A DNA stretch of 64,000 nt from an uncultured archaeon (lineage in GTDB: Archaea > Hadarchaeota > Hadarchaeia > Hadarchaeales > WYZ-LMO6): assembly GCA_938074535.1 (NCBI GenBank), contig CALJER010000003.1:1-64000 (forward strand). The letters run 5' to 3'. Made by a program: the position numbers and the translations under genes. The notes below the pieces were generated by a model that saw nothing but the letters and a program-made list of their open reading frames with translations, had not been told where the DNA came from and made no database searches. Positions 1 to 64,000 of the stretch are shown here, piece after piece. Each line of letters opens with the position of its first letter. Position 1 is the first letter of the stretch.

Positions 1-402
1 GCGCGGGAGGTGGAGAAGAGATGGGAGGCCTTCAGGAGGAGGGAGGGTCTTCCGCCCCTGGAGGTGCAGCTGACCCCCCTTCCTTCCTCTCCCCCCTGCC
101 GCACCTACTCCTCCCGCCTGCTCCTGGCGGGGGACGCGGGGGGACTGAACGATTCCTTCACGGGGGCTGGCATTTACGCGGCCCTCCTCACGGGTTACCT
201 GGCGGGATCGGTGGCGGCGGAGGCCGTGAGGAAGGGATGCTTCAAGGCCTCTTTCCTGAAGAAGTACGAGGAACTCTGGAGGAAGTTCATGGGAGAGGAG
301 ATAAGGAGGTCCCTTCTCCTCAGGCGCCTGCACCCCCTTCTGGTGCGGGGGGAAGTGGCCCGGTTCCTCCCGCTGGTGGGGGCCAGGAGGGTGGGAGGAT
401 GA
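1..402 (+). CDS. Geranylgeranyl reductase-family FAD oxidoreductase, C-terminal part (5'-truncated by window)
   Basis: LLLAGDAGGLNDSFTGAGIYAAL resembles the GGR GDAAG..P..GxGI motif; ends with Y...W helix. Confidence 0.8.
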   Translation, partial: AREVEKRWEAFRRREGLPPLEVQLTPLPSSPPCRTYSSRLLLAGDAGGLNDSFTGAGIYAALLTGYLAGSVAAEAVRKGCFKASFLKKYEELWRKFMGEEIRRSLLLRRLHPLLVRGEVARFLPLVGARRVGG

Positions 403-1853
403 GGGTTTTCCTGGTCTCTCCCCCCTCCCTCTCCCTTCCCTCCGCCCTCCGGCTCTCCCCCCCGCTGGGCCTGGCGTACGTGGCTTCCTATCTGGAGGCC
501 CACGGCCACGAGGTCGAAGTGCTCGATGCCGCGCTCTCCGGCCTGAACAGGAGGGAGGAGCGGGGAGGGCTGGTGAGGGTGGGCCTTACCCCCCGGGAAG
601 TCCGGAGGAGGGCGGAGGCCTGGGGGGCGGAGGCGGTGGGGGTGAGCTGCGTCTCCTCGACCCTGGCGGGGGAGGTTGAGGCCCTCGTGAGGGAGCTCGG
701 GGAGACGGGGGCGAGGGTGGTGGTGGGAGGGGTGCACGCCTCGCTGAAGCCCGAGGAGGTGGTGGCGTGGGGGGCGGACTTTGCGGTGGTGGGAGAGGGC
801 GAGGAGACGATGCGGGAGCTGGCGGAGGTGCTGGAGAGGGGAGGTTCGCCAGGCAGGGTGAGGGGGATAGCGTGGAGGAGGGGTAAAAAGATAATCAGGA
901 ACCCGCCGCGCCCCCTTATCCGGGACTTGGACTCCCTCCCCTTCCCCGCCTGGCACCTCTTTCCCCTGCAGGAGTACTCCAGGGTGAAGGGGCACGCGGC
1001 CGCCGTGAGGGGGAGGGCGGCTCCCGTGCTCACGAGCAGGGGGTGCCCCAACCGTTGCCTCTTCTGCTCCGTCCCCTTGGTTTGGGGGTGCTGGAGGGCC
1101 CGCTCCCCGGCGAACGTGGTGGAGGAGATCGAGTGGCTGGTGGAGAGATGGGGGACGGAGGAGGTGCACTTCGAGGACGACAACCTTTCCCTGGACCGGG
1201 AGAGGATGAGAGGGATCTGCAGGGAGATGGTGAGAAGGGGGGTGGAGGTGTGCTGGGCCACCCCCAACGGGATAGACGTGAGGACCCTGACCGCGGACCT
1301 CCTCGAGGAGATGAGGAGGGCCGGCTGCTACTTCCTCAGCTTCGGCCTGGAGCACGGGGATCCCCTCTTCAGGGAGAGAATGGGGAAGCTCTTTTCACCC
1401 TCTCATGTGAGGAGGGTGGTGAGGAAGGCCAGGGAGCTGGGGATCTGGACCCACGCCTTCTTCATGGTGGGCTGGCCCTGGGAGACGAGGGAGAGCCTGG
1501 AGAGAACCCTGAAGTTCGCGGAGGAGGTGGGAGTGGATTTCGCGACCTTCTCTTTCCCCGTTCCCTTCCCCGGAACTCCCCTGGAGAGGCTCTGGGAAGA
1601 ACTGGGATTGGAGAAGCCCAACTTAACCCTCTCCCCGCTTTTCTTCCCGCAGGTGGACCTGGAGAGCCTGAAAGCGGGGGAGCTGAGGAGCTGGCTGGAG
1701 AGGGCGAGCCTGAGGTTTCAGGTCCGCGTGCTCCTCCGCTGGCTCCGCTCCCCGGGTGAGCTGCTGGGGAGGCTCAGATCGGCGGAGGATCTCCGGTTCC
1801 TCTCCCGCCTGGCCGGGCACTTCGGGAAGGAAGTGATGAGGAGGTACGGATGA
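399..1853 (+). CDS. B12-binding radical SAM protein
   Basis: Starts MRVFLVSPP (ATG overlaps upstream TGA); PPLGLAYVAS, GGVHAS, GEGE, SRGCPNRCLFC, FEDDN, GLE motifs. Confidence 0.9.
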   Translation: MRVFLVSPPSLSLPSALRLSPPLGLAYVASYLEAHGHEVEVLDAALSGLNRREERGGLVRVGLTPREVRRRAEAWGAEAVGVSCVSSTLAGEVEALVRELGETGARVVVGGVHASLKPEEVVAWGADFAVVGEGEETMRELAEVLERGGSPGRVRGIAWRRGKKIIRNPPRPLIRDLDSLPFPAWHLFPLQEYSRVKGHAAAVRGRAAPVLTSRGCPNRCLFCSVPLVWGCWRARSPANVVEEIEWLVERWGTEEVHFEDDNLSLDRERMRGICREMVRRGVEVCWATPNGIDVRTLTADLLEEMRRAGCYFLSFGLEHGDPLFRERMGKLFSPSHVRRVVRKARELGIWTHAFFMVGWPWETRESLERTLKFAEEVGVDFATFSFPVPFPGTPLERLWEELGLEKPNLTLSPLFFPQVDLESLKAGELRSWLERASLRFQVRVLLRWLRSPGELLGRLRSAEDLRFLSRLAGHFGKEVMRRYG

Positions 1854-2581
1854 GCTCCGCCTTCCTCAGGCTGGTGCGGCACTGGTGGTACGGGATCAGG
1901 GATCCCAAGCGTATAAGGGGAGGGGAGTTCTCCACGGGCTTCATGCTGGCGGTAATGTTCTACCTGGGCTTCCTGTACAACACCTTCCACTACTTCCTCT
2001 ACCGCGGCTACATCCTGGAGGAGTTCCACGCCGGCTGGAAGTTCTGGCTGCACTCCCTCTACGGAGGGATCTCGGCCCTCGCCTCCTTCCTCATGGCCGC
2101 GGTGGGTGGATACCTGGGCCTCAGGCTGCTCGGGAAGAAGGTGAGCTACCGGAGGTGGGAGACCCTCCTCTTCTCCCTGAGCTTCCTGGCCGTCCTGCCC
2201 CTCCTCTTCGGGACCCTCTTCCTGCTAGCGGGCCTCACGGGACCCCTCGGGGGGGTGGCCTTCTGGTCCCTTCCCCTCTTCCCCAAGCGGGTGGCCAGCT
2301 GCGTGGTGGTCACGGTGCTCATAGCGCTCCTCCTCTTCCTCAGGCTCTTCAGGTCCCTTGGCCTGGGCTGGAGGGGATTGGCGGTGATGGCACTGGCCGT
2401 TCCCAGCTTCTACATCGCGCTGGAGGGAAGCTTTCGCATGGTGGAGAGGACCACCATCTCGCTGGGGCTGACGAGCATGGAGGCGCAGTTCCTGATGGGC
2501 ACCCTCTGGGGCCTCCTGGAGAGCGCTTTGGCCTGGGCGGTGGGGAGGAGGCTGAGGGGGTCAGCCCCCGGTGCCGGCTAG
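1850..2581 (+). CDS. Multi-pass membrane protein (possibly Yip1-like), paralog of 7187-7924 and 32182-32862
   Basis: Several hydrophobic segments; IRGGEF and LGKKVSY motifs shared with the paralogs. Confidence 0.7.
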   Translation: MSSAFLRLVRHWWYGIRDPKRIRGGEFSTGFMLAVMFYLGFLYNTFHYFLYRGYILEEFHAGWKFWLHSLYGGISALASFLMAAVGGYLGLRLLGKKVSYRRWETLLFSLSFLAVLPLLFGTLFLLAGLTGPLGGVAFWSLPLFPKRVASCVVVTVLIALLLFLRLFRSLGLGWRGLAVMALAVPSFYIALEGSFRMVERTTISLGLTSMEAQFLMGTLWGLLESALAWAVGRRLRGSAPGAG

Positions 2582-4437
2582 CAGAGGGGCTTCTGCCACT
2601 GGACGGCAAGGGCACCTAGCTCGGTCTTCTTTCCCCAGAAGGCGTCGTCCCCTACCAAGTACATGTCGACTATCATGAATTGGTCGTCCATATCCAGCCC
2701 GCAGCTTATGTTGTACAGGTACTTCACTAAGTCGGCGGCGCAGTTCATATTCAGCGTGGCCTTTATCCAATCCCCCCCAGGATTGATGTAAAGGGGGCTC
2801 CTGCTCCAGGTCACCCCCGGTATGGAGAGAAGCTCCCCCCCGTATCTCCCCCTGCCCCCTTCGCCGGTATAGGGGACCCTCAGTCCGGTATATCTGCGGA
2901 AGTAGTCCACGAGGGGATGGTGGTTCTCGGTCAAATCGTAGACCAGGCCCCAGGCCTTGAACCTCTCCACCAGCTGGTGCTCGTCCACCCACCAGTACTG
3001 CCCCTCGCACCTGGTGGGATAGGGGAGGCGGGGCCAGCCGTAGTTCCAGATGAGGTGCTCCCACATGTCCACGGTCTGATAGGTCATGGGCTGGAGTTGG
3101 TTGCTCCAGAACGATGGATCAATCGATATTTTGTAGAAACCCCTGAACCTGGCATCAGTTCCCGTGTTGTTGAAGTACCGGGACGCCCAGGAGGCCTGGG
3201 GCTGGGTCCCCTCATCCCCTCGGCTCGGATAGTTCTCGAGCCACATGTACATCTTGGCCGAGAGGTTTTCCACCCTGGTGGTTCCCAGGTTGTAGATGCG
3301 CAGCGCCAGGCTGAAGCCCCCGTTTATCGACATGGTCTCCACCCAGGGGGTCAGGAAGGGTAGGTACAGGTCCCTGCTGAGGTCCTGGACGAAGCCACCG
3401 GGGATGGCCGTGATGATGCTCATCCTGGCGATCCTCGACGCGTTGGAGTTATCCCTCTCGTTGTCCAGGCAGTACTTGCTGGCCGCCCTCAGGTTCTCCA
3501 CCATGCTCACGTTCTCCAGGATGGCGCGGGAGTGGGCGGCGGCAGCGTTCATCTGAGTCAAGGTCACGGCTTGCAGGAGGGTGGGGTCGTCGGCGTGCAG
3601 GTCCTGGTATATGATGGTTTCTATGAGCTCCAGCGCGTTGATCAGGTGGGGAAGGCACCCCTCGTAGATGACGATGAGGGTCTTGCACAGGTTCTCGGGG
3701 ACCAGGTCCGGCATGTACCGGTGCAGCTCCCAGAGGTTGTTCTCCAGGTACTTGCTGCGGGCCAGGTAGTTTTCGTGCAGGTCCCTGGCTAGGGCCTGGA
3801 GCTCGTAGGCCAGCCTGCGGGCCTCGGAGAAATTCTTGTCCTTCATGGCCTGCACCGTGGCATCCTGCCTGCCCAGCATCCTGGCGGCCCTGAGCTGGAT
3901 GGCCGTGTCCACGTAGGCCCTCCCCGGGGCGGGTTCCACCACCGTGGCCTCCGCCAGCTTGTACCCCATGGGGGTGTAGATCAGCTCCACCTTGTCCCCC
4001 ACCTTCAGGTTCTCCCCTCTGAAGGAGAGGGCCAGGGCCTCACCGGGGCCAGGGAGGTCGTTCATACCCTTCTTCACGGGTCCGGTGATCAGGGCCAGGT
4101 CGATCTCGTTCTCCACCCTCACCCCGTTCACCCTCAGCTCTATGTTCTGCCACCTGATGTTCTCCAGCAGGGTTCCCAGCGGGGTCTCCTCCAGGATGTC
4201 CGCCCTGTACGCCCTGCTTATTCCCTCCCCGCTGGCGTGGACGATGGCTATCCCCCCGTATCCCGGGTAGTTGGTCCAGAGCTGCACCACCGTCTGGGGC
4301 GGGGTGGAGGGTGCCCCCAGTTTCCCCAGACTCTCCACCAGGAGCCCCCCCGACAGCATGGTGGTCACGATGAGGAGGACGGTGGCCACGAGGGGGGAGA
4401 CGCTTTTGCGGTCCAGCTGCTCACCCCGAGCGGGCAT
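2578..4437 (-). CDS. Large type IV pilin-like protein (class III signal peptide)
   Basis: RKS/VSPLVATVLLIV N-terminus; WQNIELRVNG motif; long C-terminal extension. Confidence 0.75.
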   Translation of the reverse strand: MPARGEQLDRKSVSPLVATVLLIVTTMLSGGLLVESLGKLGAPSTPPQTVVQLWTNYPGYGGIAIVHASGEGISRAYRADILEETPLGTLLENIRWQNIELRVNGVRVENEIDLALITGPVKKGMNDLPGPGEALALSFRGENLKVGDKVELIYTPMGYKLAEATVVEPAPGRAYVDTAIQLRAARMLGRQDATVQAMKDKNFSEARRLAYELQALARDLHENYLARSKYLENNLWELHRYMPDLVPENLCKTLIVIYEGCLPHLINALELIETIIYQDLHADDPTLLQAVTLTQMNAAAAHSRAILENVSMVENLRAASKYCLDNERDNSNASRIARMSIITAIPGGFVQDLSRDLYLPFLTPWVETMSINGGFSLALRIYNLGTTRVENLSAKMYMWLENYPSRGDEGTQPQASWASRYFNNTGTDARFRGFYKISIDPSFWSNQLQPMTYQTVDMWEHLIWNYGWPRLPYPTRCEGQYWWVDEHQLVERFKAWGLVYDLTENHHPLVDYFRRYTGLRVPYTGEGGRGRYGGELLSIPGVTWSRSPLYINPGGDWIKATLNMNCAADLVKYLYNISCGLDMDDQFMIVDMYLVGDDAFWGKKTELGALAVQWQKPLC

Positions 4438-4440
4438 GCC

Positions 4441-6363
4441 TCAGCACCCTCCCCCACCTCCCCCACCCCCCCCGCTTCCCCCAGGTGGAGGCCTTCCTGG
4501 GGCCCAGTGGACGTTCCAGAAGTACTGTACCTCCCACCGTCCGGTCTTGGGGTGCTGGTAGAGGAAGTAGTAGTCCTCCAGCCATATTTTATTGTCCGCC
4601 GCCGTGGGGGGGGTGATCCTTATGTTGTCCACCCAGTAGCTGCCGGGGGCGAGGTTTCGGTTTTCGGGGGCCCTGTGCTCCGGGCGGTTCTCCAGCCGCA
4701 TGTAGAGCACCACATTGCCGTTGTCGGGGGAGTATGGGACCTGCAGACCGAAGAAGACGAGCTCCGGGCTCAGGTTCTCCAGGTAAGTTTTCCCCTGCAG
4801 CCCCGGCCTGGTCGCCCACCAGTTCCCCAGCCGCAGCCTGGCGGTGTACCGGTAGGTGTTGTGGTAGCCGTTGTCGAAGACCCTCGTGCCCCAGGCGCCC
4901 ACAAGCCGGTTCTCCATGGGGACCAGCCAGTTCTCGGGTGCCACGTAGAGCAGGTTTTCCTGGGTTCCCGTATATCCCAGCTCCTTGGCCCTCCTGAAGT
5001 ACTTGGAGACCCACCACTTGTTGTCCGTGCTGTACCAGAGGGTGGCGTACCTGGTGAAGCTGTTGGCGTTCTCCCCGCCAACATTGTACACATGGATTAC
5101 GAACTCGAAGGTCGTGTTGTTCACCCAGGTGAAGCTCTTCAGGACGGGAACGATGGCGGGGCGGTAGAAGTCCTCGTAGATATCGTCCATCTCCGGCGAG
5201 ACCCCGAAGTAGGTTATGGCTTCCACGGGCACTCCCGGGTAGGGTGGCTGGCTCAGTATGTTCTCTACCTGCCTTATGATGGGGAGCAGATACTTCTTGG
5301 TAATGTTCTCGGCCACATTTTCAATCGTCCCCTTCCGGCTGTTGTTATTCTGCCAGGTGCTCACGTAGGAGGGGTCCCAGGCCCTGATGAGCGAGTGTTC
5401 CATGGTGTAAATGTTTTCCAGCCCATTCACGAGCAAGTAGAGGAGCCTGTTGTCTGGGGGTACCCCCCTCCTCGCCTGATCCCAGCTCTTGTAAGCCATG
5501 CAGAGCTTGTAGTACTCCCGTTCACCCACCATCTCCAGGTAGTAGTCCAGCTCCCTCAGGTCGTTCTCCAGGTACCCGCCCGTGGCCTTGCAGGAGTTCA
5601 GGAGGAGCTGAACCTGCCCGGCCAGGTTCTCGATTCGGGGGACGTAGCTCCTGGCCTTGTCGAAGTTCTCCCTGTACCACCTGTAGTTCTCGTTGTACCT
5701 GACTTCTACTGTGGGGGAGAGGGCACTCACCATTTCCTTCTCCAGCGTGAGCAATTGCAGCCCCCTGAAGGAGATGCAGGAGTCCACCAGGTTCTGCCCC
5801 AGCCAGGCGCTCCCTATCTCGGTGCACTCCAGCGGAGGGGCCATGGTTCTATTGGCCAGGACCCACCCGCTCGGCTTGTGCACCACCGCCACCTCATCCC
5901 CGTTCTTCAGGAAACCCTGGCGGTAGGAAAAGGCGACCAGTCCCCCCCCGGACGGGAAGGGGAGCAGGGAGTTCTTCACCTTGGCGCTGGAGGGGAGGGG
6001 GGAGGCGTAGAGGACGTACTCCAGCTCGTTCTCCACCGCCCGCCCGTTTACCTTTACCTCCAGATTCTTCCACCTCACGTTCTCGAACAGGCTCCCCATG
6101 TCCGTGTCCATCAGGAAGTCGGCGTAGAAGGCCTCTTCCACCTCGTCCCCCGTGACGTTGACCACCCCGACGGCCCCCCTCCCTGGGAAGTTCCTCCAGA
6201 GCTGGAAGAGAACTTCCGGGGCTTGGCTCGGGGTTCCCCTCAGGTTGGGCCCCCCCACCGTACCAGCGATGAAGGAAACTCCTACTCCTAGCAGGAAGAC
6301 CATGGATACGAGCAGGATTGTTCCCAGAAGGGGGGAAACCCCCTTTTTCTTCCTCCCCATCAA
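4441..6363 (-). CDS. Large type IV pilin-like protein (class III signal peptide)
   Basis: KKG/VSPLLGTILLV; WKNLEVKVNG; paralogous to 2578-4437; poly-Gly-Cys tail. Confidence 0.75.
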   Translation of the reverse strand: MMGRKKKGVSPLLGTILLVSMVFLLGVGVSFIAGTVGGPNLRGTPSQAPEVLFQLWRNFPGRGAVGVVNVTGDEVEEAFYADFLMDTDMGSLFENVRWKNLEVKVNGRAVENELEYVLYASPLPSSAKVKNSLLPFPSGGGLVAFSYRQGFLKNGDEVAVVHKPSGWVLANRTMAPPLECTEIGSAWLGQNLVDSCISFRGLQLLTLEKEMVSALSPTVEVRYNENYRWYRENFDKARSYVPRIENLAGQVQLLLNSCKATGGYLENDLRELDYYLEMVGEREYYKLCMAYKSWDQARRGVPPDNRLLYLLVNGLENIYTMEHSLIRAWDPSYVSTWQNNNSRKGTIENVAENITKKYLLPIIRQVENILSQPPYPGVPVEAITYFGVSPEMDDIYEDFYRPAIVPVLKSFTWVNNTTFEFVIHVYNVGGENANSFTRYATLWYSTDNKWWVSKYFRRAKELGYTGTQENLLYVAPENWLVPMENRLVGAWGTRVFDNGYHNTYRYTARLRLGNWWATRPGLQGKTYLENLSPELVFFGLQVPYSPDNGNVVLYMRLENRPEHRAPENRNLAPGSYWVDNIRITPPTAADNKIWLEDYYFLYQHPKTGRWEVQYFWNVHWAPGRPPPGGSGGGGGGGGGC

Positions 6364-6404
6364 TTATAGTTTTTCTCCCCTCCTCTATTAACCTTCCTTT
6401 TGGT

Positions 6405-7190
6405 TTAGAGGAGGAGGCCCGCCGCTGCGTAGAGGGCCAGCTCCTCCGCGAAGATCTCCGGCCGCCAGGCCTCTTTCCTGAGCTTCAGGAGTTCTGTTCT
6501 TGCCCCCATTTTCCTCGCGGAGAGGAGTCTCACGCAGGAGGAGAGGACCCCCACCAGGAAGAAGGGGTCGAGCACGGAGAGGAGGGAGGAGAGGAGGAGG
6601 TGGGGGAAGGGGAGGGCCCTGAGCCATTTGACCTCCTTCACCCTTCCCACGTCGAGCAGGTGGAGAACCTCCAGGTGGAGCTGGAGGAGGAAAAGGAGGG
6701 GGAGGAGGAGGAGCACCCTCTGGGAGGGATGGGGTGAGAGGGCGAGGTGGGCCTGGAGCACCAGCAGGGGGGCGCACAGGGGCGGTATCAGGAAGCCCCC
6801 TCTCCCCTCCTTGAGTCTGAAGGGCGGGGCGGAGTAGAGGAGGGTGAGGAGGAGAAGGAGCAGAAGGAGGAGGAGGGTGGGGAGGGTGGTGAGCAGGGAA
6901 AGGGGGAGAAGCAGGAGGGGGAGGAGGGCGAGGGCCAGGGTTTTTCCTTCCCCCATCCTCTCCACCATCCTGGAGGAAAAGTTCTCCTCCCCCCTCAGCC
7001 TGAAGTCGAAGTAGTCGTTGAGGGCGTAGGCGGACATGGAGCCCCCCAGCACCGCCAGGGCGTCGGCCATCACCTCCACAGGCTTGAGGGGGGAGAGGGA
7101 GAAGCCCAGCAGGGGGTAGACCATGAACCTCAGGCAGCTGAGCTTGCTCCTCCACCCCTTCACCCTGTAGAAGAGGAGGAGTTCCATCAT
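6405..7190 (-). CDS. UbiA prenyltransferase family protein
   Basis: YALNDYFD first Asp-rich motif, YSAPPFRLK; highly hydrophobic; ATG overlaps upstream TGA. Confidence 0.8.
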   Translation of the reverse strand: MMELLLFYRVKGWRSKLSCLRFMVYPLLGFSLSPLKPVEVMADALAVLGGSMSAYALNDYFDFRLRGEENFSSRMVERMGEGKTLALALLPLLLLPLSLLTTLPTLLLLLLLLLLTLLYSAPPFRLKEGRGGFLIPPLCAPLLVLQAHLALSPHPSQRVLLLLPLLFLLQLHLEVLHLLDVGRVKEVKWLRALPFPHLLLSSLLSVLDPFFLVGVLSSCVRLLSARKMGARTELLKLRKEAWRPEIFAEELALYAAAGLLL

Positions 7191-7924
7191 CCTCCCCACA
7201 CTCTCCTGAGCACGGGCAGGACCTTCCCCCTCCTCCTCCCCGCCGCCCAGAAGAGGAGGGACATCAGGGAAAAGTACACCGTCCAGAGGGCGTACCTGAG
7301 GGGCCTGGAGGTGTGGAAGGCCCTGCGGGTCAGGAAGAGGAAGGCCCCCTTCCCCCCGAAGTACAGGAGGGGGAGCAGGAGGAGGGAGAGGAGGAGGGAG
7401 GAGGGGCGCCCGAAGCCGAAGGACCTGAGGATCCTGAAGGCCAACACCGTCCCCAGGATCCCGGCGAGCAGCACCCCGGCGGGCACTCCCACCCAGCCCC
7501 GGTAGAACTCCAGGTAAATCCAGCCCTTCAGGTTCAGGGCGTGGAGGAGGAAGGCGGGAGGGAGGGGGAGGAGGTAGAGGAACATGCATGAGAAGACCGC
7601 ATGCTGGACCCGGTCGTAGGAGACCCTCTTCCCGAGCAGGTTAACCCCGTAGTATCCCAGCACGCTGGCGTAGTAGAAGAGGGTCACCGCCCCCATCCCT
7701 CCGGAGAGGTGGTGGAGCCACAGCTGAAGGTCCGGCTCATAGACTACCGCGCCGTCGTGGTAGGCGCAGCCGGGGTAGATGAAGTAGTGGAGGGCGTTGT
7801 AGGCAAAGCCGAGGAAGAAGGAAAAGAGCACCATGAAGCCCTCCGTGAACTCTCCCCCCCTGATCCGCCCGGGGTGGAGGAGGGCCCTCCGCCAGGAGCG
7901 CAGGACGGCTCGCAGGACGCTCAC
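7187..7924 (-). CDS. Multi-pass membrane protein, paralog of 1850-2581
   Basis: IRGGEFTEGFM...YNALHYF...LGKRVSYDR; GTG start overlapping upstream TGA (start inferred). Confidence 0.7.
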   Translation of the reverse strand: MSVLRAVLRSWRRALLHPGRIRGGEFTEGFMVLFSFFLGFAYNALHYFIYPGCAYHDGAVVYEPDLQLWLHHLSGGMGAVTLFYYASVLGYYGVNLLGKRVSYDRVQHAVFSCMFLYLLPLPPAFLLHALNLKGWIYLEFYRGWVGVPAGVLLAGILGTVLAFRILRSFGFGRPSSLLLSLLLLPLLYFGGKGAFLFLTRRAFHTSRPLRYALWTVYFSLMSLLFWAAGRRRGKVLPVLRRVWGG

Positions 7925-8754
7925 AGGTAAACCCACCATCCCGCGAAGAGGAGCTGGGAGGCCAGGGCCCAGAGCCTCACCAGCCAGAAGGGATCCCTGC
8001 GCAGCAGGCCTTCGGAGAAGAAGAGGGTGGGCAGGAGGAAGGTGGCGGTGCAGACCAGGTAGCTCAGGAACCACTCCGGTCCCCTGGGGTTGAGGAGGAG
8101 GAAGAGCAGCACGGTGAGGGAGACCCCCGAGAGGGAGAAGACCAGGGTCTTCCTCACCCCCAGCCTGGCGGGGAGGGTGGGCTTCCCGCTCCTCCTGTCC
8201 CCCCTCCTGTCCTTCAGGTCCTTCAGGGGGGAGAGGAAGAGGGAGAGGAGGGTGAAGAGGAGGGCCACCCCCACCGCCCCACCGGTCAGGGGGGAGAGGG
8301 AGAGGTGGCCGGCGAGGAAGGGGAGGAACACGTATCCCAGCGAGGAGGTGGGGTAGGAGGTATACCACCTACCCAGGGGGAAGGGGGGAAGGGAGTAGAG
8401 CAGGCCGAGCAGGACCCCAAGCAGGCTCAGGAGGAGGACGGACGGTCCCAGGAGGAGGGAGAGGGCGGAGAGGGAAAAGAGGAGGGCGGAGAGGAGGAGG
8501 AGCCTTCCGCCCCCCACCCTCCCGCGGGGGAAGGGCCTCTCTGGGTGGCTCATCCTGTCCAGCTCCAGGTCGAAATACATGTTGAGGGCCTGTGCTCCCC
8601 CCGAGATCCCCGTTCCCACCGCGCAGAGGAGGAGGAACTCGGGGAGGGGCACGGCCAGGCTGTTCCCCCCCAGGACCATCCCCAGGTAGAGGGAACCCAC
8701 CACCGCCAGGGAGCTGCCAGGCTTCACGCACCCGAGGTAATCCCGCGCAGACAC
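7921..8754 (-). CDS. UbiA prenyltransferase family protein (DGGGP synthase-like)
   Basis: NMYFDLELDRMSHPERPFPRG and KDLKDRRGDRRSGKPTLP Asp-rich motifs. Confidence 0.88.
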   Translation of the reverse strand: MSARDYLGCVKPGSSLAVVGSLYLGMVLGGNSLAVPLPEFLLLCAVGTGISGGAQALNMYFDLELDRMSHPERPFPRGRVGGGRLLLLSALLFSLSALSLLLGPSVLLLSLLGVLLGLLYSLPPFPLGRWYTSYPTSSLGYVFLPFLAGHLSLSPLTGGAVGVALLFTLLSLFLSPLKDLKDRRGDRRSGKPTLPARLGVRKTLVFSLSGVSLTVLLFLLLNPRGPEWFLSYLVCTATFLLPTLFFSEGLLRRDPFWLVRLWALASQLLFAGWWVYL

Positions 8755-8840
8755 ATCTTACTGGGGGTTGCGGGCATTTAGAGTATTGTTGCCGCGTCCC
8801 TGGTTCTAGCTTTTATCCCCTTCGGAGAAAAAGGGATTGA

Positions 8841-9347
8841 ATGCCCCCGGAGCGGGGGGTTTCCCCCCTCGTGGCCACCATCCTGCTTCTCACCCTAGCC
8901 ATAGCCTTCGGCATCACCATCCTGGCCGGGTACCTGGCGGCCCTGGCCCCCGGCGCCCCGCCCAAGAGGGTCTCCCTCTCCCTCTCCTACGAGAACTCCC
9001 CTCCCAGGCTCACCCTGAAGCACCGGTGGGGGGACTACCTCTTCGGGGCCTTCCAGACGAGGCAGGAGGCCAGGGTGGATGCCAGGACGGCCAGGGGGCG
9101 ACTGGAGAACTGGAAGGCGCTGGAGGTGAGGGTGGACGGGGTGAGGCTGGGCAAGGACAGGGTGGAGAACGTGGTGCTGGTGCAGGAGAACCTCTACTAC
9201 CAGCCCCTGGCCTCCGTCGTCGTGAACCTGGGACCGGGGGACGAGGTCAGGCTGGAGGGCTGGAAGGTCCCGCTCATGGTGGGAGAAGTGGTGACGGTGG
9301 TGTACCTCCCCACCGGGCAGACGCTGGTGGAGCTGGTGGTGGTGTGA
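8841..9347 (+). CDS. Type IV pilin-like protein
   Basis: ERG/VSPLVATILLL class III signal; WKALEVRVDG. Confidence 0.8.
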   Translation: MPPERGVSPLVATILLLTLAIAFGITILAGYLAALAPGAPPKRVSLSLSYENSPPRLTLKHRWGDYLFGAFQTRQEARVDARTARGRLENWKALEVRVDGVRLGKDRVENVVLVQENLYYQPLASVVVNLGPGDEVRLEGWKVPLMVGEVVTVVYLPTGQTLVELVVV

Positions 9348-9766
9348 GGGGGGTCTCCACCCTCATCGGGACCGTCTTCCTCCTTGGTCTTACCCTTCTC
9401 GTTTTCGGGGTCTACGTCTTGGGCGTGGTGGGAAGGGGGGGCGCTGCGCCCGTTCGGCCCCTCCAGGCGGCGGTGAGGGTGGAGAGCGAGGAAGGGATGC
9501 TGGTGGTGAGGCACGTGGTGGGGGAAACCGTGCCGAAGGCCTTCAAGCTGTACAACGGGGCGGTCACCTGGCTGAACCTGGTGGTGAAGCTGAACGGGGA
9601 GAACCTGAGCGTGACCGGGGGGGCAAGGGTGGGTGCCCTCACCACGGGGATGGTGGACTTCGGCCCGGGGAGCAGGCTGGAGCTTCCGGTGAGCGTGGGG
9701 AGGGGAAGCACCGTCACGGTGGTTTACGTCCCCGCGGGACAGATCCTCGGCGAGAAGGAGTTCTGA
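9344..9766 (+). CDS. Type IV pilin-like protein
   Basis: GTG start; RG/VSTLIGTVFLL; WLNLVVKLNG; VVYVPAGQIL C-terminus shared with the family. Confidence 0.75.
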   Translation: MRGVSTLIGTVFLLGLTLLVFGVYVLGVVGRGGAAPVRPLQAAVRVESEEGMLVVRHVVGETVPKAFKLYNGAVTWLNLVVKLNGENLSVTGGARVGALTTGMVDFGPGSRLELPVSVGRGSTVTVVYVPAGQILGEKEF

Positions 9767-9929
9767 TTCTTCGGGCGGGGATGGACCGGAGCTGGCGAAG
9801 GGGCTGGGAGAAGGAGTTTGGGATCATCTCCCCTGCCCTTCCATCCGCGGAGGACGGCGGCCCCCCAGCCGCCGTTTGTGTGCTGGGGCTGACTGGGAGA
9901 AGTAAAAAAGGAAAAAATGTGGAGGCAGC

Positions 9930-10406
9930 TCAGTACGTTACCTCTACCGACACGAGGGTTTGGTTCTTGGGCACCCACTTAAGCGACACCGTGTCACCTA
10001 TCTTCAAGCCTGTGTCGTATTTTACTCTTATCAGGTCCCCCACCACCATCGATTTGGATCCACTAATTGTGCTGCCAGGATAGATTCTAGTTCCTTCCGA
10101 AATGAACTCCACTAAGTTGTCCCCCGCAATCGATGCGATTACCCCGTTTATCCTGAGTTCCAAGTTCTTCCACTTGAGCGTGCCAGCCGCATTCTCAATC
10201 ACGTCGGGCGCCCTCTCCCCATAGACGTGCTTGATGGTGATCATCTTCCTTCCGCTCTCTATGTTCTCCAGGGAAAGCTGTCCGCTGAAGGGTGTGGCCG
10301 GCTGGGGGGCTGAGGCGAGTGAAAGCGCCAGAATGGCTGCGACGGCGAACACTATGGCTATCAGCACGATGGTCGCTATCATGGGTGAAACTCCTCTGCT
10401 GTCCAT
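9930..10406 (-). CDS. Type IV pilin, candidate major pilin
   Basis: SRG/VSPMIATIVLIAI; WKNLELRING; perfect GGAGGTGA SD and own TATA-like box. Confidence 0.85.
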   Translation of the reverse strand: MDSRGVSPMIATIVLIAIVFAVAAILALSLASAPQPATPFSGQLSLENIESGRKMITIKHVYGERAPDVIENAAGTLKWKNLELRINGVIASIAGDNLVEFISEGTRIYPGSTISGSKSMVVGDLIRVKYDTGLKIGDTVSLKWVPKNQTLVSVEVTY

Positions 10407-10410
10407 TTCT

Positions 10411-10455
10411 TCACCTCCTTTTTTCTGAGGAATACTCGGGAGGGAGGCTTAAAAA
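10411..10455 (-). promoter_or_regulatory. TATA-like box (TTTTTAAG) and Shine-Dalgarno (GGAGGTGA) of the stand-alone pilin
   Basis: Forward cttaaaaa at 10448-10455 and tcacctcc at 10411-10418, complementary to the 16S 3' end in this window. Confidence 0.55.
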
Positions 10456-10549
10456 GGTTTGGGAGAACTGCTCAGGGAAGCACGGGAGGGTACCACACGG
10501 GGATGGGTGCATCCTCATCCTTTAACTCCCCTGGAGGGAAGTTAGGGAG

Positions 10550-12331
10550 ATGGGGCCCTGCAGGGGAGTCTCGGTGATGGTGAGCGTGGTGCTCATCCTC
10601 CTGGTGCTCATCCTGGCCGGCTCCGCCCTCCTGGTCCTCTACGGCCGCTCGGCCACGAGGAGTTCGGAGGGCAGGCTGCTCAGCTCCCTCCAGACGGAGT
10701 TCCTGGACCTCCAGTCCTCCCTCTGGAGCCTGAAGGGGGGGGAGGAGGTGCGGGCGAACCTCAGGCTGAGCGCCGAGGAGCCCCTCCTCTCCGCCTGGAA
10801 GGGGAGGGCCGGGAGTCTACGCCTGGTTCCTTCCGGTGCTCTGTACATGAGGAGGATTGCCATCACCAATCCCAAGAGCTACCCCCTTTACTATTTCCCC
10901 GTAAAGATAGAGCTCAACACCTCCAACTTCGACTTCAGCAGGGTGAGGAAGGACGGGGGGGATATAAGGTTCTACAGGGGCGAGGTTCCCCTGAGGTACT
11001 ACGTGGAGAGATGGGACTATCCCAACAGCGCCGTGATATGGGTGAACGTGCCCTACCTTCCTCCGCGCCCTGGGACCGAAAACGTGGAGATGTACTACGG
11101 GATGGTGGATGTGGAGAGCACCAGCGACCCCCGCGTCCTCTGGCTGATCATGGAGGACATGAGCGCTCCTCCCTCGGGAACCCTGAAGAGGGTCGCCACC
11201 GGCTGGTATGCGAGAACCGCCCTTCCGGAGTACGTGGGGGGGAGAGGCTATGTGAGACTCACTGCTAACAGGAAGTGGCAGAACGGGCAGCTAGAGTACC
11301 AGCTCGGGTACCAGCTCAACCCGGTGGAGGGCTTCCTGGCGAGGTTCGAGTTCTGGGCGGGGCTCACCACCACCTCCCTGCCGGGTAGTGAGGGTGCCGA
11401 CGCCACCTGGCTGTATGCCTACTGTACCTCCACCCCTCAAGAGGAGCTCTCAGCTGCGGGAGGCTATCACTTCGTCTTCGACGAGTACGACGATCAGCTC
11501 CAGCTCTTCTGGAACGGTTCCTCTCTAACCGCCGTGGGGAGGACCGACATAGACAACATGAGCTGGCACTCCGTAGAGATAAGGCACTGGAGGGAGGCCA
11601 CGGGGGAGAACATCCAAATCTGGTACGACGGGTCCCTGGTGCTCTCCTACCTGGACTCGATTAGGAACAAGACCGGGACCCTCTTCGGCTGGGGGGCCAG
11701 GACGGGGGAGAACACCAACGAGCACAGGATCAGGAACCTGTACGTTCGGAAGTACACCAACCCCGAGCCCCAGGCCTGGGTGGGTGCGGAGGAGAGGGTC
11801 TCCGGGGGGCCCTTCTTGGGCATGGGGGGCATGGGCTTCGGTTCCCTTGAGGTGGAGGCCAGGGGCTGGTTCACCCCCGCCACCACCTTCATCCTGGAGG
11901 GGGGGGCGGTGCTGGTGGAGGATGCGGGGGGGTGCCGCATGCTCTCCCCTCCCCACCTCCTCGTGGTGGGAGGGGAGAACACCCTCACCGTGACCCATGT
12001 TCTGGTGGGAGGACCCTCCCTCAGCCTCTCCTGCCTGGGGGGGAAGAAGCTCAGGTTGAGGTGCACCGGCGCCTGGTACAGGGAGAGGCCTTTGGAAGGT
12101 CCCAACAGGGAGAACGTGGTGCTGGACCTGAGCACCAGGGTGAGGCCGGGGCACAGGGGGGCCTGGCAGAGGTACCTGGAGGGGCTGAGGGACGAGCTGA
12201 ACTCCAGGGGGCTGAACGCCACCCTCTCGGGACTGACGCTCGCCGTGCTGGGGAAGAACACGTCCGCCGGTGTCAAGGATCTCTACTACTACGAGAGAGT
12301 GGTGGAGGTGGAGGTTGAAGCCCTCTCTTAG
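10550..12331 (+). CDS. Pilin-like protein with inserted DUF2341-like and lectin-like domains
   Basis: RG/VSVMVSVVLIL signal; FDFSRVRKDGGDIRFY...YYVERWD...IWVNVP...MYYG (DUF2341-like); GADA, DEYD, FGWGARTG..TNEHRI (L-lectin-like). Confidence 0.7.
   Translation: MGPCRGVSVMVSVVLILLVLILAGSALLVLYGRSATRSSEGRLLSSLQTEFLDLQSSLWSLKGGEEVRANLRLSAEEPLLSAWKGRAGSLRLVPSGALYMRRIAITNPKSYPLYYFPVKIELNTSNFDFSRVRKDGGDIRFYRGEVPLRYYVERWDYPNSAVIWVNVPYLPPRPGTENVEMYYGMVDVESTSDPRVLWLIMEDMSAPPSGTLKRVATGWYARTALPEYVGGRGYVRLTANRKWQNGQLEYQLGYQLNPVEGFLARFEFWAGLTTTSLPGSEGADATWLYAYCTSTPQEELSAAGGYHFVFDEYDDQLQLFWNGSSLTAVGRTDIDNMSWHSVEIRHWREATGENIQIWYDGSLVLSYLDSIRNKTGTLFGWGARTGENTNEHRIRNLYVRKYTNPEPQAWVGAEERVSGGPFLGMGGMGFGSLEVEARGWFTPATTFILEGGAVLVEDAGGCRMLSPPHLLVVGGENTLTVTHVLVGGPSLSLSCLGGKKLRLRCTGAWYRERPLEGPNRENVVLDLSTRVRPGHRGAWQRYLEGLRDELNSRGLNATLSGLTLAVLGKNTSAGVKDLYYYERVVEVEVEALS
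12184..12236 (+). repeat. 53-bp exact direct repeat, copy 1
   Basis: gctgagggacgagctgaactccagggggctgaacgccaccctctcgggactga, identical to 13762-13814. Confidence 0.9.
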
Positions 12332-13118
12332 GCAGGAAGGCCTCTCCCCCATAGTGGGGGCGGTGCTGGTGATAGGGATCTTCACAGGTCTGGCCGTGAC
12401 GGTTTACTCTTCCTACTCCAGGGCCGCTTCCAGGAACGAGGAGGGGGAGACCCTCTCCTCCCTCCTCCGGAGCTTTCTCCAGGTGAAGGAGGGGATGGTC
12501 GGTTTGGAGAACGGGGAGACCTTTTCGGTGCAGTTCAAGCTCAACGTGGGGGGGAGGGCGGGTGGAACGCTCTGGGCGAAATCGAACTGGGGGGGAAGCG
12601 GGGGGGTGGGCTTCACCTCCAGGGGCATGGAGACGGGGGATGTGACCCTCCTGCTGGAGGAAGGCTGCCTCATCAGGCTCTCCAGGGAGGGAGCGGATAT
12701 GCTTTCCCCCCCGGCCATGCTCAAGATAAGCGGGGTCAGGGTGGAGAACATGGTGAGGTGGCTGAGGGTGGACGTGCACCACCTGGTGGTGGAGAACTGC
12801 TGGCTCCAGCTGGCCTCCACCTCCCCCCTGAACCTCCGTTTCGTATGCACCTCCGACAACTACAGGGTGGCTCCCGAAAACGGGAGACCCAACCGGGAAA
12901 AGGTGGTCCTGAACCTGGAGAACCTGGTCTCTTCGGAAACCAGAAGGGCGTGGAGGGAATACCTGCAGTACGCGGCCTCCCTCTATCCCCCCCACTACGG
13001 GATCTCCCTTTCCCCCGAAACTCTCACCCTGACGGTGGAGGGCTTCGAAAACACCCCGGGGATTAACGATCTCCTGTACTACGAGAGGTGGACCGGGGTG
13101 AGGGTGGAGGTGGCCTGA
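12315..13118 (+). CDS. Pilin-like protein (second family)
   Basis: EG/LSPIVGAVLVIGI; LEEG, PNREKVVLNL, DLLYYER motifs; TTG start inferred. Confidence 0.7.
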   Translation: MKPSLRQEGLSPIVGAVLVIGIFTGLAVTVYSSYSRAASRNEEGETLSSLLRSFLQVKEGMVGLENGETFSVQFKLNVGGRAGGTLWAKSNWGGSGGVGFTSRGMETGDVTLLLEEGCLIRLSREGADMLSPPAMLKISGVRVENMVRWLRVDVHHLVVENCWLQLASTSPLNLRFVCTSDNYRVAPENGRPNREKVVLNLENLVSSETRRAWREYLQYAASLYPPHYGISLSPETLTLTVEGFENTPGINDLLYYERWTGVRVEVA

Positions 13119-13906
13119 TGGAGAGGGGAGTGGTAGCGGTGGTGGCGGCCACGCTGCTGGTCCTGCTCCTGGTCATGGCCCTCCTCCTCTTCCTCCCCCC
13201 CTTCCTGGAGTCGCAGGCCAAGACCAGGGAGATGGCCCAGATGGAGGAGGTCAGAGAGGCCTTCTCCTCCGTTCAGGCCGGGCTTTACCGGATGGCTCAG
13301 GGCGACTCCCTCAGCTTCGCCCTCCCCATGTCCCCCGCTTCCTTCTTCCTCTACCCCACCGGGGAGGCCGCCTGCCTTTCCTTCGGGGTGAAGCGGACGG
13401 AGAACGACCTGGGGAGGGTGAGGTACTCCATGCACACACGCTCTTATCCCCGCTACACCCTGGCCCTGGAGGGAGGGGGGGTGGTGCTGGAGCAGGGGGG
13501 TGTTTCCCTCATGACCCTTCCTCCCCTGCTGGTCAGGGCCGTGGACCTGGGAGAGAACAGAGTGAGGGTGGATGTGGAGTGGGTCTACCTGGTGGGGGAA
13601 AACCTCAGGCTCTCCAAGAGGAGCCCTGCCGCCCTCACCCTGACCTGCCTGGAGGAGGGTTACTCCGTGTGGGCGGAGGAGAACTGCAATGCCGAGAACG
13701 TGGTGGTGGACCTGACGGGGAGGGTGGAGCACGAGAATGCCTGGAAAAGGTACCTTGGGGAGCTGAGGGACGAGCTGAACTCCAGGGGGCTGAACGCCAC
13801 CCTCTCGGGACTGAGGCTCACCGTGCAGGGCAAGGTCACGACGGCTGGCACGAAGGACCTCTACTACTTCGAGCATGTGAGAAAAGTGGCGGTATGGTTG
13901 GCATGA
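13118..13906 (+). CDS. Pilin-like protein (second family)
   Basis: ERG/VVAVVAATLLV; LEGGGVV, ENVVVDL, DLYYFE motifs. Confidence 0.7.
   Translation: MERGVVAVVAATLLVLLLVMALLLFLPPFLESQAKTREMAQMEEVREAFSSVQAGLYRMAQGDSLSFALPMSPASFFLYPTGEAACLSFGVKRTENDLGRVRYSMHTRSYPRYTLALEGGGVVLEQGGVSLMTLPPLLVRAVDLGENRVRVDVEWVYLVGENLRLSKRSPAALTLTCLEEGYSVWAEENCNAENVVVDLTGRVEHENAWKRYLGELRDELNSRGLNATLSGLRLTVQGKVTTAGTKDLYYFEHVRKVAVWLA
13762..13814 (+). repeat. 53-bp exact direct repeat, copy 2
   Basis: Identical to 12184-12236; both encode LRDELNSRGLNATLSGL. Confidence 0.9.
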
Positions 13907-14346
13907 GAGAGGAAGGGGTTTCCGTGATGGTGGGGGTGATGACCCTCATAGCCATGGCAGTGGCGCTGGCGGCCGCTTTTTCCCTGGCCATGCGGGGGTG
14001 GGAGGTGAAGAGTCCCTCCCAGGTCCTGCTGGAGCTGAGGATGGAGAAGGACAGGTACGGAAGGGACAACCTGATCCTCACGCACCTGGGCGGTGATCCC
14101 CTCCCTGAGGCCTTCAGTCTCTCCAACGGGGCCATTTCCTGGAAGAACCTGGAGGTGAGGGTGAACGGGGTGAGGGTGGAGGTTGGCTCTGGGGCTCTCC
14201 TCAACGGGCAGGGCTCCACGAGCGGGACGGTGCGGTTCCTCAGGGGGGACGAGCTCTCCTTTCCCCTCTCGGGGCTGCGGGAGGGTGACTCTCTCTCCGT
14301 GATCTACAGACCTGCCGGACAGGTGCTGCTGGAGATCAGGATATGA
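13903..14346 (+). CDS. Type IV pilin-like protein
   Basis: EEG/VSVMVGVMTLIA; WKNLEVRVNG; VIYRPAGQVL. Confidence 0.8.
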   Translation: MREEGVSVMVGVMTLIAMAVALAAAFSLAMRGWEVKSPSQVLLELRMEKDRYGRDNLILTHLGGDPLPEAFSLSNGAISWKNLEVRVNGVRVEVGSGALLNGQGSTSGTVRFLRGDELSFPLSGLREGDSLSVIYRPAGQVLLEIRI

Positions 14347-14621
14347 GTTATTTTTGTGTGAGGCGAGAGATGGGCGCCCGTGGAGCGAGGAAAACCGTGG
14401 GGATTGAGCCTCGCCTCTCGATAATTCACCCCGGGCGGTGCGGCGGTGGGCAGGGCCCTGAAGACGCTGGCTATTTCCCTCACCTTCCATCCTGCGGAGG
14501 AAGTCCTCATGGGAGGAGGGGGAAAGAAGCTTCCTGAGGTTAGCTTGGACTCCCACCTTTGAAGAGGGTGGAGGGAGGAGTTTAACTCGGGGGTCCCCCC
14601 GGCGGACCAAATGAGGGGATC

Positions 14622-15377
14622 TCAGAGCTCGCTCTTGAGCACGATGGGCTCCCTCACCCTTCCCTGCCTTATCTCGTGCAGCCCCTCGCTGGCCAGCAGG
14701 GCGGCCCTCTCCGCCGTCCTCGCCACCCCCACCCCGGCCTTGAGCCCCACCCCCAGCCTCCTCTTGACCCGGGAGAACACGGAGGAGAGGCCCTCCAGGG
14801 CCAGACCGTTGGAGGGGACCATGAAGTTGTCCCCTCCCGTGTAGAACACCAGGCACTTCTTGGGGAGGAGGAGCTCCATCAGGGCCAGATGGGTGCGCTG
14901 GATCAGGAGATGGGTGTCGTAGATGGGCCTGGTGTCGGTGAGGCGCGTGGAGTGGTTGAGGTCCAGGTGGGCGATCTGCACCACCCCCTCCTCCAGGGAC
15001 CTCAGGGCCTCCCCGGCCACCTTCCCCCTCCTCCCCCCGGAGCGGCTGCTTCCCAGGCCCTGAAGGATCCTGCTGGCCCTGCGCTGGGCCTCGTAGGGGG
15101 TCCTCGCCACCCCCACCCCCATGCTGACCGTCACGGGGAACTTCCTGTTGATCCTCCTCGCTATCTCCACATGCTCCTGGAGGGAGATCCCGTTGGAGAG
15201 GGCAAGCAGGTTGTCCTGTCGGGTCTGGAAGACCAGTCCCTTCCTCTTCTTGAACTCCCTCTCGAGGGAGGAGAAGATCTCCGCCTGGAGCACCTGGAGC
15301 TCCGCCTCAGGGCGGGGCCCGGGGGTGACCGTCCAGGGACCGTAGTTGTCCAGCTGGATCAGGGTGAGCTGGAGCAT
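14622..15377 (-). CDS. gch3: GTP cyclohydrolase III (IIa)
   Basis: IQLDNYGPWTVTPGPRPE, HLDLN, GGDNF motifs. Confidence 0.9.
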   Translation of the reverse strand: MLQLTLIQLDNYGPWTVTPGPRPEAELQVLQAEIFSSLEREFKKRKGLVFQTRQDNLLALSNGISLQEHVEIARRINRKFPVTVSMGVGVARTPYEAQRRASRILQGLGSSRSGGRRGKVAGEALRSLEEGVVQIAHLDLNHSTRLTDTRPIYDTHLLIQRTHLALMELLLPKKCLVFYTGGDNFMVPSNGLALEGLSSVFSRVKRRLGVGLKAGVGVARTAERAALLASEGLHEIRQGRVREPIVLKSEL

Positions 15378-15458
15378 CTTTTTACTCTTTCCCAGGCTTT
15401 TTTACCGTTTCGGAGCCCGGCAGGAAAGACCCTTTTTCCCTCCCGCCGAGTTCTCCTG

Positions 15459-16733
15459 ATGAGGGTCTACCTGGAAACGCACGGCTGCACGGCCAACAGG
15501 GGAGACGGGGAGATCCTGGCGGGCCTCCTCTCGGGGCGGGGGTGCTCGCTCGCGGGGAGACCGGAGGAGGCGGAGGTCCTCCTCCTGAACACCTGCGTGG
15601 TGAAGGGGGAAACCCGCAGGAGGATGCTGCGCAGGATGGCGGAGCTGGCCGGGACGGGCAAACCGCTGGTGGTGGGGGGCTGCCTTCCGCTGGTGGATCT
15701 CCCTTCGGTCCTGAAGGAAAAGCCGGCCGCCGTGATCTCCTGCCGCTCCCTTCCGCGCGTGGTGGAGGCGGTGGAGAGGGTGGGGAGGGGGGAGAGGGGC
15801 CTGCTCCTGCTCCACGGGGAGCCGGCCGAAAAGCCCGGCCTTCCCAAGCTGCGCTCCGGCCCCGTCAGCGCCATCGTGCAGATAGGGGAGGGGTGTCTCT
15901 CCTCCTGCACGTACTGCTCCGTGAGGCTGGCCAGGGGGAGGCTGAGGAGCTTCCCTCCCGAAAAGCTGGTGGAGGAGGTGAGGGAGGCCGTGGGAAGGGG
16001 GTACAGGGAGATCCTCCTCACCTCCCAGGACAACGCGGCCTACGGCAGGGACAGGGGCTGGGACCTCCCCTCCCTCCTCAGGAAGGTGGTGGGGGTGGAG
16101 GGAAGGTTCAGGGTGAGGGTGGGGATGATGAACCCTGAGAACGTTAGGCCCCTCCTCCCGGAGCTGCTCCAGGCCTACCGGGACGAGAAGGTCTACCGCT
16201 TCCTCCACCTCCCCCTCCAGTCGGGGGACGACAGGGTGCTGGGGGCGATGGGGAGGGGATACACGGTGGAGGAGTTCCTGGAGGTGGTGGGGGCCTTCAG
16301 GGCGGAGTTCCCCGAGCTCTGCCTGGTGACGGACGTGATCGCCGGCTTCCCCACGGAGACCGAGGAGGAGTTCGAGCGGACGGTGGAGGTCCTGACGGAG
16401 CTCAGGCCGGACAGGGTGAACCTCTCCCGCTTCTCCCCCATGCCGGGGACTCCCGCCTCCCGCCTTCCCCCCCTTCCGGGAAGGGAGGTGGCCAGGAGGT
16501 CCAGGATCCTCACCTCCCTCTGCCTCTCCCTCTCCCTGGAGGGGAACAGGAGGTACGTGGGGTGGGAGGGGGAGGCCCTGATCACGGAGGAGGGATGGAA
16601 GGGGGGGTGGGTGGCCAGGCTTCCCAACTACAAGCTGGCGGTCCTGTCTGAGGGCAGGCCGGGGGAGTTCGTGAGGGTGAGGGTGAGGGAGGCCAGGCCC
16701 ACCTATTTAGTGGCGGAGAGGGTGGAGGGATGA
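15459..16733 (+). CDS. tRNA methylthiotransferase (MiaB/MtaB-like radical SAM with TRAM domain)
   Basis: [45 protein letters not shown]. Confidence 0.92.
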
Positions 16734-18064
16734 TGGAGCGCCCACCCTGCGCCCTGACCATAGCGGGCTCCGACTCCGGGGGAGGGGCGGGGATCCAGGC
16801 CGATCTGGCCACCTTCAGGGCCCTGGGGGTTCACGGGGCGTGCGTCCTCACCGCCCTCACCGCCCAGAACACCAGAGGGGTCCGTGGAATCCTGGAGGTC
16901 CCACCGGAGTTCGTGGAGAGGCAGCTGGAGGCGGTGCTGGAGGACCTGCCCTTGGAGTGGGGTAAGACCGGGATGCTGTACACGGAAGGGGTGAGGAGGG
17001 CGGTGGTCTCGGGGGCGAAGAGGCACGGGCTGAGGCTGGTGGTGGATCCGGTGAGGAGGGCCTCCACGGGAGCCGAGCTTTCCAGGGGGGGAATGGAGGA
17101 GCTGCTGGCGGTGGCGGAGGTGGTCACTCCCAACGTACCCGAGGCGGAGGAGCTCTCGGGCCTGAGGATACGCTCCCTGGAGGGAATGAGGAAGGCGGCG
17201 GAGAAGATCGCGGAGAGGGGGGCGAAGGCGGTCCTGCTCAAGGGGGGGCACCTGAGGGGCTCCAGGGTCTCGGACCTGCTCTACCTGGAGGGGAAGGTGA
17301 GGGTGTTCGAGGCCCCCCGTCTGTCCCCCTCCTTCCACGGAACGGGCTGCGTCCTCTCCGCGGCCCTCACCGCCGAGCTGGCGAAGGGGAAGGGGGTGGA
17401 GGAGGCGGTGGAGGCTGCCCTGGCCTTTCTGAGGGGATTGCTGGGAAGAGGGCTGAAGGTGGGGAGGGGGGAGCTGCTGGTGCTGGATCCCGTCCTTCCC
17501 CTCAGGGAGGAGGCGGAGAGGGGGAGGGCGGTGGAGGAGGTCTGGAGGGCGGCGCAGCTCCTATGCTCCGAGCCCCGCTTCGCCTCCCTCCTCCCGGAGG
17601 TGGGGACGAACGTGGTGATGGTCCCCGCGGGGGCGAAGGAGCTCTCCCAGGTGGTGGGTCTTTCCGGGAGGATAGTGGAGGTGGAGGGAAGGCCGCACCT
17701 CACGGGCTTCCCCAAGGCCGGGGGCTCCGAGCACGTGGCCAGGCTGGTGCTCACCGCCAGCTCCTTCGATCCCTCCCTCCGGGCCGGCCTCAACCTCCGC
17801 TTCTCCCCCTCCCTGGTGAGGGCCTGCAGGAGGCTGGGCCTGGAGGTGGGGGAGTTCAGGAGGGAGGAGGAGCCCAGGGGGGTGAAGACCATGGCTTGGG
17901 CGGTTAAGTACCTGGCAGGGAAGAGGGGTAAGGTGCCCAGGGTGATCGTGGACAGGGGAGGGAGGGGAAAGGAGGCCATGGTCAGGCTGCTGGGGAGGAC
18001 GCCCGCGGAGGTGGCGGAGCTTGCCCTGCGCCTCCTCAGGGAGGTGGAAGAACGGGAAGGGTGA
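16730..18064 (+). CDS. thiDN: Hydroxymethylpyrimidine/phosphomethylpyrimidine kinase fused to ThiN
   Basis: [28 protein letters not shown]; C-terminal LPEVGTN...GGSEHVAR...GKE ThiN domain. Confidence 0.9.
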
Positions 18065-18246
18065 GGCAGGTCTACGTGAAGAGGGCGGCCAGACAGCTCC
18101 TGGAGCTGTACCCAGACCGCTTCACCGCCGACTTCTCCAAGAACCGGGAAGTCCTGGACGAGCTGCTGGAGGTGGAGAGCAAGCCCCTGAAGAACCGCAT
18201 AGCGGGCTACCTCACCTCCATGGTGAAGCGGAGGAGCACGGACTGA
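18061..18246 (+). CDS. rps17e: 30S ribosomal protein S17e
   Basis: YVKRAARQLLELYPDRFTADFSKN...KNRIAGYLT. Confidence 0.93.
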   Translation: MRQVYVKRAARQLLELYPDRFTADFSKNREVLDELLEVESKPLKNRIAGYLTSMVKRRSTD

Positions 18247-18634
18247 GCCGGTCCGAAGGCCTTCCCTGGATTTTGGGAAAAGGGAGCAAAAAATCGGCAC
18301 AGGACACAGGTCCGGAGGGTCGAGAAGGGTTCGGGCGGTTAGTGCCGGTGGGCTGAGCACCTCGCCCTTTCGGGCTCGATGCGTACACCCCCGGTCTATC
18401 AACGGGGTCTTCTAGCCCCAGCCCTTCGCCTCCCGCCCCTTTCGGAGCGGAAGGACACGGTGCCTGTTTTCGGGGGTCGCTTCGGCCTTAGATGCTTTCA
18501 GGCCTTATCGACTGGCGCGTGGCTACCCGGCGATGCCCTGTCGGACAACCGGTACACTAGAGGCGCCGGCGTCCCGTTCCTCTCGTACTAGGGACACCTT
18601 CCCCTCAGGCACCGAGCACCCCCGAAAGATAGCA

Positions 18635-18676
<42 letters not shown>

Positions 18677-18743
18677 TTTTGATGGGCGAACAACCCCACC
18701 CTTGGCCGCTTATGCACGGCCAGGATAGGAAGAACCGACATCG

Positions 18744-19514
18744 CAGAGCTCTGGCTCCGGACTATTTCTCCACCCCGCTCTCCGCGGGGGCCGACGTGTG
18801 TCGGGACGCACCTGCGCCCCGACTCATCTGCCTTCCGGCATCAGTCTCTACGGGGTGGGAAGCTTGTAAGAGAACTCGGGCAGAACGTGGGGCCGGACCA
18901 GCTCCAGGAACCTCCCGTTGCACCTCTTGAGGAGGCGCAGCCTGTGGCACTCGCCGTCCCTGTTCAGGTTGGCTATGAGGTAGAACCTGCGGAGCGCCCT
19001 GATCAGTCTGAACTGCTCCTCCACGCCGAACGCCTGGGTGTTGAAGTAGACGGCGTTCCTCGAGAGGCTGCCTCTGTCCATGAACCAGACCGCGAGGGCG
19101 AAGGGAGTCAGCATCTTCCCTATTCCCTCCGGAACGGTCTTCCTTCCGCCCCTGTAGAACTCCAGGTAGAGTCTGTCCAGCTCAGGATGGGTCCTCGTGA
19201 CGAGCTCGCAGCACTCCTTCCCGTTGCGGTGGTAGCTTCCCGGGCGGGCAAGGTCTCCCAGCATCCTGCGCTTCCATTCCACGTAGAAGGCCCTCCTGGA
19301 ACTCTGCGAGAACTCGAACACCACCTTGTTCCCTTGCTTCCGCAGGTGCCCGTCTCCGAGCAGCGAGCCTATCAGCAGCTCCCTCTGGGTCTCCGTGAGT
19401 TCCATCTTCCCACTTCCCTCGGAGTCACCCCCTTTATTCCCTTCCCCGCGGGGGGCTTCTCCGATATCAGTCGGTGCTCTGGCCGGCATTGCTGCCGCCA
19501 TACCCCAAAGGCTG
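18744..19514 (-). mobile_element. Group I intron in 23S at E. coli-equivalent 2500 (IA-like, extra P7.1/P7.2 stems)
   Basis: 5' exon ends UACCU and pairs with IGS GGGUA; terminal G before CGAUGUC; R element GUAGAGACUG; S element GAAAUAGUCC. Confidence 0.92.
18848..19405 (-). CDS. Intron-encoded double-motif LAGLIDADG endonuclease (second motif degenerate)
   Basis: LIGSLLGDGHL and LAVWFMDRGSL; the TAG stop lies inside the R element. Confidence 0.88.
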   Translation of the reverse strand: MELTETQRELLIGSLLGDGHLRKQGNKVVFEFSQSSRRAFYVEWKRRMLGDLARPGSYHRNGKECCELVTRTHPELDRLYLEFYRGGRKTVPEGIGKMLTPFALAVWFMDRGSLSRNAVYFNTQAFGVEEQFRLIRALRRFYLIANLNRDGECHRLRLLKRCNGRFLELVRPHVLPEFSYKLPTP

Positions 19515-20034
19515 AGGTAGCAAACCGCGGGGTCGATATGGACTCTCGCCCGCGACCACTCTGTTATCCCCGGGGTACCTTTTCTGTCATCCGGAGCCCT
19601 CACCAAGAGGGACATCCGGGTTCGCTAGGCCCGGCTTTCGCCCCTGCGCGCCTTGGTAGTGAGCGCGCAGTCAGACCGGCTTTTGGCCTTGTCCTTGGCG
19701 GCGGAGTTCTGACCCGCCTAAGCCGATCTTTGGACCCCCTCGATATCCTTTCGAGGGGCTGCCGCCCCAGCGAAACTGCCCACCTGCCGTTGTTCCCCTG
19801 GCGGGGTTAGGGGCGTGGTCGTGGATGGGCGGTGTTACATCGGCGCCTCCACCGGGCCCGAAGACCCGGCTTCGAAGGCTCCCGCCTACCCTCTGCACCC
19901 GCAACCGCGTCCCAGCGACAGGCTGCAGTAAAGGTCCACGGGGTCTTCGTTTCCCTTCGGGGGACCCCGGCATGTTCGCCGGCAAGCGGGTTCACCGGGT
20001 TCCAGGTCGGGACAGTGGGGGACTCGTTGATTCC

Positions 20035-20066
<32 letters not shown>

Positions 20067-20081
20067 TTACGCTACCTTAAG

Positions 20082-20921
20082 CTCCCCTTCTTCAGGGGTG
20101 GACCATATCATCGCACCGTTTCCCGGTGCGCCTGGCGTATGGTCTCTGAGGATCTCCCTTCACGAGCCCATCCAGCTTCTTCATCTTCTCCGGGTGTCTG
20201 AAGCCCACGGTTTCTCTGAACTTTTGGACCCGCTCCAAACCTTTTATGACAAGTGAGAACTGGGGGTTTTTCCCCCACGCCCTGGGTTTCTTGACCCAAA
20301 CCGTGCTTTCGATCCCGAGCTGCTCAAGGATTTCCTGGAGCTGTTTTATCAGCGGCTTGGCGATCATATCGATTCCCACGTAGGGATGGGCGTACGCCCT
20401 TCCTCCGTGCACCTCTCTGTCGGCTCCGCAGTAGCCCTCCGCATCGAAGAGCCCTTTGGCGACCTCCAGCCTGGAGCCGGCGTCCACCGCGAACATCCTG
20501 GGTATCCTGAGGGTCGTGAGCTTCCTGCCCTTCGGATACCCGAGTTCGATGAGGAAGTCGTGCACGTCCCTGCGGTTGGTGCTGGCCACCCAGCGGTTCG
20601 GTGAAGCTCTGCTGATTCTGGGTTTGAAGCCGAAGATCCTTTCCACTCTCTCCGCCACCATCTTCACGAACTCCTCGCTCCCGTCCCTGCAGAACACCGT
20701 GTAGGAGCTTCCGTAGACGCCCCCATCGCCGAGCATCACTCCCACGAGGTAAGCCAGGGACTCCGCCATCGCTGTGTTTAAGAGGGACTCTGTATAAATC
20801 AGGGGCTTGCTCAGGGATTTCCTGCGGGTCGACCACATCCTTCCGGGCTCTGTTACCCTTCCGGGTGTCCCGGGCTTCCGGTCTTCCCCGCATACAGCCA
20901 GGTTTTACAACCCCCTTCCCG
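20082..20921 (-). mobile_element. Group I intron in 23S at E. coli-equivalent 1923 (IB-like)
   Basis: 5' exon AACCCU pairs with GGGGUU; terminal G before CUUAAGG; R UCAGAGACCAUA and S GAUAUGGUCC with compensatory P7; P3 CCUGGC/GCCAGG. Confidence 0.92.
20092..20769 (-). CDS. Intron-encoded double-motif LAGLIDADG endonuclease (intein/DOD-like)
   Basis: LAYLVGVMLGDGG and VAKGLFDAEGY; FRETVGFRHPEK; ORF reads through the P7/P8 core. Confidence 0.88.
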   Translation of the reverse strand: MAESLAYLVGVMLGDGGVYGSSYTVFCRDGSEEFVKMVAERVERIFGFKPRISRASPNRWVASTNRRDVHDFLIELGYPKGRKLTTLRIPRMFAVDAGSRLEVAKGLFDAEGYCGADREVHGGRAYAHPYVGIDMIAKPLIKQLQEILEQLGIESTVWVKKPRAWGKNPQFSLVIKGLERVQKFRETVGFRHPEKMKKLDGLVKGDPQRPYARRTGKRCDDMVHP

Positions 20922-23061
20922 AGGGTTATAGTTACCCCCGCCCATTGGCGGCGCTTCGACCGGTTGGGCCCGGCTTTCACGTACCGCCTGTAGGCAGAAT
21001 TCAGCTCCCGTACTCACCCTTTCGGGCTAGCGGGAACCTACGTTTTTATTAAACAGTCGGTCCCCCCTGGTCACTGCGACCTGCCCTCCGCAGGGCAGGC
21101 ACCCCTTCTCCCGAAGTTACGGGGCCAACTTGCCGAATTCCCTGACCTGGTGTCTCCCGTCACGCCTTAGGCTTCTCACCTAGGGGCACCTGTGTCGGAT
21201 CTAGGTACGGTCACCCAGGGTCCCATTTCCGGTTCCCCTTTTCACGGGCCCCGGAGATGAACCGAACCCGCCTAACGGCAGGCCCATCCCGCCCTCCTCC
21301 GGTTCTCTCCATTACGGAACTCCCCGGACTTCGACGGTTGGATGGAGCGACGACCCCACTCGGTCTGCCCCGAGGCGTCGGAGAACCGGCCTGCGTTGCC
21401 GCGGGTACCTGGGTGGTTCCGGAATATTAACCGGATTCCCTTTCGATGGCCTCTGGTTGAGGGCCACCTCAGGACCGACTAACCCTCGGCTGACGACCAT
21501 TGCCGAGGAACCCGGGCCCCTTCGGCGGTGGGGATTCTCACCCCACTAGGCTGTTACTACCACCAGGATCCTCATTCCCACGCGGTCCACCCGACCTCAC
21601 GGCCGGGCTTCTCCCCACGCGGGACGCCCTCCTACCGGATCAGGCTACTCAGCTTCGCCTGCCCCGGGGTCTCGGCAGCTGGCTTGAGCCCCGTCCATCT
21701 TCGGTGCCCCCACCCTCGACGGGTCCGCTTTTACGCGTTGTTTAAAGGATGGCTGCTTCTGAGCCTACCTCCCCGCTGTTTCAGGGTGGAGACGCCCTTT
21801 GGATTTCTGCACTTAGCCAGCATTTGGGGGCCTTAACCCCGGTCTGGGTTGTTCCCCTCTCGGAGCGGGAGCTTACCCCCCGCACCCCGTCTCCGGCGGT
21901 CTACGGCGCCGACCGCTTCGGAGTTCGACAGCGAGGGCAAGGGTTTCCCCCTGTCACCCCGCAATCGGTGCTCTACACGGCCGGCAGCCTCGCGCCGGGC
22001 CTGACTGCGGCCAGCTTCGGAGGGAACCAGCTGTCACCGGGCTTGATGGGTCTTTCGCCACTAGCCCAGGGTCATCCGACCGAATTGCACATCAAGACCG
22101 GTTCGGCCCTCCACCCCACAGAGGGGCTTCAGCCTGCCCTGGACTAGATCGCCCGGTTTCGGGTCTCACCGCCGTGACTCCGGGCGCTGTTAACACCCCG
22201 TCCCTCGCCCTTTCGGGCTGCGGACCGTTGCTTTCGCTGCGGCTCCGGGGTTCCAACCCCTTAACCTCGCCACGACGGTGAACTCCCTGGCCCGTGATTC
22301 AAGACGGACGGTACGACCCCGATCCCCCTCCCTCGTACCACCGCCTCGCGACGGCTTCCTTCGGGAGGGATCAGCTCTTTCGGGCCGTACCTTACTGTCG
22401 CCACCTGGTTTCAGGCTCTTTTCACCCCCCTTCCGGGGTGCTTTTCAGCTTTCCCTCGCGGTACTGCGTCCGCTATCGGTCTCGAGACGTATTTAGGGTT
22501 GGGAGTTGGTGCCTCCCGGCTTCGGACGCCAATCCCGAGGCGCCCTACTCAGGATCCCTCCCCTCGTATCCTGCACAGTTGCCCCTACGGGGCTTTCACC
22601 CTCTCCGGCGCGCCTTTCCAGGCGACTTCGGGTTCCCGTGCGAGGAATTGGAGGAGGTCCTGCAACCCCACATCCCCGACGGCTTTCGCCGCCGGGTTCG
22701 GTTTGCCCTGTGCCCTCTTCACTCGCCGTTACTGAGGGCATCGCTCTTGCTTTCTCTTCCTCCCGGTACTGAGATGTTTCACTTCCCGGGGTTCCCGTTC
22801 GCAGCCCTCTGAGGAGCCGCGAACGCAGGGGGTCAACCCCCCTGCGGGATTCCCATTCGGTCATCCCGGGTTCTAAGGCTGCCTGCGCCTCGCCCGGGCT
22901 TTTCGCAGCTTGCCACGACCTTCTTCGGCGCTCGAGCCGAGCCATCCCCCAGGTGGCTTGGTTCCCCGCTCGACGGCTTCCGGACCTGTGCCTGGCCTCA
23001 TCAGCTCTTTTGAGCCTGAGCCCTTCGCGCGAAGAGCGCTCCCTCTCCCCGCGCTGCATCC

Positions 23062-23136
23062 TGGTGGACCCGCCGGGACTCGAACCCGGGACCTTCGGCT
23101 TGCAAAGCCGACGCTCTACCGCTGAGCTACGGGCCC
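23062..23136 (-). tRNA. tRNA-Ala(UGC) in the 16S-23S spacer, CCA encoded
   Basis: GGGCCCG..UAGCUCAG..GGCU UUGCAA GCC..GUUCGAGUC..CGGGUCCACCA; G3:U70 pair. Confidence 0.97.
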
Positions 23137-23182
23137 AAGAGAAGTCCGGGCCTCCGCCGGATATATACGTAGGAGGTGATCG

Positions 23183-23221
<39 letters not shown>

Positions 23222-23291
23222 CCCCAGTCGTCCACCCCGCAAACGACGCCCCCAACCTGGAAGCGCCTATTGCGGAGCGAACTTCCGTGGC

Positions 23292-23334
<43 letters not shown>

Positions 23335-23751
23335 GGATAGTGGCCCGCGATTACTAGGGATTCCACCTTCACGAGGGCGAGTTTCAGCCCTCGATCCGAA
23401 CTAAGCGCGGGTTTAGGGGATTGGCTCCCCCTTACGGGGTGGCATCCCATTGTCCCGCGCATTGTGACCCGCGTGTAGCCCAGGAGTTTCGGGGCATACG
23501 GACCTACCGTCGCCCTCTCCTTCCTCTGGCTTAGCGCCAGCGGTCTCCCTAGAGTGCCCGGCTCTCCCACCGATGGCAACTAGGGACGAGGGTCTCGCTC
23601 GTTGCCTCACTTAAGAGGACGCCTCACGGTACGAGCTGACGACGGCCATGCACCACCTCTCAGCTAGTCGAGCAAGGTCTTCAGCCTGGCCTTCATCCAG
23701 CTGTCTCCCCTGGTGAGTTGTCCGGCGTTGAATCCAATTGAACCGCAGGTC

Positions 23752-23794
<43 letters not shown>

Positions 23795-23907
23795 CCTTGC
23801 GGCCGTACTCCCCAGGCGGCGGGCTTAACGGCTTCCCTCCGACACTGGGAGCCCTCGAGGGACTCCCAACATCTGGCCCGCATCCTTTACTGCTGGGACT
23901 ACCGGGG

Positions 23908-24630
23908 TCAGGGACCCTCACGTTGCCGTGAGGCCTGGACTATGTCTTCATCTGAGATAGCGAACTTGACGAGCCCTGCTATCTCAGATGCCCAGCGTTG
24001 GCGTGATGAGGGCTTGCGGTAGAGGAGAATCTTTCGCTTCATGCACTCCGGCACGAAAGGGGCTATGAGCTTCAGGAAGCTCTTGGTCTCGTTGGTGGAA
24101 CGCAGCCAGAGCCTGTATCTCCCCGTCCCCCTTTTTGCCGGGGCTATCCTGAAGTGCAGCCCCCACACCTTCAGGAAGTACCTCCTGGCGACCCTCACCT
24201 CCCGCGGGGAAAAGCTGTCGGTGCAGAGAACTGCCTGTGTCCTGTTCCTGACCAGGCTTCCGTCGTCAAGCCACCAGACGCAGAGACCGAGGGGGCGGAG
24301 CTGGTTGAGCCATTTCCTCCTCACCCCCTTAGAGATTAGCTCGAAGATCTCGAGGAGCTTTGGACTGGCCGAACTCACGTAGACCGCTTTTCTCCTGCCT
24401 TTGGACGCGGCGTCCTGCACTTCCACGATCCTTCCCCCCAGCTCCTTCAGGAGGAAGCCCGCCTTCCACTCCAGGTACTCCTTTTGCTCGGCGCCGTGCC
24501 TGATCACGAGCCTTGGATGGGCGTATCCTCTGTACTTCCTGAGGGATCCGTCTCCCAGCAGGGTTCCGAGGATCACCTGTTTCGCCTCCTCCGACAAAGG
24601 GGCGGGCTGCCCCTTCTGTCCGGCCCTCAT
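23908..24630 (-). CDS. Intron-encoded double-motif LAGLIDADG homing endonuclease
   Basis: ILGTLLGDGSL and LCVWWLDDGSL both intact; EYLEWK, LCTDSFS motifs. Confidence 0.9.
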   Translation of the reverse strand: MRAGQKGQPAPLSEEAKQVILGTLLGDGSLRKYRGYAHPRLVIRHGAEQKEYLEWKAGFLLKELGGRIVEVQDAASKGRRKAVYVSSASPKLLEIFELISKGVRRKWLNQLRPLGLCVWWLDDGSLVRNRTQAVLCTDSFSPREVRVARRYFLKVWGLHFRIAPAKRGTGRYRLWLRSTNETKSFLKLIAPFVPECMKRKILLYRKPSSRQRWASEIAGLVKFAISDEDIVQASRQREGP

Positions 24631-24784
24631 CACTAGTCTCTACGGGGTCGGGAGTATTTACCCCCGACTTCCCTCGGCGTTACCCCTGTGGGGCTTCGCC
24701 GATACAGCTGGGTCGCAGCGGAACCTAGGGCCGATTCCGCTGCTTACACCCTGCCGTCGCCGGCAGGGGAGACACCTTTGAGGT
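23909..24784 (-). mobile_element. Group I intron in 16S at E. coli-equivalent 793 (IA-like, ORF in the P7.1 loop)
   Basis: 5' exon AGAU pairs with GUCU; terminal G before ACCCCGG; R GUAGAGACUA; S AAGACAUAGUCC; P3 CCCAGC/GCUGGG; 13-bp P8. Confidence 0.92.
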
Positions 24785-25814
24785 ATCTAATCCCGTTCGC
24801 TCCCCCAGCCTTCGCCCCTCACCGTCGGGTCCGTTCTCGTCCGGCGCCTTCGCTACGGGTGGTCCTCCGAGGATCAACGCATTTCACCGCTACCCCCGGA
24901 GTACCCCGGACGTCTCCCGGCCCCAAGACCGGTAGTTTCCCCCGCAAGCCGAACCGTTGGGCGGTCCGATTTCACGGGGGACTTGCCGGACCGGCTACGA
25001 GCGCTTTAGGCCCAATAATCGCGACCACCACTTGGGCTGCTGGTATTACCGCGGCGGCTGGCACCAGCCTTGCCCAGCCCTTATTCCCGGAGCTTTTTAC
25101 ACTCCGGAAAAACCGCCGATCGTGAGACCAGCGGCACTGGGGGTTCCCCCGTCACGCTTTCGCGCATTGCGGAGTTTTCGCGCCTGCTGCACCCCGTAGG
25201 GCCTGGGGCCTTGTCTCAGTCCCCATCTCCGGGCTCCGACTCCCATCGCCCGTACCCGTCGTAGGCTTGGTGGTCCGTTACACCACCAACTACCTGATAG
25301 GCCGCAGTCCCATCCTCGGGCGCCGTGGCTTTCAGTGAGGGCGCCTTCCAGCCTCCCTCACCTATGGGGTATTATCCTCAGTTTCCCGAGGTTATCCCCC
25401 ACCCGAGGGTAGGTTGACCACGTGTTACTGAGCCTTGCGCGGGGCCACGGTCAGAGACCGCGCCCTCCACTTGCATGGCTTAGCCGAACCCCCACAGCAG
25501 TGGCCTCCGGCAGGATCAACCGGAGTTAGGGTGGCCGCAAGTGCCTTGGCGGAGGCCTCGGACCTCTCTCGGACCCGAACTCTCCAGTGGCCTGGGTTTT
25601 TCGGGCCCACATGCTGATTCCACACCCGGAACCCGACCCCTCATCGCTGGTCAAACACCGGCTCCCGGCCGACGCCTTTCTTCAGGGGTGTGGAGCCAAT
25701 ATTATATGGGGATGAAGGCTTACTTAAGGCTTGTCCTTGGGGGGACGGCCACCCCCTTCGGCTTTCTCCCCTTAAGGACGGGCTCTTTATCCTTCAGGGG
25801 GAAAAAGAAGGGAG

Positions 25815-26516
25815 ATGAATAAAAAAATAGACGTTTCTGTGGTCGTTCCTACCTACAACGAGGCTAAAAACCTCCCCCTTCTGGTCAGGCGGCTGGCCAG
25901 AGCCTTCAGGGGCAGGAAGTGGGAAGTGGTGGTGGTGGATGATGGCTCCCCGGACGGGACGGGGAGGGTGGCGGAGGCCCTGGCAGGGAGGTATCCCCTC
26001 AGGCTGGTTCAGCGTGGTAGGAAGGGGGGTCTCGCCTCAGCGGTGGTGGAGGGGTGGCGGCACGCGAGGGGGGGGATCCTGGTGGTGATGGACGCCGACC
26101 TCCAGCACCCGCCCGAGCTGGCCCCTGAACTCGTCCGCTGTATAGAGGGGGGGGAGGAGATGGCCATAGCCTCCCGGTCCAGGTGGGAGGGGTGTAGAGG
26201 AGCAACGTCCAGGGTGGCGAGTGCCTTCGTCAGAGTTCTCCTGGTCCCAGGCGTCGAGGATCCACATGCCGGGTTTTTTGCCATCCGCAGGGAGATGCTT
26301 CAAGGGGTGAAGCTCAGGCCGAGGGGATACAAGATCCTGCTGGAGTGCCTGGCTAGGACGAAATGCCCCAGCATCGTGGAGGTTTCCTACTCCCCAGGGA
26401 AAAGGAGGTGGGGGAAGAGCAAGTGGGGCTGGAGGGAGGGGGTGGAGTATTTGGTTCAGTTTTTTTCCCTTCTGCGGAGCAGGAGACCCAGCTTTCGGTT
26501 AAAGATTTATGGGTGA
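25815..26516 (+). CDS. GT2 glycosyltransferase (polyprenol-phosphate mannose synthase-like)
   Basis: VVVPTYNE, VVDDGSPDGT, VMDADLQHPP. Confidence 0.9.
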   Translation: MNKKIDVSVVVPTYNEAKNLPLLVRRLARAFRGRKWEVVVVDDGSPDGTGRVAEALAGRYPLRLVQRGRKGGLASAVVEGWRHARGGILVVMDADLQHPPELAPELVRCIEGGEEMAIASRSRWEGCRGATSRVASAFVRVLLVPGVEDPHAGFFAIRREMLQGVKLRPRGYKILLECLARTKCPSIVEVSYSPGKRRWGKSKWGWREGVEYLVQFFSLLRSRRPSFRLKIYG

Positions 26517-26641
26517 GAGAAAGTTTGGGGGTGCAGAGGAATGGAGAGCCGGGGAGGCTTTGCGGGTGAGAGGGGGTTTGGAGAAAAATTTCCCCCCCCG
26601 CTCCACTTCTCTGGCTTTGCCGGTGGCCTGCAGGGAAGCGG

Positions 26642-27775
26642 ATGAAGCTCGCAGTGGTCCACAACGTGCTGAACGTGAGGGGCGGTGCCGAAAGGGTGAT
26701 GCTCGTCCTGGCCCGGGCCTTCAGGGCGGATTTTTTCACGCTCATTTACGAGCCGGAGAAGACCTTTGAGGAGGCCCGTGGGCTGAGGATCGTGGAGCTC
26801 ACCAAAGGGTTTAGGATGCCCGAGAACAGGGCTTTCCACCCCTGGATCTATCCCCTCTTCGACCTCTTTGGAATGATGAAATTCCTGACCCTGGACCTTC
26901 AGGATTACGATCTTACCATAACGAGCGGCAAACTCGGTCTTTTCGCCAGGGGGAAAAGGACGATTCACTACTCCCATACCCCCACGAGGGTTCTGTACGA
27001 TTTGAGGCCGAGGATTTTAGAGTATCTCGAGAGAACCCACGGCCTGAAGGCGAGGCTCCTGGCCGCCGCCTGGTTTGAGGTTTGGAGGAGGCTCGATCGC
27101 TGGGCTGCTCAGAGGCCGGATGTGATGGTCGCCAACTCGAAGTTGGTGCGGGAGAGGATCAAAAAGTACTACGGAAGGGATTCCGTTCTCATCTACCCCC
27201 CTGTGGAGATAAAGAAGTTCAGAGAGGGGGAAGCGGAGGATTATTTCCTGGCGGTTCAGAGGATCAGCCCGGAGAAAAGGATTGAGGTGCTCCTCGAGGT
27301 TTTCAGGAGGCTCCCCCAGCAAAAGCTGGTTTTGGTGGGCGATTACGTGGATGAGGACTATAAGTTCAGGATCTCTAGGATGATGGAGGGACTGGAGAAT
27401 GTGACTTGGTACAGGAATGTAAGCGACCGAGAACTGGCTGACCTTTATTCCCACTGCAGGGCGGTGCTTCAGACCTCAGAAAATGTGGATTTCGGCATGG
27501 TGCCCGTGGAGGCGATGGCAAGCGGAAAGCCGGTGATAGCGGTGGACGAGGGAGGGTTCAGGGAAACGGTGGTGGATGGAGAAACGGGCCTGCTCGTGGG
27601 AAAGCCCTATGTGGAGAACTTCGTTAAGGTTCTTGAGAGCTTCGATTCCTTCAAGTTCTCTCCCACCGCCTGCAGGAGGAGGGCGGAGAATTTCTCTGAG
27701 GAGAGGTTCATAGAGAGGATGAGGGCCCTCGTGAAAAGAGTGCTGGAAAATTCCTTCCCCGGAAGGGATTTATGA
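26642..27775 (+). CDS. GT4 glycosyltransferase
   Basis: GGAERV, HTP, ANS, IYPPV, DFGMVPVEAMASGKPVIA. Confidence 0.92.
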   Translation: MKLAVVHNVLNVRGGAERVMLVLARAFRADFFTLIYEPEKTFEEARGLRIVELTKGFRMPENRAFHPWIYPLFDLFGMMKFLTLDLQDYDLTITSGKLGLFARGKRTIHYSHTPTRVLYDLRPRILEYLERTHGLKARLLAAAWFEVWRRLDRWAAQRPDVMVANSKLVRERIKKYYGRDSVLIYPPVEIKKFREGEAEDYFLAVQRISPEKRIEVLLEVFRRLPQQKLVLVGDYVDEDYKFRISRMMEGLENVTWYRNVSDRELADLYSHCRAVLQTSENVDFGMVPVEAMASGKPVIAVDEGGFRETVVDGETGLLVGKPYVENFVKVLESFDSFKFSPTACRRRAENFSEERFIERMRALVKRVLENSFPGRDL

Positions 27776-28755
27776 GGGTAAGAAAGCTTCTAAAGCTGAG
27801 AGCCTGGAGCTTTGCCTTTTTCAAGATGATGATATATCCCTTGACCTTCCTCCTCTACTCAGCATGGGTGCAGGAGACCTTCTCCCTGGAGAAGCTTCGG
27901 GAGTTCCTCCTGCTCCTTCTCTCCATAGGGCTGTATTTTGTCGGGGGAACCCTTTTGAACGATTTCTGCGACAGGGAGTATGACCTGAGGACGGGGAAAG
28001 CTACCGGTGTGGAGAGCCTCTCGGGAGTGGAGGTGTTCCTCCTCCTCTCCACCTCCATCTCCTCCTGCCTGCTCCTTGCCTGGATCGCGGCAGGAGGGTG
28101 GGCGCTGGTTTTGGGAATGGGATTGATATTCACAGCTCTCTATTCCCACCCCACCCCTAGGTTAAAGGAAAGGGGCAGCTTCGGTCTTCTTTCCAACACC
28201 CTGGCCGAGCTCTCACCCTTTCTCCTCATCCAGCTCTCCCAGGGGCATTTTGCCCTGGCTTCAGCTTTTTTCCTCCTGTTCTACTTCTTCTTCAGCCTGG
28301 CGGGCATACTGAACCACCAGCTGGATGACTACGCGGCGGACAGAGAGGTGGGGGTGAAAACCTTCGTGGTTGGGGTAGGTTACGAAAGAAGCCTCTCCCT
28401 TCTAAAGGGACTCTCCGCCTTGACCGGCTTTTTGTTCTTTCTCCTCTCTTTCTTTCTCTTCGAGTTGCCGTACTTTTCCTTGTTCTTTTTTTCCCTGCTC
28501 CTTCTCTACTTCCTGGACCGGTTCGGCTTTCTCTCCCTTCACAGGGAGCCTTTGAGGTGGCCCCTCTATTTCGTGGACTTCATTTACTTGGGCATGTTCG
28601 GCCTCTTCCCCCTCTACCTCTCGTTTGTGCTGGCAGTTTCCTACCCCACCTATTCTCTTCTCTTGATCTTCACGCTCTTTTGCGAGTGTGTGTTTCTTCG
28701 CAAAGTCTCGGATAGGGTTTTAAATTGGGTTCGGAAACTTGAGGAGAGAAGCTAG
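27772..28755 (+). CDS. UbiA prenyltransferase family protein
   Basis: LLNDFCDREYD, YSHPTPRLKERG, HQLDDYAADREVGVKTF. Confidence 0.88.
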   Translation: MRVRKLLKLRAWSFAFFKMMIYPLTFLLYSAWVQETFSLEKLREFLLLLLSIGLYFVGGTLLNDFCDREYDLRTGKATGVESLSGVEVFLLLSTSISSCLLLAWIAAGGWALVLGMGLIFTALYSHPTPRLKERGSFGLLSNTLAELSPFLLIQLSQGHFALASAFFLLFYFFFSLAGILNHQLDDYAADREVGVKTFVVGVGYERSLSLLKGLSALTGFLFFLLSFFLFELPYFSLFFFSLLLLYFLDRFGFLSLHREPLRWPLYFVDFIYLGMFGLFPLYLSFVLAVSYPTYSLLLIFTLFCECVFLRKVSDRVLNWVRKLEERS

Positions 28756-30138
28756 ATGAAGACCCGGGTGATGTTCGTAAACGCTGTGGACCCGACTAGG
28801 GAAGGTGAAGTGTACCTCCCGCCGCTGGGGCTGGGCTATCTCGCGAGCTACCTGCGAAAGGAGTTCGGTTCAGACTCCATAAACTTCAAGATCGTCAATC
28901 GGAACGTGGAACGGGAGATAGAGAGCTTCAAACCCGATCTGGTGGGCATTACCTCCCAGACCCAGAACTACGCGAGAGCGGTAGAGTACGCTCAGACGGC
29001 CAAAAGGTACGAGATCCCGGTGGTTGTGGGGGGACCTCACATCTCCATGCTTCCTTCCTCGCTGGCGGACGCCATGGATGTGGGTGTAGTTGGGGAGGGG
29101 GAGAGAACGATGGCTGAACTTTTTGAGCTATTTGAGCGTGCAGGAGGATTTCCTGAAAGGGAGTTGGAGGGAGTTGATGGGATAGTCTTCAGAAATGGGT
29201 GCGGAAAGCTGGTCTTCACGAAGAAAAGAGCCCCCATCGAACCTTTGGATGAGATACCCCCGCCCGCCAGAGACCTGCTCGGAATAGGCCCATACACCTC
29301 AATGATTACCTCCAGGGGATGTCCATACAGGTGTGTCTACTGCGTCTCAACCCGTTTTTGGGGAGGGAGGGTCAGGTTCCATTCTGCCGAGTACGTGGTG
29401 GATGAAATCAGGGAGATGGTTGAGGAATATGGAGTGAAAACCATCAATATTTTTGACGACAATTTTCTCCTAGACAGGAAAAGGGTAAGAAAAATAATAA
29501 GACTGCTCGAAGAAGAAGATCTGCTTGAGAGGGTTTATTTTGAGTGTATGACAAGAGCTGATTTTGTTGACGAGGAAAGCGTCCTTCTGTTGAAGAGGAT
29601 GGGTGTTAGGTATGTTCAGCTAGGATTGGAGTCGGGAAACCCTGAGACTTTGAGGTATCTCAAGGGGGATGTTAAAGTGGAGAACAACAAAGCCGCTGTT
29701 GAATTTTTGAAAAGGGCAGGGATGGAGTGCGGAGCTTCTTTCATCATAGGCGCCCCGGAGGAAACCGAGGAAGACATCCTAGAAACTTTGAGGTTCGTAA
29801 AAGAGAGTCCGCTGGAGAGGTTTGGAGTCTATGTTTTGCTCCCCTATCCAGGTACTCCCTTGTGGGAGCTGGCAAAGGAAAGGAGACTGGTGGACGAAAA
29901 TATGGACTTTGGAGCCCTCAGCGCGGACTTCGCCAGGAACAAGCGGCCCGTGATTCTCTCAGAAAAAGTTTCGGAGAAAAGACTGCGCGAGCTATATTCG
30001 CAGTTTCAAAAAGAACTGAAGAAAAGGAGGGTGAAAGTGGTTGTTCTCAAGGGGCTGAAAAGTCCCGGAAGAATTCCACGATTTTTGGTGGAGAGGGCCT
30101 TGGCCCATCTGAGGTTTCGGACTTGCCTGATGGAATGA
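28756..30138 (+). CDS. B12-binding radical SAM protein
   Basis: PPLGLGYLASY, GGPHIS, GEGE, SRGCPYRCVYC, FDDNF, GLESG. Confidence 0.9.
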   Translation: MKTRVMFVNAVDPTREGEVYLPPLGLGYLASYLRKEFGSDSINFKIVNRNVEREIESFKPDLVGITSQTQNYARAVEYAQTAKRYEIPVVVGGPHISMLPSSLADAMDVGVVGEGERTMAELFELFERAGGFPERELEGVDGIVFRNGCGKLVFTKKRAPIEPLDEIPPPARDLLGIGPYTSMITSRGCPYRCVYCVSTRFWGGRVRFHSAEYVVDEIREMVEEYGVKTINIFDDNFLLDRKRVRKIIRLLEEEDLLERVYFECMTRADFVDEESVLLLKRMGVRYVQLGLESGNPETLRYLKGDVKVENNKAAVEFLKRAGMECGASFIIGAPEETEEDILETLRFVKESPLERFGVYVLLPYPGTPLWELAKERRLVDENMDFGALSADFARNKRPVILSEKVSEKRLRELYSQFQKELKKRRVKVVVLKGLKSPGRIPRFLVERALAHLRFRTCLME

Positions 30139-31175
30139 CTCGGAGGCTGAACAAGCCTAGTCTCAGGCCCAGGACCTGGACCAAGATTCTCCTCGACTTT
30201 CTGGAATACAAACTTGGAGATCCCAGGCTTTCCTTCTGTCCTTTTTTCGTGACATGGAAGTGTAATCTCAGATGTGGCTACTGCCCCTACGTAACGGATA
30301 CGGGGTCAGAACTCTTCAGTTACGCCCTGGGAGTTCGTGATGAAATGAGCACGGAAGAGGCAAAGTTGGCGGTGGATCAGCTGAGCGAGCTGGGTGTTGT
30401 GTGGATGTCTTTCACCGGGGGGGAGCCCCTCTTCAGGAGGGACCTGGAAGAAATAGTGTCCCACGCGAGAAAAAAGGGGATGATTACCATCCTGGATACC
30501 AACGCCGCTTTAGTAACACAAAGCAGGAGCAAATCGCTTGGTGAGGTTTTTGACAGGGTGGTTGTTTCGCTGGAAGGCCTGGAGGAAAAGAACGACGAGC
30601 TGAGGGGGAGGGGGAGCTTCAGAAGAACGATGAGGGGGGTGGAGCTCCTGAGGAAGAACACGGACTGCAGAATAGGGATCAACTTCGTCGTCAACAGGCT
30701 CAACTATCAGGAGGTAGAAGACACAGTGAATTTCTTGAGGGGAAAGGTGGACTCCATTACTTTCCAGCCCGTCCATCACGCAAGCGAGTTTCTTCTGGAG
30801 AAAGAGGCTGCGTACTGGGTCCAGGAAAAATTGCTGGAGCTGAAGCGGAAGTATCCTGCCTTCATCCTGAACACGGTTTCTCACCTCAAGCTTTTTGGAG
30901 ACCACCTAGCAGGCGGGAGGCGCTGGCTTGAGTGCGATGCTTTCGATCTCTATGTGGGATTGATGCCAAACGGTGATCTCTGCGGGTGTTACTATCCCTA
31001 TGTGGTCGGCAACGTGCTGGAGAGGCCCATGAGAGAACTTAGGGAGCTGGGCAGAAGGAGGAAAGAAGAGCTGCTTGCTAGGTGCGGGGGATGCACTCAT
31101 TCCAGCTTCTTCAACTTTTCCCAGGTTTTCAGACGTTCTTTTCCAGCCGGATTTTTGCACGCTTTGCTTTCTTAA
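30135..31175 (+). CDS. Radical SAM protein with SPASM/twitch-like C-terminus
   Basis: TWKCNLRCGYC, FTGGEP, C...PNGDLCGC...CGGC. Confidence 0.88.
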   Translation: MTRRLNKPSLRPRTWTKILLDFLEYKLGDPRLSFCPFFVTWKCNLRCGYCPYVTDTGSELFSYALGVRDEMSTEEAKLAVDQLSELGVVWMSFTGGEPLFRRDLEEIVSHARKKGMITILDTNAALVTQSRSKSLGEVFDRVVVSLEGLEEKNDELRGRGSFRRTMRGVELLRKNTDCRIGINFVVNRLNYQEVEDTVNFLRGKVDSITFQPVHHASEFLLEKEAAYWVQEKLLELKRKYPAFILNTVSHLKLFGDHLAGGRRWLECDAFDLYVGLMPNGDLCGCYYPYVVGNVLERPMRELRELGRRRKEELLARCGGCTHSSFFNFSQVFRRSFPAGFLHALLS

Positions 31176-31198
31176 GGGCCCTAGCAGAGAGGTAAAGA

Positions 31199-32146
31199 GT
31201 GGAAGAGGTTACCATCGTGGGTGCGGGCCCAGCTGGTCTTGCTTGCGCGAAGGGACTGGCGGACAGGGGAATTAAACCCTTGGTGCTCCACAAGGACTGG
31301 TTTGGGCAGAAGGCGTGCGGGGATCTGGTGGAGGAGGAGTGGTTCGGTCACCCCGTTTTCCCCTACTTGACTCCACGTGCTGTTGAAAGGAACTTCGACA
31401 GGTTTACCATCAATTTTTACGGGAGGAACTTCGCTCGGAAGGGGAGGTGGGTTTCGATCGACAGGGGGGAGTTTGAGCGGGCTCTGTGCGAGGAAGCAAA
31501 AAGGAGGGGGGCTAAGTTCAGGCTTGAGAGGGTTGCCAGGATCAGAAGGAAGGGAAAGACTTTCTTGATAAACGACAGAATAGAAACCAAATTCTTGGTG
31601 GGTGCTGACGGTGCGGACTCGGTGGTCAGAAGCTTTCTCGGGCAGGAAATAGAAAAGGCCTTTGCCATCAGAGGGTACGTGAAGGGGGATAGGGAGAGTC
31701 CCACCCTCTATGTGGACAGAGGGATAATCGAGGGGGGATATGCTTGGATTTTCCCCAAGAGGAAGCTGCTCAACGTGGGGGTCGTGGGTAGAAGAGTGGA
31801 GGAGGTGAAGAGGGGATGGAGAAAGTTCACCAGAGGAATGGAGGTGAGGGATGCAAAGGGATCGTTCGTCCCCTGCTCTCTTCCCTGTAAAACCGAGTTC
31901 GAAAACGCCATCTTGGTGGGGGACGCGGCGGGCCAGATAAACCCCCTCAGTTTCGCGGGGATCAACCTTTCCCTCCTCTGCGGAAGTCTGGCGGCCGAGG
32001 CGATTGCCTCTTCGAGGAGCTACGAGGGGCTGTGGAGGAAGGAGGTCTACCGGAGATTAAGGATTTTCCACCTGAAGGGGAAGATATTTTGGGGTTCTCT
32101 GATGAAGCAGAAGTGGGCCGGACATCTGCTGAGGTGGTTCTTCTGA
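31199..32146 (+). CDS. Geranylgeranyl reductase-family oxidoreductase
   Basis: IVGAGPAG, KACG, GADGADS, GYAWIFPK, LVGDAAGQINP. Confidence 0.88.
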   Translation: MEEVTIVGAGPAGLACAKGLADRGIKPLVLHKDWFGQKACGDLVEEEWFGHPVFPYLTPRAVERNFDRFTINFYGRNFARKGRWVSIDRGEFERALCEEAKRRGAKFRLERVARIRRKGKTFLINDRIETKFLVGADGADSVVRSFLGQEIEKAFAIRGYVKGDRESPTLYVDRGIIEGGYAWIFPKRKLLNVGVVGRRVEEVKRGWRKFTRGMEVRDAKGSFVPCSLPCKTEFENAILVGDAAGQINPLSFAGINLSLLCGSLAAEAIASSRSYEGLWRKEVYRRLRIFHLKGKIFWGSLMKQKWAGHLLRWFF

Positions 32147-32181
32147 GTTCGAAGGGAGTGGCGAAAAACTGTTTTAGGGTG

Positions 32182-32862
32182 ATGATCAAACCAGGAGAAG
32201 TGTTCGAACAGGTTAGGGCTGGAGTTCCCCTCCGCCTTTCACTACCCCTCCTGTTTTTCCTCAGGCAGCTTCACATCTACTCGCATGTTTGGCTGGTTCA
32301 TCGGGAATTTTATCTCGAGGAATACCGCCGTTTTTCCGACTTCCTGGTGGATAGATTTTCAGTCAACGGTGGGTTTGAGGTGATATGGATGTGGTTTTTT
32401 GGATGCATGATGATTTACCTGCTCGGAGTTTTCTTGGGAAAGAGGGTGAGCTACGAAAGGATAGAACACGGGTTCTTCTACATTTTCATCGCTTCCTTTT
32501 TTTTGCTCGCCCTCGACGTTCTTCACCTCTTCCTACCCCCCACTTATTTCCATGGTTACTGCATGCACGCAGCTTTGGCTGCACAGCTTTTCCTGATTCC
32601 GATATGGGTGAGTTTCATGGTGGAAAGGTTCCTGGGGGTGAGGAAGAGGTACACGGTCTTGCCAGCCAGCTTCTTCCCGATTTCGATCAAATACTTTTGG
32701 GGGGAAGTCTTCTCCCTTCCCATCGTTGTGGCAGGGCTGTGCGCGCTGATGTTTTTCTTCCTTCTCAAGCGGATGAACTCAAGAACGGTTTTTCTCTTCT
32801 CCTCCATAATTTGTGTTGCGGCCTTCCTAGCGGTGCCGGAGCTGAGGGGTTTCATAGATTGA
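32182..32862 (+). CDS. Multi-pass membrane protein, distant paralog of 1850-2581 and 7187-7924
   Basis: LGKRVSYERIE motif; hydrophobic; start approximate. Confidence 0.6.
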   Translation: MIKPGEVFEQVRAGVPLRLSLPLLFFLRQLHIYSHVWLVHREFYLEEYRRFSDFLVDRFSVNGGFEVIWMWFFGCMMIYLLGVFLGKRVSYERIEHGFFYIFIASFFLLALDVLHLFLPPTYFHGYCMHAALAAQLFLIPIWVSFMVERFLGVRKRYTVLPASFFPISIKYFWGEVFSLPIVVAGLCALMFFFLLKRMNSRTVFLFSSIICVAAFLAVPELRGFID

Positions 32863-32899
32863 GACCAACTAAATTAAAATAAAGAGAAAGAATGAAAGT

Positions 32900-33856
32900 G
32901 TGGGGTGCGGAGGAATCTTCTGGCGTCTGGCTTTGAGATGGGGAGCAAGAAGGCCAGTAGCCAAGCTCCTTTTCAATCCTGTTCGGGAGCTGCAAAAATT
33001 CTTCAGGCCTAAACTCCATTGCATGGTGGTGCCCACTTTCAGGTGCAACTACTACGGCCTATGCAAGTACTGCCATGTTCCGGACCTGGGCCTCCCCGAG
33101 CTCTATCCCGGAGACTTCCGGTGGAAGAAACTGGTGGAGCGCCTGGAGGAGTTCCCTCCGTGCCTGCTGGACATCACAGGGGGTGAGCCCTTCATGGCGA
33201 AGGGCTTTCGGGAGTTCATCCAAAGTCTCCCTGGAAAGCACATGGTGGGGGTGAGCACTAACCTTTCCTTTGAAATAAGCGAGGTGGAGGAGCTCCTCCC
33301 CAGATTTTGCTGGATAACCGCCAGCTTTCACCCCTTTGCCGCAGACTTGAACGAGTTCCTGGAGAAGGTGAGGCGGGTTCGGGCCATCAACCCCAGGGTG
33401 AAGATAAACATGGTGGCACATCCGCAGGTGTTGCCGAAGCTGAGCTTCTACGTGAGAACCTTTGAGAAAAACGGACTTCTCACCAACGTCGATCCCTATC
33501 TGAGCTTATCTCCATACGCGGAGGAGGAGGAAAAACTTGTGAGAGGGCTCCTGATAAGCAAGCGGGTAACGACCCCTCCCTTCGTAGAGGAGCCCACGCT
33601 CTGCAATGCCGGTGTCAGGCATTTTGTCGTTTTGCCCAACGGGGACGTCTACACCTGTTGGAACGGAATGAACATAAGGCACTTTTTGGCAAGAGCAGAT
33701 GGAACGGATCCGCGGGAGGGGCCCTATTACCTAGGGAACATGGTCGGGGGAACTTTCAAGCCCAGGCAGGGGTGGATTAAGTGCGATTTCCCCTGCCCAC
33801 CACCCTGCGATTCCGACTTCACTGAAAGGAGGTCTTGGTCCACCCATCGGGGCTGA
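32900..33856 (+). CDS. Radical SAM protein with variant CX5CX2C motif
   Basis: CNYYGLCKYC, ITGGEP, STN, CNAG...PNGDVYTC; start uncertain. Confidence 0.8.
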   Translation: MGCGGIFWRLALRWGARRPVAKLLFNPVRELQKFFRPKLHCMVVPTFRCNYYGLCKYCHVPDLGLPELYPGDFRWKKLVERLEEFPPCLLDITGGEPFMAKGFREFIQSLPGKHMVGVSTNLSFEISEVEELLPRFCWITASFHPFAADLNEFLEKVRRVRAINPRVKINMVAHPQVLPKLSFYVRTFEKNGLLTNVDPYLSLSPYAEEEEKLVRGLLISKRVTTPPFVEEPTLCNAGVRHFVVLPNGDVYTCWNGMNIRHFLARADGTDPREGPYYLGNMVGGTFKPRQGWIKCDFPCPPPCDSDFTERRSWSTHRG

Positions 33857-33953
33857 ATCCAGCCCCCATACCTAAATGCTCATATTTAAAGAAAATCAAC
33901 ATTTACGTGTGAAGGTTCCGCGGGGAGGGTGGGAAAAGGGGCTGAAGGGCGGG

Positions 33954-36860
33954 ATGGCCCTGCTGCTCTGCCTCCTCTTCCTCCTCCCCCCGGCGTGCGC
34001 CCTCACCTTCACCGACACCACCAACGCCGACTTCGCGCAGGGGGTGCACGAGAACACGGAGAACGTGAGCGACGACCTCAGGCTCAGGACCAACTACCTG
34101 CAGGGCAGGTTCACCTCCAGGGCCTTCGACGCCCTGCAGACGCAGGTGTGGGGCACCCTCTCCTGGAACGCCACCCTTCCCTCCCTTGCGGTGAGCGTGG
34201 AGAACGACAACGTGGGGGCCGAGCCCACCACGCTGGCGGACGGGACCCCCAGGATAGGGAGGATCACGGGGGGTTCCGTCCTGAACACGAGGATCTCCGA
34301 CGGAGTCTACGAGAACATAGTGGAGGAGGCCGGCGCCCCCTACGGGGGAAGCGTGAACCTCATCCTCTTCTGGGACGGGGCCACCATACCCTCGGGCTGG
34401 ACCTGCATCTCCGATGACCCCGGGGAGCCCTTCTACTACAGGTTCCCCATGGGGGGGTCCTCCTACGGGAGCACGGGGGGTGCGGAAAACCATACCCACC
34501 CCACCACCTCCTCCTGCGGGGGACCCTCCGCCACCCTACAGAGGAACTCCGGGACCAACGTGACCACGGCGACCAGCACCCACACCCACACCCCCACCGT
34601 CACCGTGGCGACCGTAAGCCACCTCCCGCCTTACTACGACCTGAAGGTGATCAGGTACAACTCGGGAATCCCGTCCACCCTTCCCGCCGGTGTGATAGCC
34701 CTCTTCCCCTCCACCTCTGTTCCTTCCGGCTGGAGCCTTTACACGGCGGCGGACAACCGCTTCCTCAGGGGTGCTCCCTCGGCCGGGGGAACGGGGGGAG
34801 GCACCACCCACACCCACAGCGTGAGCGTGAGCACGGGCGGTCCCTCCCATACGGTGCAGCTGAGGACGGACCCCTGTGGTGCGTCCGTTGCCTACCCCAC
34901 CAGTACCCACACCCACTCCGGTTCTGGCACCAGCTCGGCGGCCGCCAACCTCCCCCCCTACCTCACGGTGGTCCTGGCCAAGGCCTCTGCCGACACCCCC
35001 ATCCCGGGCGGAATGATAGGGATGTTCGACGGCGTGCCCGGGGGGAACTGGTCCCTCCTCTCGGCCTTCAACGGAAGGTTCCTGCTGGAGAACCTAACCG
35101 CGGGATATGGGGCCACGGGGGGGACCTCCTCTCACACCCACTCCGATCTCAGCATCACCACGGGTACGGGCGCCACCTCCTCGGCCAACCTGGATGTGGG
35201 GACCGCCGTCACTTTCGCCAGCGGCACCCACACCCACACCGTCACGGTTTCCTTCCAGGAGAGTTCCCACCTCCCCCCCTACGTCACCGTCCTCTTCGCC
35301 CAGGCCACCTGCGGGCTCCGCTGGCAGCACAACATCGAGAACGTGGCGGCGGGCTACGCCAGCTACCAGCTGCGCGTGAAGGGCAGGACGAGCGGTGACT
35401 CCGAGACCGTGGGGGTCTACGTGTGGAAGAGCAGCGCCAGCTCCTGGGAGTACCTGGGGAACCTCACGGGGACCGAGGCAACCCTCACCAAGATCCTCTC
35501 CGGGGCCGAGCTCCCCTCCTACCTGAGCGGGACCAGCCTGCTGGTCAAGTACGAGTCGGCCGATGCCAGCGACCTAACCCCCACCGCCCTCCACGTGGAC
35601 CTCTGCATCCTGGAGGAGGGCCAGCTCTACAAGAGCTATGTGAAGTTCAGGGTGAGGGTGAGCGCGAACGGCTCCACCTGGAGCCAGGAGCTGGGCCCGG
35701 ACGGTACCCCCAACACCTACTTCACCTCCTCCCCCGCCAGCCTGGGGAACATCCCGGAGAACCGGTACATCCGCTACGTCGCGTACCTCTCCAGCGAGCA
35801 CTCCCAGCTCACCGGGGCCAACGGCCCGAAGGTGCACGACGTGACCATCACCTCCTTCACCCCAGGACAGGCCGAGGTTTTCACCCTGGGAGCTGAGAAC
35901 GTGGGCTGGGGGGGCGCCATCCTCACCGCCAGGCTCCTCTACGTGGATCCCTGGGCGGCGGTGAGGTTCCAGTACATGCCGGAAGGGGGGGTCTGGGAGA
36001 GCACCCCCTGGGAGGGCTGGGAGAAAAGCTGGTACTGGCGCCCCGTCTCCGGCCTGCAGGAGAACAAGACCTACTACTTCCAGGCGCAGGTGAAGTACGG
36101 CGGACAGATATACGGCGGCGGGATCAGGACCTTCAGAACCCTTCCCAGCAAACCCTATGCCGTCACCCTGAGGGCCACCGAGGTGGACAACTCCTCCGCC
36201 GTGCTCAACGCCAGAATATACTACGGCAGCTACGACAACGTGAGCATAAGGTTCTGGTATCAGCCCGAGGGAGGGAGCTGGTCGGCCACCACGTCCGTCC
36301 AGGGCTACAGGGGCCCCACCTACAGCACCAGGATCACGGGCCTGACCGCAAACAAGCTTTACTCCTTCAGGGCTGAGATCACCTACGGTACCACCTCCGA
36401 GAACGCCAACGTGGAGACCTTCACCACCTTTACTTCCAAGTCCACGGGCATGGCCTACGACGGGACCCTCGGGTTCGGCTCCTCCCCCCCCGGCTGGCAC
36501 GGGGTGAGGATGACCCCGCCCTCCGGCACCAAGGGTCTGAAGCTGGAGCTCCTCACCTCCTCCCCCCTCCCCGCCCACTACTCCCTGCGGGTGGTGAGGG
36601 ACAACGGGGAGCTGCTCTACGCCGGCCACATCCTCTCCGACAACGGGAAGAGCAAGGTGGTGAGCGTGAGGCTCTGGAAGAGCACGGCCGGGGAGAGCGT
36701 GTACGTGGAGCTCTACGATCCCTACGGCTTCGCCTACAGGACGAGGGGCACCAAGCCCTCCTTGGGGGATGCCGCGTACTCCTACCTGGACCGCACCGGA
36801 AAGAACCTCAGGTACTACGACAGGGCCTGCGGCGTGAACGTGCTGGAGAGCTACGCCTGA
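33954..36860 (+). CDS. Large secreted surface protein with three HxH tail-fibre-like repeats and two FN3-like domains
   Basis: Signal peptide MALLLCLLFLLPPACA; repeats P.GW...RF..G...G.TGG...HTH...HTH...LPPY; GLQENKTYYF and GLTANKLYSF. Confidence 0.75.
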   Translation: MALLLCLLFLLPPACALTFTDTTNADFAQGVHENTENVSDDLRLRTNYLQGRFTSRAFDALQTQVWGTLSWNATLPSLAVSVENDNVGAEPTTLADGTPRIGRITGGSVLNTRISDGVYENIVEEAGAPYGGSVNLILFWDGATIPSGWTCISDDPGEPFYYRFPMGGSSYGSTGGAENHTHPTTSSCGGPSATLQRNSGTNVTTATSTHTHTPTVTVATVSHLPPYYDLKVIRYNSGIPSTLPAGVIALFPSTSVPSGWSLYTAADNRFLRGAPSAGGTGGGTTHTHSVSVSTGGPSHTVQLRTDPCGASVAYPTSTHTHSGSGTSSAAANLPPYLTVVLAKASADTPIPGGMIGMFDGVPGGNWSLLSAFNGRFLLENLTAGYGATGGTSSHTHSDLSITTGTGATSSANLDVGTAVTFASGTHTHTVTVSFQESSHLPPYVTVLFAQATCGLRWQHNIENVAAGYASYQLRVKGRTSGDSETVGVYVWKSSASSWEYLGNLTGTEATLTKILSGAELPSYLSGTSLLVKYESADASDLTPTALHVDLCILEEGQLYKSYVKFRVRVSANGSTWSQELGPDGTPNTYFTSSPASLGNIPENRYIRYVAYLSSEHSQLTGANGPKVHDVTITSFTPGQAEVFTLGAENVGWGGAILTARLLYVDPWAAVRFQYMPEGGVWESTPWEGWEKSWYWRPVSGLQENKTYYFQAQVKYGGQIYGGGIRTFRTLPSKPYAVTLRATEVDNSSAVLNARIYYGSYDNVSIRFWYQPEGGSWSATTSVQGYRGPTYSTRITGLTANKLYSFRAEITYGTTSENANVETFTTFTSKSTGMAYDGTLGFGSSPPGWHGVRMTPPSGTKGLKLELLTSSPLPAHYSLRVVRDNGELLYAGHILSDNGKSKVVSVRLWKSTAGESVYVELYDPYGFAYRTRGTKPSLGDAAYSYLDRTGKNLRYYDRACGVNVLESYA

Positions 36861-36958
36861 TGGGGCCAGGGCCGGGAACTCCGCCGGCTCGGGGCCGGAT
36901 TCGAACCCGGGTCACGGGATCCACAGTCCCGGATGCTGACCGCTGCACCACCCTGGCC
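36861..36958 (-). tRNA. tRNA-His(GUG) with encoded G-1 and CCA, and a 22-nt intron at 59/60 (36878-36899)
   Basis: Acceptor GCCAGGG/CCCUGGC and T-stem CCGGG/CCCGG form only after removing the insert; perfect bulge-helix-bulge. Confidence 0.92.
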
Positions 36959-37034
36959 ATTCCCCTTGGGAGGAAGAGGTAAAAAGGAGAGGGGGGTGAG
37001 CATGCCCCCTCCACGCCTGGAGCAGCTTCAGTGC

Positions 37035-39053
37035 TCAGCGTTTGTCTCCCGGAGGGGAGCTCAGGGAGAGGGTTGGGCTGAGGGCTTCTGAGCTAATCGG
37101 TCCAGGCCCGGCCTTTCCCGCCACGATTTTCTTGAGGGTCTCCACGGCTTCTGGGTTCAGGAGGGTGGAGGTGTCCCCCACCGGCGCGTTGATCAGGAGG
37201 GACTTCAGGATCCTGCGCATGATCTTCCCGCTCCTGGTCTTCGGGAGATCGGGGGCGAAGATGATCTCCTCGGGCACGGCGGTGGGACCTATCCTCTCCC
37301 TCACCAGCGCCTTCAGCTCGGCCTCCAGCTCCCTGGAGGGGGTCCTTCCCTCCTTCAGGACCACGTAGGCCACGGGCACCTCCCCCTTCAGGTCGTGCGG
37401 TCTGGGAGCCACGGCGCTCTCCGCGACGAAGGGGTGGGTGTTGAGGGCGTCCTCCACCTCCGCGGTGGAGAGGCGGTGGCCGGCCACCTTCATCACGTCG
37501 TCCACCCTCCCGGTCACCCTTATGCAGCCATACAGGGTTCGGAGGGCTCCGTCTGAGGGGAAGTAGTAGCGGTAGTTGTACCTCAGCCAGTAGGTCTCCC
37601 TGTACTTGTCGTCAGCCTTGTACAGCCCCCTGAGCATCCCGGGCACGAGGGGGGGCACCTGCACCAGGTAGCCCGAGTCCGCCGGGTTGCCCTCCTCGTC
37701 CACGATCTCCAGCTGGGCTCCCGGGAAGGGCCTGCCCGCCACCGTGGGAATGAAAGGACCTATCCCCGGGAGGGACGTGATCAGGGTGCCTCCCGTCTCC
37801 GTCTGCCACCAGGTGTCGGTGATGGGGCATCTCCCTCCCCCTATGTGGTGGAAGTACCAGAGCCAGGTCTCCCTGTCTATGGGTTCTCCCACCGTTCCCA
37901 GCAGTCTCAGGGAGCTCAGGTCGTGCTTCTTCACCCACTCCTCTCCCCACCTCACGAACATCCTGATGGCGGTGGGGGCGGTGTAGAAGATGGTCACCTT
38001 GAACTTCTCTATGATCTCCCAGAAGCGGTCCGGGGCGGGGTGGTCGGGGGCCCCCTCGTAGACCAGGAGGGTGGCCCCGTTGAGCAGGGGGCCGTAGCAG
38101 GCGTAGGTGTGCCCCGTCACCCACCCTATGTCGGAGGTGCACCAGAAGAGATCCTCGTCGTGCAGATCGAAGACCCACTTCGCCGTCCAGCAGGCCTGGG
38201 TGAGGTACCCTCCGGTGGTGTGGATGACGCCCTTGGGCCTTCCGGTCGTCCCGCTGGTGTAGAGGAGGAAGAGCATGTCCTCGCTGTCCATGTGTTCGGG
38301 GGGACACCAGGGGTCGGCCTCTTCCATCACCTCGTGCCACCAGAGGTCCCTCCCCCTCTCCATCCCCACCTCGTTTCCCGCCCTCCTCACCACCACCATC
38401 TTCTCCACCCTGGTGCCCCTGACGGCCTCGTCGGCGCTGGACTTCAGGTCGATGAGCTTGCCCCTGCGGTAGTAGCCGTCGCAGGTGATGAGCACCCTCG
38501 CCTCCGAGTCCTCCAGCCTCACCCTCAGGGCTTCCGGAGCGAAGGCGGAGAAGACCACGGTGTGCGGGGCCCCTATCCTGGAGCAGGCCAGGAGGGCGGG
38601 GTAGAGCTCCGGGATCATGGGCAGGTAGATCCCCACCCTGTCCCCCTTCTTCACCCCGAGGCTCTTCAGGGCGTTGGCGAACTTGTTGACCTGGAGGAAG
38701 AGTTCGTTGTAGGTGAGCACCCTGGGCTGCTCGGCGGGCGGCTCCGGGACCCAGACCACCGCCCTCCTGTTCCCCCTTCCCGCCTTCACGTGCCTGTCCA
38801 CCGCGTTGTAGCTGGCGTTGAGCTTTCCCCCCACAAACCACTTCACGTAGGGCGGGTTCCACTCGTAGGGCTTGTCCCAGCGCTTGAACCACTCCAGCCC
38901 CTCTGCGGCCAGCTTCTCCCAGAAGGCTATCCTGTCCCTGGCCGCCTCCTCGTAGATGCCTGGGTCGCTCACCCACGCCCTCCTCCTCATTTCCTCGGAG
39001 GGCCACCAGACGTTCTTTTCCTTGGGGTCCTCCACCACCCAGCGGGTTGGCAT
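37035..39053 (-). CDS. acs: Acetyl-CoA synthetase (AMP-forming)
   Basis: LYTSGTTGRPKG, DIGWVTGH, DTWWQTETGG, LPKTRSGKIMRR. Confidence 0.95.
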   Translation of the reverse strand: MPTRWVVEDPKEKNVWWPSEEMRRRAWVSDPGIYEEAARDRIAFWEKLAAEGLEWFKRWDKPYEWNPPYVKWFVGGKLNASYNAVDRHVKAGRGNRRAVVWVPEPPAEQPRVLTYNELFLQVNKFANALKSLGVKKGDRVGIYLPMIPELYPALLACSRIGAPHTVVFSAFAPEALRVRLEDSEARVLITCDGYYRRGKLIDLKSSADEAVRGTRVEKMVVVRRAGNEVGMERGRDLWWHEVMEEADPWCPPEHMDSEDMLFLLYTSGTTGRPKGVIHTTGGYLTQACWTAKWVFDLHDEDLFWCTSDIGWVTGHTYACYGPLLNGATLLVYEGAPDHPAPDRFWEIIEKFKVTIFYTAPTAIRMFVRWGEEWVKKHDLSSLRLLGTVGEPIDRETWLWYFHHIGGGRCPITDTWWQTETGGTLITSLPGIGPFIPTVAGRPFPGAQLEIVDEEGNPADSGYLVQVPPLVPGMLRGLYKADDKYRETYWLRYNYRYYFPSDGALRTLYGCIRVTGRVDDVMKVAGHRLSTAEVEDALNTHPFVAESAVAPRPHDLKGEVPVAYVVLKEGRTPSRELEAELKALVRERIGPTAVPEEIIFAPDLPKTRSGKIMRRILKSLLINAPVGDTSTLLNPEAVETLKKIVAGKAGPGPISSEALSPTLSLSSPPGDKR

Positions 39054-39164
39054 CTTAACCCCTCGAGTGAACCCCTTTAAAAAGGTTGCTGGGGGACGGC
39101 CTTCTCACAGAGGAAGATCGCACCTTCCGCGGAGAAGTTATATCCCGGAAGGGGGAAAAATAAA

Positions 39165-39473
39165 GAGGTGCCGGCGAGCTGGTGGGCAGCTGCCGGGCGG
39201 CAACGCCTGAGGAAATCCCACCCCTCAAGCGGGTACCGCGAGTCCGCGAGGACTGGGTCGAGAGACCCGACCCTGGCACAGAAACGACACCCGCCGGCCG
39301 CTCGAGGAGGATGGGGCGGAGACGCCGAGAGGGGGCCGGGGGATGAAACGGCCAGTCCGCGGGAGGCAAGGGCAAAAGACCGTCGAGGAGCACCCGCTCG
39401 AGACGGGTGGTAGCCCGCTAAGCCCAATGCTGCCTAGAACAGAAGGTGGATTACGGCCAGGACGCCGGCACCT
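39165..39473 (+). ncRNA. rnpB: RNase P RNA
   Basis: P1 gaggtgccggcg/cgccggcacctc; GAGGAAAUCCCAC with AACAGAAGGUGGAUUA (P4); ACAGAAA and UGAAAC conserved loops. Confidence 0.9.
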
Positions 39474-39507
39474 CCCTTTTTATCCCCCGTGCAGGAAGGT
39501 GGATGGT

Positions 39508-39729
39508 ATGGGAAAGAAGTGGGGACACTACGCGGTGGGAGGCAGGAGCCAGCCCGTGACCTGCCTTTACTGCGGGCGCCTGACCCCCAGGGTGAAGGCC
39601 GTGCCCGTGAGGAGGGGCTCCTGGCTCGACACCAAGGTGGTGCCGGGTCTGGACCGCAGGAAGGTCTTCATCCCCTCCAGGAAGGCCTATGCCTGCATCT
39701 CCTGCGCCAAGCACCGCGGGATGCTCTGA
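39508..39729 (+). CDS. rps26e: 30S ribosomal protein S26e
   Basis: VTCLYCGRLTPRVKA...AYACISCAKHRG matches the S26e zinc-finger pattern. Confidence 0.75.
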   Translation: MGKKWGHYAVGGRSQPVTCLYCGRLTPRVKAVPVRRGSWLDTKVVPGLDRRKVFIPSRKAYACISCAKHRGML

Positions 39730-39876
39730 TCAGGCCCTCCTTTCCCTGGCCTTGGGCCTGAGCTTGGTGTAGCCGCACTTCCTGCACTTGGTGGCCTTCC
39801 AGGCGTTGTGTGCGTTGCACCTCATGCAGATCTTCACGTTGAAGAGCCTCCTCTCCGCCACCTCGAATTTGGCCAT
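39730..39876 (-). CDS. rpl40e: 50S ribosomal protein L40e (not in ORF track)
   Basis: Manual translation [48 protein letters not shown]. Confidence 0.93.
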
Positions 39877-39877
39877 C

Positions 39878-40750
39878 TCATCCCTCCCTCAGGGCCTTGA
39901 AGACGTAGGGCAGTTTCCCTATTAAATCTGAGGCGGTGAAGCCGTATCCCTTCTCCCTCAGGCAGAGGTCCCCTGCCAGCCCGTTCACGTAGGCTCCCGC
40001 CCAGGCTGCTTCGAAGGGACCCAGCCCCTGGGCCATCAGCCCCCCCACCACTCCCGAGAGGACATCTCCCGTTCCGCCCACCGTCATGCCGGGGTTTCCC
40101 GTCCGGTTGAGGAGGACCTCCCCCGCGGGGGAGGAGATGACGTCGATCCTCCCCTTCAGGAGGATCACGCAGCCCAGTTTCCTGGCCTCCTCCGCGACCA
40201 CCCCCGCCCTTTCCTCCAGCCCCGCCGGCGCCTCCCTCCCCGTCACCGCCCTGAACTCCCCGGCGTGGGGGGTGAGCACCATGCTCCTGCCCTCCAGCTT
40301 CCTGCCCCCCACGGCCTTCAGGGCGTCCGCATCCAGGAGGACGGGAAGGGAGGGACGTCTCCTCCCCACCTCCTCCAGCAGGGAGACCACCGCCTTCTTC
40401 GTCTCCTCCAGCCCGCCCAGCCCCGGGCCCACGATCAGCGCCTCGCACCTCTCCAGCTCGGGCAGGAGGTGGGGAAGGGCAGCCGGCACCAGGTCCTCGC
40501 AGGGAAGCTTCAGGGTGATGAGGTCAGGTGAAAAGGTGTTTATGAGCCTGGCCGTTTCCCTGGGGGAAGCCACGGTGGCCAGGTCCGCCCCCGACCTGAG
40601 GGCGGAGAGGGCGGCCAGGGCGGGGGCCCCCACGTACCTAGAGCTGCCTCCCACCACCAGCACCCTTCCGTTCTCCCCCTTGTGGGAGTCGGGCCTCCGC
40701 CTGGGCAGCACCCTTCTGACCCTTTCCCTGCTCACGTACCTGAGGGCCAT
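39878..40750 (-). CDS. nnrD: ADP-dependent NAD(P)H-hydrate dehydratase
   Basis: [42 protein letters not shown]. Confidence 0.92.
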
Positions 40751-40853
40751 CTCCTCCCCTTTTCGGCGGGAGATATAACCCTGGTTACCGGTTCGCAAAG
40801 GATAAATACCGAGGGAGGAAAGGGAGGGGGTAAAAAAGAAAAGGAGGGATGAA

Positions 40854-42062
40854 ATGGATTTTGAGCTGACCGAGGACCAGCGGATGTTCAAGGACACCCT
40901 GAGGGAGTTCCTGCAGAAGGAGTTTCCGGAGTCCTACGTGAACAAGAGGGACAGGGAGGGACCGCTCACCAGGCAGGAGGCCGTGGAGATCATGAAGAAG
41001 TTCAAGAGGCTGGGGATAGGCCTTGACCCGGAGAACCTCAGGTCGATGATGGACCCAATGATCTTCTGCATTTTCGCGGAGGAGGTGGGGAGGGTGTGGC
41101 CCAGCCTGCTTCCCCTCTTCGGGATGGGGGCCATCCCGGCCCTCTTCGCACCCTTCGCCGACGAGGACGTGAAGGACAGGATCCTGCGCCGGATGGAGAG
41201 GTGTGAGTTCATAGGGTGCTTCGCCGAGACGGAGCCGGAGGCCGGCTGCGACACCTCCAACATCAAGACCACGGCCAGGCTGGAGGGGGACTACTACATC
41301 ATCAACGGGAGGAAGACCTGGATAAGCAATGCCACAATTGCCGACACCGCCTGGGTGGGGGCCAAGAGCAGCGAGACGGGCGCGGAGACCTTCTTCCTGG
41401 TGGAGAAGGAGGTTTCGGGCTGGGAGACGAGCGAGCTGCACAAGATAGGGTGGAAGGCCTCCCCCACGGGGGAGATGTTCTTCGACAACAGCAAGGTGCC
41501 CAAGAACAACGAGATGATGGTGCTGGTGCAGAGGGCCTTCGAGCAGGGGGGGCTTCCGGTCTCGGAGGGGTATATGAAGCTCCTGACCTCGGTCTCCCCG
41601 GTCACGGCCATGCTCACCATGCCCAGGGCGGGGATGTGCCTGATGTCCGTGGGGATAGCGGAGGCGGCCTTCGAGAAGGCGGTGGAGTACGCCAGGGAGC
41701 GCGTGCAGTTCGGGAAGCCCATAGGGAAGTTCCAGCTGATTCAGGAGATGCTGTACAAGATGAACGTGCTGATAGAGACGGCCAGGCTGCTGGGGTACAA
41801 GGCGGTCTACGCCATCACCAAGGGTGACCCGGATGCCAGGAGGCTCTCCGCCATGGCCAAGGTCTACGGTGCGGAGGCTGCGGTGAAGGTGACCTACATG
41901 GCCATGCAGATCTTCGGAGGCAACGGGCTTTCCGACGAGATGCCCCTGGAGAGGTACTTCCGCGACGCCAGGATGCAGACGGTTCCGGACGGAACCAGCG
42001 AGATCATGAAGCTGATCACGGGGTACTCCATCCTCGGCAAGGGCTTCTCTGCGTACGCCTGA
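40854..42062 (+). CDS. Acyl-CoA dehydrogenase
   Basis: FAETEPEAGCD, NGRKTWISN, RVQFGKPIGKFQ, QIFGGNG, DGTSEI. Confidence 0.93.
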   Translation: MDFELTEDQRMFKDTLREFLQKEFPESYVNKRDREGPLTRQEAVEIMKKFKRLGIGLDPENLRSMMDPMIFCIFAEEVGRVWPSLLPLFGMGAIPALFAPFADEDVKDRILRRMERCEFIGCFAETEPEAGCDTSNIKTTARLEGDYYIINGRKTWISNATIADTAWVGAKSSETGAETFFLVEKEVSGWETSELHKIGWKASPTGEMFFDNSKVPKNNEMMVLVQRAFEQGGLPVSEGYMKLLTSVSPVTAMLTMPRAGMCLMSVGIAEAAFEKAVEYARERVQFGKPIGKFQLIQEMLYKMNVLIETARLLGYKAVYAITKGDPDARRLSAMAKVYGAEAAVKVTYMAMQIFGGNGLSDEMPLERYFRDARMQTVPDGTSEIMKLITGYSILGKGFSAYA

Positions 42063-42240
42063 GCTCCCCCCCATAATTTTTTTCTTCCACCGCCCCAGTT
42101 TTTCCCTTCTCCTGGGTCCGGGAGGCCGGCTTTATGGCGGCGCAGGTTGCTCATCGCCTTCCGCGTTGGGGGGAAGGGCCCCTTTGCGGTAGGGTTAAAT
42201 AAGGAAAGGTGGGTATAAGTTGTAATTTTCGGGGAGAGAA

Positions 42241-42771
42241 GTGATCGAGGTAAGGTTCCACGGAAGGGGGGGACAGGGGGCTGTTACGGCGGCCCGGATG
42301 CTTGCCGAGGCCGCTTTTCTGGAGGGGAAGTACGCCCAGGCCTTCCCCTTCTTCGGGGCGGAGAGAAGGGGGGCGCCCGTGGTGGCCTTCGCCAGGCTCG
42401 ACACCAGGCCCGTGAGGCTCAGGAGCCAGATCTACGAGCCCGACCACGTGGTGGTGCTGGACCCCACCCTCCTGCGCGCCGTGAACGTCACGGAAGGTCT
42501 GAAGCCAGGCGGCCTCCTCGTCCTGAACGCCAGGGAGAGACCGGGGAAGCTGGAGGCGGGAAGGGTGGTGTGGGTGGACGCCACCTCCATAGCGGTGGAG
42601 GAGATGGGGGCCCCCATCACCAACATGGCCATGCTGGGGGCCTACGTGAGGGCCTCGGGAGAGGTGAGCCTGGAGTCGGTGCTGAGGGCGGTGGGGGATT
42701 ACTTCAGGGGCAAGATGGGGGAGAGGAACCTGAGGGCCATAAGGAGGGCCTACGAGGAGGCGAGGGAATGA
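42241..42771 (+). CDS. porC: Pyruvate/2-oxoacid:ferredoxin oxidoreductase gamma subunit
   Basis: EVRFHGRGGQGAVT, FGAERRGAPV. Confidence 0.92.
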   Translation: MIEVRFHGRGGQGAVTAARMLAEAAFLEGKYAQAFPFFGAERRGAPVVAFARLDTRPVRLRSQIYEPDHVVVLDPTLLRAVNVTEGLKPGGLLVLNARERPGKLEAGRVVWVDATSIAVEEMGAPITNMAMLGAYVRASGEVSLESVLRAVGDYFRGKMGERNLRAIRRAYEEARE

Positions 42772-43928
42772 GCAGGCTTCTGCCGGGGATAGTGATAGAC
42801 CGTCCGGGGAGCAGCTCGGACTACCTTACCTCGGGATGGAGGTACCTCCGTCCGGTGAGGGAGGGAAGGACCGCCCCCTGCGCCTTGGCCTGTCCCGTGG
42901 GCAACGACCTCCCCAGGATCCTCTACCTGGTGGAGAGGGGGAGAGTGGAGGAGGCCTGGAGGACCCTCAAGCGGACCAATCCCTTCCCTTCCGTGTGCGG
43001 GAGGGTGTGCTACCGCTTCTGCGAGGCCGCCTGCAACAGGGGCGGCTTCGACGAGGCCCTGGCCGTGAGGAGCGTGGAGCGCTTCCTGGGAGATCTGGGG
43101 AGGGAGAGGGGCTGGAGGGTGCAGCCCGGAGGGGAGACGGGGTACAGGGTGGCGGTGGTGGGCGCGGGTCCGGCCGGCCTCTCATGCGCTTACCACCTCA
43201 GGCTAAGGGGACACGGGGTGGTGGTCTTCGAGGCCAGGGAGAGGGAGGGCGGGCTGCTGGCTTGGGGCATGCCCGAGCACCACCTCCCCCGCAGCGTCCT
43301 GGAGGGGGAGCTCTCCCAGCTGAAGGAAATGGGGGTGGTGGTGAAGGGGGGAAGGGAGGTGAGGGAAAGGGAGGAGCTCGCCGGTTACGGGGCCGTGGTG
43401 CTGGCCACGGGCAGGAACCCCCTTCCTGAGGGGCTGGCGGGAGGGCTGGTGAGAAGGGGGGAGAAGGTGGAAGCGGACGAATGGGGCAGGACGGGGGTGA
43501 AGGGGGTCTTCGTGGCGGGGGAGCTGGCGGAGGGCGTGGGGAGGGGAGTGGCCTGGGCCATAGGCTCGGGGAGGAGGACCGCTGAGGGCGTGGACGCCTT
43601 CCTGAGGGGGGAGGAGCCGAGGAGGGTGCCCCCATCCCCGGTGCTGGGCCTGGAGGAGGTGAAGCTGGATTACTTCACTTTCTCCAGAAGGGTGGGAGGA
43701 CCGGCCGGGCCCGGCTCCGAGGAGGAGGTCAGGGCGGAGGCGGGGAGGTGCTTCAGCTGCGGCACGTGCAACGGCTGCGACAACTGCTGGATCCTCTGCC
43801 CCGAGGGCTGCATCGTGAAGGAGGGGGAGACCGAGTACCGGACGGACGAGGACTACTGCAAGGGGTGCGGGATCTGCGCCCAGGAGTGCCCCAGGGGCGT
43901 GATAAGGATGGTGGAGGAGGGAGCGTGA
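42768..43928 (+). CDS. POR delta subunit with inserted GltD/SudA-like Fe-S/FAD module
   Basis: PGSS...TSGWRYLRP N-terminus; PCALACP, NPFPSVCGRVC...CE..C, GAGPAG; C-terminal 2x[4Fe-4S] DYCKGCGICAQECP. Confidence 0.85.
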   Translation: MSRLLPGIVIDRPGSSSDYLTSGWRYLRPVREGRTAPCALACPVGNDLPRILYLVERGRVEEAWRTLKRTNPFPSVCGRVCYRFCEAACNRGGFDEALAVRSVERFLGDLGRERGWRVQPGGETGYRVAVVGAGPAGLSCAYHLRLRGHGVVVFEAREREGGLLAWGMPEHHLPRSVLEGELSQLKEMGVVVKGGREVREREELAGYGAVVLATGRNPLPEGLAGGLVRRGEKVEADEWGRTGVKGVFVAGELAEGVGRGVAWAIGSGRRTAEGVDAFLRGEEPRRVPPSPVLGLEEVKLDYFTFSRRVGGPAGPGSEEEVRAEAGRCFSCGTCNGCDNCWILCPEGCIVKEGETEYRTDEDYCKGCGICAQECPRGVIRMVEEGA

Positions 43929-45100
43929 GGCGGCTGCTCAACGGGAACGAGGCTGCCGCCCTGGCGGCCAAGCTGGCAAGGGTCCAGGTGGTCTCCGCCT
44001 ACCCCATCACCCCCCAGACGGTGGTGGTGGAGACCCTGGCGAAGTACGTGGCCGACGGGGAGCTGGAGGCGGAGTTCGTGAAGGTGGAGTCGGAGCACAG
44101 CGCCCTCAGCGTCTGCCTGGGGGCCTCCGCCACCGGTGCGAGGGCCTTCACCGCCACCTCCTCCCAGGGGCTCATGCTGATGAGCGAGATCCTGTACGTG
44201 GTATCGGGCATGAGGCTCCCGGTGGTGATGGCCAACGCCAACCGCTCCCTCTCCGCTCCCCTGAGCATCTGGAACGACCAGCAGGACTCCCTCGCCGTGA
44301 GGGACAGCGGCTGGATCCAGCTCTACTGCGAGAGCAACCAGGAGATCCTGGACCTCCTGCTCCAGGCCTTCCTGCTCGCTGAGCGCGTCTCCCTTCCCGC
44401 CATGGTCTGCTACGACGGGTACATCCTCTCCCACACCGCCGAGGCCGTGGAGGTGCCCGAGCAGGCGGAGGTGGACGCCTTCCTCCCCCCCTACTCCCCC
44501 TCCCTCAAGCTCGACCCTGACCGCCCCCTCACCATGGGCCCGGTGGGGGTGCCGGAGGTCTACATGGAGGCCAGGTACATGCAGCACCGGGACACGAGGA
44601 GGGCAAGGGAGGAGTTCCTCAGGGTGGCGGAGGAGTTCGGGAGGAGGTTCGGCAGGAGGTACGGAATCCTGGAGGAGTACAGGACGGAGGGTGCGGAGCT
44701 CCTCCTCCTCACCATGGGCTCCCTGGCCTCCACGGCCAAGGAGGCCGTGGACAGGTGCAGGGAGAGGGGGGAGAAGGTGGGTCTGGTGAAGCTCACCCTC
44801 TACCGCCCCTTCCCAGACGGGGAGGTGGTGGAGGCCCTCAAGCGGGCGAAAGTGGTGGGGGTGCTGGAGAAGGACATTTCCACCGGGTGGATGGGGGCCC
44901 TCTACACGGACACCGTGGCGGCCTTCGCCAACGAGAGCAGGAGGCCCCTCTTCCAGAACTTCATCCTGGGGCTGGGGAGCAGGGACGTGAGGCTGGAGGA
45001 CCTGGAGGGAATAATAGGGGCCCTGCGGAAGGCGGCGGAGGAGGGAAAGGTGGGCGAGAACCCCCGCTGGGTGGGGCTGAAGGGGGAGATGGTGGAGTGA
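43925..45100 (+). CDS. porA: POR alpha subunit
   Basis: [23 protein letters not shown]. Confidence 0.93.
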
Positions 45101-45972
45101 TACCCGCGCAGGAGCTGCTGGCCCCCGGGCACCGCGCCTGTCCGGGCTGCGGCGAGGTGATGGCGCTGAGGCTGATCCTGAAGGCGCTGGGGAAGGAGGT
45201 GATCGTGGTGGAGGCCACGGGCTGCATGGAGGTCGTCACCACTCCTTACCCCCAGACCGCCTGGAGGGTCCCCTGGATCCACGGGGCCTTCGAGAACGCG
45301 GCGGCCGTGGCCTCGGGGGTGGAGGCGGCCCTGAAGAGGCTGGGGAGGAAGGGGGTGAAGGTGGTGGCCATAGGCGGGGACGGAGGGACGGCGGACATAG
45401 GACTGCAGGCCCTTTCCGGGATGATGGAGAGGGGCCACAGCGTGATGTACGTGTGCACCGATAATGAGGCCTACATGAACACGGGCATACAGCGGAGCGG
45501 GACCACCCCCTTCGGCGCCTGGACCACCACCACTCCGGCGGGGAAGGTCTGGAGGGGTGAGGACAGGCCCAAGAAGGACGTGCCGTCCATAGCCCTCGCC
45601 CACCGCATCCCCTACGTGGCCACGGCCTCCGTGGGGTACCCCAGGGACCTCCTCTGGAAGGTCAGGAAGGCGGCGGCGGTGGAGGGGCCCTCCTACCTCC
45701 ACGTGCACTGCCCCTGCCCCACGGGCTGGAGGTACGACTCCGCCCTCAGCGTGAGGCTGGCCAGGCTGGCGGTGGAGACGGGCTGCTGGATCCTCTGGGA
45801 GGCGGAGGGAGGGAGCATCAGGCTGACCTTCAGGCCGGAGAGGAGGAAGCCGGTGGTGGAATACCTGAGGCTGCAGGGAAGGTTCTCGCATCTCACGGAG
45901 GAGGAAGTGAGGCGGATCCAGCAGGAAGTGGACGAGCGCTGCAGGGAGCTTGGCCTGGGCTGGTACGGGTAG
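45097..45972 (+). CDS. porB: POR beta subunit
   Basis: [40 protein letters not shown]. Confidence 0.93.
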
Positions 45973-46025
45973 CCCCCTCTCTCCCGCGGCTGGGAAGGAC
46001 CGGAGCCACCTCGGCTTTGCAGGGC

Positions 46026-47873
46026 CTAGGAGCCCACGAAGATGGGGCGCAGGGAGAGCCTGCTGGGAAGGGACAGGGGACGGTGGGGAAAGCCCTCACA
46101 GAGCTTCCTCACCTCCTCCGCGAGCTCCTCCACCCCGTACTCCCTCACGCCCGAGCCCCTCACCCTCACCGACAGCTTTCCGCTCTCGAGCTCCCTGTCG
46201 CCCACCACGGCTATGTAGGGGACCCACTCCCTCTCCGCCTCCCTGACCTTCTTGGCCACCGTCCAGCCCCTGTCGTCCACGTCCACCCTCACTCCCTTCC
46301 CCTCCAGGGTTCCGGCGTCCCTCAGGCAGCGCTCCAGGTGGCGGTCGCCCACGGGGACCAGCCTCACCTGGGTGGGGGAGAGCCAGAGGGGCAGGGAGGG
46401 TGTCTCTCCCCCCCTCCTCTTCCTCTCCGCGTTCTCCAGCAGGGCGTAGATCCAGCGCTCTATGGAGCCCATGGAGGAGTGCAGGATCACGCATCCCCTC
46501 TTCCTTCCCGCTTCGTCCGTGTACAGGATCCCGTACCTCTCCGAGTCCTCCAGGTCCAGCTGGACGGTGGAGAGCTGGGAGCTCCCTCCCTGCGGGTCCA
46601 GGAACTGGAGCTCGTGCTTCATCACCCAGTAGTGCTTCCTCTGGGGGAGGACCTCGACCAGGGCGGGCCTTCCCTCCTCCCTCACCAGCTCCAGCACGAA
46701 CTCCCTTTGCTCCCTGTAGAACTCCTCCTCCGCCCTGAACACCAGGGCATAGGGGAGCTCCATCCGGCGCAGGGGTTCAAGGAAGAGGCGGAAGAGGAGA
46801 CGGTACTCCTGCAGGGCCTGGGGCAGGTCGGAGCAGAAGCAGTGGAGGTCGGGCATGGTGAAGGAGCGCAGCCGCTTGAGCCCCACGCACTCCCCGCTCT
46901 GCTCCAGCCTGAAGGAGGGGGAGAGCTCAAAGACGCGGAGGGGCAGCTGCCTGTAGCTGAGCTGGGCCTCCTTCATCATCCTGAAGAGGCCGAAGTCGCC
47001 CGCGAACCTCAGCAGGAGGGTCTTCCCCGGGAGCTTCACCCTGTAGTCCTTGGCCAGGAACCTGGCGGCCTGGGCTCCCACGTCCTTCTCCTCCAGCCTG
47101 TACAGGAGGGGGGTCTGGATGAAGAGGGCCCCCACGCTCCTGGCGAGCTGGGCGGCGTAGTCCTCCAGCAGGGACTTGAGGAGCTCGCCCTTCGGGTAGA
47201 AGCGGAAGTGCCCCACGTCGCTGGCAGGCTCGTAGTCCACCAGCTCCAGCCTGCGCATGAGGGAGAGGTGGGCGGGCTCCTCCCCGGCCCCCCCTCCCCT
47301 CTCGGCGAGCAGGTACTGTTTGAGAAGGGGGTTCTCCCCCAGCAGCCTGCAGGCCTCGAGATCCTCCGGGTTCACCTCCTCCTCCTCACCGCCGGGGGAA
47401 AGGACCACGAGCCTGCCCTCCTCTTCCTCCCCCCGAGGGGGGGCGGAGGGCTCTGGGGAAATCACCCTGGAGAGCTCGCTCAGGGGGTGGCCCTTGCACC
47501 TCAGGGTGAAGGCCTTGTACCATCCGAAGGGGACGTGCAGGACCTCCAGTCCTTCCTCCGACAGCCTCTCCCTCATCCCCTTCAGCACCCGCACGGCCAC
47601 CTCGGGGGAGGAGAGGGAGGGACTGAGGTGGGCGTAGGGGTAGACCGCCACCCTCCTCACCCCCAGCCTCCCGCAAAGGTCCAGGATCTCCTCCGAGGCC
47701 CTGGAGACCACCGCCTCCGCGTTCTTCCCGTCCTCCTCCTCCACGGCGGTGAAGGCCACCAGCACCTCCTCCGCCCTACCCTCCCTCTTCCCCTCCTCCA
47801 CCTCCTCCGCGGCGGGGGTCCGCTGGAGGGCCCTGAACTCCAGCAGGTCGGCGTGGATCAGGAGCAGGCGCAT
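46026..47873 (-). CDS. thrS: Threonyl-tRNA synthetase (archaeal type)
   Basis: MRLLLIHAD editing domain, YPYAHLS, PFGWYKAF, FRLEQSGE, FTMPDLH, GSIER. Confidence 0.95.
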   Translation of the reverse strand: MRLLLIHADLLEFRALQRTPAAEEVEEGKREGRAEEVLVAFTAVEEEDGKNAEAVVSRASEEILDLCGRLGVRRVAVYPYAHLSPSLSSPEVAVRVLKGMRERLSEEGLEVLHVPFGWYKAFTLRCKGHPLSELSRVISPEPSAPPRGEEEEGRLVVLSPGGEEEEVNPEDLEACRLLGENPLLKQYLLAERGGGAGEEPAHLSLMRRLELVDYEPASDVGHFRFYPKGELLKSLLEDYAAQLARSVGALFIQTPLLYRLEEKDVGAQAARFLAKDYRVKLPGKTLLLRFAGDFGLFRMMKEAQLSYRQLPLRVFELSPSFRLEQSGECVGLKRLRSFTMPDLHCFCSDLPQALQEYRLLFRLFLEPLRRMELPYALVFRAEEEFYREQREFVLELVREEGRPALVEVLPQRKHYWVMKHELQFLDPQGGSSQLSTVQLDLEDSERYGILYTDEAGRKRGCVILHSSMGSIERWIYALLENAERKRRGGETPSLPLWLSPTQVRLVPVGDRHLERCLRDAGTLEGKGVRVDVDDRGWTVAKKVREAEREWVPYIAVVGDRELESGKLSVRVRGSGVREYGVEELAEEVRKLCEGFPHRPLSLPSRLSLRPIFVGS

Positions 47874-47935
47874 CCCGGCACCGGCAGGAGTTCCCGGGAA
47901 GGAATATTTACTTATCGGCCCGACCAAGCCTGAAG

Positions 47936-49090
47936 ATGGCGGGAGGAAGGAAGAAAGGAGAGGTGCCGGTGATCGGGCTGGAGTGCCTCTCCTGCGGGCA
48001 CGCCGAGTACCAGATGTCCTCGCTGGGGCTGGGGGAGCTGCTGAAGGGGAGGTGCCCCAGGTGCGGGGGCGACCTGGCGGTGACGGGGAAGGAACTCCCG
48101 AAGGAGTGGGGGGAGGTGCTCTCGGTGCTGGAGAGGGAGTTCTCGGTGGTGGACTTCGTGCTGGGGAGGGAAGGGGGGGAGTTCGAGGTGGAGGCCGGAC
48201 CAGGTTCCTCCTTTCCCAGGCTGCTGCGCGGGCTGAGGTCCCTGGGAAAGGTGGGCGCCCTGCGGAGGAGGGGAGGTGCCCTCTACCTCAGGGTCCTCTC
48301 CCTTCCGCCCAGGAGGGAAGGGAGGCCCTACCTCCCCCTGCTGCTCCTGGGTTTAACGCTCCTCTCCACCCTCGGGTTCAGCTACCTCTTCCTCTTCGGT
48401 GAAGCGGTGGAGGCCCTCCTCTTCTCCGTGAGCCTGATGGCGATCCTGGCCTCCCACGAGCTCGGGCACGGGCTCGCCGCCAGGAGGAACGGGGTGGAGG
48501 CCTCCCCTCCCTACTTCATCCCGGCACCCACCTACCTGGGCACGCTGGGGGCGGTGGTGAGGGTGAGGAGCCCCATTCCCACCAGGGACGCGCTGGTGGA
48601 GATGGGGGCCTCTGGACCCCTCCTGGGCTTCGCCGTCGCCCTCCTGGTCAGCTCCGTGGGGCTGGCGCTGGGAGGAGCGGGAGGAGCCCGGCTCTTCACC
48701 ACCCCCATCCTTCTCCTCCTGAGGTCCGCGCTGGGAGGGGGGCTGGACAACCCGCTCGTCCTCTCGGGCTCGGTGATGATGGTCATAACCTTCCTGAACC
48801 TCCTGCCCGCGGGGCAGCTGGACGGGGGGCACTTGGCCAGGGGGCTCCTGAGCGCCGAGGGCCACAGCACCCTCACCAGGGGGATGGGCCTGGGCCTGCT
48901 CTTCTCCGGCCTGCTGCTCCCCGGCTATCCCTTCTGGATCTGGGGCCTCCTCATCCTGCTCTTCTTCGGGCGCCCCCACGCTGGGGTGCTGGACGACCTT
49001 TCTCCCCTCTCCTCCTCCCACCGCCTCCTGGCCTTCTCGACCTTCCTCCTCCTGCCCCTCACCTTCCCCCTCCCCGGGGTGCCGGCATGA
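47936..49090 (+). CDS. Site-2 protease (M50) with N-terminal Zn ribbon
   Basis: HELGH, GPLLG, NLLPAGQLDGGH; CLSC...CPRC. Confidence 0.88.
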   Translation: MAGGRKKGEVPVIGLECLSCGHAEYQMSSLGLGELLKGRCPRCGGDLAVTGKELPKEWGEVLSVLEREFSVVDFVLGREGGEFEVEAGPGSSFPRLLRGLRSLGKVGALRRRGGALYLRVLSLPPRREGRPYLPLLLLGLTLLSTLGFSYLFLFGEAVEALLFSVSLMAILASHELGHGLAARRNGVEASPPYFIPAPTYLGTLGAVVRVRSPIPTRDALVEMGASGPLLGFAVALLVSSVGLALGGAGGARLFTTPILLLLRSALGGGLDNPLVLSGSVMMVITFLNLLPAGQLDGGHLARGLLSAEGHSTLTRGMGLGLLFSGLLLPGYPFWIWGLLILLFFGRPHAGVLDDLSPLSSSHRLLAFSTFLLLPLTFPLPGVPA

Positions 49091-49674
49091 GGGGAAGGCT
49101 GCTGTGCGTGGAGGGTCTGGATGGCTGCGGCAAGAGCACCCAAACCTCGCTGCTGGTGAGGTGGCTGCGCTCCCTGGGGTACAGGGTCCTGCGCACGGCC
49201 GAGCCCACCCGGGGGCCCGTGGGAAGGCTGATCAGGAGGGGGCTGAGGGAGGGCATGCCCGCGGAGGTGGAGGCCCTCCTCTTCGCCGCCGACCGCATGG
49301 AGCACGCCTCCCGCGTGGTCCTGCCCGCCCTCAGGAGGGGCGGGATGGTGGTGAGCGAGAGGGGCCTCTACTCCTCCATCGCCTACCAGTGCGCCAGGGG
49401 GCTGAGGGAGGAGTGGGTGAGGGAGATCAACAGGTTCTCCCCCCTTCCAGGTCTGACCCTCTTCCTCGACCTCCCTCCCGAGGAGTGCCTGAGGAGGATG
49501 GGGGGGAAGGACCTGGACCTCTTCGAGAGGGACCTTTCGTTCCAGAGGAGGGTGAGGAGGAAGTACCTGGAGCTGGCCGTCAGGGGTGAGGTGGAGAGGG
49601 TGGAGGGAAGGGGGTCGGTGGAGGAGGTGCAGGGGAGGATGAGGGAGAGGGTCCTCCGCTGGCTGGGGAGGTGA
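49087..49674 (+). CDS. tmk: Thymidylate kinase
   Basis: EGLDGCGKST, LLFAADR, SSIAYQ. Confidence 0.92.
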   Translation: MRGRLLCVEGLDGCGKSTQTSLLVRWLRSLGYRVLRTAEPTRGPVGRLIRRGLREGMPAEVEALLFAADRMEHASRVVLPALRRGGMVVSERGLYSSIAYQCARGLREEWVREINRFSPLPGLTLFLDLPPEECLRRMGGKDLDLFERDLSFQRRVRRKYLELAVRGEVERVEGRGSVEEVQGRMRERVLRWLGR

Positions 49675-49677
49675 GGG

Positions 49678-51030
49678 ATGGTCCTGGAGAAGCTGGGGAA
49701 GGCCCTGCACGGGGCGCTCCAGAAGCTGGCCAGGGCCCCGCACGTGGACGAGGAGACGGTGAGGGAGCTGGTGAGGGACCTGCAGAGGGCCCTCCTGCAG
49801 GCGGACGTGAACGTCCAGCTGGTCCTGGACCTGACGAGGAGGCTGGAGGAGCGCCTGAGGAAGGAGAGCCCTCCCCCCGGCATGAGCAGGAGGGAGCACG
49901 CGGTGAAGCTGGTTTACGAGGAGCTCTCCGGTCTGCTGGGGAAGCCCTCCTCCTTCGAGCTGAAGAAGGGGGCCCCCACGGTGGTCCTGATGGTGGGTCT
50001 GCAGGGGAGCGGGAAGACCACCTCCGTGGCGAAGCTGGCCTACCACTTCAGGAAGAGGGGCCTCAGGGTGGGGGTGGTGTGCGCCGACACCTTCAGGGCG
50101 GGGGCCTACGAGCAGCTCTCGCAGCTGGGGCAGAGGGCGGGGGTGGAGGTGTGGGGGGAGCCCGGGGCCGACGATCCCGTGGCGCTGGCCAGAAGGGGGG
50201 TGGAGGAGCTGGGGAGGAGGTGCGATCTGGTCCTGGTGGACTCGGCGGGGAGGCACAAGGAGGAGAAGGGACTGATGGAGGAGATGAGGAGGATGGCGGA
50301 GGCGATCGGGCCGGACGAGGTCATGCTGGTGGTGGACGGCACGCTGGGCCAGCAGGCCAGGGACCAGGCGGAGGCTTTCAGGAAGGTCACCCCTCTGGGC
50401 TCCATCCTGGTGACCAAGCTGGACGGAACGGCCAAGGGGGGAGGGGCCCTCTCGGCGGTGGCGGCCACCGGAGCCCCCATCAAGTTCATAGGGACGGGGG
50501 AGCACCTGGAGGACCTGGAGCCCTTCTCCCCCCCCAGGTTCATGGCCAGGCTCCTGGGGATGGGCGACCTGGAGACCTTCCTGAGGAGGGTGGAGGAGAC
50601 GATGGGGGAGAGGGGGGAGGAGGGGGTGAGGGAGGCCCTCAGGGGGAAGCTCACCCTGAGAACGGTCTACGAGCAGCTGGAGGCCATGAGCAAAATGGGT
50701 CCCCTGAGGAAGATCGCCGGCCTCATCCCAGGGCTGGGAGTTTCCCTCTCGGAGGATCAGCTCAGGGTGGGGGAGGAAAAGCTGAAGCGCTTCAGGGTGA
50801 TCATGCAGTCCATGACCCCCCAGGAGCTGGACAACCCCGAGATCCTGAACGCCTCCAGGATCAGGAGGGTGGCGAAGGGCTCGGGGACGAGCGAGGCCGA
50901 GGTGAGGGAGCTCCTGAAGCAGTACGAGCTCATGAGGAGAATGCTGAAGACCCTGGGGAAGGGCAGGCTCCCCAGGGCCGGCCCGCTGGGGAAGCTGGTG
51001 AGGGAGCTGGAGAGGGAGAAGAGGGGATAG
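49678..51030 (+). CDS. srp54: Signal recognition particle protein Srp54
   Basis: ALLQADVN, GLQGSGKTT, DSAGR, TKLDGTAKGGGALS, SRIRRVAKGSG. Confidence 0.96.
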   Translation: MVLEKLGKALHGALQKLARAPHVDEETVRELVRDLQRALLQADVNVQLVLDLTRRLEERLRKESPPPGMSRREHAVKLVYEELSGLLGKPSSFELKKGAPTVVLMVGLQGSGKTTSVAKLAYHFRKRGLRVGVVCADTFRAGAYEQLSQLGQRAGVEVWGEPGADDPVALARRGVEELGRRCDLVLVDSAGRHKEEKGLMEEMRRMAEAIGPDEVMLVVDGTLGQQARDQAEAFRKVTPLGSILVTKLDGTAKGGGALSAVAATGAPIKFIGTGEHLEDLEPFSPPRFMARLLGMGDLETFLRRVEETMGERGEEGVREALRGKLTLRTVYEQLEAMSKMGPLRKIAGLIPGLGVSLSEDQLRVGEEKLKRFRVIMQSMTPQELDNPEILNASRIRRVAKGSGTSEAEVRELLKQYELMRRMLKTLGKGRLPRAGPLGKLVRELEREKRG

Positions 51031-51090
51031 CTTTTTGAGGTCCCCGGCTCCACTCTCTCCGGTGGGAAGCTGACCAAGGCCAGGAAGAAG

Positions 51091-51336
51091 ATGTCGAAGA
51101 GGAGGGGAGAGGCGGTCACGGCCGGGAGGATGATGGGAGGGTTCGAGGAGGGGGAAAGGGTGGTGCTCAAGATAGAGCCAAGCGTGCAGAAGGGAAGGCC
51201 CCACCCGCGCTACCAGGGGAGGGTGGGAGTGGTGAGGGGGAGGAGGGGGAGAGCGTACGAGGTGGAGATCACGGACGGGGGCAAAATGAAAAGAATTATT
51301 ACGCTGCCGGAGCACCTCAGGAAGGTGGGCCCATGA
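51091..51336 (+). CDS. rpl21e: 50S ribosomal protein L21e (true start probably upstream)
   Basis: FEEGERVVLKIEPSVQKGRPHPRYQGRVG...PEHL; conserved rpl21e-rpoF-DUF655 order. Confidence 0.9.
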   Translation: MSKRRGEAVTAGRMMGGFEEGERVVLKIEPSVQKGRPHPRYQGRVGVVRGRRGRAYEVEITDGGKMKRIITLPEHLRKVGP

Positions 51337-51671
51337 TAGGTTCGGGAGTGGTTTCGGAGAGGCCTGTCACCCTGGCCGAGGTCCTGCAGGTGCTGGAGGG
51401 AATAAAGAAGGAGAGGGAGCTCAGGTACGAGCAGCGCCTGGACTACGACTACGCCCAGAAGTTCGTCAGGGTGAAGCCCGAGGAGGCCGCGAAGCTGGTG
51501 GAGGAGCTGGTGAAGACCTTCGAGCTCAGGGAGGCCGCCGCGGTGCAGCTGGTGGACCTCATGCCGGAGAGGGCGGAGGAGGTGGAGCTCCTGCTCTCCA
51601 AGGAGAGGAGGAGGCTCACCCCGGAGGAGATAGGGAAGCTCCTGGAGTTGCTGAACCAGCACAGGAAGTGA
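51333..51671 (+). CDS. rpoF: RNA polymerase subunit F (Rpo4)
   Basis: ELRYEQ..DYAQKF, AVQLVDLMP; gene context. Confidence 0.88.
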   Translation: MIGSGVVSERPVTLAEVLQVLEGIKKERELRYEQRLDYDYAQKFVRVKPEEAAKLVEELVKTFELREAAAVQLVDLMPERAEEVELLLSKERRRLTPEEIGKLLELLNQHRK

Positions 51672-51684
51672 GGAAGGGAGGTCT

Positions 51685-52287
51685 TTGGCCCAGAAGAAGT
51701 TTGAGGATTATGGGATAGTCCTGGACTTCCTCCCCCAGGGCCACCCCAACGACCCCAGGCCCGTCCACCTGAGGGAGCCCGTGGTTCAGCTGCTGGGGGA
51801 GGACTTCTTCACCCTGCTGGAGGTGGTGCCCAAGAAGGAGGCGAGGTTCGAGCCGGGGGAGAGGGTGTTCATAGGGAAGGGGGAGAGGGAGAAGGTGGAG
51901 AGGATCAGGAGGAGGATCGGGTACGGGGAGCTCACTTCTGCGGCCAGGTCCGAGCTGCCCATCGCGGTGAGGCGCCTGGTGGAGGGTCATCCGGAGAGGT
52001 TCCTGGAGTTCTTCAACAAGGCCGGCCCCGTCACCACCAGGTTCCACCAGCTGGAGCTCATCCCCGGAATAGGGAAGAAGCTCATGTGGAGCATCCTGGA
52101 GGAGAGGGAGAAGGCCCCCTTCTCCAGCCTGGGGGACCTGAAGGAGAGGGTGAAGGGCCTGGGAGACCTAAGGGAGATGATCGCGAACAGGATCGTGCGT
52201 GAGCTCCAGGGGGAGGACAGGTACAGGATCTTCGTCAGGCCCCCCTCCAGGAAGGCCGAGGAGGAGGAAGAGGAGAGGAAGCCCTGA
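51685..52287 (+). CDS. DUF655 family nucleic-acid-binding protein
   Basis: VLDFLPQG, FTLLE, FFNKAGPVTTRFHQLELIPGIGKK. Confidence 0.88.
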   Translation: MAQKKFEDYGIVLDFLPQGHPNDPRPVHLREPVVQLLGEDFFTLLEVVPKKEARFEPGERVFIGKGEREKVERIRRRIGYGELTSAARSELPIAVRRLVEGHPERFLEFFNKAGPVTTRFHQLELIPGIGKKLMWSILEEREKAPFSSLGDLKERVKGLGDLREMIANRIVRELQGEDRYRIFVRPPSRKAEEEEEERKP

Positions 52288-52335
52288 GGGCCCAGGCTGG
52301 GCCGGGCCGGGGGAACGGTTGCCCGCCGAGAAGGT

Positions 52336-52599
52336 TCACTCCCGCACGGTCTCCAGCAGGCTCAGGAGGTTCCAGATGGAGGTCCTGGCATGCATGGGAA
52401 TGTTGGGGTCGTTGCTGGCCTCCTCCAGCATGCTGGCGGCGAGGGCGGCCCTGACGGAGGGCTCCTCCCCCTTCTTCATCAGGGTCTCCTTCGCCTGGGT
52501 GGCGAGCCTCCTGATGTTCCTGGGCACCGAGGGGTCTCCCGCCAGGTTCGAGAGCAGCTCGCTGGCTTTCCTGAGCTTCGCCTCTGTCTCGGAGGACAA
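52336..52599 (-). CDS. UPF0147 family protein
   Basis: DPSVPRNIRR, SNDPNIPMHARTSIWNLLSLLE. Confidence 0.88.
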   Translation of the reverse strand: MSSETEAKLRKASELLSNLAGDPSVPRNIRRLATQAKETLMKKGEEPSVRAALAASMLEEASNDPNIPMHARTSIWNLLSLLETVRE

Positions 52600-52650
52600 G
52601 GGACATCACCACCGATAATAAGGTGGGAGGGTTAAAAGAGGAGGGGGTGG

Positions 52651-52950
52651 ATGCCGGAGAAGAAAATCGACAAGGCGGTGGAGGCCCTCTTCTCGGGCGC
52701 CAGGATGCTTTCCATCCACTGCGCGGAGTGCAGGGGTCCCCTCTTCGAGAAGGACGGAAAGGTCTTCTGCCCCACCTGCGGGGTGAGGGGAGGGGAGGCC
52801 CCGGACGAGGGACTGGAGGGGACGCTGAGGAGGAAGCTGGAGGAGCTGAAAGCCAGGCTGGAGACGGAAAAAGATCACGAGCAGCTCATGAGGACCCTGA
52901 AGGAGATCGATGCACTCGTGGAGGTGCTGAGGAAGCTGAGGAGTACCTGA
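52651..52950 (+). CDS. UPF0148 / SSSCA1-like Zn-ribbon protein
   Basis: GARMLSIHCAECRGPLF.KDGKVFCPTC. Confidence 0.82.
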   Translation: MPEKKIDKAVEALFSGARMLSIHCAECRGPLFEKDGKVFCPTCGVRGGEAPDEGLEGTLRRKLEELKARLETEKDHEQLMRTLKEIDALVEVLRKLRST

Positions 52951-52977
52951 GGTCCTGAGTGTGGAGGGTGTGCTGCC

Positions 52978-53592
52978 TCACTTCCTCAGGAGCCCGTCCA
53001 CCTCTTCGTCCGTGAGCTCCGCGTATCCCCTCTCGTCCACGACCGAGACCACCACCTTGTCACCGGTGGCCGCGTCCCTCTCTATGGCGGTTCTTATGGC
53101 ATCCACCGCCAGCTTCTTCCCCTCCTGAAGGCTCAGTTCCTTCCTGTAGTTCTTTTCCAGCACCCCGTAGGCCACCTGGGCTCCGGTCCCTCCCGCGTAG
53201 AAGTCCTCCTCCTCCACCCTCCCTCCGAGCGGGTCCAGGGTGAGGAGGGAGACCTTTCCCTCCTCCAGGCCGCAGAGGACACCTTCCAGCAGGTAGGGGT
53301 ACCACCTCCTGCTCTGGAGCACGTTGGAGGCCACCTGTGCCAGTCCCCTCGTGGAGATGGACCTTCCGTGCTCCAGCCTGTAGAGGTTCGCCTCCGCCTG
53401 CAGGAGGCTCACCAGGGTCTGGATGTCCCCGGGAGCCCCCGAGAAGGCGGCCCCTATCCTCTCCTCCAGCCTGAAGAGCTTGCGGGCCCTCTTGCTGAGC
53501 ACCAGGTAGTAACCCACGGCCCTGGTGTCGGAGGCCAGCACGGCCCCCCCCTCCGTCTTGAGGCCCACGATGGTCCCCGCGAAGTACTCCAT
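52978..53592 (-). CDS. psmB: Proteasome beta subunit, apparently lacking the Thr1 nucleophile
   Basis: VLASDTRA, GAPGDIQ, LDPLGG, GTGAQVAYGVLE, AIERDAATG; N-terminus AGTIVG rather than G/TTTVG. Confidence 0.88.
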   Translation of the reverse strand: MEYFAGTIVGLKTEGGAVLASDTRAVGYYLVLSKRARKLFRLEERIGAAFSGAPGDIQTLVSLLQAEANLYRLEHGRSISTRGLAQVASNVLQSRRWYPYLLEGVLCGLEEGKVSLLTLDPLGGRVEEEDFYAGGTGAQVAYGVLEKNYRKELSLQEGKKLAVDAIRTAIERDAATGDKVVVSVVDERGYAELTDEEVDGLLRK

Positions 53593-53849
53593 CCTAACCC
53601 TTCGCTCCCCCCCGCTTTTAATCCTACCGAAGTCCGGCGGAGGTGCGCCCCGGGGAAGCACCCCTTTCGGTGACCCTCCCCCACCGCCGGTTCAAAACGG
53701 GCGTAAACCTTCCGGTCCCCGATGTGGAGAGGGTTGGGGGAGGAACCAGGCAAGTGCTTGCTGAAGGGCGGGGTCTCCGGAGCCCGCCGCTGGAAGTGGC
53801 GGATGCACAGCCGGATATCTCCTTAAGCAGCTACGCAGAGGAGAGAGGG

Positions 53850-54794
53850 ATGGGGGTGCTGGCGGGTGTGGACCTGGGGGCCTCCAACCTCAGGATGGCC
53901 CTCTCGGACGGAAAGAAGCTGCTGGCGGAGAGAAGGGAGAGGACCCTCCTCACGGACCCCCTCTCCCCCTCCCGCCAGATCTCCTCCCTCCTGCGCTCCA
54001 TGCTCTCCGGGAGGAGGCTGGAGGGAATAGGCTTGGCCTGCGTGGGTCCCCTGGACCTGGGGAGGGGGGAGGTGAGGGACTCCCCCAACCTCCCCTTCAG
54101 GCGCGTCCCGCTGGTGAGGCCCCTGGAGGAGGAGTTCGGGGTCCCGGTGGTTTTGATCAACGACTGCTCCGCCGCCGCCGTGGGGGAGAAGGAGTTCGGG
54201 GCGGGCAGGGGGGTGGACGACCTGGTGTACGTGGGGATGGGGACGGGGATAGGGGGAGGGGCCTACGTGGACGGGCACCTCCTGTGGGGGAAGGAGGGAA
54301 ATGCGGTGGAGATAGGGCACCTGACCGTGGATCCGTCGGGAAGGCTGGAGTGCGGTTGCGGGAAAAGGGGGCACTGGGAGGCCTACTGCTCCGGAACGGG
54401 TCTCCCCAGGCTGGTGGAGTGGAGGCTGAAGAGGGGCGAGGGAAAGGAGAGCCCGCTCAGGAGGAGGTGGGAGGAGGACCGGTCGAGCCTGAGGGCGGAG
54501 CACCTCTTCGCGGCGGCCAGGGAGGGAGATGCCTTCGCCCTGAAGGTGCTGGAGGAGGTGGGAAGGCTGAACGGGATAGGCTTCACCGACCTGGTGGAGG
54601 CCTACGATCCCGCCCTCCTCACCGTGGGGGGTTCCGTGGCCCTGAGGAACGCCAGGTGGATCCTCCCGCCGGTGAGGAGGTGGATGAGGGAGAGAGCCTA
54701 CAACCGTCCCCCCCTCCTGAGGCTCACTCCCCTGGGGGAGAGGGCGGGTTTATACGGGGCGGTGGGGCTCATCAGGGAGGAGGTGAGGAGGTGA
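53850..54794 (+). CDS. glk: ROK-family glucokinase
   Basis: VDLGAS, NDCSAAAVGE, GTGIGGG, EIGH, CGCGKRGHWEAY. Confidence 0.9.
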   Translation: MGVLAGVDLGASNLRMALSDGKKLLAERRERTLLTDPLSPSRQISSLLRSMLSGRRLEGIGLACVGPLDLGRGEVRDSPNLPFRRVPLVRPLEEEFGVPVVLINDCSAAAVGEKEFGAGRGVDDLVYVGMGTGIGGGAYVDGHLLWGKEGNAVEIGHLTVDPSGRLECGCGKRGHWEAYCSGTGLPRLVEWRLKRGEGKESPLRRRWEEDRSSLRAEHLFAAAREGDAFALKVLEEVGRLNGIGFTDLVEAYDPALLTVGGSVALRNARWILPPVRRWMRERAYNRPPLLRLTPLGERAGLYGAVGLIREEVRR

Positions 54795-55801
54795 AGGTGG
54801 AGGAGATAGGGAAGGTGGACAGGGGAGGGATGCTGAGGGAGCTTCTGGGCTTCCCCGAGAGGTGCGGGGAGGCCCTCTCCCTTCCCGTGAGGGTGGGGAG
54901 GAGGAGGGTGAGGAAGGTGGTGCTGGCGGGAATGGGTGGCTCGGCCATCGCGGGGGACCTCCTGAGGGACTGGCTGGATCCTCCCTTTCCCCTCGAGGTG
55001 AGCAGGGGCTACCACCTCCCCGCCTGGGTGGGAAGGGACACGCTCGTGCTGGCCGTGAGCTACTCGGGGAACACCGAGGAGACCCTGAGCTGCTTTTCGG
55101 AGGCCCTGGAGAGAAAGGCGGAGGTGGTGGGGATCTCCTCCGGCGGGAGGCTGGAGGAGAGGTGCGGGGAGGGGAGGCTCCCGCACGTGAAGGTCCCCGG
55201 GGGGATGGCCCCCAGGGTGGCCCTGCCCTTCCTCCTCTTCGCCTCCCTGAACGTGCTCCTGGCGAAGGGCCTGGTGAGGGTGGAGGGGGAAGAGGTGGAG
55301 GAGGCCCTGGAGGCCCTGAAGGGGCTGAGGAGGAGGCTGGCCCCGGGCGTGCCCAGGAACCCCGCAGAGGAGGCGGCGGAGAGGCTGAAGGGCACCCTTC
55401 CCTTCATCTACGCCCCGAAGGAGCTGGCGGGGGCGGCCCTCAGGCTCAAGACCCAGCTGAACGAGAACAGCAAGGTGCCGGCGAAGGTGGAGCTCCTCCC
55501 CGAGCTCTGCCACAACGAGATCGTGGGGCTGCGCTCCTGCCCGGAGTCCGTCTCCTTCGTCCTCCTGCACAGCGGGGGGGAGGACAGGAGGATGGGGGCC
55601 AGGATGGGGTTCGTGAGGGACCTCCTGAGGGGAAGGAGGGTGGTGGAGCTGGCGGGGGAGGGACGGGGGAGGCTGGCGCGCCTCCTCACTCTGGTCTACC
55701 TGGGCGACTTCCTCTCCTTCTACCTGGCCGTGAAGAGGGGGGTGGACCCAACGCCCGTTCCGGAGATAGAGGAGCTGAAGAGGAGGCTGGCCGACCTCTA
55801 G
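54791..55801 (+). CDS. Bifunctional phosphoglucose/phosphomannose isomerase
   Basis: GMGGSAIAGD, SYSGNTEET, QLNENSK, PELCHNEI, GVDPTPV. Confidence 0.9.
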   Translation: MKVEEIGKVDRGGMLRELLGFPERCGEALSLPVRVGRRRVRKVVLAGMGGSAIAGDLLRDWLDPPFPLEVSRGYHLPAWVGRDTLVLAVSYSGNTEETLSCFSEALERKAEVVGISSGGRLEERCGEGRLPHVKVPGGMAPRVALPFLLFASLNVLLAKGLVRVEGEEVEEALEALKGLRRRLAPGVPRNPAEEAAERLKGTLPFIYAPKELAGAALRLKTQLNENSKVPAKVELLPELCHNEIVGLRSCPESVSFVLLHSGGEDRRMGARMGFVRDLLRGRRVVELAGEGRGRLARLLTLVYLGDFLSFYLAVKRGVDPTPVPEIEELKRRLADL

Positions 55802-56319
55802 AGGAACTCCACCCTCTTCCCCCTCTCGCTGGGCAAGATCCTCTTCCTTCCACCCCGGAACTCCCTCCTAAGTTCCTCCCCCCCGAAGAGGCGGTCCAGG
55901 AAGACCGCGAGGGCGGCCACCTCGGAGTGGGGCTGGTTCCCCACCGCCACGTTGTGGTCCGCGAGCTCGAACATCTCGCCGGGGACCTTCTCCGCCCCCA
56001 CCGCCACCAGCAGGTCGTGGCCCCGCAGGAGGGGGAGGACCTCGTCCAGCGGTCTGCCGTACATGGTGAGGTGCACGACCTTTCCCCCCTTCTTCCTCCA
56101 CTCCTCCACCACCTCCCTCCAGGGCCTCCCTCCCTCCACCCAGAAGCTCCCTCCCCACTCCCTCCCCACCTCCTCCACCACCCTCTCCAGCTCCGCGTCC
56201 CTGCGCTCGGCCAGGATCATGCCCTCCGCCCCCAGGGCCCTGGCGGTGAGGGCCACGTGGGTGGTGAGCCGCTGGTCCCTGAAGGGGCGGTGGCCCAGCC
56301 TCAGCACGACCACCCTCAT
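55798..56319 (-). CDS. trm56: tRNA (cytidine(56)-2'-O)-methyltransferase
   Basis: LRLGHRPFRDQRLTTHVALTARA, HLTMYG, VGAEKVP, NQPHSEVAAL. Confidence 0.93.
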   Translation of the reverse strand: MRVVVLRLGHRPFRDQRLTTHVALTARALGAEGMILAERRDAELERVVEEVGREWGGSFWVEGGRPWREVVEEWRKKGGKVVHLTMYGRPLDEVLPLLRGHDLLVAVGAEKVPGEMFELADHNVAVGNQPHSEVAALAVFLDRLFGGEELRREFRGGRKRILPSERGKRVEFL

Positions 56320-56363
56320 CCTCTTCCCCCTGACAACCTTTTTTGTTCCCCCCGCCGTTAAGG

Positions 56364-57107
56364 ATGATGCTCGGCCCCCTCTCCCGCTACTTGAGGGCCC
56401 TCTCGGAGCTCTCCCGCCTCAGGAGGGAGGGGGGTACGCTGCGTTTCGGCCTTCCCGCGGTGAGCGCCTCCGACATCGCCTCCCAGTTCTACTGCGAGCG
56501 GAAGGTGGAGTTCAGGTACACGGTGGGGAGGATCAGGACGCCCGAGATGGCGGAGGGGGAGAACAGGCACGCCAGACTCCTGGAGAGGGCCGTGCCCAGG
56601 TCCCCGGAGGAGATCCTGCGCTCGGCGCTGGAGGGACAGCCCGTTTGGGCGAACGAGCTCTTCCTGGCCTCCAGCTTCGGCAGGGTCTTCGTGACGGGCA
56701 AGCCCGACGCGCTGGTGTTCGAGGGGGGAAGGCCGATAAGGGTGGTGGAGTACAAGTTCACGGGCTCCAGGGTCCCGGCGTACTACCACCACGTGCAGGC
56801 CAGGGTCTACTGCCTGCTCCTGCGTCAGCTTGGGATGGACACCTCCCATCTCAGGTACGTCATCCTCCTCCTTCCCCCTTCCTCCTCCCCCGACTTCGGC
56901 CTGCTTTCGAGGATGGTGATGGAGGGGACGGGGGAGGAGGGAGTCTTCGTGTGCGAGCCGGACTGGGAGAGGGCGAGGAGGGAGCTCTCCTGGGCCCTGC
57001 AGTACTGGACGGGGAGGAGGGAGGCCCAGCCCACCGCCACCAGGACCAGGTGCGACTACTGCGAGTACAGGGAGAGGTGCCTGCAAGGGCCTGCGGGGGG
57101 AGAATAG
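56364..57107 (+). CDS. Stand-alone Cas4/ExoV-like PD-(D/E)xK nuclease with Fe-S cysteines
   Basis: ASDIASQFYCERK, G...H, GKPD, EYK, Q...Y, CDYCEYRERC; start approximate. Confidence 0.75.
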   Translation: MMLGPLSRYLRALSELSRLRREGGTLRFGLPAVSASDIASQFYCERKVEFRYTVGRIRTPEMAEGENRHARLLERAVPRSPEEILRSALEGQPVWANELFLASSFGRVFVTGKPDALVFEGGRPIRVVEYKFTGSRVPAYYHHVQARVYCLLLRQLGMDTSHLRYVILLLPPSSSPDFGLLSRMVMEGTGEEGVFVCEPDWERARRELSWALQYWTGRREAQPTATRTRCDYCEYRERCLQGPAGGE

Positions 57108-57752
57108 GTGCACCCCCTCCTGCAGCTCCCGGTGGGCTTCTTCGTGGGGCTCTCCGGTTCCCTCCTCCCGGGCCCCATGCTGCTGTACGTGGTGGCCAAG
57201 TCCTCCGTGGAGGGGAGGGGAGTGGGGCCCAGGGTGGTGGCGGGGCACCTCCTCACCGAGGCCCTCTTCCTCCTGCTCTTCCTGGCCTGCCTGGAGCTCT
57301 TCCTCAGGCCCTCCGTCCACACCTTCCTGGGCCTGGTGGGGGGAAGCCTCCTGGTGGCGCTGGGAGGGGTGAGCGCCAGGAGGGCTGCCGGGAGGCTTGG
57401 GGCGGGGAGCGTCCCGCTGGTCTCCCTTCCCCCCCTTCCAGGCGGGGTGATGTTCAGCAGCCTCCTGAACCCCAGCGTCCCCCTCTGGTGGGTGACGGTC
57501 GGCTTCTCCACCCTGCTGGAGGCCTTCTCCCTCTCCTCCTACGCGGGGGTGGCCTTCTGGCTGGTGGGGCACGGCCTCTCCGACCTGACCTGGTTCTCGC
57601 TGGTCTCGAGCCTTGCCTCGAGGGGAAGGAGGATCGTGGGGACGAGGGCGCACAGGTCCCTGCTAGCCGTGTGCGGGCTCTTCCTCCTCCTCTTCGGCTC
57701 TCTCCTCCTCCTCAAGTACCTTCCCCGGGTCCTGTCCTGGGGCAGCGGTTGA
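57108..57752 (+). CDS. LysE-family transporter
   Basis: GLSGSLLPGP, GH...E, NPSVPLWW, GH..SD..W. Confidence 0.85.
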   Translation: MHPLLQLPVGFFVGLSGSLLPGPMLLYVVAKSSVEGRGVGPRVVAGHLLTEALFLLLFLACLELFLRPSVHTFLGLVGGSLLVALGGVSARRAAGRLGAGSVPLVSLPPLPGGVMFSSLLNPSVPLWWVTVGFSTLLEAFSLSSYAGVAFWLVGHGLSDLTWFSLVSSLASRGRRIVGTRAHRSLLAVCGLFLLLFGSLLLLKYLPRVLSWGSG

Positions 57753-57953
57753 GAGCGGGGAAAAGGGAGGGTGCGGGCTTCGCCCAACGGGCGAAGGAGG
57801 ACCGCGGAAGCTGGGAGGATGGCAGGGATGGGCAGTCGATGGGCCAAGAGAAGCCCGCACGGATTAAGAGCCTAAGCACGCCGGTTGGAGGCCCATTCAA
57901 GGGGTCTGAGCGGACTTGCTCTCACGGCAAACTCTGGAAAAACTTCCCGTACC

Positions 57954-59019
57954 TCAGCTCTTTAAAGCTCGTGCCATGTACTCGACCACAGGGTCGGGGA
58001 TGCTGAAGGAACCGTCTTTTGACCTCTCGAGATAACCGAACCGCACAAGCCTGTCCAGGAGGTAGGTCAGGTCGGATTTGGAGAGGGGGCCCAGCTTCGT
58101 GCTGGCTCTCTCGTATATCTCCGACCACCTGGAAGCGCCGCCCGCCACAGCCCTCAGCACCACTTGGTAGCGGTCGCTCCACCGCAGAATTTTCCTGCTT
58201 TCCTCGGCTGCTAGTTTCGCCGCCTTTTTCAGGAAGTGCTCGAGTTCGGGTTTTTCCCCGAAATGTAGGCATGGCCGTAGAGGGTCGGCCATCCTATCAG
58301 TCCATCGAGGGCCTCCACCACCTCCTCCAGCTCGGGCGGCTGTTTCACGCCGGCTTCCCTGAACCCCCTTCTCAAAAAGTCTGGGGACTGCCCGCGTTCG
58401 AGCCTGGCGAGGTGAACGAGCTTGATGTGCCTGCCATAAAGAGGGGAGCGGGGGTCTTCCACCCCCAGGAAATCCTGCAGTATGCCCACTTGAGACCCGG
58501 TCGAGGCGAAGGTCAGGCTGCTTAGGTTGTCGATCGCCCAAGCCAGAAGTCCGTCGTAGCTCGTTCTGCCGGCCAGCCGCAGGTGCTGTGCTCCGTCGAT
58601 GGCTACAACAACTCTCCTTCCACCCGCCGAAGCCCATTCATCCATGGCTCTGAGGACGTCGGTGAGTGGGGCTCCCTTTTCCCTCCAGTCGAGCAGGACC
58701 TCAAGTCCGGCGATTTTGATTCCCCTCACTCTCCAGCCATGAGGCGAGGCGGTGGGTCCTGCTCAACCTCGAGAGTTCCCCGGAGAGCAAGCGGTACAGG
58801 TGAAATCTTGATACTGAGCCGTGGGCGAAGTAGACTTCCCGCAGGTCCAGCTTGATGAAGGGGTGTTTGCCAGTGCAACGCTGAGCAGCGAAGACTTGCC
58901 CAACCTTCTTATCCCCTGTATCACCACGAGTCTCTTTCGAAGGCTCTGAGCGCTTCACGCAGCTCGACTTCCCTGTCGTAGAAGTCCTCCTTTTTCTTGG
59001 GCTCGGGATCGAACAGCAT
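57954..59019 (-). pseudogene. Frameshifted archaeal ATPase (AAA + C-terminal winged helix)
   Basis: Pieces in different frames: MLFDPEPKKKEDFYDREVEL, IKLDLR, VAIDGAQHL, STGSQVG..PLYGR, LDGLIGW, LVRFGYL..IPDPV. Confidence 0.8.
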
Positions 59020-59020
59020 C

Positions 59021-59055
59021 GTTCTACCCCTTGAACTAGTTCTACCCCTTGAACT
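59021..59055. repeat. Tandem pair of imperfect palindromes (gttctaccccttgaact x2) just upstream of the ATPase pseudogene start
   Basis: 18-bp period; each unit (A)GTTC-N8-GAACT. Confidence 0.75.
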
Positions 59056-59245
59056 CAAGAATATCTTCGCCTTTCCCGGACCTCCAAGGCGGCAGGGTGC
59101 GGGACCACAACGATGGGGCCGTTTTCGTTTTCGCCGAACCCCCCTGAGCTTTCAGGCGGCAGGGAGCCGAGAAGGGCCTTTCCCCTCAGGCACCTCGCCC
59201 AGCCTGGGGCAACGGTTAAGACCGCGGGAAGAAGAAAGTGAAAAT

Positions 59246-59333
59246 GCGGGGGTGGCCGAGCCAGGTCAAAGGCGCCAGACTCAAGATCTGGTCCCGAAGG
59301 GGTTCGGGGGTTCAAATCCCCTCCCCCGCACCA
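59246..59333 (+). tRNA. tRNA-Leu(CAA), CCA encoded
   Basis: GCGGGGG/CCCCCGC acceptor, CCAGA-CUCAAGA-UCUGG, long variable arm, GUUCAAAUC. Confidence 0.96.
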
Positions 59334-59437
59334 TGCCGGTAGAGTATTTGAGCCGCCGAATCGAAATTGTATGAAATGGGGAGCGAAATTAGCAAGCGGG
59401 AAGGGTGCCGGGGATACCGGCATAGGATGGGATTAGG

Positions 59438-59926
59438 ATGGATCAGGAAGTCAAGAAGAAAATCGGCGACACGGCTTCTAAATACGAGGAGGAGTTCCAT
59501 GGTTGTTCTCAAGCCGTGCTGCTCGCCTTCCAGGAGGCCTTGGGATTGAAAGATGATCCTTTGTTCAGGGCGGCAGGTCCCCTGGCGGGCGGCATGTACT
59601 CCGGGCTGACCTGCGGAGCGCTTGCCGGGGGTTTGCTGGTCATCGGCCTCAGGGTGGGGCGCCGTAAAATCGAGGAGGGACTGGAGGGACTCCTGGAAGC
59701 CTTTGAACCGGCCCAGAGACTGGTTAAGTGGTTCGAAGCCGAGTACGGGACCACCTCATGTCGGGAGCTCACAGGAACGGATTGGTTTGATGTGAACCAG
59801 GTGATGCTCTTTCTGCGGTCCCCAGACAGGCTAAAAGAGTGCGTCAAGCGCGTGGGGAAAACTGCCGAGAAGGTGGCTGAGATAATAGCCGAGATAGACA
59901 GTCGTTCGGGGAGTCAAGAGGGTTGA
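59438..59926 (+). CDS. C-GCAxxG-C-C family putative redox protein
   Basis: GCSQAV, GGM, TCGALAGG, CREL, C. Confidence 0.82.
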   Translation: MDQEVKKKIGDTASKYEEEFHGCSQAVLLAFQEALGLKDDPLFRAAGPLAGGMYSGLTCGALAGGLLVIGLRVGRRKIEEGLEGLLEAFEPAQRLVKWFEAEYGTTSCRELTGTDWFDVNQVMLFLRSPDRLKECVKRVGKTAEKVAEIIAEIDSRSGSQEG

Positions 59927-60135
59927 GCTGGTAGGGATTCAAAATTGGGGTTTTGAGCAACTCGCGCACTTCGTTTTTCCTGTCTTAGAGATACCGCTTC
60001 TTCAGCCTTCCCCGCTTCCTGGGAAGGCATTTTTCGATGCCCGGGCCCTCCCAGCGATCGAGGTGCGAAAGGGTGGCCGTCCGCGTTTCCCGCGAAAACA
60101 GGTATGCCCTCGGGTGAGCGCATCCGAGGGAGGGT

Positions 60136-62031
60136 TCATCCCTCCTCCGGCAGGTGCTCCGGAGAAACCGTGTCCCCGAACTCCCTCCTGGTTTCCTCCA
60201 GCCTCCTCCTGGTCTCCTCCAGCACCCGGAAGAGCTCGGGAGGAGCCTCCGGCTCTTTCTTCCAGAACTCCTCCACCCTTCCCACCTTCTTCAGGAGCCA
60301 CTTCGCCCTGATGGAGAACTGCTCCTCGTACTCCTCCTCCGTGTACTCCCTTCCCCGCACCTCCCTGAAGAGCTTCACCAGATCCTCGTACCTGGGGATG
60401 AGCCCCGTGGGGGAGACCAGGGCGCCAGCCTCCCCGTGGATTCTCCTCTCCATCCACTTCACCCACACGTGCTTGTCCAGCCTGTGGTTCAGGTACTCCC
60501 CCGTCTTCGGGTGGCGCAGGAAGTAGTTCACCCCGAAGACCAGCGGTGCCTTTCTCAGCCTCCTTCCGAACTCCAGGTAGTTCCTGAGGTACTCGCCCAA
60601 GGGGATGGAGAGGAAGTCCTGGAGGCTCATCACGTTGATCTCGAACTTCGGCTCCTCCACGATGGCGAAGGTGGTTTCCGTCTCAAGCCCAGCCCCGTAC
60701 AGGACGACGCCGTGCTCCCAGCTGAAGCCTTGCTGGACGGGAACGAAGGCCCTGTAGTCCCTCCCCCCGAACATGATTCCCCCCAGCTCCACCCCTTTCG
60801 GGTTCTCCAGTTCGGGATCGCAGTTGGGGAGGGTGGAGAGGCTGACGGTGTACCTGGCGTTGGGGTGGGCTGGAGGAACGGGCTTTCCGTCCGGCCCCTT
60901 CATTCCCTCCCTCCACTCCCCGCAGAAGTTGAGCCCCCGCTTGGGCAGCTCGCACCCCATCCCCAGCCAGTAGGGTTTTCCGTCCTTCACCAGCACGTTG
61001 GAAAAGATGATCTCCCCAGGACTGGTGAGGACCTGGTAGATGAGGGGATCGCTCTTCGGGCTCACGTCCTGCAGGATGCCCAGGATTCCGCTTTCCACGT
61101 TTACGCCCCTGCACTGCCCCTCCAGGTTCCTGACGTAGGCTATGTCATCGGCCAGGATGGTCTCCCCCGGCAGCATGGCGGTGGAGGTCTTCCCGCAGGC
61201 GCTGGGGAAGGCCCCGGCTAGGTAGGTCTTCCTCCCGCCAGGCCCCCTCACCCCTATGATCATGAAGTGCTCGGCCAGCCATCCCTCCCTGTGGGCCTTT
61301 CTGATGGCCAGCCTGAGGGCCAGCTTCTTGAAGCCCACCGAGTTCCCCGCGTACTGGGTGTTCACGCTGTAGACGGTGTTGGTGACGTAGTCGATGTAGA
61401 TCCTCTTCTTCTCCGGCTCCGCGCTGATCATCCTCCCGTCCAGCTCCCCCGCCGAGTGGAGGGTCTTGAAGAGCTCCGCCTTCGGGTCCAGCTTCAGGAA
61501 GGTGTCGTAGCCCCTGCGGTAGAGGAGGGTGACGGAGTGGGCCACGTACCAGGAGTCCGTGCACTCCATGCAGGGGATGGTGAAGGGCGAGTGCCTGGGG
61601 CCGAGGGTGAGGAAGCGCACGATCATGGTCTTCCCCCTCATGGAGCCCCTCAGCAGGCCCAGGATCTCGGAGAGGCCCTCCTCCCTCTCCACCTGGTTCA
61701 GTCTCGGGCTCAGGTAGTCGCCCTTCGGCACCAGGAACTTGGTGGCCTGCCTGTCCCTCCCCTGGTCGAAGTAGCCGTCGAAGTGGTAGGTGTGGCCAGG
61801 CAGGGAGAGGGGCCCCTCCTCCCCGCTCTCCACGGCCATAGACCTGATGTGGGTCAGGTCCTCGGGGGAGTCGTCGCAGACGAAGACCCTGTCCGGCTGG
61901 CAGAGCTCCACCGCCCGGCAGACGAACTCGTGCACCTCCGGGTGGGGGATGGCCAGGAGCTTTTCCACTTCCCTCTCCCCAGCCTTCCTCCGCACCTTCA
62001 GGAGCAGCCTCTCCGCTTCCTCTCTTGACAT
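60136..62031 (-). CDS. pckG: Phosphoenolpyruvate carboxykinase (GTP)
   Basis: YAGNSVGFKK, GWLAEH, AFPSACGKTSTAM, DDIAY, HPNARY, FGGR. Confidence 0.94.
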   Translation of the reverse strand: MSREEAERLLLKVRRKAGEREVEKLLAIPHPEVHEFVCRAVELCQPDRVFVCDDSPEDLTHIRSMAVESGEEGPLSLPGHTYHFDGYFDQGRDRQATKFLVPKGDYLSPRLNQVEREEGLSEILGLLRGSMRGKTMIVRFLTLGPRHSPFTIPCMECTDSWYVAHSVTLLYRRGYDTFLKLDPKAELFKTLHSAGELDGRMISAEPEKKRIYIDYVTNTVYSVNTQYAGNSVGFKKLALRLAIRKAHREGWLAEHFMIIGVRGPGGRKTYLAGAFPSACGKTSTAMLPGETILADDIAYVRNLEGQCRGVNVESGILGILQDVSPKSDPLIYQVLTSPGEIIFSNVLVKDGKPYWLGMGCELPKRGLNFCGEWREGMKGPDGKPVPPAHPNARYTVSLSTLPNCDPELENPKGVELGGIMFGGRDYRAFVPVQQGFSWEHGVVLYGAGLETETTFAIVEEPKFEINVMSLQDFLSIPLGEYLRNYLEFGRRLRKAPLVFGVNYFLRHPKTGEYLNHRLDKHVWVKWMERRIHGEAGALVSPTGLIPRYEDLVKLFREVRGREYTEEEYEEQFSIRAKWLLKKVGRVEEFWKKEPEAPPELFRVLEETRRRLEETRREFGDTVSPEHLPEEG

Positions 62032-62183
62032 TTTGTTAATTCTCCTCAGTTTTTTCGAAACACTTGTTTCATTACTTTAAAAACCTTGTCCTCCACCTGT
62101 AAAAGTTGGGCTGAGAGCTCGATCCCGGCGATCAGCACGAGCCCGAAGATGGGGTCAGAGCCACCGCGCCCGCCCCCCCTTGG

Positions 62184-63197
62184 TTAGGACCTCTGAAAGG
62201 ACCTCTCGTATCTTTCCAGCTCCTTCAGCCTCTCCTCCTTCTCCCTCCTCCCCAGAAAGGAGGCCTCGAAGGAGTTCCGGGCCAGCGTCACCAGTTCCCT
62301 CCTCCCCAGCCCCAGGGCCTCCCGCACGGCCAGGTAGTTTTCGTTCACGTAGCCGCCGAAGTAGGCTGGGTCGTCGGAGTTCACCGTTACCTTCATCCCC
62401 CTCACCATCATCTCCCTCAGCGGGTGCTCCTTGAGGTCCCTCACCACCCCCAGCCTCAGGTTGGAGAGGGGGCAGAGGGTGAGGGGGATCCCTCTCCTGG
62501 CCAGCTCCTCCACCAGTGCGGGGTCCTCCATGGCCCTGTTCCCGTGGTCTATCCTGATCACCCCCAGCTCCAGCGCCTCCCGCACGTACTCCGGGGGACC
62601 CTCCTCCCCGGCGTGCGCCACCAGCAGGAACCCCTCCTCCCTCGCCCTCTCGAAGACCCTCCTGAACTTGGAGGGAGGGTGCCCCACCTCCGCTGAGTCG
62701 AGCCCCACCCCCACCATCAGGTCCCTGTAGGGGAGGGCCTCCTCCAGCGTCCTCGCCGCCTCCTCCTGCGGAAGGTCCCTCAGAAAGCACATGATGAGCC
62801 CGGTGCTCATCCCCCTCCCCTCCGCCTCGAGCAGGGCCGAGTGGATCCCCTCTATCACCGTCTCAAACTTCACCCCCCTGCGCGCGTGTGCTTGGGGGTC
62901 AAAGAAGACCTCGGCGTGGAGAACGTTCTGGGAGCGCGCCTTCTCCAGGTAGGAGAGGGTGAGGTCGTGAAAATCCTCCTTTTCCCTGAGCACCTCCACC
63001 CCCTTGTAGTAGAGGTTCAGGAAGTCCTGGAGGTTTTTGAACCTGTAGGCCCTCCTCACCTCCTCCACGGAGCCGTACCCCAACCTCACCCCCCTCTTCC
63101 TCGCCAGCTCGAACATGAGCTCCGGCTCCAGGGTCCCCTCCAGGTGCAGGTGGAGTTCGGCCTTGGGCAAACCCTCCACGAAGGCCCGCTCGGTCAT
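62184..63197 (-). CDS. Adenine/adenosine deaminase
   Basis: PKAELHLHLEG, FFDPQAH, AHAGEEG, RIDHG, CPLSN, NSDDPAYF. Confidence 0.92.
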   Translation of the reverse strand: MTERAFVEGLPKAELHLHLEGTLEPELMFELARKRGVRLGYGSVEEVRRAYRFKNLQDFLNLYYKGVEVLREKEDFHDLTLSYLEKARSQNVLHAEVFFDPQAHARRGVKFETVIEGIHSALLEAEGRGMSTGLIMCFLRDLPQEEAARTLEEALPYRDLMVGVGLDSAEVGHPPSKFRRVFERAREEGFLLVAHAGEEGPPEYVREALELGVIRIDHGNRAMEDPALVEELARRGIPLTLCPLSNLRLGVVRDLKEHPLREMMVRGMKVTVNSDDPAYFGGYVNENYLAVREALGLGRRELVTLARNSFEASFLGRREKEERLKELERYERSFQRS

Positions 63198-64000
63198 CTG
63201 TACCAGGGGAGACACTTGGTGAGGTACTCGGAGAGGAAAGAGGTGAAGTCCTCTTCGCGGCAGAGCCCCAGGATGGCCCTCCCCCGGTGGACCCTGAAGC
63301 CCTCCGCCAGGGCCTCCCCCAGGTGTTTCCCCAGTCCCTCCCTCCTCTTCAAAACCCCCTCCAGCACCTCCTCGGCCTCCCTCTTCCTCCTCTCCACTTC
63401 AAAGACCAGCCTTCCTTCCATGTCCACGTAGGGTCCTGCCCAGGTCCCCCTCTTCCCCAGGTACTTCCGCAGGAAGCTCTCCTCGGGGGCGGAGGGGGGA
63501 GGACCCTTCCTCACCTCGAGGGGAGGAAGGGAGGAAGGGAAGACCTCCAGGAGGAGGGCCGAGAGGCGCTTTCCGGACCATACCTCGCTGCCCATCACCT
63601 GGAAGCCCCTCTCCCCGAGCGCGAAGCCCAGGGCCCTCTCCGCCTTCCTGAGCTGGGGGTAGAGCACGTCCTCCGCCACCGGAGGGGTTCTGAAGGTCAC
63701 GCAGAAGAGCTCCGTTCCCCTCCTCCTCATGAGCCTCCACAGCCTTCCCCTCCCGAGCACCCGTCCCGGCCTTGGGAAGAAGAAGCGCTCGGAGGGCCTC
63801 CTCAGGAACTCCCTGCAGGCCAGCACGAAGGTGGAGAACTTCTGGATGGAGACGGCGGCCGCCACGTTCCTGGTGCGGTCCACGGGGTCCACCACCACCA
63901 GAGGCTGGTCGGGGAAGAGCAGCCTGAGCTTGGAGGGGTCGGGATAGAAGCCCTCCAGGTCTATCACTTGCCCTGGCTTCCACCCTCTGGCCTCCCTCAC
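63194..64000 (-). CDS. cca: Archaeal CCA-adding enzyme, C-terminal part (5'-truncated by window)
   Basis: PLVVVDPVDRTRNVAAAVS, FL..PS..FF, DVLYPQL, GPP. Confidence 0.88.
   Translation of the reverse strand: MREARGWKPGQVIDLEGFYPDPSKLRLLFPDQPLVVVDPVDRTRNVAAAVSIQKFSTFVLACREFLRRPSERFFFPRPGRVLGRGRLWRLMRRRGTELFCVTFRTPPVAEDVLYPQLRKAERALGFALGERGFQVMGSEVWSGKRLSALLLEVFPSSLPPLEVRKGPPPSAPEESFLRKYLGKRGTWAGPYVDMEGRLVFEVERRKREAEEVLEGVLKRREGLGKHLGEALAEGFRVHRGRAILGLCREEDFTSFLSEYLTKCLPWYR

Follow-up and report, generated by a model that had tools for sequence, protein, structure and literature searches.

A homing-endonuclease stop codon that straddles the 3' splice site of a group I intron in an archaeal 16S rRNA gene

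The 16S rRNA gene of a Hadesarchaeon, a hot-spring archaeon, holds an intron whose endonuclease gene ends on a UGA codon made of the last two bases of the intron and the first base of the following exon. This arrangement raises the question of whether the stop is a selected device that couples the end of translation to splicing or a by-product of a protein-coding sequence and a ribozyme sharing the same nucleotides. An earlier note on this DNA had favored the first reading, with termination that depends on the splicing state of the RNA. The locus was examined in a window of 64,000 nt, by which we mean the whole stretch of DNA that was analyzed. The genome to which it belongs (G000) comprises 1.2 Mb in 53 contigs and is 93.6% complete, and G004 is a relative of the same genus. 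The window carries an rRNA operon (Table 1) in which both the 16S and the 23S rRNA genes are interrupted, since each is far longer than its model.

Table 1. Positions in the 64,000-nt window of the rRNA genes, the introns, the ribozyme elements, and the endonuclease reading frames
Feature	Position	Strand	Basis or remark
rRNA operon, archaeal type		-	16S, tRNA-Ala(UGC), 23S
16S rRNA gene	23171..25526	-	2356 nt against a 1478-position model
tRNA-Ala(UGC)	23062..23136	-	
23S rRNA gene	18321..22973	-	4653 nt against a 2987-position model
Group I intron, 876 nt	23909..24784	-	SSU model, intron-less alleles, P1/omega-G rules
P1	24770..24788	-	exon AGAU (24788-24785) and intron ACC(U) with guide (A)GGUGUCU (24777-24770)
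P2 hairpin, GCGA tetraloop	24749..24768	-	100% of cells paired; 7/8 pairs changed on both sides
P2.1 hairpin	24715..24743	-	two compensatory pair changes, window vs G004
P3 5' strand, CCCAGC	24707..24712	-	95% of cells paired
P4-P5	24701-24675	-	5/10 pairs changed on both sides
P6	24668-24647	-	3/4 pairs changed on both sides
P7 5' strand, GACUA	24634..24638	-	inside the invariant motif CCGUAGAGACUA
P3 3' strand, GCUGGG	23991..23996	-	within codons of the protein motif RW(A)SE
P8 hairpin	23952..23987	-	codons read ...SEIAGLVKFAIS...
J8/7 AUGAAGACA and P7 3' strand UAGUC	23938..23951	-	codons GAU GAA GAC AUA GUC
P9 hairpin, GCAA tetraloop	23916..23933	-	7/7 pairs covary
LAGLIDADG_2 homing-endonuclease ORF	23908..24633	-	241 aa from GUG24633
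Stop codon UGA	23908..23910	-	U23910 and omega-G23909 (intron), A23908 (exon)
Second group I intron, ~771 nt, LSU 2499/2500	18744-19514	-	direct reading and 16S-intron model
Third endonuclease ORF, 248 aa	20092-20838	-	within the 23S gene; LAGLIDADG_3, E 4.4e-15

The 16S intron and its boundaries

The sequence across the two ends of the intron is ...GAUUAGAU/ACCUCAAAGG...CCCUG/ACCCCGG, where the slashes mark the splice sites; in order, the exon ends ...GGGAUUAGAU, the intron reads ACCUCAAAGG...GGGUCCCUG, and the next exon begins ACCCCGGUAGUCC. Because ACC stands at both ends, alignment alone fixes the intron only to within 3 nt. The rules for group I introns choose a 5' splice site after U24785, which places the end of the intron at G23909, the omega-G. 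In P1 (AGAU/ACC with GGUGUCU), exon U24785 lies opposite a G of the guide sequence, the wobble pair at the splice site being U24785.G24773, and such a U.G pair is present at the 5' splice site of all 18 introns aligned. The terminal intron base is G in 48 of the 55 distinct introns of the family. The uninterrupted site, GGATTAGATACCCCGGTAGTC, was found in one genome of the same genus (G002) and one of the same family (G005), and a search of the window's own genome for an intron-less 16S copy found none. With the U.G pair, a covarying core, and the intron-less alleles in agreement, the splice sites stand as the earlier note had placed them, including the omega-G at 23909 and an A as the first nucleotide of the intron (24784). 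Its choice of S793 as the insertion site was likewise borne out by the SSU model, the intron-less alleles, and the P1 and omega-G rules; we take the insertion point to be U793/A794 of 16S rRNA in E. coli numbering, as counted from the region of the 785F/806R primers.

The 18 full-length introns were used to score a hand-drawn secondary structure. Across the alignment, 94.3% of the cells pair, as against 32-38% after a shift of the partners by 1-3 columns, both sides are changed in 25 of the 53 pairs, and none of 500 shuffles matched the observed pairing or covariation. In P1, the flanking G-C, A-U, and A-U pairs are present in 18/18 introns and one pair covaries (C-G in 8, U-A in 6); the GGU of the guide also pairs with the exon ACC at 23908-23906 to form P10. 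One pair of P3 covaries, from U-A in 12 introns to C-G in 6. P7 is invariant in 18/18 introns and hence offers no evidence of covariation, being consistent with the structure but uninformative. P2.1 is specific to the clade of the window and is lacking in the bacterial relatives. The Rfam group I model (RF00028) matched at 31.3 bits (E 6.1e-6), under its gathering threshold of 50 bits, over P3', P8, the J8/7-P7' sequence AUGAAGACAUAGUCC, and P9; it aligns to the 3' half only, because the ORF splits the core. Judged by sequence and covariation, the 876-nt insertion is a group I intron.

An alternative is that the insertion is an archaeal bulge-helix-bulge (BHB) intron, or that the splice sites are slid by 1-3 nt, either of which would leave the whole UGA inside the intron. 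The ACC repeat leaves just such a 3-nt ambiguity in the alignment, and most archaeal rRNA introns with LAGLIDADG genes are of the BHB type according to Nawrocki, Jones & Eddy (2018; PMC6125680). When the possible arrangements were examined, however, only 1 of 64 had a central helix of 4 bp, with 0/3 outer and 0/3 inner flanking pairs, and the BHB candidate was rejected. The same intron family also occurs in bacteria, and slid sites would have to be squared with the covarying group I core, the constant U.G pair, and the prevailing terminal G. We regard this alternative as scarcely credible, and the earlier assignment to group I rather than BHB holds.

Assembled contigs from four sequencing runs were compared. 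A joint that skips exactly 876 nt (within the 3-nt ambiguity) was present in 4 and 10 contigs of two runs labeled metatranscriptomic and missing from both DNA runs, with sides of 27-30 nt at a 90% likeness cut-off. As the sides are short and intron-less relatives give the same joint, we read it only as consistent with splicing. Contigs that bridge both unspliced junctions exist in the same two RNA-labeled runs, in which exon depth lies far above intron depth, a difference to be discounted, as contig depth is unsuited to ranking one part of a gene against another. The back-joint expected of a circle was absent from the listed contig joints of the four runs, and since contigs drop rare forms this does not speak against a circle.

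The endonuclease gene and its overlap with the ribozyme

The intron gene sits between the 5' strand of P7 and the 3' strand of P3. Apart from GUG24633, from which the start lies 1 nt past the last base of the P7 5' strand, alternative starts are AUG24630, which lies 4 nt past that base and is conserved in the clade, and a UUG taken by gene callers that yields 229 aa. The product matched Pfam LAGLIDADG_2 over residues 18-181 (E 4.1e-23) and has two LAGLIDADG-type motifs, LLGDGSL and WLDDGSL; D28, G29, D123, and G125 are invariant across 28 sequences. A profile of the endonuclease family matched PDB 6x1j, a "probable intron-encoded endonuclease 1", at E 4.2e-10 and I-SceI (PDB 1r7m) at ~9e-7, over profile positions 2-204; both of these proteins are monomeric with two LAGLIDADG motifs. 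By its sequence, then, the ORF product is a two-motif homing endonuclease of the I-SceI type. Purifying selection acts on the ORF body (pN/pS 0.19-0.22), and a decayed pseudogene, considered as a candidate, was ruled out by this ratio of ~0.2. Cleavage of the intron-less allele is predicted on the indirect grounds of presence/absence polymorphism within the genus and the same low pN/pS.

The last ~30 codons double as the 3' core of the ribozyme, namely P3', P8, J8/7, P7', and P9. The protein motif RW.SE is invariant in 28/28 homologues, and the invariant nucleotides that encode it belong to P3' and the beginning of P8. Synonymous divergence between clade members is 0.05-0.23 in this tail versus 0.35-0.45 in the body, which suggests that the tail is under RNA constraint. 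The ribozyme-encoded C-terminal tail falls outside the match to I-SceI, which stops at profile position 204 of 249. An AlphaFold2 model of the protein (mean pLDDT 86.6) has helices in the tail at residues 208-219 and 228-236 with pLDDT of 68-82 and a last residue of low confidence; given this moderate confidence, the extension may matter to the protein.

At the end of the frame, T23910 G23909 A23908 can be read directly from the DNA as the stop codon. As the earlier note had observed, the codon is split by the 3' splice site, which would leave the linear intron without a stop once it is excised, and a full-length circle would rebuild UGA because the first intron nucleotide is an A.

The position of the stop across the intron family

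Homologues of the endonuclease numbered 449 at E<=1e-3, and 80 metagenome loci were retrieved, nearly all of which sit at the same 16S site as the intron of the window. Among 84 sequences (83 loci and the window), 69 had the 3' exon motif and 67 had both an ORF and a junction, giving 58 distinct introns; the 15 sequences dropped had no downstream motif, either because their contigs were truncated or because the site had diverged. The ORF stops in J8/7 in 37 of the distinct introns, in P7' in 5, in P9 in 7, and at the junction in 4. The introns were then sorted by the frame in which they read AUAGUC. Frame 1 holds 37 introns, which stop on a UGA 4 nt before the motif (23) or a UAA 7 nt before it (14), and frame 2 holds 8, of which 5 stop on the UAG within P7'. 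None of the 12 introns in frame 0 stops in the core: 4 end on a UAG in P9, 3 on a UAA in the P9 tetraloop, 4 on the junction UGA, and 1 on a UAA placed 1 nt before the omega-G. One of the 58 introns had no scorable P7' motif. The junction UGA serves as the stop in the window, L002, L011, and L013, and the 51 distinct introns outside the clade of the window, as well as the copy in the Hadarchaeota genome G018, have a stop that is wholly intronic. The junction triplet is UGA in 43 of the 58 introns and the first intron base is A in 55/55; since both are present whatever the ORF frame, the UG/A junction and the A at position 1 belong to the RNA family as a whole.

The ends of some family members differ. 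At the metagenome loci L018, L021, L027, L034, L068, L082, L086, and others, many bacterial members start with AAAUCC or AGAUCC right after the exon GGGAUUAGAU; these bases pair with exon sequence that precedes the splice site, leaving no G available to form a U.G pair. Seven distinct introns appear to end in A and not in G. In these introns AUAGUC lies ~85 nt from the 3' end.

The clade of the window consists of seven distinct introns that are 82-99% identical. A tree of 8 sequences grouped them as (WIN,(L008,L009)) and ((L002,L011),(L012,L013)), where WIN is the window and one node is weak (0.099). In L008, L009, and L012, the P9 loop is GUAA in place of GCAA, which brings an in-frame UAA five codons early. 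This loop UAA is found in both halves of the tree, in 3 of the 7 distinct introns, and the early stop appears to have arisen in both subclades. The early-stop genes L008 and L012 have pN/pS of 0.19 and 0.22, and L002 and L011 have 0.20, suggesting that the early-stop genes are under the same purifying selection as the others. At the protein level, cluster P0004 ends ...QASR, five residues short of P0001, P0002, P0003, P0005, and P0006, which end QREGP, QREGS, QREMP, or QRGGS. As a counterpoint, the junction stop seems to have persisted within the clade, with GCAA as the likely ancestral loop, given 4 distinct DNAs and 5 protein clusters at 90% identity. On these sequences, the junction stop does not clearly exceed what chance would give. 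L013 also has tandem duplications, at ~1360-1470 and 1830-1870, of the 5' part of the ribozyme (P2.1-P6) and of a short stretch of the ORF; these break the reading frame and reflect an assembly artefact or a decaying copy.

If the straddling stop were a selected device, proper termination would occur only on the precursor or the full-length circle, the intron excised as linear RNA would be a message that lacks a stop, and expression would be gated by splicing. The sequence facts on which this reading draws do hold, the arrangement is kept in 4/7 distinct clade members and 5/6 close protein clusters, and the authors of a study of the sea-anemone mitochondrial intron COI-884 suggest that circularization, by way of full-length circles, may modulate endonuclease expression (PMC8146996). 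Against it, both subclades acquired the early UAA with no relaxation of selection, the ORFs of G018, G035, and every bacterial relative have their stop within the intron, the UG/A junction and initial A are found in all ORF frames alike, and the ACC identity of the two ends is explained by P1 and P10. We consider a selected device very unlikely. The more specific idea that the choice between splicing and circle formation sets the dose of endonuclease, with the spliced message being a non-stop RNA cleared by rescue, seems to us highly improbable; if true, a selfish gene lodged in an essential, single-copy rRNA gene would carry its own dose control. The check that the earlier note proposed, whether homologous S793 introns keep the arrangement, was run, and the arrangement was found in 4/7 introns of the clade and 0/51 others. 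Its view of splicing-state-dependent termination as a meaningful arrangement thus fails its own test, because the homologues have internal stops.

In our judgment, the locus is most likely a group I intron with an ORF in its core whose frame happens to be stop-free, and the straddling stop is a dual-coding by-product and not a selected switch. Under this explanation, the intron at 16S 793/794 is a mobile one of group I whose core is IA3-like and which carries an I-SceI-type (LAGLIDADG_2) gene. Most ORFs of the family end in the conserved J8/7-P7' segment, on a UGA or UAA in J8/7 or the UAG in P7'. The lineage of the window reads that segment in the third frame (GAU GAA GAC AUA GUC), which holds no stop, so the ORF runs on to the next one in frame, the UGA formed by the penultimate U of the intron, the omega-G, and exon A794. 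All three letters of this codon would be dictated by needs of the RNA. Intron nucleotides 1-3 equal exon nucleotides 1-3 (ACC) because the guide GGU pairs with both, in P1 and in P10, a reading backed by the P1 pairing counts in the 18 introns. The straddling stop and its rebuilding in a circle would therefore both be by-products of dual coding. The protein is probably made from RNA that retains the 3' exon, for example the nascent precursor, on which the stop is whole. Since the ORF both begins and ends within the catalytic core, a given molecule could either be translated or fold as a ribozyme, but not both.

The stop could also be supplied by a separate transcript that starts inside the intron, such as a leaderless mRNA from the TATA-like L6 loop UAAAUA. 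Such a transcript would have no P1-P6, so it could not splice and would keep the 3' exon; the stop would therefore always be whole, and splicing state would be irrelevant. The loop (24655-24660) lies 22-27 nt upstream of the GUG/AUG start (24630-24633), and in this G+C-rich intron it stays A/T-rich across the clade (UAAAUA, UAAAAUA, UAAUAA). AUG24630 is kept in 6/6 clade sequences compared, no strong Shine-Dalgarno-like sequence was found before it in the clade alignment, and the bacterial relatives have AAGGAG upstream of the AUG where the window reads GGG. L6 loops are, however, A/U-rich in the bacterial relatives too, and the transcript is postulated from spacing only; we think this origin of the message very unlikely. 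The distance from L6 to the start is similar to the one at which an archaeal TATA box precedes a leaderless message.

Related introns and their hosts

A second group I intron interrupts the 23S rRNA gene (Table 1). When its boundaries are slid by one base, the 5' exon ends in U and the intron in G, and the model of the 16S intron matched its 5' part at 19387-19528 with 32 bits. The Rfam group I model gave no match on the LSU gene at E<0.1, despite the group I intron found there with the 16S-intron model and by direct reading. The start of the LAGLIDADG_2 ORF of this intron is uncertain; the domain begins at ~19384, and the longest frame spans 18848-19615. The stop codon of this ORF is the UAG within the conserved CCGUAGAGACU motif (J6/7-P7), and the LSU intron thus appears to behave like the 16S intron in having an endonuclease ORF that ends on a core triplet. 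The third endonuclease ORF, also within the 23S gene, presumably sits in another intron, of group I or BHB type.

Group I introns in CPR 16S rRNA genes are reportedly treated by Brown et al. (2015), a work cited within Tsurumaki et al. (2024), and introns in the 16S rRNA of giant sulfur bacteria, at a site named "S795", are said to have been described by Salman et al. (2012) and to be linked to the S793 family. Group I introns with LAGLIDADG_2 genes occur at several 16S sites of CPR/Patescibacteria, including sites named 16IS4-7, for which the main text gives no site numbers (Tsurumaki et al. 2024; PMC11270868); the S793 family could correspond to one of these. The intron of the window resembles the CPR introns in its 16S site and its core motifs CCGUAGAGACUA and GAUAUAGUCC, in an endonuclease that is 40-47% identical, and in an ORF that enters the 3' core. 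It differs from them in its archaeal host, short P8, and extra P2.1, in an ORF that starts just past P7 and reads J8/7-P7' in another frame, and in the junction stop. In the set of Nawrocki, Jones & Eddy (2018), archaeal group I introns number 39 and lie at LSU 1923, 1931, 2500, and 2593 and SSU 1498; they are likewise LAGLIDADG-bearing introns in archaeal rRNA genes from metagenomes, and none of the 39 is at SSU 793 (PMC6125680). Two IA3 introns of that set (LSU/2500) come from Hadesarchaea assemblies (PMC6125680), and the LSU gene of the window has an intron at the same 2500 site, which is probably of this IA3 LSU/2500 type.

The sea-anemone intron COI-884 is similarly almost all coding, with an endonuclease ORF that overlaps the ribozyme, and differs in that its ORF continues in frame from the upstream exon and lies in a P8 extension, its stop is a wholly intronic UAG, and the system is organellar (PMC8146996). 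Endonuclease ORFs can extend into the group I core (Hausner, Hafez & Edgell 2014; PMC3984707), and in those cases, as here, overlap with core helices implies competition between translation and folding. Here, unlike in those cases, the ORF has its start as well as its end in the core, and an exon base forms part of the stop. The td/I-TevI system of phage T4 is a case of an endonuclease ORF that reaches into a group I core. BHB rRNA introns of the I-DmoI type are similar in that the host is archaeal, a LAGLIDADG gene takes up most of the intron, and a circular intron RNA has been invoked; the present intron differs in having no BHB motif and splicing as a ribozyme. A literature search found nothing bearing on the statement of the earlier note that circularization supplies the stop of I-DmoI, and a junction-straddling stop was described for none of the papers listed in searches on group I introns, homing endonucleases, and intron circles or on Hadesarchaea introns.

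When a covariance model of the 5' half of the intron was run on 66 Hadarchaeota genomes, many of which may lack rRNA genes, strong matches at the 16S site were found in 4/66 (G000, G004, G018, and G035). The ORF of G035 stops at the UAG in P7' and that of G018 at the UGA in J8/7. Host domain was assigned by 16S signature motifs, which left 42 of 64 loci without an assignment. A bacterial signature was found at 15 loci, and archaeal signatures flank solely the clade of the window, G035, and G018. The S793 intron family thus appears to be large and mostly bacterial, with host domain unassigned for 42/64 loci. In a midpoint-rooted FastTree of 53 endonucleases, the clade of the window is on a long branch, and G018 and G035 nest among bacterial sequences, in a tree with no support values and an arbitrary rooting; this hints at transfer between domains, the direction of which the tree does not show. 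On the bacterial contig of L047 (L047:3681), a second GUAGAGACUA core motif lies ~2.2 kb downstream of the 16S intron, which suggests another intron of the same type in the neighboring rRNA gene.

The regulatory idea behind the appeal of the straddling stop is unsupported. For annotation, the locus means that a stop codon split by a splice site can be a legitimate end for ORFs of this kind. Dual coding is plain here: ~30 codons are also ribozyme core, the protein motif RW.SE is P3'/P8, and the end of the protein is set by which frame crosses a conserved RNA motif. What is new is the archaeal host and the site of an intron-endonuclease family that was already known: SSU 793/794 joins the archaeal group I intron sites, which in the 2018 survey were SSU 1498 and four in the LSU, and one family of intron and endonuclease spans at least two Hadarchaeota lineages as well as ultrasmall bacteria.
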